Positions 1 through 45,525 of a stretch of 45,525 nucleotides of DNA are shown piece after piece. This stretch comes from Bdellovibrionales bacterium (GTDB taxonomy: Bacteria > Bdellovibrionota > Bdellovibrionia > Bdellovibrionales > UBA1609). The position numbers and the translations under genes are program-made. Position 1 is the stretch's first letter, and every line of letters begins with the position of its first letter. The notes beneath the pieces are model-generated. The model did not search any database. It saw nothing but the letters and a program-made list of their open reading frames with translations, and was not told where the DNA came from. The stretch is from assembly GCA_041690295.1 (NCBI GenBank), contig JAWLHR010000023.1, forward strand, positions 1 to 45,525, written 5' to 3'.

Positions 1-99
1 CCTTACCAGTAAACAGGATCACGTTGACACGACCGAGGAGGTCGCTTAAATGAAACTGCCACTCAGCTGACGACTTTCAACAGGTCGACGGGCAAGCCC
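1..99 (+). mobile_element. Probable right end of an IS element (IS256-like): last codons of an ORF (...VDTTEEVA*, stop at 47-49) and candidate terminal repeat ACTTTCAACAGGTCGACGGGCAAGCCC
   Basis: The SIR2-like frame downstream has no plausible start and hits an in-frame TGA at 51-53. The EEVA* C-terminus followed by TTTCAACAG...CCC resembles IS256-family right ends from memory. The rest of the element is outside the window. Confidence 0.4.
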
Positions 100-587
100 A
101 TGGACATGACGTCCATCCCATAACTTTCGAGGATTTTTTTAGAGTTTTCCGTCTTAACGAGAACAATTTAGATCTTAAGGTTCGGCTACCTTTCAGTAGC
201 TATCTCCCTTATTTTGAGATTCCTGGTAAACCCGAACGCATGAGACGATACCCAGTTGTCGTACCGCCAACCTGGAACAAAACTGATTATCATGCTGCAC
301 TTTCGGACGTATGGAAAGCTGCTGCTGATGCACTTCGTACTGCGGAGAATGTTTATATAATTGGATATTCACTCCCTCCTACTGACCAATTTTTTCATTT
401 ACTTTGGGCCCTAGGATCAGAAAGTGATGCGATTATTCGCCGAATTGTTGTCATTAATCCAGATAAACAGGCAGCAGAGAGAGTGGAAAACCAACTCGGT
501 CCTCATGCAATTGAGAATTTTTGTTATTACAATTATACCTTCGCCGATGCTAGTTCGACATATAGGACTGAATTATTTGGTGTTTAA
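100..587 (+). pseudogene. 3' fragment of a SIR2-like (SIR2_2-type) protein gene, N-terminal part missing
   Basis: Frame is open from 54 to 587. Motifs VVPPTWNK...W..A...L..A..VYIIGYSLP.TD..F are typical of the SIR2-like C-terminal half. No N-terminal NAD-binding motifs in the window. AT-rich compared with the rest of the window. Confidence 0.6.
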
Positions 588-592
588 AATTC

Positions 593-610
593 TGTCCCCA
601 TTTGTCCCCA
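593..610 (+). repeat. Direct repeat TGTCCCCA-TT-TGTCCCCA, candidate tyrosine-integrase arm-type binding sites
   Basis: Two identical 8-mers with 10-bp periodicity, about 120 bp from a displaced tRNA 3' end. Confidence 0.55.
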
Positions 611-711
611 CGCGGAGTCTATTCCTATCATCATTGATAGATAATCGTGGAAGCCAAGGATTTCCTAAGTTAATGAATTGATTAGATAACATACTAATTA
701 CTAACACTTAC

Positions 712-744
712 TGGTAGCCAACTCCAAACCTGGAGGCCCTACCA
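712..744 (+). other. Candidate att site: tRNA 3'-end fragment CCTGGAGGCCCTACCA (729-744) with inverted symmetry (TGGTAG/CTACCA, CTCCA/TGGAG)
   Basis: T-stem 3' strand, 7-nt acceptor strand and ACCA, with no 5' half of a tRNA upstream. Directly followed by a strong terminator. Confidence 0.6.
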
Positions 745-798
745 AAATGCCCTTTCCAAATCCGGCTGAGAAACGCCGGCATTTGGAAAGGGCATTTT
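744..798. terminator. Long hairpin, intrinsic terminator (18-bp plus 5-bp stem)
   Basis: AAAATGCCCTTTCCAAAT-CCGGC (744-766) pairs with GCCGG-C-ATTTGGAAAGGGCATTTT (775-798). Confidence 0.8.
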
Positions 799-896
799 GT
801 TTCGGTGGCATCCACAGTGGCAATACGGACTTCGTTCGACCGAAATAGCAGGAAGCGATTTCGGCGCGAGACCGGCAGAGCCGGCGGGGCCGAGGA

Positions 897-968
897 TTAG
901 CCATCAATTAAACAACTCAACCTAGATTTTCCCCTCTTGACCGCGAGAGACAAGATCATTCGTTTCAT
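897..968 (-). CDS. Putative 23-aa small ORF MKRMILSLAVKRGKSRLSCLIDG (or truncated gene start)
   Basis: AAGGAG Shine-Dalgarno at 974-979 on the minus strand, 5 nt before the ATG. Too short for the ORF track. Confidence 0.3.
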   Translation of the reverse strand: MKRMILSLAVKRGKSRLSCLIDG

Positions 969-1086
969 AACCACTCCTTAAATAATTTGGGATTACCATC
1001 GCGAGTGGTTATCGCCCGGCCGGTTGCCTCACGTCTCTTGAAGGGTTTGACGTCTTTGCCGAATTTCTGTCAAATGAGGGCTTGAA

Positions 1087-1452
1087 ATGGACCTGAATCA
1101 TATTCAACTTAATACAACGAACCCCGAGGCCTCGGCGGATTTTTACAGCCGGTATTTTGGATTTCACAAAAAGATCAGGAACGATCGCGAAAACGGGTAC
1201 TTTCTCTGGAATAAGGACGGATTCCTGATGTCCATTTTCAAGATTCCTGAAAATGTCCAGTTCCCTTCGTGGTTTCATATTGGATTTCGAATGGACTCCG
1301 TGGAAGAGATCAAAGAACTTTACGAACGTCTGCTGAAGGACGGCTGCAAGATCAACCGTGAACTAAAAATCGAACAGGATTTCACTTTTTTCCGCTGTCT
1401 GGATCCCGCTGGCTACACGGTTGAAGTCTTCTGCGAACCATTACCGGAGTAA
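1087..1452 (+). CDS. VOC/glyoxalase family protein
   Basis: LNHIQL...SADFYSRYFGF, FHIGFR and DPAGYTVEV motifs. Confidence 0.9.
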   Translation: MDLNHIQLNTTNPEASADFYSRYFGFHKKIRNDRENGYFLWNKDGFLMSIFKIPENVQFPSWFHIGFRMDSVEEIKELYERLLKDGCKINRELKIEQDFTFFRCLDPAGYTVEVFCEPLPE

Positions 1453-1941
1453 ATCGAAGTTCATTTCCAAAAGAAATGATCGCAAAAGAAAATAGCCGGC
1501 GATGGATGTCGTGATCCAGATTAAAATTCCGAAAACCAACATCCACCACTTGATGGACTCACCCGCGCGCAAGCCGCGAATCAAATGTCCGAGCGCTAAG
1601 ATGTTCATCACCACCGGAAAAACGATGGACATCAAGGTGCAAAAGAAGAATCTCCGCATATGGCTTTCCGGCGGCAAAGGTTCGGCGGATGAAGCTGATC
1701 GCACCGATTCCATAACTTCAGCCACGATGCCTTGAGCACGGCTTAATTCCGCTTCGGGAACCCAGATGGAAAAACCTTCGAACACCGCCGAAATTCCACC
1801 ATAGGCAAGGTCCACGGTCTCATCGGCGTATTTACGGCTGATATCCCGCTCTCCCGTAACCGCCTCAATGCCTTGTTCGCGTAAAGCATTAATCAGCGCA
1901 TCTCTTTGAATAAGGCTTTCCGCTCGAATCAAAAGTTTCAT
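1441..1941 (-). CDS. DUF2007-like (putative signal-transducing) N-terminal domain with C-terminal transmembrane segments
   Basis: L.NALREQGIEA...IWVPEAELSRAQ pattern followed by hydrophobic helices. Confidence 0.7.
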   Translation of the reverse strand: MKLLIRAESLIQRDALINALREQGIEAVTGERDISRKYADETVDLAYGGISAVFEGFSIWVPEAELSRAQGIVAEVMESVRSASSAEPLPPESHMRRFFFCTLMSIVFPVVMNILALGHLIRGLRAGESIKWWMLVFGILIWITTSIAGYFLLRSFLLEMNFDLLR

Positions 1942-2033
1942 ATTCGACAACCAATTTAGTCGAAACCGAGGAGAAAGCCATCTTATATCGCCATGGCTGT
2001 CGAACTCCTGGACTGGTGATTATTTTATGGGTA

Positions 2034-2061
2034 TTGACCGGTCGCCGCGCTGGTCTACAAT
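2034..2061 (+). promoter_or_regulatory. Sigma70-type promoter TTGACC-N16-TACAAT, near-leaderless for ORF 2070
   Basis: Good -35/-10 match. The ATG is 8 nt after the -10 and has no SD. Confidence 0.5.
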
Positions 2062-2069
2062 AAAAGTAT

Positions 2070-2939
2070 ATGCGGATAATTCTCTTAGTGCTGGCGATGG
2101 CTGTTCCCACGGCTTCAGCCGAAGTTCTCTTCGAGGCCTTTTACAAGATTGAACAGGGCGGCCAACACATGGGCTATATGGTCCAACGCGTGGCTCGTGA
2201 CGGCAACAAACGCACAATCACTTCATATATGCGGGTCAGGCAGGGCGAAGGAGAGGTCTATCAGACGTCTCGCTCGATCAGCCGAGAGCCGTCGTTAAGC
2301 CCTCTGGAAAGCGTACACTCCACAAACACATACGGCACACCCCTACACACAAAGGCCAAATTCTCAAAGAACAAAGTCAATGTGCGCTACACCCGGGCCG
2401 GGGCAAAAAAACCATTCAAAACGGAAACCATCAAACTGGCGCCCGGAGTGATCGCCAACTCTTTTCTTTATCAGCAATGCGACTGCGCCAATCTCAAGCC
2501 GGCAACGGATTACTGGTACACGGCATTCATGGAGGATCGCGGACAAGTCACAACCGGCATTCTGAGCAAGGTGGAGACGTTCGAAAACTCCGGCCTGACC
2601 CTTCATCATTTAATCAACGATTACTCCGGTGTTCCTTCGGAAGTGTTTGTTGGTGGCGACGGGCATGTGGTCGCCGCGCGAAATCCCGGGAACGGATTGA
2701 TCGTTTACTGGGTTCGCACCAAAGATCAGGCCGTAGGCTCAATGGCCTATCCTACGAATGAATTTACGCAAATCTTCGGCGAACTCCCCGAAGGTAAGAA
2801 AAACCCATGGTTCGCGGTCAGGAACTTCGATGCGAAAACCATGGTGGAATCCCGGCCCAAAGCCAGTCCGCGAAAACTGTCCAGCGCCGAAGGTAAGTTG
2901 AAAGGATCCAAACCTCTCCCGGTAAGGAGAAAGAGGTGA
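2070..2939 (+). CDS. Secreted hypothetical protein (beta-rich)
   Basis: Signal peptide (..ASA-E), 289-aa ORF, GTGA overlap with the next gene. Confidence 0.8.
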   Translation: MRIILLVLAMAVPTASAEVLFEAFYKIEQGGQHMGYMVQRVARDGNKRTITSYMRVRQGEGEVYQTSRSISREPSLSPLESVHSTNTYGTPLHTKAKFSKNKVNVRYTRAGAKKPFKTETIKLAPGVIANSFLYQQCDCANLKPATDYWYTAFMEDRGQVTTGILSKVETFENSGLTLHHLINDYSGVPSEVFVGGDGHVVAARNPGNGLIVYWVRTKDQAVGSMAYPTNEFTQIFGELPEGKKNPWFAVRNFDAKTMVESRPKASPRKLSSAEGKLKGSKPLPVRRKR

Positions 2940-3823
2940 TTTGGATTTTAACGGTTTTGATCAGTGCCGCCTCAGCCTTGACCGTGGATCAGGCGACTAC
3001 GTCTTTTTATCTCAATAAAAAAGATAAAAAGGGGCTTTGCAGTTCGGATAATGAGAACGAACTTTTTTATGGCATCGGCCTTTGCCAAACACTGAAGGAA
3101 ACTCTTGAGCAAAAGGAATGTAAATCCGGTGGTCCCTCACCGGCCGCCCTTATGGAAGAAATCAGGCTCCGCTATCTGGGTCAGGGTGCGAAGATTAAAA
3201 AATCCAAGCAACTGGTGAACTCGGACGGCAAGGATCGACGGGAAGAGTCGATCTACATTTCTCAATTCTGCTATGACCCGCCGATTTGGGAAGAGGCGGC
3301 TAAAGACCCCGGTCGCTTTCAACAGGTGATGATGCAGTTTTTTATGGCCGCGGGAATTCTTGAGTCCAATTTGAACTGCTTGAACAACGTTCAGGTAGGT
3401 AACACCGAAGACAAACGGGGAATTTATAACCTAACCAATAGTTTGATGGACAAAGAGGAGTACGCTTGCGGATGTGAAGTCACAAACTCGCAAAGCCAGG
3501 GCGGTGATATTACCGGTCCCTCACCCGGCTCCCGGGACTGCCATCATAGTCTGGGATGTGGCGCTTACATCGCCCTTTACGAGATCGCCAGAGACGGTGA
3601 ACTCTTCGGCGGCACATTGAATGATAAGAATTTACCGCCTAAGGGCGCCGCGAAAATCTTTCGGTCGCTCCTTGCACGGCATCCAAAAGATCAGACCCGT
3701 CGTGATCCAAAGATCGAAGCCATGGAAGAAAAGCTGAACAACTACTGCAAATCCCTCCTTGGCCGCGATGGGAAATGGCGAGCGGACGAAGGAAATCGTC
3801 CGGTGCCCTCGTCGGTGCGATAA
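2936..3823 (+). CDS. Secreted Cys-rich protein with a divergent SLT/lysozyme-like transglycosylase domain
   Basis: Signal peptide. SQFC...FFMAAGILESNLN...RGIYNLT...Y.C...LGCG..I....RDG...GAAKIFRSL resembles the ES / GLLQLS / NL.CG / GAARYW pattern of SLT proteins. Confidence 0.6.
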   Translation: MIWILTVLISAASALTVDQATTSFYLNKKDKKGLCSSDNENELFYGIGLCQTLKETLEQKECKSGGPSPAALMEEIRLRYLGQGAKIKKSKQLVNSDGKDRREESIYISQFCYDPPIWEEAAKDPGRFQQVMMQFFMAAGILESNLNCLNNVQVGNTEDKRGIYNLTNSLMDKEEYACGCEVTNSQSQGGDITGPSPGSRDCHHSLGCGAYIALYEIARDGELFGGTLNDKNLPPKGAAKIFRSLLARHPKDQTRRDPKIEAMEEKLNNYCKSLLGRDGKWRADEGNRPVPSSVR

Positions 3824-3858
3824 GCCAGACAGAATTTCCCTTAACACGCTTGGTTCAT

Positions 3859-3873
3859 GGGGCAAATTACCCC
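3859..3873. promoter_or_regulatory. Palindromic candidate enhancer (UAS) GGGGCAAATTACCCC
   Basis: Near-identical to the reverse complement of 15058-15072. Centre is 49 bp upstream of the sigma54 -24 GG. Confidence 0.6.
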
Positions 3874-3913
3874 CGATTGATGCGTGATATCGCCTGATCA
3901 CGCGGTTCGTTTT

Positions 3914-3929
3914 TGGCACCACTCTTGCT
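3914..3929 (+). promoter_or_regulatory. Sigma54 promoter TGGCACCACTCTTGCT
   Basis: Perfect TGGCAC-N5-TTGC consensus upstream of the RR-HPF-hyp-SDR operon. Confidence 0.85.
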
Positions 3930-3960
3930 CAATTCAAACGCCAAGAAGGGTTTATCATTT

Positions 3961-4410
3961 ATGATGACAACGACTTTTACTGAAACGGCGAAAGGCCGGT
4001 CTCTTCGGCTTTCGCAGCTGCCTAAATCACTTTTAATTATAGAAGATGATCTCTCGGTGATTGAGTATTTTGAAGCTGTCCTCGATCACTTGCGCCCGGG
4101 TCTCGACTTTGATTATGCGACGAGCGCCGAAGAAGCCATGGAGCTGATTCGGAGCCGGGGCAGAATCGGTGAAGAGCCACCTTACAGCCTCGTGATCGCG
4201 GACATTTTTTTAGACGGTGACATGACGGGATTTGATTCTTGGCTGGAGTGCTCGAAAGAGTTTCCGGACATGCCATTCGTGATCACGTCGTCCTTATCTC
4301 TTGATCGATATCTGGCGATCCTCAGCGGGTTTGATAATTGCCCCACATTCCTGCCCAAACCGCTGACGGTGGGACGCTGCAAGGCCGTAATTGAAGAGTA
4401 TTTAACTTAA
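3961..4410 (+). CDS. Single-domain response regulator (REC)
   Basis: LLIIEDD, LVIADIFL (phosphoacceptor D), VITSS and FLPKP. Confidence 0.9.
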   Translation: MMTTTFTETAKGRSLRLSQLPKSLLIIEDDLSVIEYFEAVLDHLRPGLDFDYATSAEEAMELIRSRGRIGEEPPYSLVIADIFLDGDMTGFDSWLECSKEFPDMPFVITSSLSLDRYLAILSGFDNCPTFLPKPLTVGRCKAVIEEYLT

Positions 4411-4434
4411 ATTTAACGACATTAAGGAGACACC

Positions 4435-4773
4435 ATGACAGCCCGATTCGTATCGCAGGACCTGGAATGGACTGAGTCAATGAAAGAACATGTTCGCCAG
4501 AAAATCATCTACCCGTTGGAAAAATACTTCGCGAACGAAAACTTCCATATCGCCATCCACCTCGATGCGGACCGAAAGCGCATGGACAATCGCAAGCCGT
4601 ATTACGAAATGTGGGCGGTCTTGCAAACCTTTGATGGGCGAAAAGGTCAGGTGATCCGGCGCCAGGGTGAGGACTTTTGGGCTCTGACCAATGAACTTTC
4701 CGCCTGCATGCGATCACAGCTGGCGAAGCAAAAAAATAATAAAAGGGTGAGAGTCGAAGAGAGGTACGCATGA
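4435..4773 (+). CDS. HPF/RaiA-like ribosome-associated protein (divergent)
   Basis: QDLEWTESMKEHVRQKI...LEKYF and EDFWALTNELS..M..QL.K resemble the sigma54 modulation/HPF fold. AAGGAG SD. Confidence 0.75.
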   Translation: MTARFVSQDLEWTESMKEHVRQKIIYPLEKYFANENFHIAIHLDADRKRMDNRKPYYEMWAVLQTFDGRKGQVIRRQGEDFWALTNELSACMRSQLAKQKNNKRVRVEERYA

Positions 4774-4982
4774 AGTCGATCTTCGTCTTACTTTCCGCGA
4801 TCCATTTCATCGTGGAATGGATCACCACTTTGATCCTGGCTCCCCTGATCATCTTTACCGCGTTGGGACTCGTTCTGATGAGCCTTTACTTGGGTCGGAA
4901 AATGCGAAATTCCGCCTTGCACCTTCATGCTCATTGGCGGGCCGCTTCGCGAGGATTGGAAGTTCAGGGTCACGTGGTATGA
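4770..4982 (+). CDS. Small membrane hypothetical protein
   Basis: Hydrophobic N-terminal half. ATGA overlaps with both neighbours. Confidence 0.7.
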   Translation: MKSIFVLLSAIHFIVEWITTLILAPLIIFTALGLVLMSLYLGRKMRNSALHLHAHWRAASRGLEVQGHVV

Positions 4983-5893
4983 AGGTTATTTTGATCACCG
5001 GCGCGTCAACCGGAATCGGGTTGGCCACCGCTGAACAATTACTTTCTGACGGAAACTTCGTCATACTGACGGCGCGCAAGGAATCGCTTGGCCGATTGAG
5101 TGGAACGGAGTTTCTTCGCAAATACCCCAATCATTGGGTGCGCCCCCTGGATGTGCGGGATTCCACCGAGCGACAGCGATTGATGAATGACATTGAACGG
5201 GATCTCTCAAAGCTCGACGTGTTGATCAATAATGCCGCCGTCATATACCGCGCGCCGATCGAGTGCGCCTACGATTTTGAATGTCGCGAACAAATGTTGG
5301 TGAATTTTCACGCGCCTTTGGAGCTGATCAAGGCCGCGGTTGGCCTCATGAGGAAAACAGGCGGCGGACATATTATCAATGTTTCGTCCGCGGCCGGATT
5401 CCTGGCGATTCCGACCATGGGTCTTTATGCGGCATCGAAGCACGCGTTGGAAGCCGCCAGCGAGGCGCTTTACCATGAACTCAAAGATCAGGGGATCAAA
5501 GTGACTTTGATCGAACCGGGATTTATCTCATCCGACTCTTACTTGAAAGCCCGGCTGAGCCTGGCCTTGGATCGCGGTAATAATACAAACGCTCAGTCCT
5601 ATACGTCGTTGAGCAACACCATCACCTGTCTGATCGATCGCGCCAGCCGCTGGACCCACGCCACGCCGGAGATGGTGGCGGTGACGATCAAAAAGGTCAT
5701 TGCCATGAAACGTCCTCCGTTGCGTAAACCAGTAACATTAGATGCCAAGGTCTTCGCGCTTTTGAAACGGTTTTTACCTGGCCGCCTTTATGACGGTCTT
5801 ATCGAATATTGTTTGAAATGCATTCACAAACAGCTGACGAACGCTAATCAAAAACCGGCGCCGAATGCTGGCCAGGTTCCTCTTCAATTTTAG
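4979..5893 (+). CDS. SDR family NAD(P)-dependent oxidoreductase
   Basis: TGASTGIG, NNAA and YAASK motifs. True start is ATG 4979. Confidence 0.92.
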   Translation: MKVILITGASTGIGLATAEQLLSDGNFVILTARKESLGRLSGTEFLRKYPNHWVRPLDVRDSTERQRLMNDIERDLSKLDVLINNAAVIYRAPIECAYDFECREQMLVNFHAPLELIKAAVGLMRKTGGGHIINVSSAAGFLAIPTMGLYAASKHALEAASEALYHELKDQGIKVTLIEPGFISSDSYLKARLSLALDRGNNTNAQSYTSLSNTITCLIDRASRWTHATPEMVAVTIKKVIAMKRPPLRKPVTLDAKVFALLKRFLPGRLYDGLIEYCLKCIHKQLTNANQKPAPNAGQVPLQF

Positions 5894-6530
5894 CGCCGGG
5901 AACCATGTATTTCGTCATATTTGGAATGTCCTGGCGCAAATAATTGCTCTCAACGAAATCCCAATTGATGTAATCCCAAACACCATCGACAAATCGCGGT
6001 CTCTCGTTCTTGTAATCCAGATAATAGGCATGCTCCCAGAGATCGCATGTCCAAAGCGGCCGGACACGGTCATAGCGTAAGGGGTTTCCGGCATTTTGCG
6101 TGGAGATGAACTCCATCTGGTTTTTACCGTTAACGGTCAACCAGACATAACCCGATCCGAACACACCGGAGGCCACTTCAATGAACGCCTTCTGCATTCC
6201 CTCGATTCCGCCGAAACTCGCGTCGATGGCCTGATTGAACTCGCCACCGTCATCCGGCATAAGCGATTTCGACGTTTCACACAGCCCGAACCAAAAAAAC
6301 GTGTGATTCCAAGCCTGAGCGGCGTTGTTATAAAGAACGCCATCGTGATTTTGAATGATCCGTTCCAGAGGCCCCTCGTCGGATCCCATTTTTTCCAGTA
6401 TTTGGTTGGTCTTCTCGATGTAGCCTTTATGGTGGGCCCAATAGTGGTACCGCACGGTTTGAGCCGACATAAACGGCTCAAGCGCGTCTTCTTTCCAGGG
6501 AAGGGCCGGTAATTGAAACTTCACCCGCAT
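5844..6530 (-). CDS. sodB: Superoxide dismutase, Fe/Mn family (Fe-type signature)
   Basis: LP.LPW..DALEP, HYWAHH, NNAAQAWNHTFFW and DLWEHAYYLDY. Confidence 0.92.
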   Translation of the reverse strand: MRVKFQLPALPWKEDALEPFMSAQTVRYHYWAHHKGYIEKTNQILEKMGSDEGPLERIIQNHDGVLYNNAAQAWNHTFFWFGLCETSKSLMPDDGGEFNQAIDASFGGIEGMQKAFIEVASGVFGSGYVWLTVNGKNQMEFISTQNAGNPLRYDRVRPLWTCDLWEHAYYLDYKNERPRFVDGVWDYINWDFVESNYLRQDIPNMTKYMVPGAKIEEEPGQHSAPVFD

Positions 6531-6535
6531 TGATC

Positions 6536-6814
6536 TTATGACCTGCGACGGAAAAGAGTGGCGCCTAAAAACATTCCCAGTGCCAAACCGCCCAGCGCCG
6601 TTTGAACCGGATACTCACGCGCCATTTTCAGCGTTTTCCGCCGGGCCTGCGACATCAGGTCGTTTCCAGCCTCGACCGCGCGGTGGTAAACTTTCTGTGC
6701 CGTTTCCGCGAGCCGGCTCGCGCTGGCGCTGGCTTCGTCAGTCACTCTTTCCGCGGTCCGCTTCCATTTGCCGTTGCCGCCGGTTTCCGTGGGGTTTCCC
6801 AATCCTTCTTGCAT
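6536..6814 (-). CDS. ElaB/YqjD/DUF883-like tail-anchored protein
   Basis: Helical N-terminus, then REYPVQTALGGLALGMFLGATLFRRR. GGAG SD. Confidence 0.8.
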   Translation of the reverse strand: MQEGLGNPTETGGNGKWKRTAERVTDEASASASRLAETAQKVYHRAVEAGNDLMSQARRKTLKMAREYPVQTALGGLALGMFLGATLFRRRS

Positions 6815-6862
6815 CTTGCTCTCCCTTCGTTGACCAAAGTTAAAGATTTATCTCCATATTCA

Positions 6863-6878
6863 AGCAAATGCCTGGCCA
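6863..6878 (-). promoter_or_regulatory. Sigma54 promoter TGGCCAGGCATTTGCT
   Basis: GG-N10-GC with TTGC, upstream of the DUF883-sod unit. Confidence 0.75.
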
Positions 6879-7040
6879 GCAGGATCGCCGCGCAAAACGC
6901 AGCAGGAACTGCGTTTGTTTACAAACGTTCAAGGTTGACTCGTGGAGCGTGTGATTCTTGAACTTTAAGTGGACTTTCCGCGACTCTCGCAGTAGATATG
7001 CCGTAAAACAATTTTAATCTTTATAGAGGTAGAGGTTAAT

Positions 7041-7328
7041 TTGGAGACCGAAATTTCTATTCCTGACGAAATCCGCAAGAAATACCTCCAGAGGAGAAGA
7101 AACGATTTGGTCGCCTTGAAGGCTTCACTCTCCACCCGGTCCCTTGAAGAATTTAAACGCATCGGCCATCAGCTCAAGGGCAATGCCGCGTCGTTTGGAT
7201 ATACGGACCTGGAAAAAATAGCGATCGCCATGGAAGCCGCGGGATTACGCGGCGACACTTTCGAAGCCGGAAAACAGCTGGAACTCTTCGAAAAGTGGAT
7301 TCAAGACCACCCTATTGAGGGAGAGTAG
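7041..7328 (+). CDS. Hpt (histidine phosphotransfer) domain protein
   Basis: RIGHQLKGNAASFG motif. TTG start with GAGG SD. Confidence 0.9.
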   Translation: METEISIPDEIRKKYLQRRRNDLVALKASLSTRSLEEFKRIGHQLKGNAASFGYTDLEKIAIAMEAAGLRGDTFEAGKQLELFEKWIQDHPIEGE

Positions 7329-8751
7329 CTTCCGACCTTTGTGACATTTCTTTGACTCGCCGGTAGAGCGTCTTGCGGTCCACACCCAGTTCTTTGGCGG
7401 TGCGGTCCTTGGCTCCATTATTTATCTTCAAGGCGAATTCAATGTACTTATTGATCAATTCATTGAGCGGAAGAATTTTGGTGTCGGGAACGACAAACTT
7501 GCCCTGGCTTTCATAAAAATTGTCGCTCGTCGTGGATCCCAACTGATCCGCCATTCGCATTTCTTCGTCGAATCTGAGGTCAGGAAGGTCAATCAACGTG
7601 CCTTTGCACAAGACCACCGCGCGCTCGATGACATTTTCCAATTCACGAACGTTACCCCGCCAGGGATTTTTCAACAGATACTCGGCCGCGCTCTTGGTGA
7701 AGCCCTTCACATTAACGCCGTTCAAAGCGGCGTGCTTCTTAAGGAAGAACTCCGAAAGCGGCATAATGTCTTCCTGACGCTCCCGTAACGGGGGAAGCAC
7801 GATGGGGATCACGTTCAGACGGAAGAACAAGTCCTCGCGGAATCGGCCTTCATTCACTTCCTGGCGCAGGTTCTTGTGAGTCGCTGAAATCACCCGAACG
7901 TCGATCGATCGCACCTGGTTTTCACCGATCCGCTTGATCTTACGTTCCTGTAAAACCCGCAAAAGTTTAGCCTGAAGAGGAAGACTTAAATCACCGATCT
8001 CATCCAAAAAGAGTGTTCCGCCGTTGGCTTCCTCGAACAAACCAATACGCTTTTCAATGGCTCCCGTAAAAGAACCCTTGGCGTAACCGAAAAGTTCGGC
8101 TTCGAGCAGGTTCTCGGGAATCGCGGAACAGTTGATCGCGACGAACGGTCCTTTCTTACGTGAACCGAATCCATGAATGGCCCGGGCGATGACTTCTTTT
8201 CCTGATCCACTTTCACCCATGATCAGAACGTGTGCCGCGCTATTGGCCACTCGCTTCGCCAGATCCAAAGCGCGCAAAAATTTCGTGCTTTTACCGATGA
8301 TTCCGTGGGCGGCCCCAAGATCATTCGTGCTTGAGACCACGGCCCGAAGAGTTTGATTCTCTTCTTTGATACGGCTGAAGTGTAAAGCGCGCTCGACAGA
8401 GACTTGCAGCTGCGGGAAGTGAAGCGGTTTCACCACAAAGTCGTACGCTCCCGCTTCAATCGCCTTTAACGCGACCTCAACTCCGCGCTGGGCGGTCATG
8501 ATGATAATGGGAATTCCAATTCCTTTTTCCTGAAGCGCGACCGTAAGATCCACTCCGCTCATCTTCGGCAGTCGAAGATCGGAGATGATCACATCACAGA
8601 AATTACTTTTTTCGGTTATCTGCTTGTAGGCTTCCTCGGCATCATCAAACGCGACGACCTCAAAGCCTTTGGGACGAAAAAAACCGATGACAATATCCTG
8701 GATATCCAGATCGTCATCGATGACCACCAGCCTCGGTTTACTCTCAATCAT
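7312..8751 (-). CDS. Sigma54-dependent response regulator, NtrC/AtoC family (REC-AAA+-HTH)
   Basis: REC (IISDLRLP), Walker A GESGSGKE, GSFTGA loop, LFLDEIG, WRGNVREL and Fis-type HTH. Confidence 0.95.
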   Translation of the reverse strand: MIESKPRLVVIDDDLDIQDIVIGFFRPKGFEVVAFDDAEEAYKQITEKSNFCDVIISDLRLPKMSGVDLTVALQEKGIGIPIIIMTAQRGVEVALKAIEAGAYDFVVKPLHFPQLQVSVERALHFSRIKEENQTLRAVVSSTNDLGAAHGIIGKSTKFLRALDLAKRVANSAAHVLIMGESGSGKEVIARAIHGFGSRKKGPFVAINCSAIPENLLEAELFGYAKGSFTGAIEKRIGLFEEANGGTLFLDEIGDLSLPLQAKLLRVLQERKIKRIGENQVRSIDVRVISATHKNLRQEVNEGRFREDLFFRLNVIPIVLPPLRERQEDIMPLSEFFLKKHAALNGVNVKGFTKSAAEYLLKNPWRGNVRELENVIERAVVLCKGTLIDLPDLRFDEEMRMADQLGSTTSDNFYESQGKFVVPDTKILPLNELINKYIEFALKINNGAKDRTAKELGVDRKTLYRRVKEMSQRSEATLPQ

Positions 8752-8794
8752 GGGCCCTGACTTAACATAGGTTCCTAATTTCCCCAAGCCAAAA

Positions 8795-8809
8795 GTGGAA
8801 CTTTTCCCC
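8795..8809. promoter_or_regulatory. Candidate UAS GTGGAACTTTTCCCC (half-site also at 8771-8785)
   Basis: One mismatch to GGGG-N7-CCCC. Centre is 69 bp upstream of the sigma54 GG at 8871. Lies just upstream of the activator gene on the other strand. Confidence 0.5.
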
Positions 8810-8869
8810 TGCATTTTTCGAAAAAGTCCTGAAATGGGAAATAGGGGCTTTTAGCCTCGTATCGACGTT

Positions 8870-8885
8870 AGGAACGGGAGTTGCT
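8870..8885 (+). promoter_or_regulatory. Sigma54 promoter AGGAACGGGAGTTGCT
   Basis: GG-N10-GC with TTGC, upstream of the DUF1328 gene. Confidence 0.75.
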
Positions 8886-8928
8886 CTATGGATCTGCAGT
8901 ACGCAGACAACTAGGAGGCCAAATTCTA

Positions 8929-9111
8929 ATGTTGAGAGCGGCGGTACTATTTTTCGTTTTAGGGCTCATATCGATTTTATTGGGTGCCGGCAATGTGGCC
9001 GGGATCTCCCTGGAAATAGGCCAAACGCTCTTAACGGTGTTTTTGATTCTGGCGGTGATCAGTCTGGTTGGCAGTTTGATTACGGGCAAGAAGCCATCAC
9101 CGCTACCATGA
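8929..9111 (+). CDS. DUF1328 (YtjA-like) small membrane protein
   Basis: MLRAAVLFFVLGLISILLG.G.VAG.S.EIG..L..VFLILAVIS pattern. AGGAGG SD. Confidence 0.9.
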   Translation: MLRAAVLFFVLGLISILLGAGNVAGISLEIGQTLLTVFLILAVISLVGSLITGKKPSPLP

Positions 9112-9156
9112 ATTGTAAATATTATTAGTTTTCTCCCCCACCAATCATCCCATCCC

Positions 9157-9193
9157 AAGAGCTCAGGTTAAATAACCTGAGCTCTTTCTTTTT
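9157..9193 (+). terminator. Intrinsic terminator, perfect 14-bp inverted repeat plus U tract
   Basis: AAGAGCTCAGGTTA-AA-TAACCTGAGCTCTT-TCTTTTT between convergent genes. Confidence 0.85.
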
Positions 9194-9204
9194 GTCCTCG
9201 CCGC

Positions 9205-10569
9205 TTACATCGAAGTCGTCGCGGTTTCGGGGATATGGGGGGTCAGGATGATATCGACCCTGCGGTTTTCCGCCCGGCCTTTTGCGGTTTTGTTATTGCT
9301 GATGGGTTTTTCGAAGCCATACCCGACGGCGGTGATCTTATCCGCCTGAACACCGTTCTTTTGCAGGTAATCCGCCACCACCTCGGCCCGCTTCTGCGAA
9401 AGCGGCTGATTTATGGAGACGCTTCCCGTTGAATCGGTGTGACCTTCAACCACGATCTGCTCAGGATGGATATCCTCAGCCACCCGTTTCAGTTTAGCGA
9501 GTAAAGCCACTGATTCCGCGGGAAGATCCGCTCGTCCGACAGGAAAGTGCATGGCCTTCAGCCGAATGAGGAGCCGGTCGCCTTCCCGGTAAACCTCGGC
9601 CTCATCACGGGCGAACTCCTGCCTTGCCCGATTCATGGCCTTTTCCAAAGCCTGCGAAGCCCTGGCTTTTCTTAGCTCCTGCTCCTGCATGGAGACGATC
9701 TCCGATCCGGCTTCCCTTTGAGCTTCCGTGGCCTTGAGCTGCTGACTAAGCCCCGCGATCGCGCGTTCTTGATTGACAAGGCGAATGGCCACGTCCTCGG
9801 CCACATGATCGCGTCCCGAGCGTGTTTTTTGAATCACGGCCAATAGGAACTCCGAAGCATTGTTGGCTCTCGTGACGGCCGGGAGAAAAGCTTTGGGATC
9901 ATGTCGGTGAGCGGTGATCATGTTTTCCGCGTTTCGCAACTCGATCTCGGCATGGCGCAAGCTTCGCGGCGAGAATTTGGCCGCGCGTTTCTTTTTGGCG
10001 GTTTCAATTCGCCAACGGGCGTTTTGCAGATGTTGGCTTTGTATCGCGGCCAGTTCGAGATCCAAGTAACGGGCTTGCAATCGCGCGAATTCATCCGATG
10101 TCACTCTTCCAGATGCGGCAAGGGACCTGAACTCATCATCAGCTTCGCGGAATGTGCGTCGGGGTTTTGGATAATTTCTCACTCCGGCATTCAATGCCGC
10201 CCGGCGGGCATCCAACACACCTTCAAAACGGGGCTCCAGCTCATCCGCCCGCCTTCGAGCCTCGATCAGATGTCCCATTCCGTCACCGAGGGTATTGAGA
10301 ACTTTTTCGCTTTTCACTCCACGGTTCATTTGCTTTTTGGCTTGTTCAAACCGCTTTTCAGCCATGCGAAAATGGTCGTTGGCAAGAACATCGAACTGCC
10401 GTTCATATCCTTCCTGAATTCCGGCCTTTAGTTGCTCAGCCACTTCGGAAGGCGGCGTGGATGCCGGATATTGCACTCTCTTACTGGACGTCGTCGCGCA
10501 GGACACCACGAGTACCGTCGCCGCCAGTAACGGAGTGAATTGTTTCATCTTCAAACCGTTCCTCATCAT
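9205..10569 (-). CDS. OmpA-family lipoprotein with long helical/coiled-coil N-terminal region
   Basis: Lipobox VVSC. C-terminal VEGHTDSTG...LSQKRA..V...GYG...P...N.T..GRAENRRV. Confidence 0.92.
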   Translation of the reverse strand: MMRNGLKMKQFTPLLAATVLVVSCATTSSKRVQYPASTPPSEVAEQLKAGIQEGYERQFDVLANDHFRMAEKRFEQAKKQMNRGVKSEKVLNTLGDGMGHLIEARRRADELEPRFEGVLDARRAALNAGVRNYPKPRRTFREADDEFRSLAASGRVTSDEFARLQARYLDLELAAIQSQHLQNARWRIETAKKKRAAKFSPRSLRHAEIELRNAENMITAHRHDPKAFLPAVTRANNASEFLLAVIQKTRSGRDHVAEDVAIRLVNQERAIAGLSQQLKATEAQREAGSEIVSMQEQELRKARASQALEKAMNRARQEFARDEAEVYREGDRLLIRLKAMHFPVGRADLPAESVALLAKLKRVAEDIHPEQIVVEGHTDSTGSVSINQPLSQKRAEVVADYLQKNGVQADKITAVGYGFEKPISNNKTAKGRAENRRVDIILTPHIPETATTSM

Positions 10570-10713
10570 AAAATCTCCTTTTGTTTCAGCATAAGGATAA
10601 AACGGGCCAATCCACCTTAAACCGCAACATCCGTACCACGAGCAGGTCCGCTCTAAGCGCTTCCATATTTAAACGGAGTCCATCCATGCCATGCACGGTG
10701 GAAGGGTGGGACA

Positions 10714-10729
10714 AGGAATAGAAGTTGCT
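10714..10729 (+). promoter_or_regulatory. Sigma54 promoter AGGAATAGAAGTTGCT
   Basis: GG-N10-GC with TTGC, followed by AAGGAG SD and ATG 10754. Confidence 0.7.
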
Positions 10730-10753
10730 GCGCTTCATTTGAAAGGAGTCGAA

Positions 10754-10915
10754 ATGCAGAAACCGCAGTCTGGTGATCAAGATCCCAAACGGCCGCCCGA
10801 GCACGATCCGGAACCGCCGCATAAGGCTCCACCAGAGCACATTCCAGAACCACCGCAGGAAGCCCCTCCGGAAACCCAACCGGAACCGCCACCCACCAAA
10901 CCCACGTTGGAATGA
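10754..10915 (+). CDS. 53-aa Pro/Glu-rich disordered small protein with three 12-aa repeats
   Basis: RPPEHDPEPPHK / APPEHIPEPPQE / APPETQPEPPPT. Has its own SD and sigma54 promoter. Confidence 0.7.
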   Translation: MQKPQSGDQDPKRPPEHDPEPPHKAPPEHIPEPPQEAPPETQPEPPPTKPTLE

Positions 10916-10919
10916 GATT

Positions 10920-11402
10920 TCAATGCATTTGTGTCAGCTGACTAAGAATCGCGATGTGTCTTTCTTGTCTGGGAATCAATTTGGTCTTGATCAGATTCAG
11001 GTCCGCCAAATTTAAATTTTCTTTGGCTAAAGCCTCATAAAGCGTTAATCCGCGCTCCTCACCTTGTTTCAGAGCGTTCAATGTGGTCGCTTCACCGAGC
11101 AGTTTCCCCGCGCCGATGATGGCTCTCACGACCGCGCCCCAAACCCCAGGGCCCTCGTCAGGAAAAGCGCCTTCGTGGGAAATCATGTTCTTCAAAGTGC
11201 GAACGCTATCCACATGATCATTGCGAATCGCGGACAACCGATTGATGGTGGTTTCGTCCGTGATCCTTTGGAGAGCCTGATCATAGGCCTCAACAGCCGC
11301 CAACTCTCCACGCAAAACTTTGTTCAAATGGTCCACGATACGCGAACCCGGCCTATAGGACATCACCGCCGAGGCGAACTCAGAAGGCATCTCGTAATTC
11401 AT
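10920..11402 (-). CDS. PA2169/DUF2383 family ferritin-like four-helix bundle protein
   Basis: LN..LRGELAAVEAY.QA...H...L and GEERG...Y...IPRQERH. Confidence 0.85.
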   Translation of the reverse strand: MNYEMPSEFASAVMSYRPGSRIVDHLNKVLRGELAAVEAYDQALQRITDETTINRLSAIRNDHVDSVRTLKNMISHEGAFPDEGPGVWGAVVRAIIGAGKLLGEATTLNALKQGEERGLTLYEALAKENLNLADLNLIKTKLIPRQERHIAILSQLTQMH

Positions 11403-11664
11403 TTGGTTCCCTCCGCTGAACCCGGCGTTTCCTTCGGATGTCCTGTGAAATGCCGGTCACCACCAACAAACTAAAGGCCGAGAAAACGAACAATACGAAC
11501 ATGACCTGACCCAGAAAGATCGCCGTATTCGTACGTAAAAACTGGGCAAGAAGCAACGAGAGTGAGGCAAGCCCCAGCAGCATCGCCGCGATCACCACAT
11601 TTCGTAACGTGTTGTATTTGGCATCCTTAAACATGTTTTTGCCGTTTGCTGCTCGGCCGATCAT
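11380..11664 (-). CDS. Small two-TM membrane protein
   Basis: Two hydrophobic segments. GGAGG SD. Downstream of a sigma54 promoter. Confidence 0.7.
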   Translation of the reverse strand: MIGRAANGKNMFKDAKYNTLRNVVIAAMLLGLASLSLLLAQFLRTNTAIFLGQVMFVLFVFSAFSLLVVTGISQDIRRKRRVQRREPNELRDAF

Positions 11665-11692
11665 AAAACGACCTCCTCCACTTACGACTCAA

Positions 11693-11708
11693 AGCATGAA
11701 GTCTGCCA
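11693..11708 (-). promoter_or_regulatory. Sigma54 promoter TGGCAGACTTCATGCT
   Basis: GG-N10-GC upstream of the membrane protein and ferritin-like genes. Confidence 0.7.
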
Positions 11709-11718
11709 AGGTACAGAT

Positions 11719-14478
11719 CTAATTAACGGTTCCCTCCTGGATTTCATGGGGAACATTTGGACCTGGTAGGATTTTACGTTGTTGCCCCAAGTACATCGCG
11801 ACCATTTCAATGAAAGCTTTTTCTGAAATGGGCTTCGTGATTTGACCGTCACAACCCGCTTGCAAGCAGCTTTCTTTTTCTTCTCGCATGGCATGCGCGG
11901 TTAGAGCCACGATCGTGGTCATACAGCCCTGCGCTCTGAGCTGTCGCGTGGCCTCTTTCCCGTCCACACCTGGGATTTGAATGTCCATTAAGATCAAATC
12001 GTACTTCCCGGTCGCTCCTTCTTTGATGGCATCAATCCCATTGCTGACCACCGTGACTTCCGCACCCGCGGTTCGCAAGAAGAATGAGAAGATCTCCTGG
12101 TTATCCTCGGAGTCTTCGACCAGCAAAACTCTGGCGCCATCCAAGTTTATGTCATGGCGCAAGTTCAACTCCACGGTTGGATGAGGCTTAAGGTCGAGTT
12201 TGTCGCTCCACTGACAGCCTCGCAGATCGCCCGTGGGTATCACGATCTCAAACACCGTGCCCACATCCTTGATCGAACGAATCAGGCGCAGGCTGCCGCC
12301 CAATTCGGTGGCGAGACGGCTTGATAACGCCAATCCCAATCCGGATCCGCCGAACTTACGCGTGGTCGTTTCATCCCCTTGGGAAAAGGGCTTGAAGAGA
12401 TGAAGCTGAGCCTCTTCGGAAATACCGACACCGGTGTCCTCAACGTAGAAGATCAAATCACCCGAGTTCTCGTTTTGACGTTGGCAGCTGACCGCCATAG
12501 TCACTGATCCATTATTAGTGAACTTGATCGCATTACCGATGATATTGAGCAAAATCTGTTTCAAGCGAACATCATCCACGAAAATATGGCTCGGAAGCTG
12601 GCCGGTGGGGATGATTTCAAACCTGAGGTCTTTTTCATTCGCGCGCATTTCCACAATGGAGTTGATTTCATCCAGCAAAGCCGAGAGACGCACGCGACGA
12701 TGATGAATCTGCAGTTTACCCGCTTCGATCTTCGAAAGATCCAGGACGTCATCAATCAGCCGGGTCAGATATTCGGAGTTCTTTCGGATGGAGTTCGCAA
12801 TGCTCAGCCGTCGGCTTTCGGGAATTTGTTTTCCGGCAAGCATTTCCGAAAATCCCATCAAAGCGTTCAAAGGCGTTCGGATCTCGTGGCTCATATTGGC
12901 CAGGAACGCCGACTTCGAGCGGCTCGATGTTTGGGCTGTTTCGATAAGAACGATCTTATCGATACCGAGTCCCAAGTGGGAAATCGTGTTATCCAACAGT
13001 TCTTTTTGCAACTTCGTGAACTTGGTTTTGTGATTGCCGGCCACGAACAAGAACTGATCCGTCCGCTGCCGGCTGGGAATCACCGCCACGATCCAGTCTT
13101 CAGCCTTATGGAAAGGTCCAAGCAAACGGTTCAGACTCGGACCCATGATTTGCTGTTCCTTGGTGAGCATCAACCGGTTACACATCACCTGTTTTAAAAA
13201 ATTGTGGGTGATCTGGTCGGGAATCAAAGAGATATTGCCGACACCCGCCCAGCTGTGCAGGCGCAGGGAAGAATGCGCCGATGAACTCGAGACGTAAAGA
13301 TATCCAAAATCAATGTCCGCTTCGCGAATTATGGAAAGAAAGTGCGCCAAGAGGCTTTCTTCGTTCAGCTCTTCCGCCACTGACCGCGAGAACCGGCTCA
13401 AGAGTTCCAGATTCTTGGCTTGGAGATTGATCAACTCCTGGTCCGCTTCCAGCGATTCCTTACGTTGAGTCTCCGCTGCCAGACGCCGTCGACCGAGTTG
13501 CAGTGACGCAAAAACACTCAGGGCGATAATGAAGGTCGAAACACCCGCCAGCGGCGGAAAATAGCGTTCCACCGTGGTCAGGTAATTACGAGTCGGTTCA
13601 AACTGAATGCGAAAATCGTGATCAAAAATGCGGAATCTTCTGGTCACTTTTCGATCCGCGAGTCTCACGTTTTGTGGCAGGTTGAAGCGCGTGTAGACAC
13701 GCTGCTCACTACCACTCGACCTTGGGGCGCTAAACAGAGTCCAGTCCGCTTTCTCCAATCTTAAAGAAGGCATTCCGAACGCTTCGTGAAAGAAGTCCTG
13801 AATCCGAAAAGTGACCTGAAGCCATTTCATGCCCGGTTTCAGTACCACGGGATCAACCACGTTCGGGGTGAGTGACAATATGATGTGATACACCCTCGAG
13901 TTCCAGCTCAACGGATTTTTAATGGGACCGATCATCACCGGTCGTCCCGTGGCGAAGGCTTTTTCAATCAGGGGGATGCGATCTTGATAAGATAAGGCGT
14001 TTATCCCAAGAAACTGGCGAGTCGATGAATCCATCGGCTCATGAACCATCAACGATGCGAAAATCGGAGCGTTGGAAGATGGCCACAAACGCGCATGAGG
14101 ATAAATCTTTTTGAGATCCCTTGTTACGCGGGCTTTATCTTCACGTTTGAAAATTTGAACGTAACCGATGCTGCGAAGGCCGCGATGACGCTGGCTGATT
14201 TCGGCGTGATCGAGCATATTTCGAAAAAATTCCGCCGAAGGTTCGCCGCCCGAATAGATCGCCGCGCGCGTGTGGTAAAGCAAATCGGAATAGGATTCAA
14301 GCCGGTTGGTTATGCTTCGTTCGATCCGGTCCAAGTCGTGCATTAGGCGAGAATCGATTTGCCGTTCAACTCCCGTGAGAACCGCGAAGTAAACACCTAG
14401 TGAAATCGCCACACAGAACAGCGCGCCTAAAACCGCTCTTCTATCCACATGACGAAAGATCACCCTAAACCACTTCAT
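11719..14478 (-). CDS. Hybrid sensor histidine kinase: TM-CHASE-TM-GAF-like-HisKA-HATPase-REC
   Basis: Periplasmic CHASE-like region (HRGLRSIGY, EP.....LG). H-box FLANMSHEIRTPLN, N-box NIIGNAIKFT, DTGVG and GSGLGL. REC with LILMDIQIP. Confidence 0.93.
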   Translation of the reverse strand: MKWFRVIFRHVDRRAVLGALFCVAISLGVYFAVLTGVERQIDSRLMHDLDRIERSITNRLESYSDLLYHTRAAIYSGGEPSAEFFRNMLDHAEISQRHRGLRSIGYVQIFKREDKARVTRDLKKIYPHARLWPSSNAPIFASLMVHEPMDSSTRQFLGINALSYQDRIPLIEKAFATGRPVMIGPIKNPLSWNSRVYHIILSLTPNVVDPVVLKPGMKWLQVTFRIQDFFHEAFGMPSLRLEKADWTLFSAPRSSGSEQRVYTRFNLPQNVRLADRKVTRRFRIFDHDFRIQFEPTRNYLTTVERYFPPLAGVSTFIIALSVFASLQLGRRRLAAETQRKESLEADQELINLQAKNLELLSRFSRSVAEELNEESLLAHFLSIIREADIDFGYLYVSSSSAHSSLRLHSWAGVGNISLIPDQITHNFLKQVMCNRLMLTKEQQIMGPSLNRLLGPFHKAEDWIVAVIPSRQRTDQFLFVAGNHKTKFTKLQKELLDNTISHLGLGIDKIVLIETAQTSSRSKSAFLANMSHEIRTPLNALMGFSEMLAGKQIPESRRLSIANSIRKNSEYLTRLIDDVLDLSKIEAGKLQIHHRRVRLSALLDEINSIVEMRANEKDLRFEIIPTGQLPSHIFVDDVRLKQILLNIIGNAIKFTNNGSVTMAVSCQRQNENSGDLIFYVEDTGVGISEEAQLHLFKPFSQGDETTTRKFGGSGLGLALSSRLATELGGSLRLIRSIKDVGTVFEIVIPTGDLRGCQWSDKLDLKPHPTVELNLRHDINLDGARVLLVEDSEDNQEIFSFFLRTAGAEVTVVSNGIDAIKEGATGKYDLILMDIQIPGVDGKEATRQLRAQGCMTTIVALTAHAMREEKESCLQAGCDGQITKPISEKAFIEMVAMYLGQQRKILPGPNVPHEIQEGTVN

Positions 14479-14622
14479 TCATTCGCCCCTGGACGATTTA
14501 CCCTAATGAATTTGATAATGGCGCCCCCCTCATAGATCAATGGCAAATTCCACAATGGAAAATGATTCCATGACGGATTGAAAGACTTTATGCCCGTCAT
14601 AAAATCACCAAATTCAGATCGT

Positions 14623-14943
14623 TTACTTAGCTTGGGTCTCTTCCTCGGGCGCCTCGGACTCATGGCGCAGCTTTCGCCAGCCGTCGAGACGGGATTTGAA
14701 AATATTATTGAGCCCCGCTTTTATGGCGTTGTACGAGCGGCTTTCCAAGCTCTCTTTAAAGCGCATGGAGGCCGAGTTCAGTGTGACATCCAAGCAGAGC
14801 TTCCCGCCAACCGACAATAAACAGAAGTTTAAAAAGGCGTCGGAAGGGCAGCGTTCAACTAAACTTTCAAAGAATACAATCAAATCCGAGATCATCGCGC
14901 TCGGTAACGAGCTGTCGATATAATAATGTAAATCCATAAACAA
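14623..14943 (-). CDS. Hypothetical protein, possibly a remote HPF/RaiA-like fold
   Basis: GGAGG SD with TTG start. Helix-PSDA-strands-helix ending in RL..W.K.R. First gene after a sigma54 promoter. Confidence 0.65.
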   Translation of the reverse strand: MFMDLHYYIDSSLPSAMISDLIVFFESLVERCPSDAFLNFCLLSVGGKLCLDVTLNSASMRFKESLESRSYNAIKAGLNNIFKSRLDGWRKLRHESEAPEEETQAK

Positions 14944-14980
14944 ACCCTCCTTAACACCATCAGCTTAACCAATCAGATTG

Positions 14981-14996
14981 AGCAATCCGGGGGCCA
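14981..14996 (-). promoter_or_regulatory. Sigma54 promoter TGGCCCCCGGATTGCT
   Basis: GG-N10-GC with TTGC, pointing toward 14943 and the hybrid kinase. Confidence 0.75.
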
Positions 14997-15057
14997 TTGG
15001 TGAAAAGTCCGAGCTGTTATTAAATGAGTCCTTTTGGGTGCAACGTGGAACCACCAT

Positions 15058-15072
15058 GGGGAATTTTGCCCC
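15058..15072. promoter_or_regulatory. Palindromic candidate UAS GGGGAATTTTGCCCC shared by divergent sigma54 promoters
   Basis: Centre is 49 bp from the GG at 15114 and 70 bp from the GG at 14995. Matches 3859-3873. Confidence 0.6.
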
Positions 15073-15112
15073 GCTTCTTTAATCCAAGATTGCCGCAAAC
15101 GGGTCTTTTCTA

Positions 15113-15128
15113 TGGCATGTCCGCTGCA
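15113..15128 (+). promoter_or_regulatory. Sigma54 promoter TGGCATGTCCGCTGCA
   Basis: TGGCA-like -24 and TGCA -12 with exact spacing. Confidence 0.75.
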
Positions 15129-15170
15129 GAATCGGCAGGCATCCAAGTATCAGAAAGTGAGGAGGAACTC

Positions 15171-15698
15171 ATGAGTTTGACTTCAACGACAATGCCTCAG
15201 GTTCCGATCCTGCCGAAAAGTATCATGGCGCAGGACTCGGCGAATTGGCCTGGACACACGATTTTGGTCATCGATGACGACCCCGAGTTCGCAATGGCGC
15301 TCAAAGAACAATTGGAGCGCACGGGAAATTACCGGGTGGATATTGCCTTGGATCCGTTTGAAGGCGCCAACCTCCTCGCCGACCGACGGTTTGACATGGT
15401 GGTGACCGACTGCATGTTGCAAGATTGGGACGGGGTGACCACCCTGGAAAACGCCGATCATCTGATCGATGTGGATCCCACGGTCGTGGACCAATGGAGC
15501 GATCTGACTCCAGTTAACGTTCTCTTCTGCTCAAGCGCACCCATCCGCTTGGTGGATCTGAAACGGGCCGGTAAGCTCAAGCATTTTCGGGTACTTGGTT
15601 TTCTGCCGAAAGTGACCGGGCTGAACTCCATTTGCCGGTCCGTAAGGCAATTGACCGCCAATCACCAGCACACGGCGACCCAAGCATTGACCAACTGA
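15171..15698 (+). CDS. Single-domain response regulator (REC, with insertion)
   Basis: ILVIDDD, VVTDCML and FLPK. GAGGAGG SD before ATG 15171. Confidence 0.85.
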   Translation: MSLTSTTMPQVPILPKSIMAQDSANWPGHTILVIDDDPEFAMALKEQLERTGNYRVDIALDPFEGANLLADRRFDMVVTDCMLQDWDGVTTLENADHLIDVDPTVVDQWSDLTPVNVLFCSSAPIRLVDLKRAGKLKHFRVLGFLPKVTGLNSICRSVRQLTANHQHTATQALTN

Positions 15699-15740
15699 CG
15701 GAATTCCATTTCACTTTCCTCTTAAAACGGGGGAAGAGTA

Positions 15741-16379
15741 ATGAATTCCGTATTGATCGCGCTTTTGCTCGTCTTTTCCGCTCCGGTCATCGCCGCTGAC
15801 GGCGGTACCGCCAAAGAATCCGGAAAAAATGCCGCGAAAGCCAAAAGCAAAACTACAAGCAAGGGAAAAGAAATGTTCGCTGTGATGGAAACGTCGATGG
15901 GCAAGATCAAGGTGCGCCTTTTTCCGGACAAGGCTCCGAAAACGGTTGAAAATTTCGTGGGCCTCGCCGAAGGCACCAAAGAATGGACGGATCCAAAAAC
16001 CGGCAAGAAAGAAAAGAAGCCGCTTTATAACGGCACGGTTTTCCATCGGGTGATCAAGAAGTTCATGATTCAGGGCGGTGATCCGCTGGGCAATGGTCGG
16101 GGCGGACCCGGTTACACCTTTGAGGATGAATTCAGTCCTGATTTAAAGCACGACAAACCCGGTATTTTGTCCATGGCGAACGCCGGCCCCGGCACCAATG
16201 GCAGCCAGTTTTTTATTACGGTTGAACCCACGCCATGGCTCGATAACAAGCACTCCATCTTCGGCGAAGTGGTCGAAGGTCTGGATGTCGTTAAAAAGAT
16301 CTCCGAGACCAAAACTTCGGCGGGCGATCGTCCCGTACAGGACGTGGTACTGAAGAGCGTAAAAATCGAACGCCATTGA
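15741..16379 (+). CDS. Cyclophilin-type peptidyl-prolyl cis-trans isomerase with signal peptide
   Basis: [40 protein letters not shown] and WLD.KH.IFG.V. Confidence 0.95.
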
Positions 16380-16390
16380 TGATCATAAGT

Positions 16391-16417
16391 TCAGATTGAC
16401 GGATAACATTCCGATAA
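16391..16417 (+). promoter_or_regulatory. Sigma28 (FliA)-type promoter TCAG-N15-TCCGATAA
   Basis: Matches TAAA-N15-GCCGATAA spacing, 10 nt before ATG 16428. Confidence 0.55.
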
Positions 16418-16427
16418 ATCTGAAGTT

Positions 16428-17158
16428 ATGAACAAGGCCTTCATTTTAGTTTTAGGTCTATCGGCCGCTCTGATTTCAATAACTGGAGCGGCTTTTTCCA
16501 TTATGGGCCTGACTAAACTTTTCTCGGGGGCCCCTGTCGCCGTGGGCATCATGGCCGGAGCACTGGAATTGGCCAAATGGTTTCGGCCAGCTTTCTGCAC
16601 CGAAACTGGTCCCGGTTGAACATCATCATGAAATTTTACCTATGCCTGGCGGTCAGTATTCTCATGGCCATCACCAGCATGGGGATCTTCGGCTATCTCT
16701 CATTTGCTTACCAAAAAACCTCGGCCGACCTCAAAGATACCCTCGTGCGCATCGATTACCTGGAATCTCAGGGACGGAAAATTCAGTCGGAAATCGAACG
16801 TGTTCAAAAGTCGATCGATAACGTTCCCGCTAACCGGATCACGCGGCGATTGGATATGCAAAAAGAAATGGAGCCGCACATTCGGAAATTGCAACAACAA
16901 GCGATCGAAGTGCAGATGAAACTTCGTAACGAAGAGTTGAAGAAAAATTCCTATCAAATGGAAATCGGTCCCGTGATCTACGTGGCGGAGGCCCTTGGCG
17001 CGAAAACCGATAAAGTGGCCATCTGGCTGATCGTTTTGTTCGTGATCGTGTTCGATCCGCTGGCGGTTTGCCTGGTCTTGGCTACAACCTTCGCGATAAA
17101 CAACCGTGAAGGCTTACTCATTCCCATGGAAGCGCCCAGGGATCAAAAAGTCGCCTGA
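16428..17158 (+). pseudogene. Membrane/coiled-coil protein (DUF4407-like architecture) split by a 1-nt frameshift at about 16575-16579
   Basis: ORF 16428 (..GALELAK) joins ORF 16577 (MVSASFLHRNW..) into one coherent protein if one extra A is present in GCCAAATGG. Confidence 0.7.
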
Positions 17159-20100
17159 CGGCGCTCGAAACGCGACAACATTTTATAAAGCGAAGGCACC
17201 ACGAACAACGTGAGCAATGTGGAAAGAAGCATTCCACCGATAATGGTCAGCCCCATTGGTGTGCGCGTCTCCTGCCCCAAACTATTGCCGACCACCAAGG
17301 GAACCGCGGCGGCGATCGTCGCCACCGACGTCATCAAAATCGGACGCAAGCGGACCGGACAGCCTTTAAGAAGCGACTCCGTCACATCCAGTTTTTCGCG
17401 GTCACGCACCTGATTGGTGAACTCAACCAGAAGAATCGAATTCTTTTTGGCGATACCCATCAACACGATCAATCCGATGAAGCTGAAGAGGTTCAGCGAG
17501 ATGCCGCTCACCCAAAGGGCGATCAAGGCGCCCGTCAAACTGAATGGGAGCGCCATGAGCACGGAGATCGGTTGAATAAAGGAGTTAAACTGGACCGCGA
17601 GAACCATGTAAGCCACAACAATTCCCAGTAAGAGCGCCATCGTCAGACTACGAAAACTTTCCGCCAGGCCCGCCGCCGATCCGTCCAGCGACATCGAATA
17701 TCCTTCGGGCAATATCTCCCGCGCGATTTCCTCGGCGCGAGCGATCACCGCGGCCTGCGATTTGCCTTCTTTTAATTGGCCGAAAACCCCGATCGCACGC
17801 TGACGATTGATCCGCGTGATGGTCTGAATCGTGCTCACCTCTTTAATGCTCACCAAATCCCCGAGCGAAATAATATTGCCGAACTGGTTGCGGACACCGA
17901 TTTTGCGAATGTCTTCACGGGTAAGGATTTCCGATTCAGGGACTTTCACCCGGATGTCATATCGACGGCCACTGGCCGTGTAACGGCTGACGCGAGTTCC
18001 GGCGATCGCCGCATTCAGTGTGTTCGCCACCGATTCGATGCTCACGCCTTTCGCCGCCAACCGGTCACGAATGGGCTCGATCTGCAACTCGGGAACACCG
18101 AGCCTGAAATCCGTATCCATGTCCTGCGCCAGACCTTCATCTTCAAGTCGCTTGATGAGCTCCTGAGCTTTCTCATTCAGAACGGTTAGATCGCCGCCTT
18201 GGAGATTCAGGGAGATCGGAAATTGCCGGCCCACGGTTAAATTGCGTGACGAAATATCACGTAGGCTCACACGCAGGTCTTTAATGTCTTTCAACCCCTT
18301 ACGAATTTCCGCCATGATCTCAAGATGCGTCCGTTTTCGTTCAAGTCGGTTCGTCAACGAAATCGGCATGAACATTTGATTCACGCTGCTGGCTCCGGGG
18401 CCGCCACCGACGGACATCATATAACCTTCCACTTCGGGGATGGCGCCCACAACCGCTTCGATTTTCTCCGCGGCTTTTGAAGTCATTTCGAGCGATGTCC
18501 CCGGCGGAAGCTGACCGCTCAGAATAATGAAGTTCTGATCCTGCATGGGAACGAACTCCTGTCGGATCATTCGCACCATGTACAAGGACACCACGAAGAA
18601 AACCATCGAAATGAAAACCACCATGCCGGAATGTCGTAAGGTCACGCGCAGGATGTTCCGGTAAATTTCATTCAAACGTTCAAACCAATGGTCCAATTTT
18701 CTCTCGAACGCGGAAATTGTGGGTGCTGTTGACATGAACGCCGCGGCTCGCATGGGCGTAATCGTCACGGCTTCAAGCAATGAAAGCAGAACGGCGATCG
18801 ACATGGCCACGCCGAACTGGAAAAAGAACTTTCCGGTGATGCCTTCCATGAAAATCACCGGTGCGAACACGGCGATCACCGCCAAAGTCGCGGCGGTGGC
18901 GGCCGGAAGAATCTCCATCGCTCCGTCAAACGCCGCTTTGTAAGGAGGTTTCCCCATTCGGTAATGGCGCACGATATTTTCAAGGAGCATAATGGCGTCG
19001 TCCACAACGATGGAAATGGCCAGCGTTAACGCCAACAACGAGAAGAGATTCAGGGTGAATCCCGCAAGATATAAAAAGAAAAACGTGCCCACGATCGACG
19101 TCGGGATGCTGAAAAGCACGTTGAGCGCGGCTTGAAGACTGCCCAAGAAAAGAAAACAAACCAAAATCGTGACCACGCCGGCCACGACCAGTTTTTCCAA
19201 GGTGGAGTTCACAACCGCCTTGGTGGGTTCGGTAAAGTTCACCCGCAAGCTGAGGTCGTAACCTTCAGGGAGCGACTTTTTAACCTTTTCCACTTGTTGC
19301 TTTACGTGCTCCGCCAATTCGACCTCGTTGGCGCCCCGCTGCTTGCTGACCGCGATTGAAATCGAAGGTTTGCCGTTCACGCGCGCGAGCCGGCGGATAT
19401 CCGACAAACCATCTTCCACATCCGCCACATCACCGATTGTTAAACGCACATCTTGAATGGTCTGACCGCCACGACGAAGAAGCCTTAGATTTTTAACCTC
19501 ATCGACGCTATAGGCCTCACCCAGCCATCGCACCCGTAGTTCCCGCTCGTTTTCGACGAATTGGCCGGCAGCCGCCTCCACGTGCTGGGTGGTGATGGCC
19601 TCGATCACATCCAAGACCGTCAACTCAAGGCGCTTCAACTTATCGAGATGGGGCCAAACGCGAAGATTCCGGTCACTGAAGCCACGGATATCGACATCGC
19701 CGATATTCGGTAAAAAGCGGAACTGATCCAGCAGATACTGATCGGCGAACACGATCAGTTCGCGAATCGGAACATCGCCAGTCAAAGACATGAACATGAT
19801 GGGCGATTCTTCGGGATTTCGTTTGCGAACCACCGGCGGATCCACTCCCATTGGCAAACGGATCTGACTGATGGCGGTTTGCACCTCTTGCAGCGCCACA
19901 TCCACGTTGCGATTGATGTCGAAATTCAGCTGAACCGAACCGGATCCCTGCCTCACGCTCGACTTCATTTCCTGGACGCCTTCGATCGACAGAAGTTCGG
20001 TTTCGATTTCATCGATGAGTTCAGCTTCCACGATCTCAGGCGCGGCACCTTCGAAGTTCACGGAAACACTGACGACTGGAAAATCGACGTCGGGAAGCTG

Positions 20101-20205
20101 GCTGACACCAAGTTGGCTAAGGCCGAATCCGCCAAAGACAATCAGCGCCGCCATTAAGATCCAGGCGAAAACCGTCCGCCTGAGTGAAATTTCTATGAGA
20201 TTCAC
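17143..20205 (-). CDS. RND efflux transporter permease (AcrB/AcrD/AcrF family)
   Basis: 1020 aa, PDVDFPVVSV, IVVDDAIMLLENI, KKNSILLVEF and RLRPILMTS. Confidence 0.95.
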   Translation of the reverse strand: MNLIEISLRRTVFAWILMAALIVFGGFGLSQLGVSQLPDVDFPVVSVSVNFEGAAPEIVEAELIDEIETELLSIEGVQEMKSSVRQGSGSVQLNFDINRNVDVALQEVQTAISQIRLPMGVDPPVVRKRNPEESPIMFMSLTGDVPIRELIVFADQYLLDQFRFLPNIGDVDIRGFSDRNLRVWPHLDKLKRLELTVLDVIEAITTQHVEAAAGQFVENERELRVRWLGEAYSVDEVKNLRLLRRGGQTIQDVRLTIGDVADVEDGLSDIRRLARVNGKPSISIAVSKQRGANEVELAEHVKQQVEKVKKSLPEGYDLSLRVNFTEPTKAVVNSTLEKLVVAGVVTILVCFLFLGSLQAALNVLFSIPTSIVGTFFFLYLAGFTLNLFSLLALTLAISIVVDDAIMLLENIVRHYRMGKPPYKAAFDGAMEILPAATAATLAVIAVFAPVIFMEGITGKFFFQFGVAMSIAVLLSLLEAVTITPMRAAAFMSTAPTISAFERKLDHWFERLNEIYRNILRVTLRHSGMVVFISMVFFVVSLYMVRMIRQEFVPMQDQNFIILSGQLPPGTSLEMTSKAAEKIEAVVGAIPEVEGYMMSVGGGPGASSVNQMFMPISLTNRLERKRTHLEIMAEIRKGLKDIKDLRVSLRDISSRNLTVGRQFPISLNLQGGDLTVLNEKAQELIKRLEDEGLAQDMDTDFRLGVPELQIEPIRDRLAAKGVSIESVANTLNAAIAGTRVSRYTASGRRYDIRVKVPESEILTREDIRKIGVRNQFGNIISLGDLVSIKEVSTIQTITRINRQRAIGVFGQLKEGKSQAAVIARAEEIAREILPEGYSMSLDGSAAGLAESFRSLTMALLLGIVVAYMVLAVQFNSFIQPISVLMALPFSLTGALIALWVSGISLNLFSFIGLIVLMGIAKKNSILLVEFTNQVRDREKLDVTESLLKGCPVRLRPILMTSVATIAAAVPLVVGNSLGQETRTPMGLTIIGGMLLSTLLTLFVVPSLYKMLSRFERRQATF

Positions 20206-20225
20206 TTGTGAAGGATAGTACAGCT

Positions 20226-20254
20226 ATGACCGGAGTCGCAAGGACTCCGGTCAT
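20226..20254. terminator. Perfect 12-bp hairpin between the MlaC-like gene and the RND gene
   Basis: ATGACCGGAGTC-GCAAG-GACTCCGGTCAT, with weak U tracts. Confidence 0.5.
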
Positions 20255-20279
20255 TAAATTTTTCTCATCAAATGCCAGC

Positions 20280-20891
20280 TTACTGGCAAGAACGATAATC
20301 AGGTTGCGATTTGATGTGATTTACCAATGCGGTCACTGGCAAGGAGCCATGCGGATCTTTGTTATACTCGTCATTCAAAATCCGCTGATACTCACCCGAT
20401 TGCGATTGAACCAAGCTCATTCCCAAGTATTCAATGTCGACGATCTCCAGTTTCAGAGCCAGCTTTTGCACGATGACATATCCACGATAGGTTTTATTGC
20501 CCGTGCGGATCGTCACACCCACCTCGAACAAGTTTTCACCACGTAATTTGGCATGTTCATCGACGGTATATGTGCCGTGCACGCCCGCGCCCAAAAAAGG
20601 CAGGGCTTTGGTCATAAGCATCGACGGCACCATGCCAATAAATTCCGTGATCGCGTTCTGATCACGCGACAAGCCGAAATAGTTTCCCAGCCAAACGCTG
20701 GCGATCTGCGGCTGCCCCAAACGCTCTTTTAAAAGCAAACACATCCCGCTGAACCGGACCGCCTCATCTTTATTTTCCAAGATGGCTTTACCGGTCGTGA
20801 GCGTGTCATCGACGAATTCCGTAACTGGATCGTGGCCAAATGCCGGCGCGCTAAAGATGATGACCATCAATAGCCAGAACACCCGTTTCAT
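20280..20891 (-). CDS. MlaC/Ttg2D-like periplasmic lipid-binding protein
   Basis: Signal peptide, IA..WLG.Y and IVDIEYLGMSLV.SQ..EY..IL. Confidence 0.75.
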   Translation of the reverse strand: MKRVFWLLMVIIFSAPAFGHDPVTEFVDDTLTTGKAILENKDEAVRFSGMCLLLKERLGQPQIASVWLGNYFGLSRDQNAITEFIGMVPSMLMTKALPFLGAGVHGTYTVDEHAKLRGENLFEVGVTIRTGNKTYRGYVIVQKLALKLEIVDIEYLGMSLVQSQSGEYQRILNDEYNKDPHGSLPVTALVNHIKSQPDYRSCQ

Positions 20892-20977
20892 AATTCCCCC
20901 TAAAAAGTTTAAATTGATTGATTATTCGCCCAAGACCTTGGTCAAGACAACTGTACCAAGGTCCGGGTTTTCAGCTG

Positions 20978-21460
20978 TCACCACCACTGGCGAGGGAAAA
21001 CAAAATATATGTATGGATACTTTTTGTGCGAATCGATGGGGCGCACGATGACCGGTTGCACACGTTTTAGGATGGCGCCCGATGACGCTTTTAATAACTG
21101 TGGCGCGGTATAAACGTAAGGACGAGTGGGCACCCGATAGACCGGTAAGACGGTTGGGCATGTGGAACAGGGGACACACGGATCATAAGGATAGGACGCG
21201 GCACAGGAATTAAGCCCGCCCGCTGGTCTATAAACCAAATTTCCCGAGCGAATGGACGTTTGCAGATCCGTCGCTTCGATCGCGTTTTCAAGTCGATCGT
21301 CATCGAGGATCAATGATTCCGCCGCGATCCATTCGCCCGTGGGGCTTTGAATCTCGACCGAATGAGTGGTCAAATCCAACCTGATTTCGATATATGATTG
21401 CGGCGCTGCTGAGGCTCCAATCAATGTAAGTGCGACCGCGATCCAGAAAAGTATCCGCAT
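20978..21460 (-). CDS. Secreted hypothetical protein with Cys/Pro cluster (CVPCSTCP)
   Basis: AGGAGG SD before ATG 21460. Signal peptide. Confidence 0.65.
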   Translation of the reverse strand: MRILFWIAVALTLIGASAAPQSYIEIRLDLTTHSVEIQSPTGEWIAAESLILDDDRLENAIEATDLQTSIRSGNLVYRPAGGLNSCAASYPYDPCVPCSTCPTVLPVYRVPTRPYVYTAPQLLKASSGAILKRVQPVIVRPIDSHKKYPYIYFVFPRQWW

Positions 21461-21497
21461 AGAACCTCCTCGGAACACGTCCGAAGGAGGTTAATGC

Positions 21498-21521
21498 AAA
21501 CAAAACGCCCGCCGCCGGGCG
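21498..21521 (-). terminator. Intrinsic terminator after rpoD
   Basis: CGCCCG-GCGG-CGGGCG-TTTTGTTT on the minus strand. Confidence 0.7.
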
Positions 21522-21530
21522 GCAAAGCGT

Positions 21531-23360
21531 CTACTCGATAAATGCCTTTAATTTATTGCTACGGCTCGGATGGCGAAGTTTACGCAAGGCTTTGGCTTCA
21601 ATCTGACGAATCCGTTCACGGGTGACGTTGAAATCCTGCCCCACTTCCTCAAGGGTGTGGTCGCTTTCCTCGCCGATACCAAAGCGCATGCGAAGAACTT
21701 TCTCTTCACGCGCCGTGAGTGTCGCCAGAACCCGTCGGGTTTGCTCGGCCAAATTCAGGTTAACAATGGCATCCGAGGGGTTAATGACCTTTTTATCCTC
21801 GATAAAATCTCCCAGGTGTGAATCTTCTTCCTCACCAACCGGAGTTTCGAGAGAGATCGGCTCCTTGGCGATTTTGAGAACTTTGCGGACTTTATCGACC
21901 GGCATATCCATCTTAACCGCGATCTCCTCAGGAGTGGGCTCTCGTCCCAATTCCTGCACCAGATAACGGCTCGTGCGCACCAATTTGTTGATCGTTTCGA
22001 TCATATGCACCGGAATACGAATCGTGCGCGCCTGGTCGGCGATCGCGCGAGTGATCGCCTGCCGGATCCACCATGTCGCATAGGTCGAAAACTTGTAACC
22101 GCGACGGTATTCGAATTTGTCGACGGCTTTCATCAAACCGATGTTGCCCTCTTGAATCAGATCCAAAAATTGCAATCCGCGATTGGTGTATTTCTTGGCG
22201 ATCGAAACCACGAGACGAAGATTCGCCTCAACCAGTTCGGATTTCGCTTTGTCCGCTTCGCGTTCACCTTTCCAGATGGCCGTGTAAGTGTCGCGAATCC
22301 ACTCGAACGTCATCTCGGTTTCTTTCATCAGCCGATCCAGACGTTCTTGCGCGTCAGCGGCCGACAAATAGAAATTGCGGAACTGATTGAACGTGAGACC
22401 GCCGGTCTCTTTGGTCATCTTGGCGATTTCCTGCTCCGATGTTTCCATCAGCTTAAAACGTTGCGCCATGTGATGAATGTCTTTGTGGAAGGTTTTTTCC
22501 ACCGCGGTCTTCACGCGTTTGCGAAGCTCGGACATCCGGGCCACGAGATTTTTAAATTTAATCACGATGCGGTTGATGGTCTTGCGGTTGAAGTTGATGC
22601 TTTCGAAGTTTTCCATCAACTCGGCGTTCAGTTTCTCGAGCTCCTTGGCCGCCGCTTCCGCCGTGGGCGATTTATGCGGAGATTCTTTAATCACCTGAAA
22701 AGGCTTCGCGGCTTTCTTTTGATATTTCTTAACGTGACCGATCAGCTCGTGAATTTTCTGAACGTATTCCTGCTCGTCGTACTGAGTGTCTTCGTCTTCC
22801 AAACCGCGGAAGATGGCTTTAACCTTGATTCGCCCTTCATCAAGCCGCTTACCCAACTGAATGATCTCGTTGGTTCCGATCGGCGACATGGTGATCGCGC
22901 GAACGATTTCGCGCTCACCGGCTTCGATTCGGCGGGCGATTTCAACTTCGCCTTCACGGGTGAGAAGCGAAACGCTACCCATTTTTCTGAGGTAGAGGCG
23001 GACGGGGTCATTCGATTTGGCGTCGCCCTCCGTCTCTTTTTCTTCTTCCTCTTCTTCCTCGGTCTCCTTATCGGGGTCGCTAAGGAAAAATTGGTCTTCT
23101 TCTTCCTCTTTCTTATTTTCTGACGGTTCTGTAATTGCTACACCATTGACCTCGAGCGCCTGCATGAAAGTATCGAGCACGGAGGGCGCCACGATTTCGG
23201 CCGGAAGAAGCTCATTAATTTCCTCAATAGTCAGCGAGCCGCGCTCTTTGGAAATGCGGATAAACCGTTGGATTTCCTCCTTTATCAGCTCTTCCTGTTG
23301 CTGCAGCGTCAGTGCTGGTGCGGTCGCTTTCGTGCTATTGTCTGTGGTGGTTTTTGACAT
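21531..23360 (-). CDS. rpoD: RNA polymerase primary sigma factor RpoD
   Basis: [41 protein letters not shown] and TLEEVG...TRERIRQIE. Confidence 0.99.
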
Positions 23361-23393
23361 TCCTAAAGTGCTCCTAAACCTACTTAGAGGGTT

Positions 23394-25193
23394 TTAAGAA
23401 TCGCGGGCTAATGACCTTCGATTCCGGTGGACATTCATTATCTGTTCCAGTTGGTCGGCCGAATCTGCCGGGTTTAAGGCCCGTAATCCTGAAAGTAATT
23501 CTTTTGATTGGTTTCGCAAAAATTTATCCTTCACTCTCAGAATACAATCCTGCAAGAGCTTCGCCGCGCCATCGTCGGTTAAATTCCGATAGGGGTCCGT
23601 GAGATGTCTAGTTACCATCTCCGGTTGACAAACTTCTCCTGCTATTAAGGCCGATAACATATCAAATTTATTGGGCATTAGTCCATACAGTTCCTGCAAC
23701 CGCCCAAAGACTTTACGCCCCCCCGGATGTGATATCTGTGTGAACACCCCTGACGCCAAAGCCTCTTTTAGATAGACCTCCCGAAGCAGGATTACGTTTA
23801 ATAATTCGAGTTCGGGTTTGGGCAGGCCCTTCAAATCGATTTTATCGGGCTCCTGGGCCGCCTTGGGCGCTTCTGGGGTGGCCTGAGGCCGTACCTCTCG
23901 CCTTTTTACGGGCTTTTTGACGCTCTGTTCGATGAGGGCTGGAGCCACATCAATGAGGTTCGCCAAATTTTGAATGTAGAGGGTTTTTAACCGCCCGTCG
24001 GAGACCCGCTCAAGGATCGGACTCATCTCATCCAAAAATCGGACTTTTCCCGAAGGCGAACCTTTCGACTCCATCCAGACATTCGCGGCCACGATTTCAA
24101 ACAAATCGGGAGCGGCGGCAATCAGGGCTTTCAGTTTATCCGCACCAAATTTGTTTATGTAGTCGTCGGGATCCAGATCATCGGGGAGAATCAGGCCCCG
24201 GCAAAGTATTCCCTCTTCCAGAAGAATGGGTAAACTCCGGCGGGCCGCGGACCGCCCGGCCTCATCGCCATCGAAAAGCAACAACACTTTATTTGTGAAT
24301 CTCTTGATCGCGCGGGCGTGATCGGGGGTGAGCGCCGTCCCGAGAGTCGCCACCACGTTGGTTACGCCACCTTTCACCAACGCGAGCCAGTCCATGTAAC
24401 CTTCGACGATGATCGCTTCATCGGCGGCGCGAATGTATTTGCCGGAAAAATTCAGCCCGTAAAAAACTTTACCTTTATGAAAGATCGGCGAATCGGGGCT
24501 GTTTAAATACTTGGGCTGGTGTTCTTTGTTGAGCACGCGTCCGCCGAAACCCAAAACCTGCCCCGAAGAGGAAATGATGGGGAACATGAGCCTGTGGCGA
24601 AAAATATCGTAGTGACCGGTTTTTCCACCCGTTCGCCGCTTGATGAGGCCCAACTGTTCAGCCAACGAGAGTGGTACTTTTTTTGAATCAAATAAATCCG
24701 TGAGTTGAGTCCAGGCATCGGGCGCGTAGCCCAGCTTATGAGTTTCAACCAACTCCTCGGATAAACCCCGCCGGCGCAAATACTCTTTTACGGGATGGGA
24801 CGACGGCAATTTTTTAAGTTCAGTGACGAAGAAATTCGCCGCCAGCGCGTTCACGCGGAACAGCGGTTCTTTACTCGAACGCGGATTCTCGCCACGTTCA
24901 ACTTGCGGAATGGGCAATCCCGCCCGGCGGGCCAGAAACTCGACGGCCTCGGGGAAAGTCAGCCCTTGATAATTTTGCACGAAGGAAAAGACGTTTCCCG
25001 AGGCTTTGCAACCAAAGCAATGGTAAACTTGTTTATCCTCACTGACGGAGAAACTCGGCGATTTTTCATTGTGAAACGGACAAAGCCCCTGATGATTGTG
25101 ACCCGTCCGGCGCAGTTGAACGTATTGTCCGATGACGTCGATGATGTTCGACGCCTCTCGAACCCGCTCGATGAAATCCTGCGGAAACTTCAC
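23394..25193 (-). CDS. dnaG: DNA primase
   Basis: CPFHNEKSPSF zinc finger, KYLNSP, and TOPRIM motifs EGYMD and FDGD.AG. Confidence 0.98.
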   Translation of the reverse strand: MKFPQDFIERVREASNIIDVIGQYVQLRRTGHNHQGLCPFHNEKSPSFSVSEDKQVYHCFGCKASGNVFSFVQNYQGLTFPEAVEFLARRAGLPIPQVERGENPRSSKEPLFRVNALAANFFVTELKKLPSSHPVKEYLRRRGLSEELVETHKLGYAPDAWTQLTDLFDSKKVPLSLAEQLGLIKRRTGGKTGHYDIFRHRLMFPIISSSGQVLGFGGRVLNKEHQPKYLNSPDSPIFHKGKVFYGLNFSGKYIRAADEAIIVEGYMDWLALVKGGVTNVVATLGTALTPDHARAIKRFTNKVLLLFDGDEAGRSAARRSLPILLEEGILCRGLILPDDLDPDDYINKFGADKLKALIAAAPDLFEIVAANVWMESKGSPSGKVRFLDEMSPILERVSDGRLKTLYIQNLANLIDVAPALIEQSVKKPVKRREVRPQATPEAPKAAQEPDKIDLKGLPKPELELLNVILLREVYLKEALASGVFTQISHPGGRKVFGRLQELYGLMPNKFDMLSALIAGEVCQPEMVTRHLTDPYRNLTDDGAAKLLQDCILRVKDKFLRNQSKELLSGLRALNPADSADQLEQIMNVHRNRRSLARDS

Positions 25194-25218
25194 GTGCAGT
25201 CCCCCCGATCAGGCGCAC

Positions 25219-25665
25219 TTACTGCAGTTTACTTTTAACCAGATCACTGATCATTTTGCCGTCCGCCTGACCGGCGGTTCGGGCCATGACCTCTTTGATC
25301 ACCGCACCCATTTGCTTGATGCTCGTGGCGCCGGTCGACTGGATGACCTCGTCCACGATTTTGGCGACTTGGTCCGCCGGCATTTGCTGCGGCAAATATT
25401 CTTCAAGAACGTTGAGTTCAAATTTTTCTTTATCGACTAAATCAGTCCGTCCGGCTTTTTCAAATTCCGCGATCGAATCTTTACGCTGTTTCGCTAGTTT
25501 TCGGATCACGCCGATCACGTCCTGTTCGGACATCGGATTCGGGCGCAACTCGATCTCACGGTTTTTGATCGCCGATTGAAGAAAACGGATCGCGCTCAAA
25601 CGATCCGCTTCCTTGTTTTTCATGGCGAGCTTGATGTCTTCGAGAATTTTCTCACGTAAACCCAT
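25219..25665 (-). CDS. yqeY: GatB/YqeY domain protein
   Basis: KQRKDSI..F.KAGR.DL..KE..EL..L..YLP. Conserved position between rpsU and dnaG. Confidence 0.95.
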   Translation of the reverse strand: MGLREKILEDIKLAMKNKEADRLSAIRFLQSAIKNREIELRPNPMSEQDVIGVIRKLAKQRKDSIAEFEKAGRTDLVDKEKFELNVLEEYLPQQMPADQVAKIVDEVIQSTGATSIKQMGAVIKEVMARTAGQADGKMISDLVKSKLQ

Positions 25666-25684
25666 CACGATCACCTTTCGCTGA

Positions 25685-25879
25685 TTACGGTCCCCGACGT
25701 TGTTTCTTCAACAAACGCTTGCGCGCGGCCATGGATTTCTTTTTACGGCGCACGCTGGGCTTTTCAAAATGCTCCCGCTTTTTGATTTCAGACAGGAGGC
25801 CCGATTTTTCACAGGCTTTTTTGAATCGCCGGAAAGCCTGTTCAAAGGCTTCGTTGTCGCGAATTCGCACTAATGCCAC
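25685..25879 (-). CDS. rpsU: 30S ribosomal protein S21
   Basis: RRFKK.CEK.G...[11 protein letters not shown]. Confidence 0.97.
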
Positions 25880-25941
25880 TCTTTATCACCTTCCTTCGCT
25901 GGCTTGTAGACTTGAGAAGTCTATCAGGTGTAACAAAGCCT

Positions 25942-26400
25942 GTGGTCAGCGACAACGATTTTAAGTACATGCAAAAAGCCCTAGAATTGGCTGCCTGCGC
26001 GGCGGACGCGGGAGAGGTCCCCGTAGGGGCCGTTATTGTCTGTGAAAACCAAATCATTGCGGAAGCTTACAATGAGAGGGAAACCCGGCCCTCGGCGCTG
26101 GCCCACGCCGAAATCCTGGCTTTGGAGCGGGCCACGGCCCACCTCGGCCGATGGCGTTTAAGCGGCTGTACGCTTTATGTGACCCTTGAGCCCTGTTTGA
26201 TGTGCGCCGGAGCCATTATCCAAGCCCGGGTGGATCGGGTTGTTTACGGCGCCAAGGACCCCAAAGCCGGGGCGGTCGACTCGCTTTATCAAGTTCTGCG
26301 GGATGAACGCTTGAATCATCGCCCTGAAGTGACTTCGGGCGTTATGGCCGAGCCCTGCGGCCGCATTTTGAGCGAATTTTTTCGCCAGCGTCGGGTCTGA
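25942..26400 (+). CDS. tadA: tRNA adenosine(34) deaminase
   Basis: GEVPVGAV, HAE, and TLEPC.MC. Start is GTG 25942 or ATG 25969. Confidence 0.95.
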   Translation: MVSDNDFKYMQKALELAACAADAGEVPVGAVIVCENQIIAEAYNERETRPSALAHAEILALERATAHLGRWRLSGCTLYVTLEPCLMCAGAIIQARVDRVVYGAKDPKAGAVDSLYQVLRDERLNHRPEVTSGVMAEPCGRILSEFFRQRRV

Positions 26401-26484
26401 CGGAGTTCGCGGCCAGCGAATTCTCCGACTGTCACTGGACGCTCAGCGACCGAAATGCTAGCACATGAAATTCAAAACCAAAAC

Positions 26485-26574
26485 GGAGAGATGGCCGAGT
26501 GGTTTAAGGCGCACGCCTGGAACGCGTGTAACGGTTAACCCCGTTCGTGAGTTCGAATCTCACTCTCTCCGCCA
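26485..26574 (+). tRNA. tRNA-Ser(GGA)
   Basis: GGAGAGA/TCTCTCC acceptor, CACGC-CT-GGA-AC-GCGTG anticodon arm, long variable arm, GTTCGAAT T-loop and GCCA end. Confidence 0.97.
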
Positions 26575-26577
26575 AAT

Positions 26578-26608
26578 AAAAATGCCACCCTATCGGGGTG
26601 GCTTTTTT
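26578..26608 (+). terminator. Intrinsic terminator of tRNA-Ser
   Basis: GCCACCC-TATCG-GGGTGGC-TTTTTT. Confidence 0.85.
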
Positions 26609-26611
26609 GTT

Positions 26612-26740
26612 TGGTGCAGAGGAGTGAATTGAGAACTCTCGTGTTCGACAAAAATAGCAGGATGCTATTTTTGCGCGTCAGCCCTGAGCCCACGGGCGAA
26701 GGGTCGAGGGCAGGAGCCCGAGACAATCTCACTCGCTCCG
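26612..26740. repeat. tRNA-linked palindromic element: inverted degenerate copy of the tRNA 3' end, three hairpins, then a direct copy of the tRNA 3' end
   Basis: 26725-26740 AATCTCACTCGCTCCG vs tRNA 26556-26571 AATCTCACTCTCTCCG (15/16). 26612-26638 resembles the reverse complement of the tRNA T-arm/acceptor. Confidence 0.75.
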
Positions 26741-26998
26741 AAATTCACACCCGGTTACACTTGCAATTCGAATTAGTGCGCCAAGAGTTTCAATCACAGC
26801 ATCGGGAGTTCCAAATTCAGAACCGTAGGTTCCATCAACATATGGAGTTGTACTCAGAAACACGAGTCTGTCATTGAGGATGATGTAGTAGGCCGTATGG
26901 TCATCAGTATAACCATCCTGCTTGTGGTGGATTTCTCCGAACTCACAGATATTTTCACGATTCGAAAAACATTCAGATCGTTCCTCAATTGGCGGCAA
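26729..26998 (-). CDS. Hypothetical protein or gene fragment
   Basis: 89-aa ORF with protein-like composition but no clear SD. Runs into the tRNA-linked element. Confidence 0.35.
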   Translation of the reverse strand: MPPIEERSECFSNRENICEFGEIHHKQDGYTDDHTAYYIILNDRLVFLSTTPYVDGTYGSEFGTPDAVIETLGALIRIASVTGCEFRSE

Positions 26999-27049
26999 TC
27001 AATAACCTGGACTTGTTGATATTCGCTTGGCTCTCTAAGCTTAAGGCTC

Positions 27050-27784
27050 ATGTCGAAGAATTTGGAATCGGTCCGTTGGGCTATAATTTTTGGCGCGGTC
27101 GGCTTCGCGGCTGGATTTTTTGGACCCATGATTCTCGCGCCCGAGGCCAATCAGGGTCCACTCGTCGGAATTTTGATGTCGGGACCCGGCGGTTTCGTGC
27201 TCGGATTCATGCTTTATGGCGTAGCACGTCTTTTCGCTTTCAATCCAAAAAAACGACAACGCTTTCGTAACATTTGTGCCGTCGTTTTCGGCGTGTCCGT
27301 CTTAGCTATCTTCCTGTTTCCCGCTCCCGAGCGACACGGATATGCTTTCGATCTCGAAGTGCGCTCCTGCCAAAGCTCTTCGGAGGCCACCGACAGAATT
27401 ATCGATTACTGGAAGAAACGAATCTCGGCCACCCACTGGGCCGAACCACGCCCTGGATGGGAACAGCAAATGCACGAAGAGCTCGCCAAGGATCAGGGCT
27501 CCTTGATTGAAGCGGCGATCTCACGCAAAAGAAAATTCGACAGATCCCGCCGCTTTTGGAATAAGGGAAAGATTTACCAAGGCGAATGGCAGCCCTCTCA
27601 AGACAAAAAGACCTTTTACATCGCCAATAAGAGCTGCGCTGATTTTGCCATAGGAATGAAGGGAACTTTTTATCAATCGGCTGTTGGACGAGTGAGGTCA
27701 CCAAACGAGTGGCCCCCATCGGCTGTGGAAAGCTTTATGCCTTACCCGGATTTGAAAGACATTCCGTCTGAATTAAGGCAGTGA
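27050..27784 (+). CDS. Membrane hypothetical protein (3 TM plus soluble domain)
   Basis: GAVGFAAGFFGPMILAPEANQGPL.GI...GP.G motif and hydrophobic helices. Confidence 0.85.
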   Translation: MSKNLESVRWAIIFGAVGFAAGFFGPMILAPEANQGPLVGILMSGPGGFVLGFMLYGVARLFAFNPKKRQRFRNICAVVFGVSVLAIFLFPAPERHGYAFDLEVRSCQSSSEATDRIIDYWKKRISATHWAEPRPGWEQQMHEELAKDQGSLIEAAISRKRKFDRSRRFWNKGKIYQGEWQPSQDKKTFYIANKSCADFAIGMKGTFYQSAVGRVRSPNEWPPSAVESFMPYPDLKDIPSELRQ

Positions 27785-27791
27785 GCAACCT

Positions 27792-28373
27792 TTATGTTAG
27801 AGCCACATGAACCCTACGCGCGACTTCGGGAAGAACTTCGCGTTCGAACCAACGGTTCTTATGCATCCAAAGGTTATTCAGCGGTGAGGGGTGTGGAAGC
27901 GGCAAATTCTTGGGCGCATATTCACGCCACGCCTTGACCGTCGCGGTTAATGACGATTTCCGCCGCGAGCCGAGAAAGGCGGCATGAGCATACGTACCTA
28001 GGAGAACCACCAATTGAATCGCTGGCATGTGTTCAAGGAATTGATGGTGCCAAAGCCGAAAGCACTCTTTGCGTGGCGGCTTGTCGCCGGTCTTATCTTT
28101 TCCCGGGTAACAAAATCCGACGGGCAATATGGCCACCTTTTTCTTGTCGTAAAATATGTCACGGGAAATTCCCATCCATTCCCGCAAACGATCACCGCTT
28201 TTGTCATTCCAAGGAATTTCGGTTTCATGAACAATCAGACTGGGCGCCTGGCCCACGATAAGAATGCGAGCAGACGGATGGACCTGAAAAACCGGCCGTG
28301 GCGGCAAAGGTAAATGAGCCCGGCATATGTCACAGGCCCGCGCGCGCCTTTCAATTTCATTGAATGAAGTCAC
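27792..28373 (-). CDS. Uracil-DNA glycosylase superfamily protein
   Basis: C..C...L, ILIVGQAP, PWND.SGDRLR.WMG, GFCYPG and PLPHPSP.N. Confidence 0.92.
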   Translation of the reverse strand: MTSFNEIERRARACDICRAHLPLPPRPVFQVHPSARILIVGQAPSLIVHETEIPWNDKSGDRLREWMGISRDIFYDKKKVAILPVGFCYPGKDKTGDKPPRKECFRLWHHQFLEHMPAIQLVVLLGTYAHAAFLGSRRKSSLTATVKAWREYAPKNLPLPHPSPLNNLWMHKNRWFEREVLPEVARRVHVALT

Positions 28374-28420
28374 AACGTCCGCTTATCCCGCGTTTCCCGG
28401 ACGCGAGCAAGTTCGCAAAT

Positions 28421-29458
28421 CTAAAGTTGCAAGAACCAACTCTCCCAAGTTCGCGACGAGTTCGCAAGGGACGAAAGATTCAGGCTCGGCGCATGCGGAA
28501 CATCACTTGGCGCGATCCCAAAGCGGCGTCTAAAGGCTCGTGTGAAGGCGGAGGCATCTGAATAACCGACGGCCCGGGCGACCTCGGAAATACTTAGCCA
28601 TTCATGACCTGGCGCCGAAAATTTTTTGTAGGCAAGATCCAAGCGCCGCGCCCGAACATACTGAGCGATCCCACCTTCCGGATCAAACAAACGATAAAAA
28701 TGAGTGCGTGAGATGTTAAAACGCTCACAAATCAAGTCGATGCTCAGTTCAGGCCGATGAAGATTTTGATCAATAAATCGTTTTATACTCGATTTCAGCA
28801 TCTGCAGGTGAAGAAGTGACGGCGTCTTCGTTGAGCCGCCGGCTGATTCTCGATTTAAGGCCGCGGCAATCAGACCCAAACACACACGTGACGCTTCCGT
28901 CGCATCCTGCACCGACATCTCGCCAACCGAGTGCAATAATCCGTTGATATAACCCAAAATCAGCTGACAAAAGGGGTTTCGCATATCAATCACCCGAGCG
29001 TGCTGAGCATCCTCATGGGTCAACTGGGGCGCCAACAACCGCCGCGGGACCACCAACGTGCAATTGCAAAAGTCATTGGTGATCGCGCTCCAAGGTTGGG
29101 ATGTGTCTATGACCAGAATTTTCCCAGGGCTTCCAATCGCTTCACGACCGGCGTCCGAATGTTTGGTGAAACCATAAACGTACGTTTGAATCAGAAAATG
29201 ATCGACTCCATCTCGCGCGATCATCTGACGTGTTCGATTGAAGTGTTGCCCCTTGGTCTCACATTCAACGAGCAAAACTTCACCGAAGGAATAGGTTGTG
29301 ATTTCGGCGGAAAAATCAGAGCCCGTGGCGCTGGGTTTGGTGACTTCGAACACCACACCCATGCTTTCCCTGAAAGCTTCATAGCGCTTCGACGCCTCAA
29401 CACCCGAAGTTGAAAAACGACACTTTGGAATCCGTTGCATGTCATGGAAATTATACAT
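28421..29458 (-). CDS. AraC family transcriptional regulator (FeaR-like N-terminal domain)
   Basis: C-terminal double HTH (ISRTHFYRLF; ISEVA.AVGYSD.SAFTRAFRRRFG..PS). Start could be 29440. Confidence 0.92.
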   Translation of the reverse strand: MYNFHDMQRIPKCRFSTSGVEASKRYEAFRESMGVVFEVTKPSATGSDFSAEITTYSFGEVLLVECETKGQHFNRTRQMIARDGVDHFLIQTYVYGFTKHSDAGREAIGSPGKILVIDTSQPWSAITNDFCNCTLVVPRRLLAPQLTHEDAQHARVIDMRNPFCQLILGYINGLLHSVGEMSVQDATEASRVCLGLIAAALNRESAGGSTKTPSLLHLQMLKSSIKRFIDQNLHRPELSIDLICERFNISRTHFYRLFDPEGGIAQYVRARRLDLAYKKFSAPGHEWLSISEVARAVGYSDASAFTRAFRRRFGIAPSDVPHAPSLNLSSLANSSRTWESWFLQL

Positions 29459-29541
29459 TAAACGCGAGTCGGAATCGTAGCTTTATTCTGTTTAACCACG
29501 CCATCTTGTCATTTCGCCAGGAACCGGGTTATTCCAGCGGT

Positions 29542-30258
29542 GTGGTTGCGAATGCTGTTCTCGTCCTCTTACTTATCCTTGCGCAAATTGGGAGGGTCGA
29601 CGGACCGCAATCCACCGACCAGCGAGTCACCGAGTACCATTTCCGATGCACCGACCTGTTCCGGCTCAAGAAGGGCCGCCAGTATTTGTTCAATAAAAAT
29701 CTTGAGCACTCGATGGACTGGAAGATGTTTTCCCGAACTTACCCCACCTCCGAATGGGGATTAACGGTTGAGACAGGCCATCCTGATGAGCCGGGTCCGA
29801 TCGCGTATTTGCAAAGGCTTGAGGGAACCACGGTCATCCGGTTTCGCACACTAACCCTTGACGCTCCGAAAGCTGAGTTTGTGAGAAAACGGCTGGAGGT
29901 GGAAAAAGAGAAAAAGGCTCAACTAACGCCGATCGACCTGGCGCTCTTGGACGCCAGCACCGACTTTCATATCTTTGATCTTTTCCCCGACGACGCCAAA
30001 TTTCTCCTGACCAGCCTGGAAATCAGTCCCGATTGGAGAAGTCTTCTCTCCGGAATGTATGTTTTCTTTCGCTCCGAGTACGCCGTGATTTTATCGAGAA
30101 ATCTGAATTCCATGTCCGTGTGCATCCCCGTTCTCGCGGACCATGGGCGATTCACCCGCAAAATACCTGGTGAGGTCATCAGGAATTCGTCATTTGAATT
30201 TCTGGTTCGAGTCTCCCAGCTCCAGGTGATGAGGTGTGAAGGATTCCTGGCCAATTGA
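29542..30258 (+). CDS. Hypothetical protein, probably exported
   Basis: Long ORF with a hydrophobic stretch after GTG 29542. Start uncertain. Confidence 0.6.
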   Translation: MVANAVLVLLLILAQIGRVDGPQSTDQRVTEYHFRCTDLFRLKKGRQYLFNKNLEHSMDWKMFSRTYPTSEWGLTVETGHPDEPGPIAYLQRLEGTTVIRFRTLTLDAPKAEFVRKRLEVEKEKKAQLTPIDLALLDASTDFHIFDLFPDDAKFLLTSLEISPDWRSLLSGMYVFFRSEYAVILSRNLNSMSVCIPVLADHGRFTRKIPGEVIRNSSFEFLVRVSQLQVMRCEGFLAN

Positions 30259-30367
30259 TCTCACGGCATCCTCGGCCCGTCGTCAGCAAATTAATTTAAC
30301 TTTCCTCGGAAAAGCCTATAGAAGGGTTACTCCCTAAAAATTGACCGCGTTCATCCGAGGTATTGCT

Positions 30368-30775
30368 ATGCGCGCCTTCACACGGTTTTTTATGATTCTA
30401 ATTCTTGGGCTTTTGCCCTTTCAGGCGTTCTCAATGGTTTGTGAATCTACGAACGGATGGTCAGTGCATTTTGCACGGACGAGTTCCGGCTTTTTTGACC
30501 AATTTGATATTGAAATCCTCAATGATAAGTCGGAAATCCTGGCCAGCTTTATCGCTCAAAGCGTTGTGGATGAGATGGAACCAAACCGGACGACGTTCAT
30601 CGTTGAGAGAATTCACTATGACCTTCTTGGAATAAAACGGATTTTTCATTTCGTGGATCAAAGCGGACTCCACAAATCCAATCGAAATTACATCGAGATC
30701 AAAATCGAAACGGGTAATTACCTGCTCTTATGCCGTAAAAATTTGCGGTTCGGCATCGAACATCGATTGAATTAG
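30368..30775 (+). CDS. Secreted hypothetical protein
   Basis: GAGG SD, signal peptide (AFS), and an N-/C-terminal Cys pair. Confidence 0.7.
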   Translation: MRAFTRFFMILILGLLPFQAFSMVCESTNGWSVHFARTSSGFFDQFDIEILNDKSEILASFIAQSVVDEMEPNRTTFIVERIHYDLLGIKRIFHFVDQSGLHKSNRNYIEIKIETGNYLLLCRKNLRFGIEHRLN

Positions 30776-30969
30776 CGGTTCGTCCGCTCCATCACCAGCT
30801 GGAGATAGTCCGGATAAATCCATTTCGGCTCCCCTCCCTGACGAGGATAGAGCAACTCACCCACTGGAGTCTGAGGACGGCATCCATATCTGCAGGATGA
30901 CCTGACATCAGTGGAACGCGAGGGAATGGGGCCTGACTTCGACCTGATTATCATTCTTAAAAATCTCAT
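30772..30969 (-). CDS. Small hypothetical protein (65 aa)
   Basis: GGAGG SD and an upstream sigma54 promoter. Confidence 0.55.
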   Translation of the reverse strand: MRFLRMIIRSKSGPIPSRSTDVRSSCRYGCRPQTPVGELLYPRQGGEPKWIYPDYLQLVMERTNR

Positions 30970-30993
30970 GGCATCCTCCGTTCCTTCGCTCAT

Positions 30994-31009
30994 CGCAAAG
31001 GCCGGGCCA
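30994..31009 (-). promoter_or_regulatory. Sigma54 promoter TGGCCCGGCCTTTGCG
   Basis: GG-N10-GC with TTGC, 24 nt upstream of ATG 30969. Confidence 0.65.
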
Positions 31010-31098
31010 AAAGAGGAATCGGCTGGGCGTCAAAATAAAGGGCTTTTAGAGTGAAAATGTCCGGATTGTCGGAATTTCAAAATAGTTTCTTAGACGGC

Positions 31099-31761
31099 CT
31101 AGAAGGCCCAATTCATACCAAAGGCCCAAATCGACGTACGCCACGAATGCTGGTGAGAAAGCGTAATATTCATGGCCAGCTTGTCGGTGAAGCGATTTTG
31201 GTAAATAGCCCCGATCCCAAAAGAGTAAGGTTCATCCTTGGCCTTGAGGTCCGAGCCGGCGTTAAATTTCCACTGAATTTTACGATAAACCGCCGGAATG
31301 TAGACTCCGAACCTGGACACCGGAGTGGTATTATAAACCAGGCCGGCGCGGAAAGTGGTGCCCCACCAGAACTGGTTGTCCAGAACGTCTGGAATTATCA
31401 CTGATTCGCCCTTTCCTTTCAAAGTTCCAAAGGAAAGATCCACACCGACTATTTTTTCCCAGTCCGAGGCCCGACGAGGGATGTGGTAATCAAAGCCGAT
31501 GCTGAGTCCCTTAAGTTGCGTCTGCATTTTGGTGGTACTGGATCCTCGCACCAAGGTGATCGCCTCCTGCCAAAAGAGGTAGGTCCCAGTCGTACTGAAG
31601 TAGCGACGCTTGGTCGGACGGTCCTCGATCGGAAAAGTACGAGTTACAACGACGGTTTCTCTGGCTTTTTTTGTTTTCTTACGGCGCTCTTTGGCTTCCG
31701 CTCCCGGTGCGATCAGGAGCAAAATCAGAGCGAGACGTGCAGCTGTGTTAATATAATCCAC
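31099..31761 (-). CDS. Outer-membrane beta-barrel protein (about 8 strands)
   Basis: Signal peptide, alternating aromatic strands and C-terminal ...FGMNWAF. Confidence 0.75.
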   Translation of the reverse strand: MDYINTAARLALILLLIAPGAEAKERRKKTKKARETVVVTRTFPIEDRPTKRRYFSTTGTYLFWQEAITLVRGSSTTKMQTQLKGLSIGFDYHIPRRASDWEKIVGVDLSFGTLKGKGESVIIPDVLDNQFWWGTTFRAGLVYNTTPVSRFGVYIPAVYRKIQWKFNAGSDLKAKDEPYSFGIGAIYQNRFTDKLAMNITLSHQHSWRTSIWAFGMNWAF

Positions 31762-32882
31762 GATTCCCTCTGTACTTCCGCGCTATCCGTAAATTGGCGT
31801 CCATTCTCCAACTCAACCCGCCATTCGAAACGGGACGCCGGAAAAATTAAAAGCCCGGCACCGGTCCGCAATAAATCAGGGCGACCGGCTTTCATGTCAT
31901 CCTTGTAAAGCTGACCCACCACAAACACATGGTAACCTCGGTAAAGCTTTTGAATGGCCTGGCCGTAAAAATAATAGCCAAGTTTGGCGTCGCCGACTTT
32001 GGGGTCGTCATGGATTAATCCCAGTTCGCCAAGCAGCGCCGAACCGTCGCCGAAACCGTACCGGTTGAAAACGCCCACACGACCGTTCTTTATATAATCA
32101 TTGAAGGAGTAAAGTGCTGAGCCGCCGATTCGCCAGGCTTCGGCGGGTTCGTATTCATACAAGGTGGAAACTCCCTTTTGCCTGAGTTTCGCGTCCTGAA
32201 ACAAATTTCCCATGAAGAGATCAACGGTGAACTCGTATTTCGGCTGGATATAGTGGGCAATGAAACTATGCGCTTGGTCGTTTTGGCCGAACCCGAGCTT
32301 GGCGCGATTGAAAGCGGTGTGATTCACATGACGAATCCCGTACACCTTGTCGAGCATCCCCGCGTAGAGCCATAAGTTTTCGCCGTAAAGCACGCGAACG
32401 TAGTGCTCCCGCGAAATCATCTCCTCAATTTTTTTGCCGCCTTGAATATTCGCGTACCGTTGCGGTTCCGGTACATATCCGATCGAGCCGATGAATCCGT
32501 ATTTCTGATTGCGATCAAAGAAAATAGCGAGGTTCGCATCCGCCTGCATTGTTATGTTTCGAGTGTACGCACCGGAAGACGGAGGATTCGGTTTCATTAC
32601 AAGTTGTCGACCCTTGAGCCCCGGCCGTATCCAAAATGGAAATTGCACGCTTCCCAAAAATCCAGAAGCTTGGCCCAACTCCTCATCCGTTCGTCCAAAC
32701 GCGAAGGCCCGTCCGCCGATCTCAGCGGCCCATAGAGCCCGTCCATAATCATTCAGCGGGCCGTTGCCGTGTCCATTAAAATGACAGGTCAAACACGAAG
32801 CGTATTTATATCCGATAAATTCGGGGTAGGCGGATGCCGACCAAGGCATAAACAACGCGAGAAAAATCAGAATGTGTGGCAT
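31725..32882 (-). CDS. Outer-membrane beta-barrel with N-terminal c-type heme motif (CLTCH)
   Basis: Signal peptide, then YPEFIGY.Y.SCLTCH....G.GPLNDYGR, porin-like strands and terminal QLHVSL. Confidence 0.8.
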   Translation of the reverse strand: MPHILIFLALFMPWSASAYPEFIGYKYASCLTCHFNGHGNGPLNDYGRALWAAEIGGRAFAFGRTDEELGQASGFLGSVQFPFWIRPGLKGRQLVMKPNPPSSGAYTRNITMQADANLAIFFDRNQKYGFIGSIGYVPEPQRYANIQGGKKIEEMISREHYVRVLYGENLWLYAGMLDKVYGIRHVNHTAFNRAKLGFGQNDQAHSFIAHYIQPKYEFTVDLFMGNLFQDAKLRQKGVSTLYEYEPAEAWRIGGSALYSFNDYIKNGRVGVFNRYGFGDGSALLGELGLIHDDPKVGDAKLGYYFYGQAIQKLYRGYHVFVVGQLYKDDMKAGRPDLLRTGAGLLIFPASRFEWRVELENGRQFTDSAEVQRESWIILTQLHVSL

Positions 32883-32937
32883 CGAAATCAAAGTCTAGCT
32901 ACAATGATACTGGGGAGCAAGGTTGATAGGGGGGAAA

Positions 32938-33471
32938 ATGTTTTTTTTTGAGACACTTGCTAAACTGGCATTCGCAATCTCACTTTCAACGGCGTACGCC
33001 AAAGGCCAAGTGACTGTCGATGTCACGCTCAGCCCGGCCGGAAGCTTCGCCGCCGAAACCGCCAGTGTTACGGGTTCAGCATATATGAAAGGCGATTCGG
33101 TCGTCGCCGAAAATGTAGAGGTCAACGCGACCACGCTCAAGACCGGAATTTCACTGCGTGACGATCATTTAAAAAAACGACTGATGACCGAAAAATTTCC
33201 GAAGATTAAGCTGGTTAAGGCCGTCGGTAAGGGCGGAAAAGGAAAAGGCATCATCGAAATCATGGGCAAAAAGAAAAATGTGGCCGGGACTTATGAAGTT
33301 GAGGGTAATGTATTGAAAGCCCAGTTCAAAATGAGCTTACAGGAGTTAAACATCAAGGACGTGCGCTACATGGGAGTCGGCGTTAAAGACGAAGTCACTG
33401 TCAATGTAAGCCTTCCGATTTCCAGTGCACCGCCGGCGCGCGCCGCCGCTAGCGCTAAGAAAAGGAAGTGA
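32938..33471 (+). CDS. YceI-family (lipocalin-like, isoprenoid-binding) periplasmic protein
   Basis: LKTGISLRDDHL...L..EKFP.I motif. Signal peptide. Confidence 0.88.
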   Translation: MFFFETLAKLAFAISLSTAYAKGQVTVDVTLSPAGSFAAETASVTGSAYMKGDSVVAENVEVNATTLKTGISLRDDHLKKRLMTEKFPKIKLVKAVGKGGKGKGIIEIMGKKKNVAGTYEVEGNVLKAQFKMSLQELNIKDVRYMGVGVKDEVTVNVSLPISSAPPARAAASAKKRK

Positions 33472-33477
33472 TCCGAC

Positions 33478-33846
33478 ATGAATTGGTGGCGGTTAGCGAT
33501 TTTGATTCTGATGGGGAGCCTCTCTTCCTGTTTGCAAACGGAAAATTCGAGCACTTTTGATGCGGATATGTATGGCTCGATCGGCGGCGGCAGTCCGGAA
33601 TTCATCGCCGCCCGCATGATTTTCACTCAGAGCTGTAATGGCTGCCATGCCTACCACACCCAAACCGAGGCGCAATTGGCCGCCTCGGGTCTTATTGTGG
33701 CCGGCAATCCCGAAGCCTCGCCGATTTATTATCGACTGATCGGCAGCTCGGGTGCCATGGGTCCAAAGGATATGCCGACGGGTGGGGCATTGAGTTCGGC
33801 GGAACTCATACAAATCAGAACCTGGATAGAAAACGGTACATTCTAA
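33478..33846 (+). CDS. Monoheme c-type cytochrome lipoprotein (Planctomycete cytochrome C-like)
   Basis: Lipobox LSSC, CNGCH, and G.PE.S..Y.R......MP...L...E...IR.WI. Confidence 0.85.
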   Translation: MNWWRLAILILMGSLSSCLQTENSSTFDADMYGSIGGGSPEFIAARMIFTQSCNGCHAYHTQTEAQLAASGLIVAGNPEASPIYYRLIGSSGAMGPKDMPTGGALSSAELIQIRTWIENGTF

Positions 33847-33849
33847 GCT

Positions 33850-34350
33850 TTACGGCGTGGCGGCGAATTCTTTTTCCCACCACTCAATGAGCTTACCGCA
33901 AACAATATCGCCCGCATTCACACCCATCGGACATTGATTGTCGCCGGTGTGGGCGATCTGATTGGAAACCTTAAGTATCAGCTCATTGTCCACGGCGGTG
34001 GTTCCCATCGCCAGCTTGGCCCGCATTGAAGCGTATTCATAGATCGTCAAGGGGCCGGGTTCACCCGTCACGAACTGAGGTTGATTGTGACAAGTGAAAC
34101 ACTGCTGCTGAAGAAGCGGCCGTACACTTTCCACGAAAAACAACTCATTGGGATCGGTGGGTAATGGCGGCGGATTGGAATCCATCGGATCGCCATCCGA
34201 AAGAGATCCTCCGGAAAAAGAGGCATCCGCGTACTTGGCGGATTCGTAGGCGGATTGGCAGGAAATGTATGGAATCATAATCGCCGTAAGCGACAGGATG
34301 ACCAAGGTGCGAGGTAACCCAAGCTTACGTACAGCCCTCGTGATTTTCAT
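33850..34350 (-). CDS. Monoheme c-type cytochrome lipoprotein
   Basis: Lipobox-like YISC, F.ESVRPLL..QCFTCH, later His (AHTG) as possible distal ligand, and LIEW. Confidence 0.8.
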   Translation of the reverse strand: MKITRAVRKLGLPRTLVILSLTAIMIPYISCQSAYESAKYADASFSGGSLSDGDPMDSNPPPLPTDPNELFFVESVRPLLQQQCFTCHNQPQFVTGEPGPLTIYEYASMRAKLAMGTTAVDNELILKVSNQIAHTGDNQCPMGVNAGDIVCGKLIEWWEKEFAATP

Positions 34351-34475
34351 AAAACCTCGTTTAAGTTGTCCATTTCATTATCGCCCAATCGGCGGATGGG
34401 AACCAACCTAGAGGTTTATGCTGTCGCAAATTGAAACAATATGGGCTTGATAACAGTCCTAAACTGAGACCGGAA

Positions 34476-35369
34476 TTAACGGCGACGGTAGATCAACCCG
34501 TCGAGGGTGACGCTAAGGCCGATCCACTCGTCCAAATCAAATCGGCTGGCCGCCACGTGATCTCCGCGGCGAGCGGCTTCGGATCGGACCGCATTATAAA
34601 CCGCCAATTTGATATTCGCGTGATGAAGCGGGTCCTGCGGACGCCAGGCGCGGCAATAATGAGAAAAGGTCAGCGCGAAATCAATCGCCATCGCTCCCTC
34701 ATCCTGACAAAAACCATTTTGCTCCCGCGTACATGATCCCCAAAATACTCCAAATCGGCCTTCGATATTGATGGCATCGGGATTTCCACTGTCGGTCACG
34801 ACCATGAACCCATCGTGAATCATTTTGTTCGGCCCGCTTCCGCAGGTCATGCCCACCAGATTTTTAAAAAACAGGATTTCACCCGGGCGGTGATAGCGCG
34901 GATCCGCGGCTAAAGTTCGACAAGGGTGCAAACATGTTCCCGCCATCTCCGGCTGCATGGGATAGCCAAAACCTGAACGACACCGGTAATCGCCGGCTTT
35001 ATGGCCCGGAGGAATAAAGTAATGAGTGACCGAAGCCGCTTGCTTCATTCCCCCTTGATAACCACGGACGCAGATCAAACCGGGATCTTGTAATCCCAGC
35101 TGAGCCAGTTTCCACAATTCACCTGAACCCGTTCGTGTAACTGTTGAGGTCGGAATGCCGGCGGTCCACACTGGCGATGGTTGGGGAATTCCGCTGGTGG
35201 GGATAATAGGGGATTCGACAGGCGCCACCGGTGGAACTTGTGAGTTTGGAACCACCGCCGGTCCCTGAGGGGCGGACGAGGAGCGCTTCTTATTGCAGGC
35301 GCTCAAGACGGCTAAAGATCCCAATAACAGCAGGATCAAAAGTCGGCTTTGTCCCCTTGGGCGAATCAT
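34476..35369 (-). CDS. Lipoprotein with Pro-rich linker and 3D (MltA-like double-psi barrel) domain
   Basis: Lipobox LSAC. THYF.P, RTLAADP...PG..L, HDGF.V.DSG..AI..RFGVF.G. Confidence 0.7.
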   Translation of the reverse strand: MIRPRGQSRLLILLLLGSLAVLSACNKKRSSSAPQGPAVVPNSQVPPVAPVESPIIPTSGIPQPSPVWTAGIPTSTVTRTGSGELWKLAQLGLQDPGLICVRGYQGGMKQAASVTHYFIPPGHKAGDYRCRSGFGYPMQPEMAGTCLHPCRTLAADPRYHRPGEILFFKNLVGMTCGSGPNKMIHDGFMVVTDSGNPDAINIEGRFGVFWGSCTREQNGFCQDEGAMAIDFALTFSHYCRAWRPQDPLHHANIKLAVYNAVRSEAARRGDHVAASRFDLDEWIGLSVTLDGLIYRRR

Positions 35370-35626
35370 GGTTTAGTCCTCCACGGGCCCAAGGAGAGCA
35401 AGCGACGTTCCGCCATCTACTTTATCTGGTGAAAGATCTTCTGAAGAAGATTCAAACTGGTGACAAAAAACGGCGCCACTTCCATGGCAATCAAGCAACT
35501 GTTTCGAGCACGACTCTTTTCCAAGTTGATTTGTAAATAGGATAGATTCAATCAACTAATCTTTACCTATTTCGCATTTCGACAACATGCGATATATCCC
35601 CTCCGTCAAATCCAGGAGGACTAAAA

Positions 35627-36085
35627 ATGAAATTAGCGCTGATCGTGAGCGTGTTTGCGTTTATGGGAGCCAGCCAAGCTTTCGCTGACGCTCCAGGAGC
35701 TTATCCGCAGAATCCACAATATCCACAATATCCACCGCAACAACAACCTTATCCACAGTATCCGGATGGCAATCAACCGCCGCCTATCGAAGCTCCTATT
35801 GAGCAACCGGGTTGTGTGGGCTGTGTGGTTCCGGTTCAGCCGCGACCCTGTGTTAAGGTCGCTTGCCGCCAAGTCGCTCCTCCGGTGTTGCCCTTGCCTC
35901 ACGGAGTTCCCGGTTATGGCTACGGTGGTTTTGGAATTCAGAGAGTTTGTACCGTTCACCACGCTGGTGGATGGATCTACACGATCGCTTACGCAAATCA
36001 GCCGATCACGCATGTTCATGCGAGCCAGTTGCAACTGATTCGCGTCCAACTGATGCGTCAGGGAATTTGCCACGCTTTCATGTAA
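35627..36085 (+). CDS. Secreted Pro/Gln/Tyr-rich protein with Cys-bounded C-terminal domain
   Basis: AGGAGG SD, signal peptide (AFA-D) and YPQ repeats. Confidence 0.85.
   Translation: MKLALIVSVFAFMGASQAFADAPGAYPQNPQYPQYPPQQQPYPQYPDGNQPPPIEAPIEQPGCVGCVVPVQPRPCVKVACRQVAPPVLPLPHGVPGYGYGGFGIQRVCTVHHAGGWIYTIAYANQPITHVHASQLQLIRVQLMRQGICHAFM
35702..35768 (+). repeat. Imperfect 9-bp coding tandem repeat (TATCCACAA; Y-P-Q)
   Basis: tatccgcag aatccacaa tatccacaa tatccaccg ... tatccacag tatccggat. Confidence 0.8.
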
Positions 36086-36111
36086 TTGGGTTGCCCAGGG
36101 GAGAGTCATTT

Positions 36112-36786
36112 ATGTTGATAAAAAGAACAACAATCGCGTTCCTAACAATCGCTTCGGTTTTAGCTTACGCGGATTTTGCTGATGCTTTTAATGGTCGTCG
36201 GGGACCTGGAATTCGCCAGGTTGGTCCGAGAGCCGTAGGCCCGCGAGGAATTCGTCCTCCTATCGTGGCTCCTAACTTCGGACGACGCCCACCGATTCGA
36301 CGCCCTTGGCCTCCTCGTCGGCCTGTCGTGCGTCCTGTTCCGCGACCGGTTCCCGTTTATCCGGTTCCGGCACCGGCTCCGGTTTATCCCGTTCCGGCTC
36401 CGGCACCTGTTTATCCCGTGCCGACTCCGGTGATTCCGAATCCGCTGCCGCCACCGATCGAGGAAACCAACATTTTCATCTCAGAACCCTGCGATGATTA
36501 TGCTTATCCTCCGGTGATCGTGAATTCATATCCGGAGCAATCCATCTACTGTCCGTCGAACTATCTCCAGATCTGCAGCCAAACGGTTCTTCCGTATCCT
36601 GGCTTGCAAGTGGCTCCGGTGACTTGGTCGACGCCGACTTATGGATACTGCACCATTCAACCGACTTACACCGGATCCTACGTGTTGGTCTTGAACAACG
36701 GCCAAATGCTCTATCGGGGCGTCCTGCAAAATGTTAACTACATGTACCAGCGCTATTTGCAGATGGGCATTTGCCAAACATACTAA
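36112..36786 (+). CDS. Secreted Arg/Pro-rich, extensin-like repeat protein, paralogous C-terminus to 35627
   Basis: GGAG SD, signal peptide (ADA-F) and PVYPVPAPA repeats. Confidence 0.85.
   Translation: MLIKRTTIAFLTIASVLAYADFADAFNGRRGPGIRQVGPRAVGPRGIRPPIVAPNFGRRPPIRRPWPPRRPVVRPVPRPVPVYPVPAPAPVYPVPAPAPVYPVPTPVIPNPLPPPIEETNIFISEPCDDYAYPPVIVNSYPEQSIYCPSNYLQICSQTVLPYPGLQVAPVTWSTPTYGYCTIQPTYTGSYVLVLNNGQMLYRGVLQNVNYMYQRYLQMGICQTY
36346..36426 (+). repeat. Three 27-bp coding tandem repeats (P-[VA]-P-V-Y-P-V-P-[AT])
   Basis: ccggttcccgtttatccggttccggca / ccggctccggtttatcccgttccggct / ccggcacctgtttatcccgtgccgact. Confidence 0.85.
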
Positions 36787-36806
36787 AACTTGATCTTTGA
36801 GCTTTG

Positions 36807-36833
36807 GGGCGGTCGGTTTGACCGCCCTTTTTT
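36807..36833 (+). terminator. Intrinsic terminator
   Basis: GGGCGGTC-GGTTT-GACCGCCC-TTTTTT. Confidence 0.85.
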
Positions 36834-37485
36834 ATGGTGGCAACGGCCGACAATTGATATTTTTTAGCTCGGCCAGTTTCTTTTTATTCGAATTGAAAAC
36901 TTCCGTTAAATTCTCATCGAGTCCTGAGACAGATCCCGCATAAAATTCCTGCGCGACCTTATCTCCCAACAGAGCCTGCGCCCAGATTTGATCCAACAAC
37001 TCTTCGCCGTATTCGGAAAGATCATTTTCTTTTTTCTTTTTCTCGAATTCACCAAGAGCCGCGGGGAAGGGATTGCTTTTCATGCTGAAGACGCACTTGG
37101 GAACGGAGATGGTGCAGTTTTCGGCCGTGCATGTGATTTCGCGCGCGAGAGCGGGCTTGGGTTGTTCGGAGAAAAACCAGACTTCCTCAAGCTCCAAGCC
37201 TTTTCCGGCGACAGGTTTGGCCCAATAGGTTTCGGCCACTTCCGAGCTGAAAACCTTTTGCGGCTCTTTTTGTTTGGCACTTGTGAAGTAAACCGAGAAA
37301 TCCGCGAAGGTGCGTTTGCCTGGCGGTGTCTTCACTTCATGATCTTCAAATCCGCAAAGAGCCAATACCGGTCCCGCCGATGTTTTAACCGACAATGCGG
37401 GCTCATAATCCGCGCCCGGGCATTTCTCGGCCGTGGCGGACCACACGAACAACAAAAGATTCACGAGCCAGGTCACGCGGATCAT
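36832..37485 (-). CDS. Secreted hypothetical protein
   Basis: Signal peptide (ATA-E), six Cys, 217-aa ORF. Confidence 0.8.
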   Translation of the reverse strand: MIRVTWLVNLLLFVWSATAEKCPGADYEPALSVKTSAGPVLALCGFEDHEVKTPPGKRTFADFSVYFTSAKQKEPQKVFSSEVAETYWAKPVAGKGLELEEVWFFSEQPKPALAREITCTAENCTISVPKCVFSMKSNPFPAALGEFEKKKKENDLSEYGEELLDQIWAQALLGDKVAQEFYAGSVSGLDENLTEVFNSNKKKLAELKNINCRPLPP

Positions 37486-37540
37486 ATAGATTAAAGTAAA
37501 TCAGATGCGGCCATAAGTTTACACCTTATAACGCATTCGG

Positions 37541-38251
37541 CTAGTGACCCAAATAGGCCGCTTGAATTTCGGGATTTTCAAGTAGCGCTCGACCTTCGCC
37601 GCTCAGACGGATTCGTCCGGTCTCGAGCACGTAGGCTCTTTGACTAATTTTGAGCGCCATACGGGCATTCTGTTCGACGAGGAGAATGGTAATGCCCTCT
37701 CGATTCAATTGTTGGATGATCTGGAAAATTTGTTGAACTATACGTGGGGCCAGACCCAAGGACGGTTCATCGAGCATCAAAATCCGCGGTTTGGACAAGA
37801 TGGCGCGACTAATCGAAAGCATCTGTTGCTCGCCCCCCGACAATGTCCCGGCGGAGGCTTTAAAGCGCTCCTTCAATCGCGGGAAAAGCTGAAAGCAGTG
37901 ATCCATCTCAGAGGCGAGATTCTTACGATCCTTTCGATGAAACGCGCCGAGCTTGAGATTTTCCTCAACGGTCATGTTCAGGAAAATGCCCCGTCCCTCG
38001 GGCGAATGCACCAGACCGTGAGAAACAAGTAAATGCGCGGGAATGTTCTCGGTGGATTTGCCGTCGAGGAGAACTCGTCCTTTTCTGGGAACAAGTCCGG
38101 AAATCGCCCGAAGAGTCGTGGTTTTGCCCGCGCCATTGGCGCCGATCAATGAAACGATCTCACCCTTATTGATCGAAAATGAAATGCCTTTTACGGCGTC
38201 GATGGCACCGTAATTGACTTTGAGATCAGTGACTTCGAGGATGGGGCTCAT
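37541..38251 (-). CDS. livF: Branched-chain amino acid ABC transporter ATP-binding protein
   Basis: GANGAGKTT, PEGRGIF, LSGGEQQML and DEPSLGLAP. Confidence 0.95.
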   Translation of the reverse strand: MSPILEVTDLKVNYGAIDAVKGISFSINKGEIVSLIGANGAGKTTTLRAISGLVPRKGRVLLDGKSTENIPAHLLVSHGLVHSPEGRGIFLNMTVEENLKLGAFHRKDRKNLASEMDHCFQLFPRLKERFKASAGTLSGGEQQMLSISRAILSKPRILMLDEPSLGLAPRIVQQIFQIIQQLNREGITILLVEQNARMALKISQRAYVLETGRIRLSGEGRALLENPEIQAAYLGH

Positions 38252-39015
38252 GCCGACTCCTCAACTCCCAAGTAGGCTTCAATCACTTTGGTGTTCGATT
38301 GGATTTCTTTAGGTAATCCCTCGGCGATCACCACTCCATGGTCGAGCACCACGATGCGCTCGCAAATGCCCATGACGAGTTTCATATCATGCTCGATCAA
38401 CAGCACGGCCAAGTTGAATTCATCGCGAATTTTCCGAATCAGGCCCATCAACTCCGCCGTTTCGGCGGGATTCATCCCCGCGGCGGGCTCGTCGAGCAGG
38501 ATCAATTTAGGGTGACCCGCGAGCGCCCGAACGATTTCGATTTTTCGTTGAATGCCGTAGGGCAGGGATCCGGCCAAATCCTGGGCCAATCCCTGAAGAT
38601 TGAATATCTCCAATAGCTCCATGGCTTTTTGGCGCGACTCCCGTTCGACCCGAGTGAATTTCGGTCCGTGCGTGAACGCGGCCAAAAGCCCGTAAGGACA
38701 ACCCATGTGCATGGTCACTAAGACGTTCTCAAGTACGCTCAGATTGGCGAACAAGCGAATGTTTTGAAAGGTCCGAATCACGCCCCGGCGGGCGATCTCA
38801 TAGGCTTTCAATGAATTGATCTTCTCGCCGTTAAAAATGATTTCGCCTGAGGTGGGCTTATAAATTCCGGTGATCAGATTAAACGCCGTGGTCTTTCCCG
38901 CTCCGTTCGGTCCGATCAGTCCGACCAGCTCGCCGGAGTTCACCGCCATGTTCATGTTCTCAATGACTTTAAGACCGCCGAACCGAATAGAGACGTCTTT
39001 AAGATGGAGCAGCAC
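38248..39015 (-). CDS. livG: Branched-chain amino acid ABC transporter ATP-binding protein
   Basis: GPNGAGKTT, RTFQNIRLF, LPYG.Q, DEPAAGMN and IEHDM. Confidence 0.95.
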   Translation of the reverse strand: MLLHLKDVSIRFGGLKVIENMNMAVNSGELVGLIGPNGAGKTTAFNLITGIYKPTSGEIIFNGEKINSLKAYEIARRGVIRTFQNIRLFANLSVLENVLVTMHMGCPYGLLAAFTHGPKFTRVERESRQKAMELLEIFNLQGLAQDLAGSLPYGIQRKIEIVRALAGHPKLILLDEPAAGMNPAETAELMGLIRKIRDEFNLAVLLIEHDMKLVMGICERIVVLDHGVVIAEGLPKEIQSNTKVIEAYLGVEESA

Positions 39016-39949
39016 GCTTCCTCCAAATCGAAGTCCATTCTTTAGTACCCAGGAGACCTGTTGGACGCCAGATCATGAGCATGATCAGAGCCAAGGAGTA
39101 AATCACCATTCGGATATCAACACCCGTCCATTCCTGAAGCGGACGCAAAGCTTCGGGCAAAATGGTCACGATCACCGCGCCCAGCACGGAGCCGGTGAGC
39201 GAACCCATACCGCCGAGAACCACCATGATGACGGCATCCACGCTTTTGATGAATTGAAAGCTCGCGGGATTCAGCGAGTTGGTGGTTTGCGCGAAAAGCG
39301 CTCCCGCGCAGCCGGCGAAAAAGCTTGAGATCACAAACGCACTCACCTTCACCCGTGTGGTGTTGATCCCCATGCACTCGGAAGCCACTTCATCCTCACG
39401 CACACTCATAAAAGCGCGTCCATAAGAGCTATGAACCAACCGCCAAAGCAAAAGCACGGTCGCTCCCGACCAGGCGAAAACATGGAAGCACGCCAAGGCG
39501 CCGGTTTCACCGGGAATTCCGTAAAGCCCGCGGGCTCCGCCCACGATATCAAGATTGAGCAGGATCACCCGGATGATTTCGCCAAATCCCAGCGTAACGA
39601 TGGCCAGATAATCGCCGCGCAATCGAAGCGACGGCATACCCACCAAGAATCCCGCTATGGCGGCCGCGATTCCTCCCGCGACCACATAAATCGGATACGC
39701 CCAAGGGAACGGCTGAAAATACAAACTCACGACCGCTCCGGTATAGGCGCCAACCGCCATGAAGCCCGCATGGCCCAAGGAAAACTGACCGCAAAAGCCG
39801 TTCACCAGGTTCAAACTGGTGGAAAGCATGATGTTGATCGCGATGAAAAATAAAATTTGCTGAAGATAGGCGTTCAAGGCGAATTCCGACAGCAGACTGA
39901 TCACAAAAGCCAATCCGAATACCAGGATCCACCCACGATAGGCTTGCAT
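38999..39949 (-). CDS. livM: Branched-chain amino acid ABC transporter permease
   Basis: GQFSLGHAGF and LRLRGDYLAIVTLGFGEI. Confidence 0.95.
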   Translation of the reverse strand: MQAYRGWILVFGLAFVISLLSEFALNAYLQQILFFIAINIMLSTSLNLVNGFCGQFSLGHAGFMAVGAYTGAVVSLYFQPFPWAYPIYVVAGGIAAAIAGFLVGMPSLRLRGDYLAIVTLGFGEIIRVILLNLDIVGGARGLYGIPGETGALACFHVFAWSGATVLLLWRLVHSSYGRAFMSVREDEVASECMGINTTRVKVSAFVISSFFAGCAGALFAQTTNSLNPASFQFIKSVDAVIMVVLGGMGSLTGSVLGAVIVTILPEALRPLQEWTGVDIRMVIYSLALIMLMIWRPTGLLGTKEWTSIWRKRAAPS

Positions 39950-40851
39950 TAAACTTTCTCCACGCGAACCTGGCCCATAATTCCGGACGGTTTGAATAAT
40001 AGGATCGCGATCAGCAAACCGAACGCGAGAGCATCCCGATAGGTGCTCGAGAGATAGGCCACAACCATTTCTTCGCTCAGGCCCATGATCAGGCCACCAA
40101 TCACCGCGCCCGGCAGATTGCCAATACCCCCAAGGACCGCCGCCACGAAGGCCTTTAAGCCGAAAAGCATGCCCATTAACGGGTCGATCTTGGGATATTT
40201 AAGCCCCACCAAAAGCGAACCCACACCGGCCAATGAACTCCCCACGATAAAAGTGGTCATGATCACCGAATTAACGTTAATGCCCATGAGCGTGGCCGAG
40301 CGTGACGAAAAGCTCGCCGCCCGAATCGCCATACCGATTGTGGTGTGATTGATCAAATAGTTGAGTGAAAGCATGAAGACCAAGGCCACCGAAAAAATGG
40401 TGACATCAAAAAGCTGAATTCGGATCGCCCCCATTGAAAACAACGTGCGATCCGTTAGGACCTCGGGAAAAAGCTTCGGGTCGGCGCCGAACACCACCTG
40501 ACCGGTGAATTGAAGAAAGAGGCTGACCCCGATCGCGGTAATGAGAACATTCAACTTAGGGGCATTCCGCAACGGTCGATAAGCAAAACGCTCAATGCAC
40601 ACGCCGAGCACGGAGCAAACGGTTATGGTGATCAACAAAGTGATAAAAAATGAAGTCCATCCGGGCGAGTCGTTAAGCCTGAGGAATGAGGCGCCATAAT
40701 ATCCGGCGAACGCACCCACCATATACACTTCGGAGTGGGCGAAGTTGATGAGCTGTAACACACCATAAACCATGGTGTAACCGAGCGCGATCAAGGCATA
40801 GATCGCGCCCAAGTTAAGTCCATTGAGAATGTGTTGAATGAACTCTTCCAT
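39949..40851 (-). CDS. livH: Branched-chain amino acid ABC transporter permease
   Basis: YALIALGYTMVYG..QLINFAH and KAFVAAVLGGIG. Confidence 0.95.
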   Translation of the reverse strand: MEEFIQHILNGLNLGAIYALIALGYTMVYGVLQLINFAHSEVYMVGAFAGYYGASFLRLNDSPGWTSFFITLLITITVCSVLGVCIERFAYRPLRNAPKLNVLITAIGVSLFLQFTGQVVFGADPKLFPEVLTDRTLFSMGAIRIQLFDVTIFSVALVFMLSLNYLINHTTIGMAIRAASFSSRSATLMGINVNSVIMTTFIVGSSLAGVGSLLVGLKYPKIDPLMGMLFGLKAFVAAVLGGIGNLPGAVIGGLIMGLSEEMVVAYLSSTYRDALAFGLLIAILLFKPSGIMGQVRVEKV

Positions 40852-42005
40852 CAACTTCCGTGTTCAAATACCGTGACGTACTTGAGCGAATTGCCCTTAA
40901 CCTGAACAATGAACACGTCTTTGTCGGCATTGCGCTTTTCATTGATCGTGATCTTGCCCGTGGCGCCGTCGAAGTTCTGAATCTTCGCCAATTCGTCCCG
41001 AATGGCTTTGGGAGTCAGCTCCTTCGCGTTCTCGATCGCCTGGATCAAGATCATGGCGGCGTCATATCCGGCGGCGGAAAGACCGTCCGGATCCTCGTTA
41101 TATTTCTCGCGGTAATCTTTGATGAACTTCTGCGTGGCGGGATTGGGACTTTCGCTGGCGTAATGGTTCGAAAAGTAGGCACCCTCAATGGATTTTTGGC
41201 CGATTTCAAAAAGTTTCGGGCTATCCCAACCATCACCACCCAAAAGCACGGCTTTGATACCCAGTTGCCGTGCCTGACGGGCGATCAAACCCACTTCGGT
41301 ATAATACGCGGGAATGAAAATCGCATCCGGATTGGCGCTGCGAATTTGGGTGAGCTGTGCTTTGAAATCGGAGTCACCCTGCTGAAAGGTTTGCTCAACG
41401 ACAATCTCGCCACCGAGCTCTTTGAATTTTTTGATGAAAAATTCAGCAAGCCCAAGGCTGTAATCTGATTTCAAATCTTTCAGTACAGCCACCTTTTTGA
41501 ATTTTAAGTTCTCGTACGCGAACCGGGCCATGACCGGTCCTTGAAAGGGATCAATAAAGCAAACGCGGAAAATGTAATCACCGACTTCAGTCACTTTAGG
41601 ATTGGTGGAGCTCGGGCTGATCATCGGGATCTTGTACTGCTGGGCGATCGGAGCGGCGGCGCGAGACCGGGTGCTTGCGACCTCTCCCAAAATCGCGATC
41701 ACTTTATCTTGAGTGATGAGTTTTTTAACGGTGGCGGCGGCTTCTTCGGGACGCCCCTGATTGTCCTCGGTTTTTAAAACAATCTTTTTCCCTTTAATTC
41801 CGCCAGCGGCGTTTTTCGCGTCGATCGCCAGCCGGATTCCTTTATCCGTCGATTGACCGAACGTGGCTTCACTGCCCGTCATCGAACCGAACTGGCCGAT
41901 CAGAATCTCGTCACCCACCACGTTTTCCGACTTCTTGGTGCAGCTCGCTAGAAAAAGAAAAACACTGGCCGTAATGACCAAATTACGAAGCCCGTAAAAT
42001 CGCAT
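40851..42005 (-). CDS. livK: Branched-chain amino acid ABC transporter substrate-binding lipoprotein
   Basis: Lipobox LASC, N.AGGI.GK.I, FRVCFID.FQG and DF.AQLT.I. Confidence 0.92.
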   Translation of the reverse strand: MRFYGLRNLVITASVFLFLASCTKKSENVVGDEILIGQFGSMTGSEATFGQSTDKGIRLAIDAKNAAGGIKGKKIVLKTEDNQGRPEEAAATVKKLITQDKVIAILGEVASTRSRAAAPIAQQYKIPMISPSSTNPKVTEVGDYIFRVCFIDPFQGPVMARFAYENLKFKKVAVLKDLKSDYSLGLAEFFIKKFKELGGEIVVEQTFQQGDSDFKAQLTQIRSANPDAIFIPAYYTEVGLIARQARQLGIKAVLLGGDGWDSPKLFEIGQKSIEGAYFSNHYASESPNPATQKFIKDYREKYNEDPDGLSAAGYDAAMILIQAIENAKELTPKAIRDELAKIQNFDGATGKITINEKRNADKDVFIVQVKGNSLKYVTVFEHGS

Positions 42006-42057
42006 CAAACCCCTCCTAAAATGCTGAATTAATGGCTACCGCGTGGCGAATAATGGG

Positions 42058-42651
42058 TCAACCGATCTTGATCCGACCGGTGATTAAATCATTGAGAACT
42101 CTAGGATAATGTTCGTGCTCAAGCGCATGGATACGGGCTGTCAAGGTCTCCACCGTCTCATCAGGTCCAAGCGGAGTTTTAAACTGCGCAACAATCGGCC
42201 CTCGATCATATTCTTCATTGACCAGGTGAATTGTAATTCCCGACTGCTTCTCTCCGGCCGCCAACACGGCTTCATGAACACGTTGTCCATACATTCCCTT
42301 CCCGCCAAAGGAGGGAAGCAATGCAGGATGAATATTTACAATCCGGTTCGGATACGACTTCAGAACTTCGGGTCCGATAAGTGCTAAAAACCCCGCGAGC
42401 ACCACCCAATCCACTTGCCACTTTTTTAGCGTCTCGGCCATTTTCATGTCCCAATCCTTGGGACTGGAAAATTCACGAGGGTTGATAACCATCGAGGGAA
42501 CATGAAGCCGCTCGGCCCGCTTCAAGGCTCCGGCCGAGGGGCGATTAACCACCAAGCCCACCACTTGCGCCGCAAGTATTCCGGAGCGCGTCGCCTGCAC
42601 GATCGCCTCGAAATTTGAGCCTTCGCCGGAAGCTAGGACCGCGATTTTCAT
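42058..42651 (-). CDS. purN: Phosphoribosylglycinamide formyltransferase
   Basis: SGEGSNF.A, LAGF, NIHPALLP.FGG.GMYG..VH and YDRGPI. Confidence 0.97.
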   Translation of the reverse strand: MKIAVLASGEGSNFEAIVQATRSGILAAQVVGLVVNRPSAGALKRAERLHVPSMVINPREFSSPKDWDMKMAETLKKWQVDWVVLAGFLALIGPEVLKSYPNRIVNIHPALLPSFGGKGMYGQRVHEAVLAAGEKQSGITIHLVNEEYDRGPIVAQFKTPLGPDETVETLTARIHALEHEHYPRVLNDLITGRIKIG

Positions 42652-42795
42652 GGTATGGGCGTACCCTTATGCCGAAAGAGCGTCAATCACGGAGCCCCAA
42701 GTGACGGAAATTGCCACTCCGCTGGGCTCCCCTTTAGGTTAAATGACTCTCTCCACTGGTCCGTCTTTTGCTCAATTTGGCGCCGGAGGATCCCG

Positions 42796-43764
42796 ATGTT
42801 GTCCGTTTATCGTTTTTCACAGACAGTGGCGATTTCGTCTTTGGCCCTGTTGATCGCGGCCTGCGGGGGCGGTCAGGGTAAACGTGAACGGGTCTCGAAA
42901 GTTTCGCAAGCGAGGCAAAACCAATCCCTCGATTGGTCCAAACAAGACATCTACATGAAATCCGAAGACGGCAAAAAAGCCACTTGCCTGAACGTGAAAA
43001 AGCTCACGGACTTCATCGCCCGAATCAACAAAGAAACCGTGACCGTGCACACCTTTGACTTGGATTTCGTGGTGCGATCGGGTGTGGATGCCAAATCCTC
43101 ATTCTCTAGCGCGGACAAGAGCTTGAACGCCCAGAAAGCCCAGTATTTTTTCACCGGTCCCGAGGTGAGAAAGCGCCTGCTGGCTCCGATTCTGGAAAAC
43201 CGCCTGGGGAGTGAATTGGTTCATGTCTCTCAAATCGGACAATTCCTGAATGTCGGTGATCAATCGAAGTGCGATGCGGTTTCATTTTTGGAAGGCGATC
43301 AAAACGTTGAATATAAGATCGTGGATCAGGACTCCCGTTCGATCCGCCTGAGCCGCCGCAACGGTGGCGCTGAATTCCGTATTTATCAAATCGGCTCGCG
43401 TGGGGAGCTTTTTATCACTCAAATTTACCAAGACTCGAACGTTAAGCCTTGTGGTGAAGCCACCGGCACCAATCATTGGATCCGCCGCATTTACAGCATC
43501 AGTGTCGCGGAGAACCTGACCCGATTGCCGATCAGCACTAATCTCGCGAGCCTCTTTGATCAATTCGTGTGGAGTTCCGAGTCGATGAAAAAACAATTGA
43601 GCCGCGGAAGCGCCAATTCGGATTCCAACACGAACGCGAACGCCACCCGCCGCTCAAGCGGCATCGGGCGCGTTCAAATCGGACTCGGTGATTACTTCTA
43701 CATCCGCAACCTCATTAACGAGGACGGCGGTAAGTTAAAAGAGCTGAAGTGCTCTAATCTTTAG
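42796..43764 (+). CDS. Hypothetical lipoprotein
   Basis: GGAGG SD before ATG 42796. Lipobox IAAC. Confidence 0.8.
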   Translation: MLSVYRFSQTVAISSLALLIAACGGGQGKRERVSKVSQARQNQSLDWSKQDIYMKSEDGKKATCLNVKKLTDFIARINKETVTVHTFDLDFVVRSGVDAKSSFSSADKSLNAQKAQYFFTGPEVRKRLLAPILENRLGSELVHVSQIGQFLNVGDQSKCDAVSFLEGDQNVEYKIVDQDSRSIRLSRRNGGAEFRIYQIGSRGELFITQIYQDSNVKPCGEATGTNHWIRRIYSISVAENLTRLPISTNLASLFDQFVWSSESMKKQLSRGSANSDSNTNANATRRSSGIGRVQIGLGDYFYIRNLINEDGGKLKELKCSNL

Positions 43765-44746
43765 ACGTAAACGCGCTGACTTTCTGATCGATCGCTCCGA
43801 AAATACTGCGACCTTCGTGATCAAACATTTCGATTTTGATTCTGTCGCCGACTTTCATGAAGGGCGTTTTGATCACGCCGTCATTGATTTTTTCGAGCAT
43901 GCGCTTTTCCGCAAGACAGCTGCTGCCTCGGCTTGGATCTTCATTGGAAACGGTTCCGCTGCCCACGATCGTACCGGCGATCAACGGCCGGGTTCGCGCG
44001 GCGTGGGCGATCAGCTGGCCGAAGTGAAAATGCATGGCTCCCGCATCGGCATTGCCGAAAAATTCTCCGTTAAGCTCGACCTTAAGAGGTAAATGAACAC
44101 GTCCCTCACGCCAGGCGTGTCCGAGTTCGTCGGCCGTGACCGCGAACGGAGCGAACGATGATGATGGTTTGCTTTGAAAGAAACCAAAACCTTGCGCCAA
44201 TTCTTCGGGAATGAGACCGCGAAGCGAAACGTCGTTCACGATCATGAACAAAATGATTTTCTCCAGCGCGCGTTCAGGCGAAATGCCCATCGGCACATCG
44301 TCCACGATGACCGCGACCTCACCTTCGAAATCCGTTCCGTGGGCGAAATCAATTTGCGGGATGTCTTCGGTCGGCGCCAAAAAGCTGTCACTTCCCCCTT
44401 GATACATCAAGGGAACTGTTTCGAGCGTTTCAGGGAGCGGGGCGTTTCTGGCCATGCGAACGAGTTTGATGTGATGAATGTAGGCCGAACCATCCGCCCA
44501 TTGAAAGCTCCGCGGAAGTGGCGAATGAAGCTTTGCCACGTCGATGGCGAAACTCTCTTTGACGTCTCCACTATTGAGCTTCTGGTACAGCTCCTCGAGT
44601 TTCGGTCTGGTGGAGGCCCAATTTTCCACGGCCTCACGGAGTGAAGGAGCCACGGACGTGGCTTTAACTCCCCTTTGATTGTTCTTGGAAACAACGATAA
44701 GTTCACCGTCACGACTCGTGGCGGATTTCAATGTGGCGAGTTTCAT
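43754..44746 (-). CDS. Fumarylacetoacetate hydrolase family protein
   Basis: MKLATLK...RDG.L, PLPR.FQWADGSAY, DFEGE, NDVSLR and GSGTVSN. Confidence 0.93.
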   Translation of the reverse strand: MKLATLKSATSRDGELIVVSKNNQRGVKATSVAPSLREAVENWASTRPKLEELYQKLNSGDVKESFAIDVAKLHSPLPRSFQWADGSAYIHHIKLVRMARNAPLPETLETVPLMYQGGSDSFLAPTEDIPQIDFAHGTDFEGEVAVIVDDVPMGISPERALEKIILFMIVNDVSLRGLIPEELAQGFGFFQSKPSSSFAPFAVTADELGHAWREGRVHLPLKVELNGEFFGNADAGAMHFHFGQLIAHAARTRPLIAGTIVGSGTVSNEDPSRGSSCLAEKRMLEKINDGVIKTPFMKVGDRIKIEMFDHEGRSIFGAIDQKVSAFTSKD

Positions 44747-44772
44747 GGCCCCATAATATACAGGGAGGACAT

Positions 44773-45414
44773 ATGCTCAAGCTTTACTCCTATTTTCGCA
44801 GCAGCGCTTCTTATCGGGTGCGCATCGCCTTACACTGGAAAGAACTGCCGTTCGAATACATACCCATTCATCTAACGAGAAACGGGGGCGAACAGCATCA
44901 AGCCCACTTTCGTAAAATCAACCCGATGGGGCATGTGCCGGCGCTCGATCACAACGGCTTTTTGGTGTCCGAAAGCATGGCCATCATCGATTATTTGGAT
45001 CAGGTTTATCCCCAGCGACCGCTCTTTCCCCAGTCACTGGCGGATCGAGCTCGCGTCCTGCAGATTTGTGAAATCATTAACAGCGGCATCCAGCCTTTGC
45101 AGAATTTGAAAGTCGGACAATTTTTGGTGCGCGAAATGGGTGTGCCGGAAGACGCCACTGATAAGTGGTGCCAGCATTGGATTATTAAGGGATTCGAGAG
45201 TCTGGAAAAGATCCTCGCGTCGACGGCCGGCACATATTGCTTGGGCGGAGAATTCACCGCCGCGGATTGTTTCTTGGTTCCTCAGTGCCATTCGGCCCGT
45301 CGCTTTGGCGTCAAAGTCGAAGATTTCCCAATCATCGCCCGCATCGATGCGGCGGTGTTGGAACTTCCCGCCGTCCAAGCAGCCCGCCCCGGCAACCAAC
45401 CCGACAGCGTGTAA
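44773..45414 (+). CDS. maiA: Maleylacetoacetate isomerase (GST zeta)
   Basis: LYSYFRSSASYRVRIAL, NP.G.VP, ESMAI and SGIQPLQNL. Confidence 0.95.
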   Translation: MLKLYSYFRSSASYRVRIALHWKELPFEYIPIHLTRNGGEQHQAHFRKINPMGHVPALDHNGFLVSESMAIIDYLDQVYPQRPLFPQSLADRARVLQICEIINSGIQPLQNLKVGQFLVREMGVPEDATDKWCQHWIIKGFESLEKILASTAGTYCLGGEFTAADCFLVPQCHSARRFGVKVEDFPIIARIDAAVLELPAVQAARPGNQPDSV

Positions 45415-45525
45415 AAGACCCTTCCCAACTGTGCCTATGGAATGGACCCGCCCCGGTGCAACAAAAAGTTTCCTGGCCAAGTGAGTCGCGCAATCGATCG
45501 TATATTCGGCTCTCATGGTTTTTGC

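Follow-up and report, generated by a model that had tools for sequence, protein, structure and literature searches.

Gene content of the locus

A locus of about 12 kb in a Bdellovibrionales genome (3859..15698 of the window, which is the whole 45,525-nucleotide stretch of DNA that was analysed) carries sigma-54 boxes and palindromes around a sigma-54 activator and a free Hpt (Table 1). Its order as a whole is syntenic in two relatives. The genome, which is 99.9% complete, encodes the sigma factors RpoD, an RpoH-like protein, FliA, one ECF factor and RpoN, as well as 12 sigma-54 activators; searches of it turned up no RpoS, SigB or PhyR-type protein.

Table 1. Genes and putative regulatory elements of the locus, by position in the window.
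Feature	Position	Strand	Remarks
Palindrome GGGGCAAATTACCCC	3859..3873	.	55 bp upstream of box 3914; score 17.3
Sigma-54 box TGGCACCACTCTTGCT	3914..3929	+	RR1-HPF-small protein-SDR operon
Receiver-only RR1, 149 aa	3961..4410	+	Response_reg below Pfam cut-off, E 2e-5
HPF/S30AE-like, 112 aa	4435..4773	+	Pfam S30AE 28.7 bits, cut-off 23.7; TIGR00741 below cut-off
Small membrane protein, 70 aa	4770..4982	+	no family
Short-chain dehydrogenase (SDR)	4979..5893	+	Pfam adh_short
Fe/Mn superoxide dismutase (SOD)	5844..6530	-	6 bp past DUF883-like gene
DUF883/ElaB-like, 92 aa	6536..6814	-	C-terminal glycine-rich helix; label without Pfam confirmation
Sigma-54 box TGGCCAGGCATTTGCT	6863..6878	-	kept in 11/11 relatives
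Free Hpt, 95 aa, His43	7041..7328	+	convergent with activator; no sigma-54 box
REC-AAA+-HTH sigma-54 activator	7312..8751	-	GSFTGA loop; recognition helix DRKTLYRR
TTGGGG-N17-TA element, extended TG	8759..8787	-	ends 7 bp before ATG 8751; 12-genome alignment
Palindrome GTGGAACTTTTCCCC	8795..8809	.	75 bp upstream of box 8870; score 18.1
Weaker palindrome	8844..8858	.	near box 8870; score 12.1; partly conserved
Sigma-54 box AGGAACGGGAGTTGCT	8870..8885	+	ahead of DUF1328; kept in 15/16 relatives
DUF1328 (YtjA-like) small membrane protein	8929..9111	+	Pfam; followed by 13-pair hairpin at 9157-9186
OmpA-domain protein, 454 aa	9205..10569	-
Sigma-54 box TGGTACGGATGTTGCG	10623..10638	-	kept in 2/3 relatives
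Sigma-54 box AGGAATAGAAGTTGCT	10714..10729	+	ahead of Pro-rich peptide
Pro-rich peptide, 52 aa	10755..10915	+	similar Pro/Glu-rich ~40-aa peptides in two relatives
DUF2383 (PA2169-like) ferritin-like	10920..11402	-	Pfam 39.5 bits, cut-off 30.8
Two-helix membrane protein, 94 aa	11380..11664	-	no family
Sigma-54 box TGGCAGACTTCATGCT	11693..11708	-	ahead of two-helix protein gene
Hybrid kinase, 919 aa	11719..14478	-	TM-CHASE-TM-HisKA-HATPase-REC; no box at own start
Weaker palindrome	11748..11762		54 bp upstream of box 11708; within kinase 3' end
Predicted HPF/RaiA-fold protein, 104 aa	14623..14937	-	no sequence family; net acidic
Sigma-54 box TGGCCCCCGGATTGCT	14981..14996	-	kept in 3/3 relatives
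Palindrome GGGGAATTTTGCCCC	15058..15072	.	common to divergent boxes 14996 (-76) and 15113 (-55); score 19.3
Sigma-54 box TGGCATGTCCGCTGCA	15113..15128	+	ahead of RR2; kept in 3/3 relatives
Receiver-only RR2, 175 aa	15171..15698	+	Asp and Lys present

Pfam and domain searches agree with the domain content of the initial annotation: a kinase, an Hpt, an activator, two receiver-only proteins, and HPF-like, DUF1328, DUF2383, SOD and SDR proteins. Its ElaB/DUF883 label found no Pfam match in any of nine orthologs, and has its support in a profile similarity to two proteins that carry DUF883_C (probability 86); in close relatives, a CsbD gene stands in front of the DUF883-like gene. The acidic pocket, Asp and Lys are all present in RR1, and the superoxide dismutase is the only SOD match by blastp in the genome. 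The structure model of ORF 14623-14937 (pLDDT 85.7) has HPF as its best Foldseek matches (E 1e-4) and aligns with an HPF structure over 93 residues (Z 10.8, rmsd 2.3). ORF 4435, above the S30AE cut-off, and ORF 14623, with the same predicted fold, resemble HPF/RaiA hibernation factors, but both are far diverged from them, ORF 14623 being only 6-17% identical to solved HPFs. Because ORF 14623 is net acidic, ribosome binding by its product is doubtful. At least six HPF-type proteins, this one included, are encoded in the genome.

Sigma-54 boxes and an associated palindrome

All seven GG-N10-GC motifs initially annotated were confirmed in position, with exact spacing and each oriented into a unit, 41-59 bp upstream of unit starts (64 bp for box 6878-). 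An eighth box, at 10638- and oriented into the OmpA-domain gene, had been overlooked. A raw consensus count with up to two mismatches in the entire window matches the chance level (45 found, 41 +/- 6.8 expected), so it is where the boxes stand and which way they point that carries the signal. A matrix trained on the same genome, the locus left out, found boxes 35-80 bp upstream of eight of the 11 unit starts of the locus, compared with 100 of 1652 elsewhere, where wrong-strand boxes numbered 17; the untrained consensus (up to two mismatches) gave 7/11 and 66/1652, respectively. About 6% of unit starts genome-wide have a box. The genome-wide scan that the initial annotation had proposed ranks the locus as the top 12-kb window, with eight boxes versus four in the next; two locus gene calls were hand-corrected ahead of this count. 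The three unit starts of the locus without a box are those of the Hpt, the activator and the kinase. In relatives, the box is retained in 41 of 44 orthologous promoters, a count in which, as in all cross-genome counts given here, kin are not independent. These data support the predicted boxes of the locus as real and conserved.

Five of the eight boxes are preceded, in helical phase and at about -54, -65 or -75 relative to the box, by a 15-bp palindrome, G[GAT]GG[AC]A-N3-T[GT]CC[CTA]C. It was recovered de novo in 34 of 41 promoters of relatives, and its matrix was derived from relatives only, with the window left out; the training promoters are orthologs of those studied, so that success here denotes conservation, not independence. 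The palindrome of box 3914 is kept in 3/3 relatives (at -53/-54), as is that at 15058..15072, which outscores every other promoter-linked site of the genome. The palindrome at 8795..8809, nearly invariant in an alignment of 12 genomes, stands 8 bp from the predicted -35 of the activator. No good palindrome was found by matrix scan ahead of boxes 6878, 10638 and 10714 in the studied genome. Sites scoring 14 or more accompany six of 227 gene-linked boxes (four of them in the locus) versus none of 1342 boxes without a gene. The composite pattern of box and palindrome was matched 34 times, in 18 of 41 genomes (reversed control, 0); across 201 genomes of the phylum, its strict form is present in only 14 (control, 3 matches), and boxes without the palindrome are seen at several activator loci. 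The palindrome is likely the binding site of the local activator. Since about 6% of unit starts are boxed and there are 12 activators, some boxes of the locus may serve another activator.

The proposed activator-Hpt relay

The activator probably starts at ATG 8751 (479 aa), in a frame open from 8814, and the element at 8759..8787 is predicted to be its sigma-70-type, possibly leaderless, promoter. The NCBIfam LuxO model was rejected for this protein (364 bits, cut-off 800). In 24 of 36 loci of relatives, an hpt gene is no more than 3 kb from the activator gene; among the 12 loci without a nearby Hpt, three activators are receiver-less and two loci are cut by a contig edge. All eight sister-clade activators adjoin an Hpt, which in six is fused to a hybrid kinase. 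These neighbourhoods support a conserved core that links the activator with an Hpt throughout the phylum. A model of the receiver-Hpt complex lends weak support, with a score of 0.56 (best control, 0.00), at least 88% contact agreement between runs and partner pLDDT of at least 86. Of 157 solved complexes, 116 reached the mark for such models, as did 2 of 215 mismatches, but only 18 of the 157, against both mismatches, did so with scores of 0.60 or less; the model score probably reflects likeness to solved Hpt-receiver pairs.

The predicted wiring is of the known LuxU-LuxO or ShpA-TacA type, and its predicted output is the new part. In Vibrio, the hybrid kinases LuxN, LuxQ and CqsS share one free Hpt, LuxU, LuxO is a REC-AAA+-HTH sigma-54 activator, and luxU adjoins luxO; TacA of Caulobacter is sigma-54-dependent. 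The studied locus is similar to the Vibrio system in its hybrid kinases, free Hpt and sigma-54 activator and in the adjoining hpt and activator genes, but has stress-type protein genes rather than Qrr RNAs as predicted targets, a different site, and a convergent hpt. LuxU is described as an Hpt and candidate donor for LuxO (PMC10162802). In Caulobacter, the hybrid kinase ShkA, switched by c-di-GMP, acts through the phosphotransfer protein ShpA on the response regulator TacA, with a large regulon and morphogenesis as output (PMC7010744), whereas at the studied locus the CHASE kinase is a membrane protein and the genes are of stress type.

Predicted targets and interpretation of the probable regulon

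In relatives, the palindrome also precedes genes for CsbD, DUF1328, hemerythrin and Ku-LigD. The first genes of the 20 composite matches away from the activator encode hemerythrin (three), DUF1328 (two), GFO oxidoreductase (two), and CsbD, Ku (with LigD), DUF4383, a hybrid kinase, a glycosyltransferase and a repeat protein (one each), seven having no family; no flagellar or nitrogen genes were first behind these 20. In a test that picked genes by family without regard to motif, a box stood ahead of 15 of the 20 DUF1328 copies located away from the activator, and the best palindrome was in helical phase at 14 of the 15, versus 55% of 220 control boxes. DUF1328 is present in 24 of 25 genomes that have the activator clade or its sister, but in 2 of 16 with neither. 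In the studied genome, Ku-LigD, one hemerythrin, GFO oxidoreductase and one BON gene have no above-threshold box at the unit start, three of these starts being near-misses (GG-N10-GA, a 9-base spacer, weak scores). CsbD, DUF1328, Ku-LigD, KGG and OsmC recur behind boxes in several families. DUF1328, CsbD and KGG proteins are described as RpoS-controlled in Salmonella (PMC5437024), and csbD, osmC and ku-ligD as EcfG targets in Sphingopyxis (PMC7083833). The predicted targets are thus supported as general-stress-type families, and it is because of these families that the regulon is called a stress regulon.

We consider it probable, on sequence evidence, that the cluster lies at the centre of a general-stress regulon that depends on sigma-54 and is run by the Hpt-activator relay, which likely turns on stress-survival genes that elsewhere need dedicated stress sigma factors. 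In this scheme, phosphate from at least one hybrid kinase would travel through the free Hpt to the activator encoded next to it; the activator, by binding the palindrome, would then open sigma-54 promoters of stress-type genes in the locus and the rest of the genome. Hpt and activator may be made from non-sigma-54 promoters and await a signal, with the CHASE kinase as a replaceable source of input, one of up to six hybrid kinases; the palindrome at the predicted -35 of the activator may confer autoregulation. RR1 and RR2 would be induced by the activator and dampen or redirect the signal, acting as phosphate sinks or hubs. The products of the predicted target genes (two HPF-fold proteins, SOD, and ferritin-like, DUF1328, DUF883-like and OmpA-domain proteins) may ready the cell for non-growing survival, as may CsbD, Ku-LigD and hemerythrin in relatives.

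The regulon shares the markers DUF1328/YtjA, CsbD/YjbJ, KGG, OsmC and Ku-LigD with those of RpoS in Salmonella, EcfG-NepR-PhyR in Alphaproteobacteria and SigB in Bacillus, but its predicted control is by sigma-54 and an ATP-driven activator, without an anti-sigma switch. RR1 and RR2 recall MrrA, a receiver-only protein of a general stress circuit (PMC5964349). In Desulfovibrio vulgaris, a sigma-54 response regulator is labelled 'general stress response, transmembrane transport', and a sigma-54 regulator with a GSFTGA loop has a mapped target (PMC4641369). These features of DVU3305 and DVU3220 resemble those of the studied system; DVU3305 has two short operons, and neither an Hpt relay nor the CsbD/DUF1328/Ku set figures in the description of the two (PMC4641369). 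No paper on a sigma-54 relay with a general-stress output of this kind was found in the literature.

The same activator and promoters might instead run a life-cycle programme, such as a prey-free or envelope-remodelling one, or answer one narrow signal. The targets include many membrane, OmpA-domain, beta-barrel or unknown secreted proteins, seven of the 20 first genes have no family, and the similarly built ShkA-ShpA-TacA relay drives morphogenesis (PMC7010744), but this is unlikely given the recurrence of RpoS/EcfG regulon markers behind boxes and a genome in which no other general-stress sigma factor was found.

The initial annotation regarded the relay as running the stress programme from a self-contained locus. 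The activator-Hpt core, boxes, palindrome and target families agree with a sigma-54 relay whose response to stress or dormancy is predicted, but a closed 12-kb module, holding all parts and targets, with the CHASE kinase as sole input and under sigma-54 feedback, is improbable. Synteny of the entire locus in two relatives and a CHASE kinase that abuts hpt in two other families would fit such a module. However, box-plus-palindrome targets and boxed general-stress-type genes lie on other contigs, the genome encodes six hybrid kinases in all, along with two free Hpts, and two of the five other kinases adjoin KGG genes. The CHASE kinase is missing from most activator-bearing relatives: only eight of 41 genomes were found to have its N-terminal half, and in two close relatives the kinase at this place lacks CHASE. 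The proposed feedback survives for RR1 and RR2, which are behind box-plus-palindrome promoters, but not at the boxless kinase start; sigma-54 could reach the kinase only via read-through from 14996- across ORF 14623-14937, behind which no terminator-like hairpin was found in the gap to the kinase (144 bp; about 270 bp in two close relatives).

It is very improbable that the boxes, though real, depend mostly on a different one of the 12 activators, with a minor part for the local one. The nearest paralog (clade B, contig C21, in a quick tree without bootstrap) is 46% identical and has a similar helix; promoters in the neighbourhoods of that clade yield another palindrome, G[ATG]GACA-N3-TGTC[TAC]C, which overlaps with the local one; several sites score with both matrices, and several locus palindromes reach 11-12 with that of clade B. 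However, the locus sites score 17-19 with the local matrix versus 6-12 with the clade-B matrix, the near-invariant palindrome is beside the local activator gene, and DUF1328 follows the local clade, not clade B. That the motifs arose by chance in a sigma-54-site-rich genome is scarcely credible: the consensus count is at chance and the window was chosen after the fact, but the locus leads all 12-kb windows, with strand bias and conserved promoters.

In other genomes, the RR1-HPF-SDR operon adjoins the sister activator, which has the same recognition helix as the remaining activator. The cluster seems to be a merger, in which this sublineage lost the sister activator and kept its operon beside the remaining one.

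Sigma-54 promoters and the predicted activator site

All seven of the -24/-12 sigma-54 motifs (boxes) that the initial annotation reported in the cluster of about 12 kb at 3859..15698 lie where it placed them, with GG-N10-GC spacing and oriented into transcription units. An additional box (10638-) raises the total to eight, each with TGGCAC/TTGC-like flanks and directed into a unit. The plain consensus count over the whole window (45 versus 41 expected) is at chance level and uninformative. With a matrix trained on the genome outside the locus, a box is found 35-80 bp upstream of 8 of the 11 unit starts of the locus (two gene calls having been corrected by hand beforehand), versus 100 of the 1652 other unit starts, which have 17 boxes on the wrong strand; the starts come from a simple gene caller and can be off. 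It is position that makes the difference. The local enrichment that a genome-wide scan was proposed to reveal is present: the locus is the densest region, and any other 12-kb stretch of the genome has at most four boxes. Boxes are retained in 41 of 44 orthologous promoters, and the genome encodes one full copy of rpoN. The Hpt, activator and kinase units have no box at their own starts, contrary to the earlier placement of the kinase behind a sigma-54 promoter. Synteny extends to the gene order of the whole locus in two relatives (G005 and G007) and to only part of it in two others (G002 and G013).

Features of the cluster and of related units (positions are those of the window, which is contig C23 of the genome, unless another contig, C, or extracted locus, L, of this genome or its relatives is named)
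Feature	Position	Strand	Remark
RR1	3961..4410	+	receiver-only
ORF 4435	4435		S30AE-like HPF
Sole Fe/Mn SOD match of the genome	5844-6530		last gene of a sigma-54 operon
Hpt	7041..7328	+	
Activator	7312..8751	-	REC-AAA+-HTH
CHASE hybrid kinase	11719..14478	-	
Conserved block before kinase	14500-14570		GGAATCATTTTCC...TTGA in the source genome, G005 and G007
ORF 14623	14623-14937		HPF-fold protein
RR2	15171..15698	+	receiver-only
Box	3914	+	palindrome score >=14
Box	6878	-	no palindrome
Box	8870	+	palindrome score >=14
Box	10638	-	no palindrome
Box	10714	+	no palindrome
Box	11708	-	weaker palindrome
Box	14996	-	palindrome score >=14, shared with 15113
Box	15113	+	palindrome score >=14, shared with 14996
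322-aa gene, no family	42703-43764		box 42757+ and, at -54, a weak palindrome; may be another target
CRISPR cas1 and cas2	L061:138-1214 (C11)		few kb from a no-family target with box and palindrome
Ku-LigD operon	C14:35704-40122		57-aa peptide, membrane protein, Cys-rich 79-aa protein, Ku, LigD
Hemerythrin gene	L142:1480-2010 (C5)		
ECF sigma gene	L140:1814-2419 (C9)		
Sister activator, HisKA-HATPase-REC-Hpt kinase (or free Hpt), divergent RR1-HPF-SDR operon	L101, L102, L103, L105, L107, L109, L111, L129		
Outer activator clade, PAS kinase, CBS/Usp/HPF neighbours	L100:7409-8809 (C21), L104, L110, L106		
Receiver-less members of activator clade	L182, L183, L184, L113		316-330 aa, four genomes

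A palindrome search from which the window was left out detected the 15-bp sequence G[GAT]GG[AC]A-N3-T[GT]CC[CTA]C in 34 of 41 promoters of relatives. Its distances from the box fall at -52 to -57, -64 to -66, -71 to -77 and -86, so that the clusters are one helical turn apart. Sites scoring at least 14 accompany 6 of the 227 gene-linked boxes of the genome and none of the 1342 boxes without a gene; because the matrix was trained on orthologs, these matches represent conservation and not independent hits. Besides four boxes of the cluster, the six comprise those of two genes of no family on contigs C28 and C11. From conservation and co-occurrence, we infer that the palindrome is a candidate upstream binding site of the activator. 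A strict composite of palindrome and box yields 34 matches, spread over 18 of 41 genomes, and its reversed control none. At the 20 matches located away from an activator, the first downstream gene encodes hemerythrin (three), DUF1328 (two), GFO oxidoreductase (two), CsbD, Ku (with LigD), DUF4383, a hybrid kinase, a glycosyltransferase or a repeat protein (one each), or a protein of no family (seven).

In a further test, DUF1328 copies were chosen by family, not by motif: from 41 hits, 17 beside an activator, three found via the motif and one at a contig edge were dropped. Of the 20 left, 15 have a box 47-152 bp away, and the best palindrome is in phase in 14 of these 15, versus 55% of 220 control boxes.

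Activator clades, predicted relay and probable assembly of the cluster

The activator has the features of the NtrC type: a receiver with its Asp, Walker A and B motifs, an arginine finger and a C-terminal HTH. Its loop reads GSFTGA, which alternates with GAFTGA among orthologs and, according to passages of a Desulfovibrio study, occurs also in DVU3220 (PMC4641369). It scores 363.8 bits with the LuxO model versus a cut-off of 800, and so is not LuxO. The closest relatives (78-85% identity) belong to Bdellovibrionales or Pseudobdellovibrionaceae, and a plasmid collection contained no match at E 1e-100. The genome encodes 12 full sigma-54 activators. In a quick tree of 55 activators, the clade of this one has 22 members (support 99) and the recognition helix DRKTLY[RK]R, nearly identical to that of a sister clade with seven members in the tree. 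An outer group with the helix NRRTLYRK includes the nearest paralog in the genome (on C21); promoters in its neighbourhoods (CBS, Usp and HPF genes) carry a different palindrome, G[ATG]GACA-N3-TGTC[TAC]C, in 12 of 14 cases, which also fits the HPF gene on C13. Sites of the locus score 17-19 by the local matrix versus 6-12 by that of the outer group. The outer clade is likely to control a separate regulon reaching the C13 HPF gene and, on C2, a small gene that precedes a COX1-family operon.

Of 25 genomes that have the local or sister clade, 24 encode DUF1328 and 17 show the strict pattern (11 when activator-adjacent matches are removed); of 16 genomes that have neither clade, two encode DUF1328 and one shows the strict pattern (also one after that removal). 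In these counts kin are not independent, and 10 of the 16 genomes only lack an activator match at E 1e-100. Among 201 genomes of the phylum, the HTH end of the activator matches in 28 and the strict pattern in 14 (control, three matches). Most of the 16 loci inspected among those 28 have boxed CsbD, DUF1328, DUF883, hemerythrin, Hpt or receiver-only genes, with the palindrome weak or absent in several. Judged by these scans, the system is widespread but patchy across the phylum. The receiver-less members of the activator clade are possibly constitutive or differently controlled; no Hpt is nearby in the three tested, and the neighbour at a distance of about 700 bp in three is a DUF883-type or small gene that has both box and palindrome.

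Upstream of the activator, a conserved TTGGGG-N17-TA element ends 7 bp before the invariant ATG at 8751 and lies 8 bp from a strong palindrome; it may be a sigma-70-type promoter open to autoregulation. The sigma-70 consensus occurs six times in the locus, versus 8.6 expected. An ECF-like pattern upstream of hpt was set aside, as it is not kept in three relatives.

The His and Asp of the hybrid kinase and His43 of the free Hpt are all present. In 24 of 36 loci of relatives, an Hpt gene is found no more than 3 kb from the activator; the 12 misses include three receiver-less activators and two loci ended by a contig edge. Each of the eight sister-clade loci inspected encodes an Hpt, which in six forms part of a fusion with a hybrid kinase. 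The complex model of receiver and Hpt (contact agreement 88%, pLDDT 86) passes weakly at 0.56 versus 0.00 for the best control, a mark reached by 116 of 157 solved pairs and 2 of 215 mismatched pairs, with 18 of the 157 and both mismatches at this level; the pass is probably due to likeness to solved pairs. Gene linkage and this weak model predict phosphate flow from kinase to Hpt to activator. The N-terminal half of the kinase occurs in 8 of 41 genomes, adjoining the Hpt-activator pair in five and directly abutting hpt in G033 and G036, and the kinase at the corresponding place in G005 and G013 lacks CHASE; by this distribution, the kinase is a loose part of the relay. The gap between it and ORF 14623 contains neither a sigma-54 box nor a hairpin, and the conserved block there is possibly the kinase's own promoter or a regulator site.

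The description of the cluster as self-contained does not hold. Boxes outside it precede two KGG genes and genes for BON, OsmC, a pyridoxamine-oxidase-like protein and a DAO-Rieske oxidoreductase, with weak palindromes or none, and the genome encodes five further hybrid kinases. One of these, with an RsbRD_N domain, is behind a box and adjoins a KGG gene; another is near the second KGG gene. RR1 adjoins the sister activator in all eight sister loci, together with the HPF gene in four and SDR in two, and the RR1 operon there has the same palindrome as the local one wherever it was scored. The sister clade was not found in the source genome, and the second-best activator there and in G002, G005, G007 and G013 is of the outer type. 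Together with the RR1 operons of the sister loci, this suggests that the cluster is likely a merger that followed loss of the sister activator.

HPF-fold proteins

ORF 4435 matches the S30AE profile of Pfam, as HPF/RaiA proteins do, and a sequence search of solved structures with it returned no HPF match. ORF 14623, behind the strongest box, belongs to no sequence family; its predicted fold (pLDDT 86) is HPF/RaiA-like (beta-alpha-beta-beta-beta-alpha; Foldseek E 1e-4; Z 10.8, rmsd 2.3 over 93 residues), and a single unnamed cluster (0.76) in the ESM Atlas is no more than a lead. Profile comparison found no likeness between the two families. HPF/RaiA proteins use a basic surface to bind the tRNA sites of the 30S subunit. 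The ratio of basic to acidic residues is 21/16 in ORF 4435 and 12/15 in ORF 14623, which, being net acidic, may have a function different from that of HPF/RaiA. The 2.9-Mb genome has at least six HPF-like or HPF-fold genes (five by Pfam, one by fold), on C2, C13, C21 and C1 and as the two ORFs of the window, at least four of them in boxed units. As for the label DUF883/ElaB given to another target, none of nine orthologs has a Pfam match, and a profile comparison shows resemblance to two proteins with DUF883_C (probability 86).

Relation to known general stress responses

General stress responses of Gram-negative bacteria are known through RpoS and EcfG. Neither is shown in this genome (2.88 Mb, 99.9% complete), yet it carries the marker genes. 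Its four sigma-70-family genes encode RpoD, an RpoH-like factor, FliA and one ECF factor, none of which reaches the cut-offs for RpoS or SigB. No gene exceeds the cut-off of PRK09191, which we take to be the PhyR model; a dedicated sigma-70-family stress factor with PhyR/NepR was not found in the genome, nor was any RpoS-, SigB- or EcfG-type promoter pattern at the eight box-bearing units. Judged by their boxes, the markers CsbD, DUF1328, KGG, OsmC and Ku-LigD would come together under one regulator. Hemerythrin, GFO and DUF4383 genes are members of stress regulons. Passages of a Salmonella study describe RpoS control of DUF1328, CsbD and KGG proteins (PMC5437024), and the EcfG targets named in part of a Sphingopyxis study include csbD, osmC and ku-ligD (PMC7083833).

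The predicted wiring resembles that of LuxU-LuxO and ShpA-TacA; the output resembles RpoS and EcfG regulons, but without a dedicated stress sigma factor. By membership tests on its genes, the system is neither LuxO nor of the RpoS/EcfG type. A small precedent is Desulfovibrio DVU3305, a sigma-54 regulator labelled general stress in passages of one study (PMC4641369). RpoN goes unmentioned in the main text of the start-site paper on B. bacteriovorus (PMC3627812), and a full-text search of openly accessible papers found no publication on this system. The new elements are the explicit site and its phasing, the test that selected genes by family first, the division of one palindrome type between paralog clades, the likely merger, the predicted input from many kinases and the second protein of HPF fold.

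The proposal that sigma-54 and an Hpt-fed activator clade give Bdellovibrionota a general stress response of a fourth kind, in addition to those of RpoS, SigB and EcfG, is evenly poised when all its parts are taken jointly. One activator clade would read one palindrome and integrate several hybrid kinases, inducing its own phosphate sinks and diverged HPF-fold proteins, a set by which prey-free cells would enter hibernation; an ancestral palindrome would have been divided, across three related activator clades, between a general-stress and a Usp/CBS regulon. With regulator, likely DNA site, promoters and relay named, prey-free survival of these predators becomes directly testable. Single-contig genomes of a neighbouring family (G061 and G161) contain the activator clade and may offer an experimental host, and the palindrome makes it possible to predict which of the phylum's many unknown proteins are encoded by stress genes.

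Four marker-type units of the genome (Ku-LigD, a hemerythrin, a GFO gene and the second BON gene) lack a box that exceeds the threshold, which counts against the model, although three of them have near-misses. The element upstream of the Ku-LigD operon is GG-N10-GA, a single base off a sigma-54 box; that of the C5 hemerythrin gene looks otherwise perfect with a spacer one base short (GG-N9-GC), either a decayed promoter or an assembly indel. The single ECF gene is flanked by SLT and aminopeptidase genes, and one of the strongest sigma-54 boxes lies 179 bp upstream of it, leaving room for a small RNA or peptide in between.
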